64,000 nucleotides of DNA from Tubulanus polymorphus (Eukaryota > Animalia > Nemertea): NCBI RefSeq assembly GCF_964204645.1, contig NC_134027.1, positions 4,496,485 to 4,560,484 of the forward strand. Direction: 5' to 3'. Below, in pieces: positions 1 through 64,000 of the stretch. Below the pieces are notes generated by a model. The model had not been told where the DNA came from and did not search any database. It worked only from the letters and a program-made list of their open reading frames with translations. A program made the position numbers and the translations under genes. The stretch's first letter is position 1. Each line of letters begins with the position of its first letter.

Positions 1-818
1 AGTGGCGCGTCACTACCATGGTTCGAAATCAGGGTACATTAATTATGATAAAAGACTAACGTACAACTTCAGCATTTTGAGCGATCAAGTACCTTTTGAC
101 ACTTTCTGGATATTACCCGAAAAATTAAGCACAAATCAGGGCCTATCCTAAATTTGTCTATAAGACAGCTAGCATAATTCTGATTTTGTCACTACGAACC
201 GCGGTATTATCATTCATTCAATCATTCAAACGCAGGCTGTGACATATTCCCACAGTGTTCAGTACAAGTGCTATTCTATATTTCTATAGGCAATCTTTCA
301 ACGAGAAATTTACAGTTTTTAACACTCGAGTGGATCTTTTACTTTCGCTAATTCGATAATAATAAGCCTAATTGAAAGTACAAACTGAATGAATACAAAC
401 CGATCAAAGCCGACCGGTTATTTTCATTAAAAGATCACGCGCTGCGCAAAGTCTTTTTAGGGCAACAATGACGAATATACTGAATGCAATTTCTCATGGA
501 AATCAACAGTTCAACGAACTGATTCCAAAACAGTGAGGAGGATAAATCATTGATTGAAGAAAGCTGCTGACAAAAGTATGTTCTATCAAAATGACAAAGA
601 AACGTTTAGATTGGTATTGCTACCCCAACCCAATTCTTCAATCCCACGTAGTCGTAGCGTAGGCCTCCTGATCCTCAAGTTTGGGTTCAGGAGGATATGG
701 ACAGGATTTAACTACCCGGGCCCTAATACTGTCTCCGGGACTGACCATACATTTTAACAAGAGCAACTGTCAAAAACGACATTGATCATTATATTTGACA
801 CAAGAAAGAATTACAAAC

Positions 819-936
819 CTAGCAACAACAATTTCACTTCTCGTGCTGCTTTTTCTCCATCCTCTCTCAAAGTCTTGTCAATTTGTTTCGATCTTTCGAT
901 CGCAATACGATCCTCTGAACTGACAGCGCAACCCAT
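819..936 (-). CDS. GNAI: Heterotrimeric G protein alpha-i subunit, coding exon 1 (gene continues off the left edge)
   Basis: ATG at 936 gives [40 protein letters not shown], with the MGC myristoyl/palmitoyl motif and the Gi-type [11 protein letters not shown]. The 118-nt exon ends G|gtttgt, the conserved Gi/Go exon-1 boundary. Exon 2 (GAGESGKST) is not seen in 1-818. Confidence 0.93.
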
Positions 937-1233
937 GATAAGATTTCTGAGTTGATTCTGTTGTTGTTTATGCGAGTGACTGCTGTGGCCTGGTGGAGTG
1001 GGTAGCGGGTAGGCGGCTTTTTGAGGGAAGGGAAATAAAAGTCTCAAATGCACCAAAAATAACCGAGTTAACTGGAGTATCCGATATCAATAAAACTCTA
1101 TCCAATCTAAACACACTTAATCCGTACTTCAAATTGGTAAAACGTGTAAATCCGCCTTTAAAACCTGGTTTAATCACACCCGGAATTTTTTTTTTTGAAT
1201 GAATCTAACCCGAATTCCCGGATGCCTCGGAGA

Positions 1234-1245
1234 ATCTCGCGAGAT
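1234..1245. promoter_or_regulatory. TCTCGCGAGA promoter palindrome (BANP/Kaiso-type) upstream of GNAI
   Basis: ATCTCGCGAGAT perfect palindrome ~300 bp upstream of the GNAI ATG, in a CpG-richer patch. Confidence 0.5.
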
Positions 1246-1505
1246 CTTACATTCTAGGTGGCAGCACCAGCTGGTTAGGCAATAAAATCTGCGCGGCCTA
1301 ACCACCCGGTGTCTGGCTAACGATACACTTCACGGTATAGAAATCATAACTAATGTGTTAGTAATATATGTTAAAATACGTATGAATATGTTAATGCATT
1401 ATACAATAAACTTTAATAAGTTTTCAATATGAAGGAACAGTCCATAAAGAATTCAAAAGTAATAAAATAAAAATGGACGGTTTTAATTAATTCTAAATCG
1501 AAGCT

Positions 1506-2980
<1,475 letters not shown>

Positions 2981-3119
2981 ATCCGGCCTGAGCCGGGCAT
3001 ACAGGGGCGCAGACTTTGAAAAACGCCTTAGGTTTAGACGTTTGTCTAAATATCTACGGATGTAACGGAGTGCTCCCCATTTTCGGCCATTCACTGTCAT
3101 GGGGAACGGCAACTTATCT

Positions 3120-3175
3120 CGTTGCTACGATATCGTTGGTTGTTACGGGTTTTGTATGAATTAGTCGTAGCAACG
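3120..3175. promoter_or_regulatory. Inverted RFX/X-box-like half-sites upstream of TSSK
   Basis: CGTTGCTACGA (3120-3130) and its exact reverse complement TCGTAGCAACG (3165-3175). A GGCAAC half-site lies at ~3108-3113. Confidence 0.35.
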
Positions 3176-4471
3176 TCCAAATGGAGACTGGGTGTGGTTT
3201 ACAAGCATACAACCTTGATTTCCTTTTTTCTTATTTCCAGAAGCCGTAGGAAATTGTTTCTCTGGACGTATTTTTCATAACCCAGACTCCCCCACTTAAG
3301 TTTCATCGCCATTTGCAGACGCTTCCTCAAACATTTACTCGTAAATGCTTCTAAAGCACTGAGAAAACGTCCCCATGTCTTGGTAGTCCAACAATCTGAC
3401 GGGCAACCATTTCTGAATAACTTCTATTTTGATGCGCATCCAGCGACGTCCTTTGAAATAATGTGATGCACGTCTGGCGTGCAGAATGTATTAATTAGTA
3501 CATGCATATATTTTTGATTTGTTACTCAAAGATGAGTAACAAATGGAGAGCTGGAGTGTTGTTGAGCTGGAGTGGCATGGTACCAACATGGACTGGTCTT
3601 AGGCACCCATGGTAACTGGTCCATGTGCTAATTTTGATACATCATCAGATAACTTTTTCTGACAAAATATGTGACGGTGCTTATCGGGGATATATCTCTG
3701 CTGGGTGCTTATGTGCCGCTCATAAATGTTGATTATTCCTTGTTATTCCGTGAAGTCTATGAAGGATACGAGACTGAAATAACGCGACCGAAGAATCTAT
3801 GATAACGTTATATATTTATTTATTTACAGCCATACACAACACTGAAAATCACATATAAAAAACATCATTGACTCAGAAGCGATCCTTGTTACGTTGTATC
3901 ATAAATGAATTTTCTGCAAATATTTTCAATGTGTCACATCAAAAGTCACATACATATATACATATATGATAAATTGGTTCATGCCTAGGAAAGGTATTTA
4001 AAGCTCTCGAGGAAGGTGGCAAAGTGCCCATGATGATAATGAAATCTTAGCATTACACAGTGTATATCAATAGATAAAATACTAAACCTACATAACAAAC
4101 CAGTAAGGTTATTCTAAAATGGGAAACTTGACATTAAAACAATTTGTTAATGCAAAAGAACTAGCGATCTACTTTAATACACTTTTGATATCAATACTTG
4201 GAAGTAATTTCAATAATCGATTGCATATAAAGCTACCTTTACTTTTCGAACATAAACCTTTCGAAACAACACCATCTTTAAAGCTATTATGGACAAAAAT
4301 ATATGGACATACAAGGAACCTGTTCCGATTTTTGTGTATATTCTTGTCAATTCACTATAAGCATACAATCAAAGAGAACTTCTGATAAGTGCAATGCACC
4401 AACCAAAATCATTTGACAATCGATTATAATCCAATAACTATTGCTTGAGATCGGTTTGGAGTGATTCTTGG

Positions 4472-4609
4472 CTAGAATTGTAATGTACCAGTTCTATTGG
4501 TAGGCAAGTCATCAGTAGACAATATCGCTGGATTAATCGGCAGATTTGAGTGGGAGCCAGTCTCTTTCAACAATCCTATCCTTTGTTTTCTCATCCTTTG
4601 ATACTGCAT
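4472..4609 (-). CDS. ITPR: IP3 receptor alternative (distal) terminal coding exon B
   Basis: ccacag| acceptor then MQYQRMRKQRIGLLKETGSHSNLPINPAILSTDDLPTNRTGTLQF*. It is paralogous to terminal exon A and in phase 0. AATAAA on the minus strand at ~3815-3824. Confidence 0.8.
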   Translation of the reverse strand: MQYQRMRKQRIGLLKETGSHSNLPINPAILSTDDLPTNRTGTLQF

Positions 4610-6198
4610 CTGTGGAAGTTAGAAAACACTAATTCACTGCACAATGACAACATACAACTGAATAATATCCAAGTTAATCTTGTTAAGTCTATTCATGAAA
4701 TTGCGAAACACTTAAATTTCATGTTTATGTAGAAGTTTCCTTTTTTTAAATTTTTTTTTCATTAGAATACATTCTGAGGTTACCAGTTGATATTTTTTCA
4801 AGATGTTATGATTAGGCAGTTATTAGGCAGGAACAAGGTTAGATACAAGCCACACTAATGCAAAAGTAGAAGAAGCCACATACATCAACAGTTCCTAAAA
4901 AGACTGCTCTAATTGATTAAAAAGCATGAAAACTAAAAACAGGCTAATAGAAACCGAAATAAGGAGAGAATAATCTTTTATTTTCAATACGATGAATTTT
5001 CATGATTCAGATCATACAATATATAACAACATGATAGAATAAGTACATTGGTCATTCAAAACTTGGAGGATTTAGACTCTGAAGTTTCATTCCTTCAAAC
5101 TTCAACAATTCCATATGAATAATTAAGGCATTATCCATTCAAGTGAATAGAAGTTTCAGTTTAAAGGTCAAGTATATACATGAAATGTGTTAATTCAAAT
5201 ATCACATTTATTAAATGTACATACAATTTTAATTTAGGCTCGATGGTCAGAATATGTCAGTAGCTAGTACCGGTATGAAAAATACTGCTAGTATGAATAC
5301 TCTTCAGGCATCATGGAAGGGCATCCATTGATTTATGTTGTAAATGTAGTGAACTAATAATAATTCCAGTCAAAATACTTGAGTTAAGTGCAAAAATCTA
5401 ACTACAGTACAGACACTTATAATGTTAATAAAAGACATTTATATTACATAAGCACGCTGTAGCTAATCACTCATACATGGTTGTAAATTGCTAAATTTAT
5501 ATAAAATTCTTCCATCTGTGTATAACATGTATTGGTATGTATCAAATAAAAATATTTTCACTATTATTTACATAATAAAGCAAACAAATTTAAGTATCAT
5601 ATAGAATATGCAAATGAAAAATAAAACATAACAACAATGGCACCATAGACATGCACAAGATCCAATAGAACATAACCACCATATGAGCTTCAGAATGAAA
5701 CAAATTGAGAACAACTCTGAGCTAGATGTCTTCTTTGATTGTTAAATTTCTCAAATGAAACGATATCATAAATCCAAATCTAGACAAGGCTGAACAATGT
5801 CTGCAGCTCAGCATTTGTCAAAAAAATGAACTGATCAATGTGAAATGCAATTTTCATACATGGCGAAAATGTATCATAAGATAATTAGTTTACAAAGCAT
5901 TATTTAAGGTTTTGTCAAGTCAATTACCAAGCATTTCGATCAAAGTAGGTAATAGACCTCCCTTGTCATAACCAGGTATTCTGGCTCAATCTCATTCTTA
6001 CATAATTTGACCTCAAAAAGATTCCCTTCAAAAGGATAGAAGAATAAGAGCAAACTCCACCCACCAGATATCAATGAGCCAAGATAGAATTGTAATTCTA
6101 AGACACAATAGGACCTCAATACATACGTATGATATATATATATGTTTAAGATAATACTATAAGGTATCGATTAATGACAACAACAATAATAGATGGCG

Positions 6199-32825
<26,627 letters not shown>

Positions 32826-35439
32826 GATTAATAATAGTTATCCTTCATCGGTGACAAAAACTATCATTTCAAAATTCTCTTCTTTTAGTTCATAAATTTA
32901 CATGGGGGGAAAACGTCTAAGAAACAATTTTTCTATCTCAACCAGTCTCAGCAGGAGTCCCTAGAAAATAATACGCTTTTAATATCAGACGAGTGGATGT
33001 CAGATTGTAGAGTTCTCTTCACACAGATGAGTAGACCTAGCTCACTATTGAGAATACCAGTATCCATTGATAACTGACAACAGCAGAACAGATTCATCAA
33101 ATCATTTGTCAGTACTTTTCTGCTAGAGCTTATCATCAGGCCTAGATGCAACTAATTCATGTAGTATTTTCTTATTAAAACAGTAGGCCCCTCAAAGCTC
33201 ATCATCACATAGGCCTAGGCCTACTCGTCTAAAAAGGCACACAACTATTTGAACTCTCTCTGTTGACTGTAGTTCAGCAATTGTTGGTTAAGTCAATATG
33301 TACTTTTTGATGGATTTTACATAGGCCTATATTTACATACATACAAATGTTTTAATCCATCATATGTACAAGAGGACATTCAACAGAGACAAGAGTTCAA
33401 CTGTGTTGTGTATAAGCCTATGGCAGACTAAGTCTGGAAGCAATTGGAAGCAATTTTCGAATCCCGCGGCCAATTGCTTATTTCTGACAGGTGTGCATAT
33501 GTTGCCGCAGGGAATTTCACTTCAATTTCATCAAAAACATGGTATTCAAAGAAAAAAACATCATCATTCAGTAATATTGCAGCTTTCACTGCTGCACTTC
33601 ATGCCGCTCTTTTGCTATTTCTCCAGTTCAATCCTGCAAGTCCTGCAGTCCGCAACTTACTTCTGTAGGTTCATTTTATTTCATTATTGATTATAAGTGT
33701 AAACTTTGGCCGAAGCAGATGAGATTTTTTCACTTTTTCAATCGCTGATAGTATTAGTAGTGACTTAAGTTAGTGTACTGTACTCGGCCTGAAATACTTA
33801 CAGTTTTAACTACAAACTACTAAATCCGAAATAGTAAAAATCAGCAATTCCTCTCTAGCACTGCAAATAATCCCCGTTAAATCCGATGTCATAAAACTAC
33901 ATCGTCCAGACATAGACAAGCGAGAGTTTGACAGCGCTGAACGAACTAGTTAGAGGGAGGGCCACCTTCCGAGCAACGCGATGAGCATCGCTATTCCGCG
34001 TAAATTGGCCTTAAATCCGACCTCAACATTGAAAAAGCTGGGATTCGAAACTGAGAGTATCGAGTAGGGTCTCGATGCATAGTGTCAGAGTCGAATGACG
34101 ATCACAATTAGACTGGGTGCCTGTCCATATTCTGCGCCCTGTCCAGACCGGCAACCAGTCTAGGTATCTTGTGAATGAGTATGTTCCGATAACAGTGTAG
34201 GTTATATTTCAAAGACATCGGAAAACTCGATAATCTGTATCATTATTAGAATTGCGTAGTGTACTGTTATTATCTTTTCAATCTCCCTGTAGCGTGCACA
34301 AGGTTTTGCCACTAATTTTGATGTACCGCCGGGTTAAGATTATAAATTAGGATTTGAAATTAATTTCTAACTTAGAACTCAACTTCCGTTATAGTTCTAT
34401 GTTTCTAAGTTGTATATCTGTAAATCATTTCAAAATTCCTATTCACAAAAGTGGTATATATATTTTTTCTTTCTCTCGATTCAATCTGTGTTTAAAGCTT
34501 GATTAGTTTTTGATGTTAGGCATTATATATTCATAGATGGCAGATCACGCCTCGCAGACTAACATGCCGCGATCGGAACGCCATTTCTCCTTGTCCACGC
34601 GTTACTGCGATGGCGGACAGTGTTTCTCCCATTCTGTGTTTCAAAGATATCCATGAAATCTTTCCTTATTAGATAATGGCCTCAGTAGTGGGAAGGCGTG
34701 ATGCTGTTGCAATTCACTGTCAGTAAAAAGTTGTCTTTTTGCAGTCCTACTGGCATTTTTCTTTGCGGGCAGTTCCAAAGGCCGTCACGTCGTGAGGATA
34801 GAAAATCCAATAGGGTTAGGGCGTACTCTATTATGACCTCCGAAGTCTCCGTCCGAAATCTCCGGTTGGCTCCACACAAAATCCGAATCACACCACCTCG
34901 ACAGAAAGGAGGTTTCGGAGACTCCAAAAAATCACGTGACCAATAAAAGAGTACGATTGGAGGCAAACGGATTCTCCGATCTGATAAAAGAGTTCGCCCC
35001 AAGTCTTGGCAAACCAAGATCCGAACGACGTAAAAACACGAGATACAAACAAATAATTAGTTCATTTCTGTGTACGGACAATGAACTGCAATTTATTATT
35101 AATTATAATGAATACAAACCAAACATATAATACGTGTAAATATGAATAAAAAAGAGAAACCTCGTCGATAAACAAATAACTTGATGTAATCTCTAAAAGG
35201 CAGTAACAATTTCAAATATAAACTAATTCGATAAAAGGCAACGACATTGACGAGATTGTATCAAAGTTCGAGGCACATAACCGTTTGTATTAGTAATCAA
35301 TATATACATTACTTTAATGCTATCAAATCTTCATCCTCATTTCTTCCCAATAAAACGAACATGGTAAAAAATACTAGTACCCCGGATATTAAACAACATT
35401 GATAACATATAATTAACTAGTCAATTAACTGATTAGAAT

Positions 35440-38400
35440 CTAGTACGCAGACTGCTCGAGATTAAATGTTTTTCCATGTTTATCTTCATCCCCATAAAAT
35501 ATCTCTGGTCGCTCCTTCTCGTCTGAATGCATTTCTCCAGTGAGTTTTCCTGTACGTAAAGTAATAATCTCCTCAATTCCCGGAAGACATAGAACAATAG
35601 CCGATCCGTCGTCCGTAAGTAAATGTGATGTAGTCGGTCTCTCAGAGGCAAATGCGCCAACAAGCGTCTCTACCAAATGCAATGACATGGACAATTTTCA
35701 TGGAGACCAACCTAACCATTTTATATGCACATATTCAAGTCTCGCGAAGAAATACAAACCTGTTTCAAGATCCCAAAGCCTAATACTAGGATCAGCACGT
35801 GTGTTGTTGTAAGAGAGACATCGTCTGCCATCTTTCGATAACTGGACGTCATTTGGTGGTGCCGAGTGTCCCTTAAGCGTGAATCTGAAATTGAAATCAG
35901 AATAAATAGACAGAATGTCTATTCGCGATTGTTCAAAAGGAAATGATTACCAACTTACTTGTGAGCGCCCGCAACCAAATCCCAGACAACTATGTTATTA
36001 TTCTCTAGACCAGCTACGATAACCTGACTCTCTGATGAGATAGATACTGCGACGACTTTATTACAAGCCGGCTTCAACTTCTTAAACAACTGGCCACCTA
36101 TCAGGTCATAGACTATAAGGAAATCGGATGACGAATCTTCCAATTCCTAAAATATGGAAGGTATACACTTATTCTTAAAAAATGTCGAAAAATGTATGAC
36201 TGCGCGCAAATGCATTCGGCCCCATGCGTTTTTTACCTTACAAACGCACACAACGTAATGTCCATCATTAGTTATGGCGGACATACTGGTCAGGAATTCG
36301 TGCTGTGGGATCCGGAGATCGTGAAGTAGTTTACGATTTTCTAGGTCCCAAACTAGAAGTGGAAATGGTTTCTGTACCTCGTCGCCGCAGACGCATACTT
36401 GTCCATTATCACTGACGAGTAAACTGTTCAGAAAACGATCCTCGCCTACTTTGAATGTCGCTTCCATATCGCCAGTTTCAATATTCATGATATTCACATG
36501 CATGCGATTTCGTGATAAACATATGATATGATCTTTATTTCTCACTTCATAATATGGCATTTTCACATTTAGTACTCCTTTCATTTTTGATTTAAATTCA
36601 CCCGCGTTGAGGTCATAAACTATTATTTCTCTATCACACAAAACGGCTACATTGGTATCATCAATAGTTTTCAAATCTTTCGGAGACTTGATCCCAGTCA
36701 ACGTCCGTTGAATTTGGCCAGTCTGAAGTGACCATACACTGATTTCGCCCAACGGCTCTGATAAAGTTACAACGAAATCAGATGATGTTTTAAGACTGTA
36801 ACAACCAGTTAGAATTGGAGAGAATGATCCCGGAATAGAAGAGAAATATTTCATCTGATTTTTGTTCGGTACCAGATAATGGTCATCCATTGTGCAACAG
36901 CAGTTTAGTAAGTCTAACATTTTTGGCGCCGAACTTAAGTCTTGATTTGAGAGTTTAAGAAACAGTTGCAAAGGCAGCATATCGGGACTGCAGTACAGAA
37001 TATATATGGAACCAGAAATAAACTCATGTAGCTTTTTTAGATCTTCGTCATCGGTGAATTCTGCCAGAAGCATATGAATGTCTGATAATGTTTGTAATAT
37101 ACCTGCGAAGCGTACCTTTGCGCAAAGCCAGTCCAAATTAAACAAATCATCAACTACATCTTGGGCACGGCCACTCAATATTAACTGACTTGTCGTAAGT
37201 AACAGAGACCTGTGATTGTATTCGTCTCCAAATTTCATTTCTTGCGATGCTAAATGACACATACGGTGCGTACTGGCCAATTCATTTCGGAAATACTTTG
37301 CCAGAATGCTATGGGCACTTTTCATATCATATCGATCACGACAGATTTGATTAAAAATAGAATGCTTCCACGAGTAGACGGGTGCTGGTTTTGAATAACG
37401 GATGTTCAGATAAGGCTCTAGAATGTCCAATATCTGAAAGACAGTTCGGCTTGGAATTTCTTGTACGGAATAGATCGCAGATCCTACAAGCTTGTCATCA
37501 CAACTAAGCATATCTTTGAGTTCAGAGAAGCTTAGCCCATGTAGACTGGCTGTCAAGCAGCTTAACGCGCGGTCGATAAAGAATTGTCCAAATTTCACCT
37601 CAAGTAGAGAAAAAAGGGTACAAATCAAGCTCGTTAAATCTTCAGGTAGTTCAGGCAGTTCTACACGCTGATAACTTTTCCACGTAGAGGCTATCGAGGA
37701 ATATAAACACGCATGAAGAGGAAAGCTCGAATTTGATAGAACTTTGTTCATTGTTGTTTTCTGAGCTCCGGTTATTTCACGTTGGTTTTCTTCCATAGAT
37801 TTGATGAATATATTCGTATTATCTTCCACGGGCAATGGTTCCACTTTTAAAAAGCATTCACTTGTGTACATTGTCTAAAATAGAAATCGCAATCAGGTCA
37901 GAATGTTTGTGCAATGTGCAACTGGATTGTTTAAAGAGGACATTTCTTCTGCAATGAATGATAAAACTGTTTTCTTAATGATTGACAAATGAGGATACAT
38001 AACCTGTAGTTTGCTAATAACCTCTTGGTTTTCGCTATTGACGGTTAACACCATACGAACATGGGTTGGCAATTCAGATGGAAGAACATTTTCCAAGCAG
38101 ACTTTTCCTAAAGCCGAATCGATTCCATCAATTATCCACAATAAGGGACGCGTTTTGTCTACTTTTCTGAACAACTCAATCAAAACTGTCTTATACTCGC
38201 ATTGTGGCTGAAATCAAATAATAAATTATTGTCACCACCTGATATAGGCCCTACTTTAATCCCTACTAATGATCGTTTTATAGGATAAGCCGAGCGAAGA
38301 TCCTTTGTAATTTATCATGTTTGAATAATAATGATAGCGCTTCCCAGAAAATTAGACAGGAAAATCAATCACGCGGCATTAGTTGCAGCGTAACGGGTAA

Positions 38401-41400
38401 CCGACGCTAACAACAGGTTTCCGAATGGTTCATTTTTTATTAGAAAATGCAATATCATCAATCCAGGGTCCATCGTCATTGATCATATCTCAGACTTAAT
38501 ACCCTGCAGTGGTATGATTATGGCGGATACAGAATTTTTGAAAAGCAATCGCATTAAGATTCACCAAACGAACCGAACAACTTAGCATTTACAGAACAGC
38601 CACTGAATTATCATATCGCTAGCTTTTCGTATACCTTTATAGTTTCTGAGGAATCAATTCCATAAATGAGGCCCATTTGAAGACAGGAACTAAGCAGAAC
38701 TTGGTGCATGGTTTGTGAATTAGGTGTCAAATTGAAAAATCTCACCACCAAAGCAGCGTCCTCCCAATCCGGTAATTCATGGAGCTATCAACAACAAGAA
38801 TTATGCATTATTAATACGTATCAACATGTCATGCAGAAATAACTTTTCCCGATGTGATTGCTGATATTTGATAGCTCTCGAAGCGAATATAAAATCGTTC
38901 GTGTGTTAAGGGATCTATCCTTTTAAGACAAGAAGTATATATTCCATGTATCCATTGGCGAAAGCCAAAGAGGAGTGAAGAGTACGCCTTAACGTACAAA
39001 CTGTTTTCAGATCATCATTAATCCGATACATCGCTTACTGTCACGTTTATAATTATTATAGTGAATTTTATATATACAATTATAGTCATATATCAATGTC
39101 GCGTGGAATTTTTCACCTTCGTCAGACAAGGGGGTTTGAACCCCGAACCCCCTTCTGGGTGCGCCTCTGTTATTGATATCATGCATTTGCAGGGGTTTAG
39201 ATACGTACAACTCGGAAGAAATGATCATTGCAAACTATACATGAACGTGTTATATCGACCAACGAGAGTAAAAATAACACTAAATCAATTGACAATCAAC
39301 GAGAGCATAAGATTTATGCGTTATTTTTAGATCAATTGCGCGCCAGAAAGAATCGCAGTACATGGCTACGTTCAAGTTCTGATTTCATTAACATTGATCT
39401 CTGATCGCGCTCAGTATTCACTTCGAATCTAGTTAGACGGTTATTATCAATAATTTCTCCCCCAAGATACCGAAAAAAACCTTTCGCTGCATCACTATTT
39501 AGTAATTCAATCTTTCATCGATAGAAAACAATAGTCCGCTGCGTAGATGTTTACGGCTTCCACCATGCTTCATAAGGGCTTCAGATCTACGAATACTGTA
39601 CTTACAATTTACAAATTACAAATAAAAAATGCAAATACACGGAAAGAAATATAGGGATGGATTGATATTCTTAGTACATTTAATCTGAAAAACAATGATC
39701 TGCCAAACTGAATGCCATGCACGATTCATATATCCAAGTGGTAACATTTTTTAAGGTCTAAATACAAGTGACACAAATGTGTCCCATGAAAAATGCTTAG
39801 ACAGTTAGAAAAATCATTATTTAAGAAACTGTAAAATGTAGTTTCCCCACAATCATGATTTAACTCGACTTCTTTGCGATTTTCACTGGACACGTGTAGT
39901 GCCCGATGATGGTAGTCGGTAAAGGGTTAATCAGTTAGACCAAATTCAACTTATCGATTACGAATCGATAAGTTATTGAATGCGAAATAAATACAGAATT
40001 CCATAATTAATAACCCTGGGATTTGTTAATTGCGTCACCTGATGGCAAAATATCGATAAACGTATAATCAAGAAACGAGTGATACGCTACCTGATTAGAA
40101 AGGGAGACAATGAGAGAGGTTTTTCCGGAACCGCTTGGTCCACTGATGATCAAAGGTTTCTTCGATGGCGTATCGGAAGTCACGTTTTCTAGGGACAAAT
40201 ATCGATTCACTAGAGCTAACGTAGCGTTCACATTCTGTTCATCCTGAAACTCTCCGCCCAAGTGAACTTTAACGTTATTAGCTACGCAGGTGTGGGCGCA
40301 GAGCTCCGAGTATAAGTCGTTGTGAATACCTGACAGCGAAAGATTTAAAAGATCCTTTTTACACGACGTAACTAAAAACTCTACGAAAAGTTTTAGAAAT
40401 GTATAGTATCACTTACATTTTGAACCGTCCTGCTCGCATAATTCTTTATCCGTAGTGATAACTTGATGGACGATTCGCTGCAGAACGCCTTCGTATTTCG
40501 TACACACATCAGTCAAATAATCAACATTATCTTCCAACACTTTACCATCTGAGCTCCATTCAATATCCATATGTATGATATTTTGAGTTGATAACCGCGA
40601 TTGAAGATGATCGCTGAGATTTTGAATTCGTTTCTTAGCTCTAATGCTGTACTCATCGCTATACACATCTCGATATTGGTGACATTCAATAATGGGTGTT
40701 TCTGGCATGTTGGAAAATTTGCGATTCAACCATATTACCTTCTCTGCGGCGTTTGTACCATTTCTTATGAGTATTTCTTCGATTTCCTGTTCAAAATCTT
40801 TCACGAAAAAAAAACCAAATTCGATTTATTATCGTGGTTGATATAATAAATAGGTTAACGTTATCATAATCTAACGGTTGTAATGTTGTGAAAGTTTGTT
40901 AGTTTTGTGTATAAAGATGCTAATTGGATGCGATAAGTGTCGATAGTCGATAGCAAATACAATGACATAAACGAAGTATATTGAGAATAAATTACTCAAT
41001 TTGTCGAATAAAGCCTTTTATACCCGTTTTGAGATATACGGAATCTGCAGATAGCGAATTGGTTAATAACTGATGAATTCGTGCGGCAATCTGTGTCCAC
41101 TTTGCGACAGCTGCTCGTCTGAGATTGTCGTCTTCGGAAAGATAGTCTGGTATTATCAGCGATATTGGTTGCAAAATGTACGCCGGTGGAATGTGATTTT
41201 CATCCAATCTGTACCATTCATTCAGTAGCTTTTTGTCGTCGTTTTGAACGTCGAGAAGAAGCATCTCAAAATCGTCTACGTAGAAATTTGCTGGAGCATT
41301 TAGACCTAGCTTCTCATTCAAGAACACCTACAAAGTATATCAGCACAAATTTTGGGATCTGTAACGAATTTTCTAACTAATAAAATGCCCTGCCCTTTCA

Positions 41401-44400
41401 ATTGGCGGTTTTGGTATAACATGAAGAGGTGGGTTTCAGATCTTTGGACAATAAGAATTTTGATATTTTTCGCCGGTGACGTCACTGCGTCAAGACTGAG
41501 TAAACCTGCCTTCCAGCGGAAGACCCATAAGTCGGCCTGCATGTCTATTTTAGATTATATAAACATATATATAATCGAAAGGAATCACTACCGACAACTC
41601 TGTATTCGATGCACTGTGACGTACTCTGGGAATTATAATTCTATGTTAGTATGCCTACGGTTTCAGCGCATCATATTTTCTGCGGGGGTTTTCATTTTAT
41701 ATTGTAAAGTGTAATTTCAGATTTCTAGGTATTTTGCTAGTCAATGATTAAGTCACTAGAAAGGCCATCTAAAGAGTTACCGAGGGCTTGCGTCACTAGG
41801 CAACCGTCATTCAGTGACAATCGATGACTTATTTTTTGTTCCGAAAAAGGATAATTTACCAACGATTGTCAAGTGCAGAATATGAAAACGAGTAACTATA
41901 CGTCATCACATACTTGAAACTGAACCTCATAATCAATAGCCCGATATATATAGACCTATGAATACAAACAAGTGCACCATAAATAAATGGAAAATCGTAA
42001 TAGAAAAGTCTTAAACTTTTTTCGAATATTGGGCATTGTTGTATATGTAAAATAAATGTCCATATGATTTGAAAACATCGTAGGCATATACATGTTCAAT
42101 CATCATATTATAGTTGATATATCAATTTTACATCTGTCTTTAATGATACTGCAGAGACTGGACGAGTGAAACGTATAAACATTTTCATTTTTACATCTCT
42201 ACGATCTGAAGCTACATGTCCAATATTCTGACAACCAATGCTACAGTACCACCAGTTCATTCATGCGCATGGTACTAGTGGGTGTAACCGTTTTCCAGTA
42301 TCTGATCACACAGATGGGGATAGTATCATAAGCTAATATCACAAAAAAATATTCACAATTCAGAATATCAATTCATACTCTTTGATCCTCAAAGTCTGTT
42401 GTACTGTTTAATGATAATCATTTCACCACTATTCAAAAGTTGTACAATTTATCGAATAACGATGCTGCAAATTTCGTATCATTTATTCAAAATCGAAGGT
42501 CTTTCAGTGATTGAAAAGTGTTAAACGTCGGGACTAAAACATTTTTGCCTATGAAGACATCTCCATTCGCAAATTATCTCAGCAGTAGCATTTCGCTATT
42601 AATTGGCTCAAAACTCATGCACACAATTGAGAGGCACCGGTAATAGCCGTTATTGTGTCGTAATACGAAACAAAAACAGCGTAAAATTCGGAGAATTTCT
42701 TTAGATGGATCCTGTCGTTGTTCGTCAACACACGTGTTCACGATTGGAATAGATATAAACCAATTCAATTCAATCATCTATGATTAAAAGGTCACTACAT
42801 GTAACATTCATATTCACATATATTGCAGGGGGCGCATCCCCTAAAAATGTCTAGTTGCCCTGAAATTTCACGGGAAAATGAAAATGAAAAATTAAACTGA
42901 TACCTAAAAAAGTTTAAATTCATATGCTTGTCTTCTGATTTTCGATGAATGAGTTCATGTTTTCCGATGAGTTTTCTTTCTGAGTGCCCTTTCAATTATG
43001 TCATATGCCCTATTTTGGGGGTGCACCCCTCCCTAAAGCAGACCCTAGATCCGCCACTGCACCGGAGAGGTTGTTATTCCTGGTCGGCATGGGGAACCAA
43101 GGATTCTTGGAATGACGAAAGGTCTTACCACAAAAATGCTTGCCAGCGAATGTTTTTCAAGCGCAATAAGCCGATGATGAGAAACTTCATGAAGATCCTG
43201 ATTGTCGTAGAATCCATCAGCACATCCCCAGCGAAGATCAGTAACGTCCAGAGTATATCCTCGCTCGGCACAGAAGTCGTATAGCTTCGGATATACATTT
43301 TTTATAAAGGCGGACAGTTCTAGACAACTATCTGAAAGGTTTAACACAAAAAGCAGATCTACATACATTAAGAGTTGATATTATCAAAAGCGTAGACATG
43401 AGTATTCCGGCAATGATTATCGTCTGTTCCTGGCTGATTTTGTCACCAGGTATCAGCTTGAACATTTCAGTGATTAAAAATAGTTACCTGACCTCTAATA
43501 AACCCCGAAAATAAATGTTACCGCATCTCTTGACTTATAATGTATCGTGCAGCTCAAGTCGGCATCGTCAATATAGATTAGAAATTCGTCCCCGCATCGG
43601 GAATATATCTTTATCCTTGAAAAACCTATACGTATTTTTCACAAATAAAAACCCACAGTTAGATCTGTAGAAACAGGTTATTTCCTGTATTTTTGTTCCT
43701 CTGAAGATGAGGTTTAGTTTTAACCTCGAAACTGTAAGGAAATAAACTGTTGTTTATTTTGTCCCTCTGAAGATGAGGTTTAGTTTTAACCTGTGGATAG
43801 CCTTATATAATGTGAGTTTATTTCTGTAGCCTGTTATGTCCTACCACACAAGGCTCGTTATCTCTAAGGAAAGAAATGACGCAAAAGGAAAGACAAATTT
43901 TGCCAACCACTAATCAAAAGATTGATGTAACTTTATGGCGCGATCCAGTTAATGATTGTAATGAGGTGCTAACCTTCCAGTCGGTAGGTATACTCTTCCT
44001 AATCATCACGAATTTTCGACCGACATTACTGAACCCTTGTTCTTTCTGCAAGACATCTCAGTACATGTATTTTGTTTCCGAATTGAGTTCGATGTCTATA
44101 CGGAAATAGCTTAGATTAGACCGGAACACATTTATTAAGATTAAAAGGTGATATTGCACTGTAATAGTTGCACCCATAATCTTACGTAACAGCCATTTCA
44201 TATAGATATGTTTCGATCACACTCATTATGATTGTCTCCAAGACACTGCAAGATAAAGATACTCTCCGTCCGGCAATTGGTCAAACCAAACGCCGATCAT
44301 ATCCATTAACTTTATCAAATTCGTTGCATCCTTTTGATTTTTTAATATCTCCTGATGTTATAACGATATGAAATGTTTCTTAGATATATATGCAAAGTGA

Positions 44401-47301
44401 CAAGTAACAGAATTTGAAGTGCCTAGTACCATGGAAACACACCTGATTGCAATAATCTGATTCCAGCCTCGAAAAGCTGTTCACACTAATTGATGGCCGA
44501 GCTCCAAAACTACCTCTCTGCTAGATGTTCCTGGAATAATGGCAGAAAACAGTGAACATGGAAGATCAATTTAAGCCGACCGTATAAATCTTCTAGTAAA
44601 CCTCCATATTACTTAAAGGTAAAACGTCATCTATAAACAAACTTGCACGTCATGTCACGAAGAGGCGTATTCATAATTATTCATCTTGGTTTAACCATGC
44701 GGGCTTACCATGTTTTACTCTAAAGCTATAGTCTTCGTTTAGAGTCAAACTAAATGTTGATTTTTGACGATGTCTGGTGACTTTTATTTCCAGTTTGATG
44801 TGTAAACCAGTGGAACGTAGTAAATACGAATCTTGTGGGCAAAAGTTAGATCGTCGTATTAAATGAACGGGTTTCGTATCTAATTCTCTATTGATATAAA
44901 TATCTGAGCTGGGACATGCTGGACATTATCGTTATAAACGGATTAAACAGAATCGTAATAACGAGGTTCCACTGTACTGTAATGACGCTGTCACCCTCGC
45001 TGAAACATTTATTTTCGGTACTTATTTTTTTGTGTTGCCAGGTCAGAAATATTTTTTTTCTTCAATTTTTTGCTCCCAGGAAATGTGGCTTTTAGAAATC
45101 CTTCATCCAATCTATTTGAAAAAGACATTTAACTGCAGCGGCGAATGACAGCAATAAAGATAAATTGATCTGTTTCTTCAAAGATCGCATTTTCAGGGAT
45201 CTCTCTTTCAAACCAATAGGTTATATTGTTATATTGTACAGTTGATCAAAATTCTGTATTGCCATCTCGTCGATATATCCACTCGAATATTCCAGCAATC
45301 ATAGAAACTTCAAGTATAAACAAACATGCACCCGATACAAGTTAATGACGATGCGTATTGAAGTTTCGTCTTCAATAGACTTCCCCATCTGTGTCAACAT
45401 TAGACATCCATTACTGAATATTACCATATTGATAATTGATGAAATAACAATCGTATATTCGTATTGAAAGTTTGTGTCGATATTGATCGGTTTATAAATT
45501 CACGCTATTATCCTCGGTAAATATGCGTAGCAAGTTATCGCTAAAGCAAACATGAATTATATATTAGACCTAAATTTTAATGAAAGGCTGGTTTTCACGA
45601 ACGGTTTTCAGCTTGCTTTTCCCGCTTTTCCTGCAGGAAGTTCGTGCAAACTGGCCAGATTTGAAATACAGCGCAGGAAGAGAAGAGGCTATTCGTAAAT
45701 TTCCGTGGAAATTGCTGCCTGGAAACCGCCAGTGAAATCCGATATCCAGCGTGGTCGAACAACCAGTTTATACGATTGACGAAAATACTGTTCGAAGTTT
45801 GTTGGGAAAAAATTGAATTCATGAATTCCTCGACCGTAAAATCAATAGAAAAAAAATAGTAGATACATTTTTGACACAACCTTTAGGCTCGATTATAACC
45901 TCCGTTCATGTCCCTATTCAAAACACTCTCACTCGGCAAATATCTACGGAATACCATCGCAAGCACGAATTCTGCAAACCGTGCATGATAAATGAGCTTT
46001 TGAAGCTCGAAATATTCTGATTTATTGATTCGATAGAAGCCAATTTATTCGAGAGAGGAAATAATTTTGGTCTACATCCAGAAATGGACAGCTAGAAATC
46101 TAATAACAATCTATAAAACCGATCAGAACATTACACGAAGATAAACCATGATAAACCGATTTATTTCCAGTCGTGTTTAATACAGTCTGACTAAATTGAA
46201 TGATAGGAAATCTCACGAGATCGTACATTTTCCAGTAACTGTCACAGAACGGAAATGTTTCGTAACAATTTCCTCTTGTTTTTTTTAACAACACAAAGAT
46301 GAAACGACAATTCTCTTGACTTACCGTCAAATAGCGCTGTAACGTGCAGTGATATCAGCTTAGACGGGAGTTTTGTGCTGCAATATCTCTGACGACCAAA
46401 AACTAAGTTTCTTACATTTTCTGGTAGATTGGACAAGTGCGGATGTTTTGGTGCGTTTGTGTCAGTAGTTTTTGGACTGGTTGGTGCTGACCAGTTCTGG
46501 TCCTCGACAGCATTGTTATCAGTTTCTGTTTGATTTAATCCTACGGCCTCCTGTTCCTCGTCGGCGGTGTAGTTATTTGTAACAGTTGCGGGAGCCTGAT
46601 CGTCTTGGATTGTATCAATATGTTTAGGACTTTCGTCCTTTCTTGTATTAGATGGACTCTGATTTCCATTCGAAGTGCTTGCGTCAACATTTTCGTCTGA
46701 AGTCTTTTTTGTAGGGATTACCTTTCTGTAAACACAAAAGATACCGGTTTCATAAACGTATATGTTTTGGGAACTCGGCTGAAATTGGATAATGAATAAT
46801 GATGCGCTAGAATACTTATGCTTATTCTTGTAGGGACTATATTTCTAATATTCATTCCCAAATTCTTATATATATCATGCCCCAAATTCATGTCACAATT
46901 AGTCAGTCCCACATTCAACCTTCTCACTACCCAAATTGTATATATTCTGCCATTCTCAAATTTTCCAGGACCCCGGCTTGACAATCATATTATGATTCCC
47001 GAGGTTCTGGTTATTGTCATGTTAAATGAGTTTAACAAAAGCTAATTCAGATCCCGTTTGAAAGTCTTAAGTCAACGCTGAAAACCCGCCTCAAAGTACG
47101 CATACAAGATTGTATCGTGGAATATCAAACTTTTCTTAGTTTCATAGTTACAAATATATATATATATATGTAGCATTTAACATTAAATATTACATATTTT
47201 TCTAGAAAAAGGCATAAAAAACAGAAGAAACTATTGGGTACTCACGCCTGGGGTTTCGTGATATCCCTGCCGCTAGATGACGTTGAGCAAATTGTTCCCA
47301 T
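35440..47301 (-). CDS. NACHT and WD40 repeat protein (NWD1/NWD2-like STAND NTPase with DUF4062-like domain)
   Basis: Frame-consistent exons approx. 47301-47246 (MGTICS...), 46725-46325, 43331-43129 (VYPKLYDFC...TDLRWG, DUF4062-like), 41327-41024 (WYRLDENHIPPAYILQPI), 40797-40417, 40329-40091 (Walker A GPSGSGKT), 38784-38635, 38207-38004 (Walker B LLWIIDGID), 37874-36237, ~36146-35959, 35884-~35761 and 35669-35440 (WD40 repeats). Confidence 0.88.
43696..43792 (+). ncRNA. Minimal type I hammerhead ribozyme plus truncated tandem copy (Penelope/retrozyme-type)
   Basis: Stem I TTCCT (43696-700); core CTGAAGA-T; stem II GAGGTT/AACCTC; GAAAC-T-GTA; stem I' AGGAA (43737-41), overlapping AATAAA. A second copy 66 nt downstream lacks CGAAAC. 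Confidence 0.65.
44808..44974. mobile_element. Short Tc1/mariner (pogo/Tigger-like) MITE
   Basis: Terminal inverted repeats CAGTGGAACgtagtaaatacgaatc / gaatcgtaataacgagGTTCCACTG (~20/25 match); TA follows the right end. Confidence 0.55.
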
Positions 47302-49643
47302 ATCGATGCGCGTTGAAATGGCATCCGCCGGTTGCGACTGATGGCTGGCGATAGAAATGACGCCCGGTTACCCTGCGACTGATTTCACTGATCGATTAGA
47401 ATATTACGCCAGTCACCATGACAATCCTTCAGTTAAACAACTAGCTTAGCTCTATCTCTATATCAACTATAAAAAAAACAGCGGCGCGGCAAGCATCTGT
47501 AACGTATTATTTCGGATTTTCGTGATCAATTTACATTCACAATCGGGGAGATGGTTCCTTAACAAACCAATAAACGAGTGCTCTCCCAGTGATTTATTTA
47601 GCAGGCAAGTAGACGAGTTCTCATTAGAGCTACACCAGAAAGTACGTTCGATGAAACCGATCTTATATTTTGCAGAGCTCAGATTTGCTAACTCGGGAAT
47701 TTTCACAACCATTCTATATAGGCTCTTAGACATTTTTCACTAAAAAATACCAGGATTTTTGACATTTTATTTGGATTTTTCATATTTTTCCGTCCGGGTA
47801 CAATAACATAGATAATTGATGTTCAACATCTGGATACAGCTTGTATTTCCATCTAGTCCTCTCCACATCAGCAAATAAAAACAAAAACACCAATTAAAAT
47901 ATTATTTATAATAAATTTTATTTGATCACTTAAATTCCATCTCGATATCAATAATAATTTGGCAAATAAAACCGTCAGACAATCGCAATCACAGTTAAAG
48001 TGCTTAGACTCTCACACTTGAACAGAATATTTCGCGGGAATTGTTCCAATAATATCAGAACTGCTCACTGAATACCTCCCACGGAATTATGCCATTTAAT
48101 AAAAATGTTTCCAGAATGTGTTACATTAACGACTCATCATCATTCATGCATCTACAATGGTGAATTATTTATTTTAATACAATTATTTTTCCCACAGCAA
48201 AAAATACATGTATTACGGTAATAGATAATGCCCATACACAGCAAAACTAATTCTTAAGTCGAAATGCGCTTTTCATAATGGAAAATTTGCTCAGAATTTT
48301 GATAATACATTTTCAAATGTTTTTTTGTTTTTGTTGCAATAACTAATAATCTGCGTTAAACATCTCAAATTCACCCTTAGAAACTGGCAAAAGTACAAAT
48401 AACTTTAGTACGAACAAGAGGTGAAACATCGATATAAAACATAGAGCTACAGCGGGGAAAAATAGTCACTTTAGTCCCAGTGAATGTACGGGAAGACACA
48501 TATTTCAAGGCAGGTTTGAACTAAAGAATGGAATCCTACTGAAATTAATACTGAATTTGGTTGCTAGCGTCACTAGTCAAGAATCTATAAGTATTCTCCG
48601 TTAACGAAAACATTCTATGACCAGATAGATGATACAAGCAAGCTCTGAACCGACAAGACACATCTCATAGATCTCTCTTATTACACGATACGGTTTTGAT
48701 GGATTAAGTAATTAAAATAACACCGATTTTGAAGTACTATTTCTGAGTATAAACAAACTGAGACGTATGACAAGTTTACCGGTACATCATCACTAAACAT
48801 CTACTATAAACCATATAGGTGGTGGTTACACCTCATCTTAACAACACCGATGTTCGTCAAGACTTTTTGAAACTATATTTTTAATGTAAGTTATTCTAAC
48901 AGCGCAAATTGTTTTTTTCTTTAACAAACATCGGTGTCATTTGAAGATTCAGTTGAAATCAAACAATGTCCGATACACAAGCCCTGCATATCGCATAACA
49001 TAGCAAATAATACTGGCCCACGTGGTCCGCCCGCGACATTATTTGACATCCACGGAAGTTTCTGAAAGTTGTGACCAAATATTCGTTATCATAATTCATC
49101 AGTATTTCACGGGCACACCGGCAATAAATCATAACCAGACACTTTCGTTGTGGCCCCAATTTGATTCCTCCCCACCCGTACCCGTAGAGACAAAAATTGG
49201 ACCCAGACATTTTAAAGTGCAGAGATTTGTTAATGCGCACGATCACAGCGTGGATAGGAATGAGTTAACATATAATAATATCTTAATACTAATGATATAC
49301 AATTACAACAAAGTAAAGCAGAGTAAAATCCTGCCGATAAATCTTTCGTTAAAAACCGATAATAAATCGATGACGAAAATTCTTCGCATTCTTCACGAGT
49401 TTATATGCGATGACGACGGGCCGAGCGATTATCTGAGTATTGCAACATCACGTCATAACCCTGTGTTCTACATAAATAAATAATCTTCTAAAGCATTTCC
49501 GATATACATCGACAGCGGAGGAGGAAGGATGGAGCATCTCGCACCGTACACCGCCATCATACCTTCACAGCCGATTCATTATTCAATTGCTTTACATTTT
49601 CACGATAGTTTATTATAATTTTAATATGATAACCATTCCATAT

Positions 49644-49658
49644 TGAAAGACTGGTAGT
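49644..49658 (-). promoter_or_regulatory. miR-71 8mer target site with 3'-supplementary pairing in the PPP4R1 3'UTR
   Basis: Plus strand TGAAAGAC-T-GGTAGT, so the mRNA reads ACUACC-A-GUCUUUCA, complementary to miR-71 nt 1-8 and 12-17; ~50 nt after the stop codon. Confidence 0.55.
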
Positions 49659-49699
49659 TATTATATCTCTTCGACTGCAGTACCTAATCAGAAGCACAC

Positions 49700-52600
49700 T
49701 CACACTGGCACCTGAAAATACAAAACACGTAATCAGTGATGGTTTTTTTTATGCGATTAATAAGTTCCAGTAGACTGCTTAGTCGTCGAGTCTTTGATTT
49801 GCTTTGCTTTCCCCCTAACTATTCCTTGACTTTCTCTGCTAAGAATCCGATCATAAAGCAGTCAAACAGGCACGGATACTGCTTGATGATACACCTGATC
49901 CAACTATCTCAAAGAATATCCCTCCTGGTTGTAGAATTTTTTTATATCCCAAAATCCCAAACTCCCTACCCTCTCAAAGAAAATTCTCTGACTTTCCCGA
50001 TTTTGAGTTAAAGTGGCCAGAAAGTAAACGTGACTAATTTACGCTGATCCGAAATGATCACGATTAAACTGATTGATTAAATCTAGTATAATTACCGTAT
50101 CCTCAATGTGTTGACTATTACTATCTGGAGGATGCGATATGAAATGTCGTACATCTTTATCGGCATCAGATTTAAGCGTTTGGATTGTACGCAGCAGTTC
50201 CTCGTGATGTGGATTTTTGTAACTCGTAAAATACTCTAAATGAAATTCAACCACGAAATGCATTACAATCAAATGAAATCATTACATTAGGTGAATTATT
50301 CAGAATTACCCAGGGTGCTTACAGATCAGAGAATCCAGAATTCCTTAACCAAAAATTCTGATTAAATTGTGAGATAGCCTCAGCGGGGGTGTTTCTTACC
50401 TAAGAGGTTCATTGTACCTTTCATTTAAGGGCAAGACTTTTCTCATTGAATGATAAACTAATTTGGAATTGCCAGATCTATTAAGGACCCCGACTGATAC
50501 CCCATACAAACACTCACCTGAATTGATTACATATTTTGCTAGTGTCTTCGCTAATGATATTCGAACATTAGGTATTAAATCAGCACCAAGTAAGTTTAAA
50601 GTAGGCAACAAATCGCGAGCAAATCGTTCATCGGGTAGACTTTTATTTTCTAGTATATTCTCGCATAGTTGACAATACCTGAAACGATACGACATACAAC
50701 CATTAGATGGCACCACTGTACAATAGATCATATCAATACAACAAATTGTACGTTATTGATAGATACTTACGTTTGTCTACCGTACCATTTACAACTCATA
50801 CCATATTTATCAACCAAATCATCGACGAACGACACCAAAAATCTCTCTCCTTTCTCATCGTAAAACTTCTTCAACACGACGCTAACCTGTAACCAAAAAT
50901 GCACCGCGTTATTTGAATCCATCTCGAGGTCGATGTGAAGATATCAAAGATTCATCGACTCACCAAGCGATAAGCCACTCTGCGAACCTCGGCGACTTTG
51001 TCAGACACAAGCGCCATAGATACGTGGACTAGATGCTCACTAATATCATCCGAGCTGTACATATCACACATTAGAATCAGTTGTTCGGCCAATAACATGC
51101 GATAACGCCAGTTACGATTATTATCAGTAGCCATTATATCGGGTAATTTATACAAATAATGCTGTCGTTGATCAGTGACGAGTAACTGCAAGAAAATAGA
51201 AATATTTTCAATTTCTTGTCCAATAAAGAGAGGGAGAGGGTACGGAAAAGATTTAGTAGTTGAATTGATACCTGTATAAACTCAGCTAAATGTCGTACAG
51301 CTCCGATCTTAACTTCGTCGAGGTCTTTGAGGAAGTCGTTGAATATTGGAACTAGATCACGATTAGTAATACCATCTCCTAATATGACACCTAACTCGTG
51401 TATAGAGAACGCAAGCGTCCGCCGTACCTTCCACTACAAAATAGCAAATTCGGAATTAAAAAAAAATTTGAATCGGTTATGTATCAACCTTTTACGGGTT
51501 GGCCACTTTTTCCCTGACTATTTCCCGACAAGTATGTTGTTTTCCCAGACTAGATCTACTAAGAATACGATCAATTAACCGTCAAATACTGAGACATAGA
51601 CAGAATCAGTTTGACCATACACGTGATCTCAACTAATTTCACAGATTATCAGCTATTTTACAACATTTTTTGACTATTTACAAGAAAATAAAATTCCCAG
51701 ACATTTCCATCCCCAATGATTTAAGTACAATTAAATACCTGCATGTCGGCAGCCAATGCTTTATACGTCTCTCGTAAACAAGGCCAGTGCCCGCGCCCAA
51801 GAGTATAAGCGACCGCAGGTAGACTGAACGCGCAGTGTCGCGCGATCTCGGTATCGACGGTCTGCGCGCGAGTTGGATCAATCATGCTGAGGTAGTGATC
51901 GAGTAGCGATTGCGGAATCACGTCCTGCGTCAGATAATTCTGATATTGCTCAAATTGTGCGTCGTCGTCATCGTCGAACAAGTTGTCGCTATTCGTCGAC
52001 ATCAGACTCGTGTCCGGAGTACAAGGCACGTGGTGGTGATGTTGTTGTTGAGCGTTTTCATTGTCGGCGTAGTTTACCGAACGACTGCTTCCATCTGGAA
52101 ATATTGCGTAAAATATAAATTCAAACATTAAATCAATGTGTAGGGTAATTATTAGGATTAAAACGTGTATTCCCGAGATACTTGCTGCATGTTTTAACAG
52201 GGGATATATTAAGGGAATATCATCAGCTAGGCTAAAATAGTGAAAAATCTTTCGTGTCACAGGGCAAAAAAAATAACTGATAAAGCAGAAGCAAGACATA
52301 AACCAGAAATGCTTTCTAGCTTCTAGCTATTTTGTACCAACTAACACAGTCCGCCCAAAAGCCACATCTAATGTTATATCTTGTTTTATACATTCAGCTT
52401 AAGGCCGTACTGGTTTGACAGGTTACTTACCTCTGCCGACGAGAGTGACTGCAGTTTCATGAATTTGTTGGCCTAATACATGCGTACTGCCGATATGGGT
52501 GACAATCTCCGGCTCTTCTTGATGTAAGCTAACGCTTGCAACGTGAACAGTGGAACTAGCTTCATCTTGTTCTTCCGTCGTGTCGTCTGAGCTCGCGTTG

Positions 52601-55600
52601 ACGCTGCTGTCTATTTGCGTATCGTGAAGTTTCTCGGATAATTCGTCGAGTTGAGTCGACTCGCTTGTCGTTTGTTCGCCGCTCTTCGCGCCGTCGCTCA
52701 AATCGATGTCTTTCTCAGCCGTAACGATCTGATTAGAAACGGTGTCTTTAAGACGCGCGACGACGTGAATATTTGCCGGTTTGCCGGCGACCAAATCGAG
52801 ATCGAGATCAATTTCTGGCAGGGGCATATTCCAGAAATTAAAGTCGGAAAAATGAGCGATGTTATCGAGGTGTATATGGACCTTTTCGGCCGAATCCGAT
52901 TGACTCTTCTCCGTTTTTGTGACCGACTTCTCGTCCGATTCGGGCGCGGTCGATTCTTCGGAGCAGATGAGCGAATCCTCGTTTTTATCGACGACCTGGG
53001 CGATTATATCCAACAAACTGACTCCTTTATCTTCTTCATCGTCGTCGTGTTTTACTGTTTCGCCGATCTGATCGCTGCTACTTTCATCGGTCGTGCAGCC
53101 ACCTATTGGAATGCTGCTGCTGCTGCTCGTCTCCTGTTTGTTTTCGATGTAATCTTCTAAATCCTCTTCGCGTTTCTCGTCGAAGTATTTCAAGGCACGA
53201 TACTCTTCAACGGACGTCTCCGACGACTGATCTCCGCTTCCGTTATGAGTAACGGGATTGTCATCACTGCTGCTGCTGTTCTCTGACTTAGCACCGGTTG
53301 GTATCACATGAATATAATTACTACTATTATTAGAAACAGTTACGTCCAAGTCCATATTTTTTTGTTGTTGTTGTTGTTGTTGTATATCACAGTTATTAGA
53401 ATCAGCAGTAGAACTGGAATGTTCCAATTGTCCGAGTGCTGCATTTATATCCGCTTCGTCACTTGAGCTGCTTTTGCTGTCATCAGAATCACAGTCGTCA
53501 TCCCTGTAAAAATAAACAGATTATAGAATCAACTGATTATACCAAGGTTCCTACAATTCCTGGTATCCAGAATTCAACGACTTTTTAAGTAGTAATTTTC
53601 AAAATTCAAGGAGGTTTTCGCGGTCATATATAAGGAAAAAAAAGTCAAAAATTCGAAAACAAAATCCATGTTTTTCCCAAATTTTGATCAGTTGTTTTGT
53701 GTGCCGTTTTGGTTTTACATGTTTAAATCTCAAAGTGAAACAACTTTCACTCACAAGTCACACAATGAAGAATAATAGAATACACTGTCTTATGAAAAGG
53801 ACCTTTTGAAAATTTTTAATAGGACTTTCCCAGAATTTAAGGAGTTTCAAGGAGTTTATGGATATTTCTCAAAATTAAAGGATTTTCAAGGACCTTGAAA
53901 AACATTTTCAAAAATCAAGGAGTTTTCAAGGATTCAAGGAGTTGTAGGGACCCTGTATACAGCCGAGAATGAAATATCAACATAAGATTGGCGATATTAT
54001 AAACCCTTATAACATAAACATATCTTCTGCCCCTACCAGAGTGGATGTCAATATTCTATCAATACCGATTAAATTGCTTTGAAAGGAGCTAATGTAACAT
54101 GTAATAGAAAATTACACCAAAGTTAAGCTTAAATTTTCTGTATATTTTTGGGGGATTTTAACATCTTGCTACTTCAGCAGCCACAATGTCATACATTTGA
54201 CAGCCTCTCTAAAATTCCAGCATATGGAGAATACTGGCAAAGACATTCCATTCAATATTAGGGTCTACAAAATTGACAAGACTCAAATTTGAAAACAGTG
54301 AGTGAAATGAAGAGCCTTTGGTAAAAGATACACGCATAGTGCTTCTTTAAAAAAACAAAAAACAAAAAAAATTCTCTGCGAACAAAATTTCACTAATTGC
54401 GACACATTCATGGAAATGTTCAATTTTTTCCTAAATGTTCAATTGTTTCCTTTTTTCTTAAAATTTTTCACACCCCTGAGTAAACTCTGCTGCCTAACTC
54501 AGAATGGTAAATATTTCATATAGATGTCCAATAAAGACTAAGGAGGGTTTCCTATAGAACTAACTCTTAAAACATACTGCCTAGATTTGAGTACGAGTTA
54601 CTGCACCTACATGACTTACCCATTAGTCGATGGTTTATAGCGTAAAACACCTTCGTCATCGAAGAACAGACCAGTGATTGAAGGATCGGCGAATGTTGAA
54701 ATAAACGGGCCCAAAGCTTCGAATGCAGCGATTCTCACCTGAAAATCAAACAACACTTCATCAGTTCATCATGCAAACACTAGATGGCAGCAGCTTACAA
54801 CCAGCTGTAGCAACGCCTACTTAGATATGATGGTGACGTAACTATGACACGCATCATACGACAATCAATAGAATTCTATCCATAAATAACCTTGTGATTA
54901 CGTCAATAGACTATCCGCTGAAATTCGATTGTCTACCTAAAATGATTACCTATTTGGCTACGTAGACAAAAACGTCACCCAAAGAAAACAACTGTTCTTA
55001 TAATAGGGCCAAAAAACTATTCATAATGTTCTGCTATAAATACTATGAACCTCGTCTATTTCGAGTTCATTTTCAATATTTGTTCCCTCATTGGTAAAAA
55101 TAAAGATATATTAAGACTAGAACAAGCTTAATCTAGATCATTGAAACCAATGAAATTCATTATATTTACATCCACAAAACGAATCTAAAATTTTAGATAA
55201 TTTATGATAGATGGACAGTAAATAATATTAAAATCAAAATCTAACTGATCATAATTAAGTGGGTTTGGCTACTCTGCAAAAATAATTCAGGCGGTTCCAA
55301 AAAATTCCATTGTCATGAATAAGTCTTAGTATCAATTGCAGTAAGTGACTCAAACACAAATAAACATTGCTGCATTTTATATATGTGTGGGTGGAAACAG
55401 GTGGATTTTAATGTCCCGCCAAAAATAGATTTTTTTCACAAAAATGTCTAAAATTCAATTCGGACAATGACGGACTGCCCAATTGTTATTCAAGCGATAT
55501 GTGTCATGATTGAGACACATTGCTCGCTGTTGATATGAGTTAGTATGAGTCAAATTGGCAACGTTCCAAAAACGAAGCTATTGCTAGTGCTGCTGCTGCT

Positions 55601-58600
55601 GCTGCTGCTGCGTGCTGCTAATCATCTGTAGTTGTAGTAGTATTGGCGAGTCACTATACCTGGCACTGAACCAAAATAAAATTATTGTATTCAAGCTTTA
55701 GTCATTGCCGAAACTATTCACATAGCGCGAATGAATTCCGATTCACGATTCACTCGCATAGTATTTCAAATAAATTTCTTTTTCCATAAAATTTTTATGA
55801 AACTCACCCATCTGGACTGGTCCCGCAACAGGTTAATGAAAAGAGTGGCGAGTTCTTGTTTGCGTATCTCCGGACAACTAGCACATGACACAGATGTAAA
55901 ACATTCAGCGCAGGCCTTCCTAACTCCCCACACACCATCTTCACATAAATAGTGAAACTTGGGCAACTACAAACACAAAATTGAAGATTCAATCATATCA
56001 TTATCTAATCGAGTTACTCTTTCTAATTGACGATTTCTAAATAATCTTCACTACGTTGTATCGATATCAATACTAACCATGTGTTCTTCGGTGGCCTCTT
56101 GTCCCACTACTCGACACATATCACCAAAATTAGCAGCGCACACCTAAAACCAGACAATAAATTACATAAATATAATGAACTTATTTCAAGACGATTTCTT
56201 TTATCATTTCGGTTAAAATCGAAGATAACCACTCGCCTTTCGGACATGAAATAAAGTGTCCGTACAGAGCATCGTGAACTGCGGTAGAAATATACGTTCA
56301 GTAATGTCTCGTCCGACCAACGAAGCCATCTTACTCATTAACTGTCGAAAATAAACAATTGGCAAAATCAGCACATTATTCAATGAGGATTTTATAGAGT
56401 AACAACGAAATACTGAAGTTAAGGGTTACATTTTTTGTAAGGATTGTTTACTGTGATGCTATATTCTCGGTCTGATCTACATCTTTAACAAATATACATC
56501 ATTCAACGGATAATTCTATGGTACTGGCATCTATCACACAATACAGTATACCATGGCCCACTAACATCATTAGCTAGTTGACCTGATTTTTTTGCCACAC
56601 ACAAATACATGCAGCGGATCATATAACTCTATCCATTAGTTGAAGGTGATTCAGTATTTTTGAGTCACCAAAGCAGACTGTGATATGGAGGTGTTCACAA
56701 CTAAACATTTCACAGTCACTTAGATGGCTCAATTACACCATTACAAAGAAACAATTCTACAAGACTAAACTTTCTAGAAGACACTTGGTGAATAAGCAGA
56801 ATGAATAAGGCATAGTTAAGCGAATAAGAGAATTATGTCAAATATCAGATTTTGATAGTTGTCGAATAAACACTATAATCCGTGTATACTGTAGATAAAT
56901 GAAGCAATCCCACACTTCGAATTTAAAATTATACGATCAAATTTATTATTATGAAACCACAACTAACAGCCATCACCTGAGATTTAGAATTTCTTTCGGG
57001 TTAAAAAGGCCTAGATTTATGACGATGGGTTCAGATTAAATAAAGCTTTAAATTCAAAAAAAGATTTGATAAATAATCTGATGAAATGAGCGTTCGTTGT
57101 CAGATACCGGCGATATCAATGCGGAGAACAGTGTCCAACGCAGGCACGTCAAAGCAGGCTGTGATACGGATACCAAATAAAGGCGCATCACAGCCACTGT
57201 GACGGCCAACGCTGATCAAATAATCCACCAGCTTGACATAGAAATGAAGACCAGCGCTGCGTGTGTACGAGATGCTGCATAATGAAGATTGCTGTAAGGT
57301 ACGCAGCAGCCAGTTTACACTCAATAATAACTGCCCGCAATAGAGCTCGACAGAACTGGCACAGCAACACGAGTAAGAGGTGAAAAGGAAAAGAGGCTGG
57401 CAGGGTCTTCAACTGAGCTCATCAAAGCAGGCTGTGATATGTTAATATCGAGACACACATCACAACCACTTCAATGGCCCGGTCATAAGACAATTTCTTA
57501 GAATTTAAAAGGCACAGAAAACCCTCAAATTGGCTAGGCGAATGGATAATACGTAAAAATGGAAATACAGCATACGGACGCAAAAAAAGGAATTTGTTTA
57601 TATTCATTTCATGCTCTTATGGAATCCATAAAAATCTTGAAAGCCGTTCATGATAGCTGCAACATTGTGCGGGTGATAACACACAACATGTATCCTGACT
57701 GTACAAAACGTGAATGGATTACGAAGGGCTACAATTTACTGGTTCAATGATTCACACGATTAATGTTAACCGATAAATCATTTATGCGGCAATTAATATT
57801 CAAAAATTTTTGCCAGTCCCCTCCGACAAGAAACGTATGTACGTATGATACATCTGTGAAGAAGTCCTGAACTCAACTCGATGTCTATAAGCTGTGCGAG
57901 GACTAGATGAAAGCTCATCAAAGCTGGCTGTGATATGAATTCAATAGTCACATTTCACAACCACTTTGAGAGATGACATAAATAGCCTGTTTTTTTTCTG
58001 CATGTTAGCATCATGTTGATCCAGCAATTTAGTAACTTTTTGGACCAAGCCGAACATGACCTCCAACACGTCCAATAATAAAGGAAGGATCTTCACTATA
58101 TAAAGTTGATGTTCTCATTTCTAAGTGGTATCCGGTGTAAAGATATCCAGGACAATGAGTGTCTGCTCGAGTGACTGAAAGAGTTTGTTAATTCCAGGAA
58201 AGCCAAGAAACTGGATAGGCACTTCACGCCGTAAATCTAACAACAACCAAGTTTAGTTCAAATCTGATCTACATTAAAATCGAAGCACATCGGAAAAATC
58301 GAGTAATCAAACAGACTATAATAAAGAAAGTATCGTCGTATGAAGTGAAGTAGTCTAATCCAAGCAGGCTGTGATATGATAATTCAAGTGTTTAAACAAC
58401 ACATCACAACCACTCGAATCAGACAACAAAACTTTTTTTTTTTTATCTCACCAAAATAACTTCGGTAATAGATTTTTAACGAAATGTTTTTAGTTTGAAA
58501 GGCATAAAAATGATACTTCGATATCGCTAGGACATTTTGTGATTAGAACGTAGCCGTACGAAACGTATGTGCCACTAGACTTAATTATACACTGACAACC

Positions 58601-61600
58601 TGACAGTTAGTTAGCCTAGTAAATCATACGAAGAGGAAATCAGTTCTTGTGAAAGGTGAACGAAAGAATGTGTACAGGATATCACTAACATATACAACCT
58701 TCAATAGTGTCGGATTAGATGCGTCGACAAGGACACAGTTACCTAGCTACTCGATGGGCATGTTTCGACCAACAATCAACCGTGAAGGCGGCGCCGGTGC
58801 TGCGGCAGACGAAAAATCACTCGCGGTATAACGTTCAAAATATACGGTAGAAATGAAGAATCAATACAGATCGAGGCTCATCAAAGCTGGCTGTGATAGG
58901 CTCAGATGTAACTACAACAATCCAACCTTGACGGCCATGACGCTGTAATACACGCTGGTTTCATCGGATGGACAACAGACACGATAAATAAATCATAATA
59001 ACAAGACCGAAGATTCCGAGCTTCCCAAGTCATGATTTCACTTTCAATACGCTTATAATGATGCAAATAGGTTCAATTCTAACTCTACTTTTTTTAAAAT
59101 CTTGAAATAGGGATTGACCCTGTTAGTAATTTGATTGGTAGATTTGGTTAAATTTTTTGCATTGGTGTCCCTTACAAACCCATCACACCCGCCGGGAGCG
59201 AAACGGGATTTGATTTAGAAATCGAACTTCTAACGAAACTACGTCCAACATGTAGCTGAACGAACAAACTATATACATGAACCTGTATTTGAAATCTATC
59301 TGCAATAAAAAATCATCACCATTCCATGTGATAATTGAGGAATAATCTTGAACACTAAATAATGAAAACTATTTTGTGCAGCGCCTCCAACCTCATCTAT
59401 CGGAACTTTCTGTTAAAATCGGTTCGGTTTGGCAAAAAACATTATACATAACAATATACAAATAGCTGCTCGAGAGCTTAAAATCATTATGTCTTATCCT
59501 AAAAAACATTCTACATCGATACAACCCAATTAGAAAATATTTCTCTCAGTTTTCAGGCGATATAAGCTCAGATTCATTGTCTGTTCTTCCAAATTTAGGT
59601 CACACCAGCCTGCATTGGTTTCCAAAGCAACAACAAAAGAATTGGGAACAATGCCATCTGGTGGACTGTATGACAAAGGACAAGACATGAGAACTCACAA
59701 AAGCAGAGGATGGGCCTGGACCTATTTGATATGGAGCGACCATTGAGCTATTGAGCGATTGTGGCCAGCAATTGTATATGTTTTGTGGCACATGCCCACC
59801 CCTTACAGGCTTATACATGAACCTGTTCTATCATTGGAGACAGCTGTGAGGAAGACACAAAAGTGTGCCACCCAGAGAACAAAGCCAAAATAAAACTACA
59901 ACCAATAATAGTTCCTTTGTGAGAAGCTTCCCCCATTACTCTTATGTAATCTTACAAAGAATTTGCGATATTAATTACATTCTGATATTGTCACCTGTCC
60001 TACATGAAACCGAAGTGCAACCGTAAATTTGTCAAAACCGAAAACATACTTTGACAGGAAAGTAAAACACCTCAAAAATAAAACTCAATTAAACATTTTC
60101 TAATTTTCTCGATTTTCACGGTAGAACTTTAACGCCGCTTTTCGCAAAAGACACGTAAGTGAGATGATGGTATCTTAATTCACATCTCACTACCCATGTC
60201 TTTCACAAAACACGGAAACATTCATTGATTCCTGCTGCACTTAAAATTCTCTGAACTAATTGAATTAATACGAATCAATAAATACTCACCGCTACAGCTT
60301 CAGTCCTGTACACGTCCAAGCTATCAAAACTGGTAAGATCCAAAATAATGGGGCACACTTGTTCCTCCACATCACCTGTAATTAATGTCAAATTCAATCA
60401 GACGCGTGCAGAATTGAGGTCTGTAAAAAGGTGTATTCGTGGATATTGAAACGTCGAACAACGCACATCATCGAAGCTTACCTCTATCAACTAAATCTTG
60501 CTCTAATAAAACGAGCAACGCGGCTTGACTAGTTTTTCGAACCTGGAAAGAAAATACACAATTCATTCATTAACATTTATCCGTTAATACAACTGGTAAA
60601 TTTAGTTTTCTACAAACGCGAAACGATAATTAGACGCACCTGATTGTTAGTGTCAGTTAAATACTTCACGACTAACGGAAGTAGATAGGATGGTATCGCG
60701 TCCGCGAAGATTTGACGATTCTCTTGACAATATTTAGCTATGTGAGGAACCTGTTCCATCAGTTCAGATCTCACCGATGCATCTGAGATTACAAGCCAGA
60801 AAACAAGTTGTAGAGAGAAGTTTAACGAATTTTCCGACAATTTAAGTCAAGTTACATCAATTCCGTACCCGGATCGTCCGCTAATCTCATGATCGCCTTC
60901 AAAACGCCAACAGCTTCCTCTTCATCTTCACCTACTGAACAGATCGTGTCCAGAAGACTCCTCGCCAACATTTGTCTAAATAAAGTAAACCATTTGAAAT
61001 AACAGCGACATCGTTTAACCGAGACACTAGAGTTCAAAACATCGACGAGTCAGAAATAAACTCGATGAAATTATCTTATTTCAATTTCATCCGAAATGCC
61101 ATTGATAGCACAGAAGCAAATCATTTCGATCGAAGTTTCCCGAGTTGAGATGGCTTCTAACGAACGCAAGTTGGACAAGTTCCAACGCACAATTTTACTA
61201 CGATAGTAACAACTGTTACAATATTATGTTCACATAAATATAAGAGTCAATAAAATCATAACCCGTAATTCATCATCTGACAAAAAAATGCTACTATTTC
61301 AAATGCAAACACTAGGTCTTCATTAAAAAAAGAGGATATAACATTGAACATATCTTAACTTTTCATCAGCAAAAAGTTAGTATATTTCTTTTTTACTATA
61401 TAAATGAATGAACTTGTTTTACCTGCTGAAAATATTGTCCATCTGCATGTGTTTTTCCAACTTCTGTAGAGGAGTGAGACCCTCATAGAGGAGTTCCCTT
61501 TCTCTATGAAGCGGAATGAATTCCGAATCATCATCCCCTAAAAAAACATATCGAAAAGACTTTCATTTTAAAAAAATCATGTATGTACTACAAAAATAGA

Positions 61601-62710
61601 ATATATAATTCAGTAGTAACTAAGTAACAAACAAACATCACTAAACGCGCAAATCTATTAATTTATTATAAACTATATTGGTTTTTATTTGATTGATCAT
61701 AGATTGAAATCAAAAGAAAAGCCGTAAATCAACTACTTAATTCAAACCTATCGAAGAACGCCTTAAGTAGGGTTTGTTTAATCGTCAGTTCGATTCAAAT
61801 AAAAATACTAAACACACAATAGACAAACACGATAATAATCGCGCTACATACAACAGTTACAGCACCACTAAATAAATCACTCTCAAAATTAATAATAAAT
61901 ATAATCCATGTATATTCTTATAAATCTATTTCTAATATCCGAGTTAATTCAATAATCCAAACACCATTTGCTTAGTAGGATATCCTCTCTTTGTTGTGCG
62001 CCAAGATGAGAATCCAACTTCGTTATTGCTGAGCAAAACATTACTCACATGATGATTCATTGCCGTATAAACAACGCTCTATTTCAACTAATTGCGTTAA
62101 TCCATTTAGTAACTAAATCAAAATCAAATCTTATATCCATTTTAATCCTTTCTCCAATAGATTTGCGAGAAAAAATCGTTTAATATACGACTAGAGCAAG
62201 GTAACGCTACGAGCCCTTTGTTCGACGCGCACAACGCTTAGATTCCAGGTCAAAGGTTAAAACGGGGTCGGGTAGGAAATCCCGTGGTCACATGACTTCA
62301 AGCGTGCCATCAATCGCTCACATTTGAATCAACAAGCTACTAACACAAACTCTAACCACGAATAACACTAATACTAAACATTTTAGAACCTCACATAGCA
62401 CCGGAATATCATTATACAGTCATAATTAACGCAAAAACAACACCGCACCAGAGCGACAAAGGCTCTGACGACATCAGAAATTCGAAGTTGGTGCTCGTAA
62501 GAAAATTTGTGGGGTCACACCGAGAATAACCGCGATAAAAAGCCATTTTCACGACGAAATAACCTTACTTACCGTCATCTTGATTTTCTCCGGAGTCATT
62601 TGGATAAAAGTCGATATCTAAAATGTCACAACGATTAATCGATTAGCGCGAATAGAGTGAAAAAAATAGGACAAAATTATGCGAAGAAATTAACTATGCT
62701 TACCCGCCAT
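49700..62710 (-). CDS. PPP4R1: Serine/threonine-protein phosphatase 4 regulatory subunit 1 (HEAT-repeat scaffold)
   Basis: Starts ATG GCG G|gt (62710-62704), with a 45-nt exon 2. Motifs include VRSELMEQVPHIA, LFHVRKVCAANFGD, DGVWGVRKACAECF, ALGPFISTFADP, TVDTEIARHCAFSLPAVAYTLGR, WKVRRTLAFSIHEL, NWRYR, DKVAEVR, PNVRISLA and DADKDVR. There is a long acidic insert exon. Last exon VPV* 49711-49700; AATAAA at ~47917-47922. Confidence 0.95.
53543..53955. mobile_element. Non-autonomous DNA transposon (MITE) in a PPP4R1 intron
   Basis: TIRs CAAGGTTCCTACAATTCCTGGTATCC / GGATTCAAGGAGTTGTAGGGACCCTG (~21/26 match), TA at the right flank, many subterminal TTCAAGGA repeats. Confidence 0.7.
55588..55619. 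repeat. (TGC)n microsatellite, intronic
   Basis: About 7 perfect TGC units plus a degenerate tail. Confidence 0.8.
56660..56732 (-). ncRNA. mir-2: pre-miR-2 family copy 6 (divergent; mature UAUCACAGUCUGCUUUGGUGAC, 56664-56685)
   Basis: Seed AUCACAG on the 3p arm. The 5p arm GAGCCAUCUAAGUGACUGUGAAAUG pairs with it and carries a compensatory A:U change. Confidence 0.85.
57140..57212 (-). ncRNA. mir-2: pre-miR-2 family copy 5 (mature UAUCACAGCCUGCUUUGACGUGC, 57144-57166)
   Basis: 3p mature sequence with complementary 5p arm GGCCGUCACAGUGGCUGUGAUGCG. Confidence 0.9.
57412..57484 (-). ncRNA. mir-2: pre-miR-2 family copy 4 (mature UAUCACAGCCUGCUUUGAUGAGC, 57417-57439)
   Basis: One mismatch to canonical miR-2a; 5p arm GCCAUUGAAGUGGUUGUGAUGUG forms the hairpin. 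Confidence 0.92.
57911..57974 (-). ncRNA. mir-2: pre-miR-2 family copy 3 (canonical mature UAUCACAGCCAGCUUUGAUGAGC, 57913-57935)
   Basis: Exact canonical miR-2a mature sequence; star arm CUCUCAAAGUGGUUGUGAAAUG. Confidence 0.95.
58351..58426 (-). ncRNA. mir-2: pre-miR-2 family copy 2 (mature approx. UAUCACAGCCUGCUUGGAUUAG, 58355-58376)
   Basis: Seed intact; 5p arm GUCUGAUUCGAGUGGUUGUGAUGUG is complementary. Confidence 0.9.
58874..58938 (-). ncRNA. mir-2: pre-miR-2 family copy 1 (canonical mature UAUCACAGCCAGCUUUGAUGAGC, 58876-58898)
   Basis: Exact canonical mature sequence; 5p arm GGCCGUCAAGGUUGGAUUGUUGUAG forms the hairpin. Confidence 0.93.
60138..60210 (-). ncRNA. mir-71: pre-miR-71 (mature 5p UGAAAGACAUGGGUAGUGAGAUG, 60183-60205)
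   Basis: Exact conserved miR-71 sequence; 3p arm CAUCUCACUUACGUGUCUUUUGC (60144-60166) pairs with it; first hairpin of the cluster, ~85 nt inside the intron. Confidence 0.96.
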
Positions 62711-62739
62711 ATTGGAAAACCTCGTGTGCTGAAAGGAAG

Positions 62740-62785
62740 ACGGTGATTGGTCGGTTAACTGAGGAAGGTCTTCGCTTATTGGCTA
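62740..62785 (-). promoter_or_regulatory. Tandem CCAAT boxes upstream of the PPP4R1 start
   Basis: GATTGG at ~62745-62750 and TATTGG at ~62777-62782 (CCAAT on the minus strand), ~32 bp apart, just upstream of ATG 62710. Confidence 0.45.
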
Positions 62786-64000
62786 GCGTTTTAAAATTAT
62801 CCGGACAATGTCGGAGTTACACGGAAATGGCCGAAACAAAAGCAAAACAACAACAAAGGGCACGTGCTACACATTTTACTATAAATCTTCATTCATAAAT
62901 ACCAAATGCGTAAAACTGAGTGATAATGTAGTCGATATAATCAACGTAACATAGTTTCTTTAAATTTGCAGTATTACTTAATCCGATTGTTTGTTGCAGT
63001 ATTGTCTACTGTGTTGATGTTGAAGAAAACTTGTAACTTTTCGACAACAATTTACCAGTTCAGGTCCAGACAGTTCGAAGAAAATGACAGATTTTAAGGT
63101 ACCCTGGTCGATTTAATGTTTCAATTAATCTGTTCTGCCTAGATGAGGTTTGGTCTCTAGCAAGGTTCGGACAGTCGTAGCAAATGAGGATTTTCTCAGA
63201 GATTTGAAAACCATTGCCTGGTATATATCTTCGACTTCAGAAAATGGGCCTTGCCTCCAATTTGACCTCTTTAATTAGTGATCATCCAAGTCCTTTGACT
63301 GCTTGTTAGTTTTCAGTAGACTTCTTGAAAATCGATGGAATTTTCTCATTCAGATTAGAGGCCAGATTTCAGTAGAGGGATGCATCATCTCAAATGAGAA
63401 AGGAACACTTAACTAAATTGATAAGCTCATTGTTTTATTTCAATATCACTTTATTTCAGATCTCATATGATTCAATCAAACAGAAAATTAATATCCTTTA
63501 ATGAAAAAAAAAGCTTACTCAGACAGATAAAATGCATACATAGTGTAATATGTTAAACATAAAATAGAAAATCATAACATATTGCAGGAACCTGTTCCAC
63601 ATAGTGATCGAGCCTTATTTGACTATTTGGTATTTTCAGTTATCCAGTGCCAAGCAGTTCACCAAACACATTTTTGAAGCTGAGGATTTATGATGGATTC
63701 TAGAAATTCAGTAATGACTCAATAAAAACTACCAGTATACCCGCCCTATAAATAACAGCCAAAAACCTAATCTAAATACAAAAATAAAAGTTTAGCACCA
63801 TGAAAATAACATTATCAACGTCAACAAATCTGCAAAGGCTCAACTAAGCTCATCTTTTGCAAAAGGACCTCGAATAATCAAGAGCAGTAAATGTTTCCTG
63901 ATTCAAAACACACAAACAGAACAATTACCACTGGCAAAGGGCGAAAAATACAGTATTTGAACAGAGACAAACAGAACTGTTTTTCAAAATAGACCACTTA

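What the first reader, a model, noticed from the sequence alone, without database searches (positions are those of the whole stretch)
47988..49658. Host gene 3'UTR is targeted by its own intronic microRNAs: candidate PPP4R1 / miR-71 / miR-2 feedback loop
Seen: within the ~1.8-kb PPP4R1 3'UTR there is a miR-71 8mer (mRNA GUCUUUCA, 49644-49651) with extra complementarity to miR-71 nt 12-17 (49653-49658). There are also two miR-2 7mer-m8 / K-box sites (mRNA CUGUGAU at 49242-49248 and 47988-47994). A rough composition estimate gives ~0.1 expected copies of each 7-mer in a UTR this long. Inference: co-transcribed miRNAs buffer the PP4 scaffold, which could help explain the long conservation of the miRNA-host linkage. 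I am not aware of this being described.
Basis: partly seen in the sequence, partly recalled or inferred. Interest (0 to 1): 0.78.

Follow-up and report, generated by a model that had tools for sequence, protein, structure and literature searches.

The report
miR-2 targets its own host gene
In a ribbon worm, the phosphatase-scaffold gene PPP4R1 carries the microRNAs miR-71 and miR-2 in one intron and matching sites in its transcribed tail; the miR-2 site recurs in the same gene of molluscs, crustaceans and a mite, so miR-2 likely dampens its own host gene, while the miR-71 site was seen only in this species.

Summary
All three sites are at the stated coordinates on the minus strand of PPP4R1 (Tubulanus polymorphus, a nemertean). 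One intron holds mir-71 and six mir-2 hairpins. Spliced contigs show the UTR reaching 47921 in one study and 48034 in another. In this UTR alone three 7mer-or-better sites are only mildly surprising (P 0.03-0.05), although the miR-71 8mer with 6-nt supplementary pairing is rare (1 of 20,000 shuffles). Orthologs split the claim. The miR-2 7mer-m8 is in 8 of 20 non-redundant protostome PP4R1 transcript UTRs (0.9-1.15 expected; rank 1 of 16,384 heptamers) and 6 of 15 lineages, and three water-flea UTRs share it inside their longest common block (14 nt). miR-71 7mer-m8 sites: 0 of 31. Against: this heptamer is the top conserved UTR word of worms in general; genomic contigs show no excess (1 of 11); only 3 of 23 copepods carry it, and copepods that keep the intronic cluster lack it. 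Verdict: a likely real, recurrent miR-2-to-host damping loop of a known kind; the miR-71 arm looks local; 'explains the linkage' is unsupported. No functional test exists.

The parts
49700..62710 (-). PPP4R1-like coding span, 19 exons, 1,084 aa by my model (NCBI's 1,037-aa protein starts at a later Met)
   Evidence: Open frame with GT/GC-AG ends; 100% identity of one exon to P0001, PP4R1-like of Tubulanus polymorphus; HEAT domains; last 7 introns seen spliced; first three exons are predicted only
56342..60289 (-). Host intron (after residue 141 of P0001) holding the whole mir-71/mir-2 cluster
   Evidence: same intron holds the cluster in L045 (cladoceran-like), L009/L010 and L032 (copepod-like)
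60138..60211 (-). mir-71 hairpin (mature arm about 60205-60183), 78 nt after the 5' splice site
   Evidence: Rfam RF00832, 57.5 bits, above gathering 50; folds at -38.2 kcal/mol
58872..58938 (-). mir-2 hairpin 1
   Evidence: RF00047 29.7 bits, below gathering, E 0.008; canonical mature arm and hairpin fold
58350..58425 (-). mir-2 hairpin 2 (divergent 3' end)
   Evidence: RF00047 40.6 bits, below gathering; fold -38.5
57909..57975 (-). mir-2 hairpin 3
   Evidence: RF00047 68.7 bits
57413..57481 (-). mir-2 hairpin 4
   Evidence: RF00047 56.6 bits
57140..57209 (-). mir-2 hairpin 5
   Evidence: RF00047 50.5 bits
56659..56731 (-). mir-2 hairpin 6
   Evidence: RF00047 41.5 bits, below gathering; same seed as the other five
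47900..49699 (-). PPP4R1 3' UTR, about 1.8 kb in its long form (end inferred)
   Evidence: Spliced contigs to 48034 (X2) and 47921 (X3); poly(A) hexamer at 47922-47917
49644..49651 (-). miR-71 8mer site, UTR nt 49-56
   Evidence: predicted accessibility at the 97th percentile of the UTR, local AU 0.73, duplex -18.6 kcal/mol
49653..49658 (-). 6-nt match to miR-71 nt 12-17 (3'-supplementary pairing)
   Evidence: 0.5% of UTR positions have such a run upstream
49242..49248 (-). Proximal miR-2 7mer-m8 (K-box-type) site
   Evidence: predicted accessibility at the 34th percentile
47988..47994 (-). Distal miR-2 7mer-m8 site, 65 nt before the poly(A) hexamer
   Evidence: 5-nt supplementary run for 4 of 6 paralogs (background 3-7%); predicted accessibility only 13th percentile; covered by X3 and X6 (one sample), not by X2
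49609..49614 (-). Proximal canonical poly(A) hexamer, just downstream of the miR-71 site (use not shown)
47917..47922 (-). Distal canonical poly(A) hexamer, likely main end
   Evidence: X3 and X6 contigs stop at 47921 and 47927

Best explanation
PPP4R1 carries mir-71 and six mir-2 hairpins in one intron and seed matches to both in its transcribed 3' UTR, and the miR-2 match recurs in orthologous UTRs across protostomes, so miR-2 likely puts a mild brake on its own host mRNA, with the miR-71 site as a likely lineage-limited addition. Shown: gene structure, hairpins, sites, UTR coverage, excess of the miR-2 heptamer in orthologs, absence of miR-71 sites there. Inferred: the hairpins are cut from the host pre-mRNA (mir-71 starts only about 70-120 nt after the 5' splice site in four lineages, leaving little room for its own promoter in that intron); the loaded miRNAs would bind by ordinary seed pairing (no slicing: pairing is incomplete) and lower mRNA and protein modestly, an incoherent feed-forward loop that would buffer the dose of the PP4 scaffold where miR-2 is high. 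The sites are not alignable between classes and are missing in most copepods, so they have been kept or regained piecemeal rather than fixed.
For: Transcript set: miR-2 7mer-m8 in 8 of 20 non-redundant UTRs (window excluded) against 0.90-1.15 expected, p 6e-7 to 3e-6, rank 1 of 16,384 heptamers under first- and second-order backgrounds; 7 of 15 after merging BLAST-linked UTRs. Lineage level: 5 of 11 (p 7e-4, rank 5); with genomic contigs 6 of 15 (p 2e-3 to 5e-3); one random member per lineage 6 of 15 against 0.94 (median p 1e-4; 4e-3 at double, 0.024 at triple background). The 6-nt core is in 19 of 31 UTRs, rank 1 of 4,096. Three cladoceran UTRs share one 14-nt block, their longest, around the site. 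L060, a lophotrochozoan with the same 12-nt last exon, has an 8mer at UTR nt 29 and a 7mer-m8 32 nt before its poly(A) hexamer. Sites sit 32-66 nt from a poly(A) hexamer or contig end in L002, L004, L008, L013, L039, L040, L042, L060 and the window. Two hydrozoan-like controls have no core match in 796 and 1,036 nt. The miR-71 site in the window is an accessible 8mer with supplementary pairing, 1 of 20,000 shuffles.
Against: The same heptamer is the highest-scoring network-conserved 3' UTR word in nematodes (187 genes) and marks 259 fly genes (PMC1309705, passages and section 6), so part of the excess is generic; with summed lineage expectations it is not significant at triple background (p 0.05-0.3) and its lineage-level rank falls to 21 with genomic contigs. 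I had no set of other genes' UTRs from the same animals. Genomic contigs show no excess (1 of 11, 0.8 expected), though their UTR ends are unknown. Only 3 of 23 copepod UTRs and 2 of 4 lophotrochozoan UTRs carry it. The reverse complement occurs 4 times against 10 sense. The cladoceran block is twice the seed length and could be another element. Both miR-2 sites in the window are predicted poorly accessible. miR-71 7mer-m8: 0 of 31 orthologs. The scan picks such coincidences out of many windows, which discounts the window-only statistics. No small-RNA, CLIP or reporter data.
Confidence: 0.55

Rival explanations
1. Generic K-box background: miR-2 has hundreds of targets, its site is the commonest conserved UTR word of protostomes, and PP4R1 carries it at about the usual rate; hosting the miRNA has nothing to do with it.
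For: Top-ranked conserved word in worms and flies (PMC1309705); significance at lineage level fades at triple background; no excess in genomic contigs; most copepods lack it.
Against: 187 worm and 259 fly genes with a conserved site are a small part of those genomes, whereas 8 of 20 UTRs and 4 of 4 major clades sampled have it here; the observed excess is six- to nine-fold.
Confidence: 0.25
2. One reading: both miR-71 and miR-2 form an ancient co-transcribed buffer on PPP4R1 and this is what keeps the cluster in the intron.
For: Same intron in nemertean, cladoceran-like and copepod-like loci, mir-71 close to the 5' splice site; strong miR-71 site in the window; miR-2 excess in orthologs.
Against: miR-71 7mer-m8 in 0 of 31 orthologs; the single 7mer-A1 (L036) reads as an intron acceptor tract and the 8mers in L010 and L032 lie 2.2-2.9 kb out, at the next gene; cluster kept without 7mer sites in L009/L010 and L032; own promoters in C. 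elegans; host lost in Drosophila.
Confidence: 0.1
3. Chance or a non-miRNA element: the Tubulanus sites are neutral matches picked after the fact, and the conserved cladoceran block binds a protein or aids 3'-end formation.
For: P 0.03-0.05 for the site count in the window alone; a vertebrate locus (L058), whose lineage lacks both miRNAs by PMC3384581, has one 7mer-A1 for each in 1,624 nt; the block extends past the seed.
Against: The enriched word is exactly the seed match of the hosted miRNA and was named before the ortholog data were fetched; the miR-71 site has seed, supplementary pairing and accessibility together.
Confidence: 0.1

Closest known systems
Intronic miRNAs that target their own host (first-order negative feedback); predicted for about 20% of human intragenic miRNAs (PMC3091682, passages; PMC7016697, abstract)
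   Same: Same-strand intronic miRNA with seed matches in the host 3' UTR.
   Different: Those surveys rest on predictions in model species; here the match recurs across nemertean, mollusc-like, crustacean and mite orthologs.
Drosophila miR-92a/b and jigr1 (PMC4441384, abstract)
   Same: Protostome miRNA family that lies in and represses its host gene.
   Different: Shown genetically in vivo; nothing of the kind is shown for miR-2 and PP4R1.
mir-71/mir-2 cluster in the PP4R1 gene: C. elegans ppfr-1 (PMC3410857 and PMC2835999, passages), honey bee GB15727 (PMC2394756, passage); cluster ancestry (PMC3384581, part 1 of 4)
   Same: Same cluster, same host family; the linkage itself is known.
   Different: The passages I read do not propose the host as a target; in C. 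elegans the two miRNAs sit in different introns with their own promoters.
K-box regulation by the miR-2 family (PMC1309705, passages, section 6, Table S2)
   Same: Same site type.
   Different: Known targets are Notch-pathway and pro-apoptotic genes; PP4R1 was not found in the supplement text searched.

Membership tests
Self-targeting intronic miRNA loop | miRNA hairpins inside an intron of the host, same strand | tested here: met
Self-targeting intronic miRNA loop | Seed matches inside the host's transcribed 3' UTR | tested here: met
   (distal site covered in one sample only)
Self-targeting intronic miRNA loop | miR-2 site kept above background in orthologs | tested here: met
   met against Markov backgrounds, marginal if the generic K-box background is three-fold; no same-species UTR control
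Self-targeting intronic miRNA loop | miR-71 site kept above background in orthologs | tested here: not met
   0 of 31; no nemertean ortholog UTR could be read, so close-range conservation is open
Self-targeting intronic miRNA loop | miRNA made from the host transcript, in the same cells | tested here: inconclusive
   mir-71 lies about 70-120 nt after the 5' splice site in four lineages; C. elegans has separate promoters; no expression data
Self-targeting intronic miRNA loop | Host level falls through the sites (reporter, CLIP, knock-down) | not testable with these tools
   No functional data; no mention of ppfr-1 in the supplements searched
PPP4R1 (PP4 regulatory subunit 1) | HEAT-repeat scaffold whose best matches are PP4R1 proteins | tested here: met
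mir-2 and mir-71 families | Covariance-model match and canonical seed | tested here: met
   mir-71 and 3 of 6 mir-2 above gathering; the other 3 below gathering, E 8e-6 to 0.008, with the same seed and hairpin folds

The most novel reading that the evidence does not exclude
miR-2 has repressed its own host PP4R1 since the protostome ancestor, through a K-box site that is kept or regained near the poly(A) site in nemerteans, molluscs, crustaceans and mites: one of the oldest self-targeting intronic miRNA loops, with a nemertean add-on in which a proximal poly(A) signal would separate a miR-71-only isoform from a miR-71-plus-miR-2 isoform.
Probability: 0.3. Interest if true: 0.72.

Novelty: new member of a known kind. 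Interest (0 to 1): 0.52.

Why it matters
miR-2 is among the largest protostome miRNA families and its place in the PP4R1 intron is ancient, yet no functional tie to the host turned up in my searches. A recurrent site in the host UTR gives one cheap, direct test (seed edit in Daphnia or C. elegans) of whether intronic miRNAs buffer their host over very long times, and natural comparisons exist: lineages that lost the host, moved the cluster or lost the site. If the excess is generic, the case is an ordinary K-box target and the linkage needs another reason.

Tried and rejected
No whole genome is held for this window, so no Tubulanus-wide UTR background. No RNA holder was on record in the run search; X2, X3 and X6 were judged RNA from their spliced joints. 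X7 proved a relative with about 80% coding identity whose one contig was laid on coding exons only; its UTR was not shown. Allelic variation is uninformative: 12 substitutions and 2 indels over 1,749 nt in X3, none in the 28 site bases. Scans of genome contigs and viral contigs gave no PP4R1 locus. The idea that the miR-71 site is a relic arm of a duplicated hairpin was rejected: the region folds weakly (-14.8) and the site is largely open. Far-downstream miR-71 8mers in L010 and L032 were rejected as UTR sites. A comparison with the seed matches of other conserved miRNA families in the same UTR set was not done, so how far conserved seeds in general are enriched in this set stays open; the all-heptamer ranking is the only control of that kind. 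The excess of the heptamer in coding regions (18 sense, 5 antisense in 57.7 kb) is partly codon-driven (Pro-Val-Ile, Cys-Asp) and was not used. Literature: searches found no paper proposing PP4R1/ppfr-1 as a target of miR-2 or miR-71; two C. elegans chimera papers were not held under the ids I tried; ppfr-1 was absent from the supplements searched (3 files; 9 files; 12 of 14 files) and from the main text of PMC5413352; the supplement of PMC7016697 could not be read and may list this pair; PMC5121899 and PMC3840308 (passages) said nothing on the host. Subscription papers and target databases were not searchable. Look-ups of earlier findings by place and sequence were empty.

Full report
Locus. 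The window is from the nemertean Tubulanus polymorphus: one exon matches the NCBI PP4R1-like protein P0001 at 100%. By hand annotation the gene runs on the minus strand from 62710 to a stop at 49702-49700 in 19 exons with an open frame of 1,084 aa; contigs of runs X2 and X3 skip the last seven introns exactly. The intron 60289-56342 holds one mir-71 and six mir-2 hairpins on the same strand: four pass Rfam's gathering score, three more mir-2 copies score below it, and all six share one seed and fold as hairpins.

Observation. The miR-71 8mer, its supplementary hexamer and both miR-2 7mer-m8 sites are at the stated coordinates. X2 (study P1) covers the UTR without a break to 48034 and X3 (study P2) to 47921, where a canonical poly(A) hexamer starts; X6, of the same sample as X3, reaches 47927. 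Contigs cannot give true ends, and a second canonical hexamer lies only 86 nt after the stop, downstream of the miR-71 site and upstream of both miR-2 sites.

Chance in this UTR. In 5,000 dinucleotide shuffles the chance of three or more 7mer-or-better sites of either family is 0.047, of one miR-71 and two miR-2 sites 0.025, of the exact classes seen 0.0008. The miR-71 site is the better one: 8mer plus a 6-nt run against nt 12-17 arises in 1 of 20,000 shuffles, it is predicted open (97th percentile) and AU-flanked; the two miR-2 sites are predicted less open (34th and 13th percentile). Because the scan selects such coincidences from very many windows, these figures alone would not carry the claim.

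Orthologs. An alignment of 16 PP4R1 proteins fetched 60 loci from metagenome contigs. I set aside 13 near-duplicates, 11 without a usable C-terminus or stop, and 2 that could not be placed (L055, L056); 2 hydrozoan-like transcripts (L037, L041) and 1 vertebrate locus (L058) served as controls; 20 transcript-type and 11 genomic protostome loci remained. Taxa rest on protein likeness: cladocerans (84% to Daphnia), a mite, mollusc-like and other lophotrochozoan rows, and 23 rows that form one supported clade which I read as copepods by habitat and likeness, without a named match.

miR-2 result. In the 20 transcript UTRs, window excluded, the miR-2 7mer-m8 is present in 8 (0.90-1.15 expected, p 6e-7 to 3e-6) and ranks first of all 16,384 heptamers; after merging BLAST-linked UTRs it is 7 of 15 and still first. 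By lineage it is 5 of 11 (p 7e-4, rank 5). Adding the 11 genomic loci (1 of 11, no excess) gives 9 of 31 and 6 of 15 lineages (p 2e-3 to 5e-3, rank 21), while the 6-nt core is in 19 of 31 and ranks first of 4,096. Drawing one member per lineage gives 6 of 15 against 0.94, median p 1e-4, 4e-3 if the true background is double and 0.024 if triple. By clade: lophotrochozoans 2 of 4, copepods 3 of 23, cladocerans 3 of 3, mite 1 of 1. The three cladoceran UTRs are otherwise barely alignable and share one 14-nt block around the site. L060 has the same 12-nt last exon layout as the window, an 8mer at UTR nt 29 and a 7mer-m8 just before its poly(A) hexamer. In eight orthologs and the window a site lies 32-66 nt from a poly(A) hexamer or the contig end; this was seen after the fact and not tested. 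The hydrozoan controls have no core match; the vertebrate locus has one 7mer-A1 for each miRNA, a reminder of the chance level.

miR-71 result. No ortholog has a 7mer-m8 or 8mer within 1,500 nt of the stop (0 of 31, 1.6-1.8 expected); the one 7mer-A1 reads as an intron acceptor, and two distant 8mers lie at the next gene. No nemertean ortholog UTR could be read, so the site may still be kept among close relatives.

Linkage and co-transcription. The cluster lies in the same intron (after residue 141-142) in L045, L009/L010 and L032, with mir-71 about 70-120 nt after the exon end as in the window (78 nt); this favours transcription with the host (inference). But L009/L010 and L032 keep the cluster with only 6-nt cores in the UTR region; in C. 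elegans mir-71 and mir-2 lie in different ppfr-1 introns with own promoters and partly different patterns (PMC2835999, passages); and the host phosphatase is reported lost from Drosophila, which keeps miR-2 (PMC2394756, passage). The loop is therefore not needed for the linkage.

Mechanism and rivals. Most likely (0.55) miR-2 made from the PPP4R1 intron mildly represses PPP4R1 by seed pairing, a dose buffer kept or regained in several lineages, with a strong miR-71 site added locally. The main rival (0.25) is that the K-box heptamer is common in protostome UTRs anyway: it is the top conserved UTR word in worms, in 187 genes, and marks 259 fly genes (PMC1309705, passages and section 6). I lacked same-species UTR controls to settle this.

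Novelty. Host-targeting by intronic miRNAs is a known kind (PMC3091682, passages; PMC4441384 and PMC7016697, abstracts), and the cluster's place in PP4R1 is known. Ten searches of the open-access library found no report of PP4R1 as a target of its own miRNAs; closed journals, target databases and one unreadable supplement were out of reach. The terms 8mer, 7mer-m8, 7mer-A1 and supplementary pairing, and the usual size of their effects, are recalled knowledge. Verdict: observation confirmed, interpretation partly supported, new member of a known kind, interest 0.52.

Noticed in passing
window 53385-53392, 53488-53494, 53302-53308, 51062-51068 (minus strand): Four more miR-2 7mer-or-better matches, one an 8mer, lie in PPP4R1 coding exons; mollusc-like L002 has six coding-region matches. 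Partly codon-driven.
   Followed up: partly
window 49609-49614 and 49620-49625: A canonical poly(A) hexamer and its commonest variant sit 75-90 nt after the stop, between the miR-71 site and the miR-2 sites; if used, a short isoform would escape miR-2.
   Followed up: no
window 60211-60289; L045, L009/L010, L032: mir-71 begins about 70-120 nt after the 5' splice site of the same intron in nemertean, cladoceran-like and copepod-like loci, a spacing constraint that may reflect coupling of splicing and hairpin cropping.
   Followed up: partly
window 56659-58938: Six mir-2 paralogs share the seed but differ at nt 9-23; the copy at 58350-58425 pairs best with the distal UTR site (-19.1 kcal/mol against -12 to -16).
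   Followed up: partly
run X7 on window 50550-51421: A run with the same species label holds a PP4R1 transcript only about 80% identical in coding exons, so the label likely covers a second, distant species.
   Followed up: no
L009, L011, L036 (about 130-370 nt after the stop): Copepod-like loci share several conserved UTR blocks, one holding only the 6-nt miR-2 core.
   Followed up: partly
window 2282-46844 (minus strand): Downstream neighbours on the same strand: an NWD1/NWD2-like NACHT-WD40 gene (about 36.1-46.8 kb), an IP3-receptor gene (about 10-28 kb) and a protein kinase (2282-2701).
   Followed up: no
window 56237/56236: The exon after the miRNA intron is followed by a GC-AG intron in my model; not covered by the read layings.
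   Followed up: no
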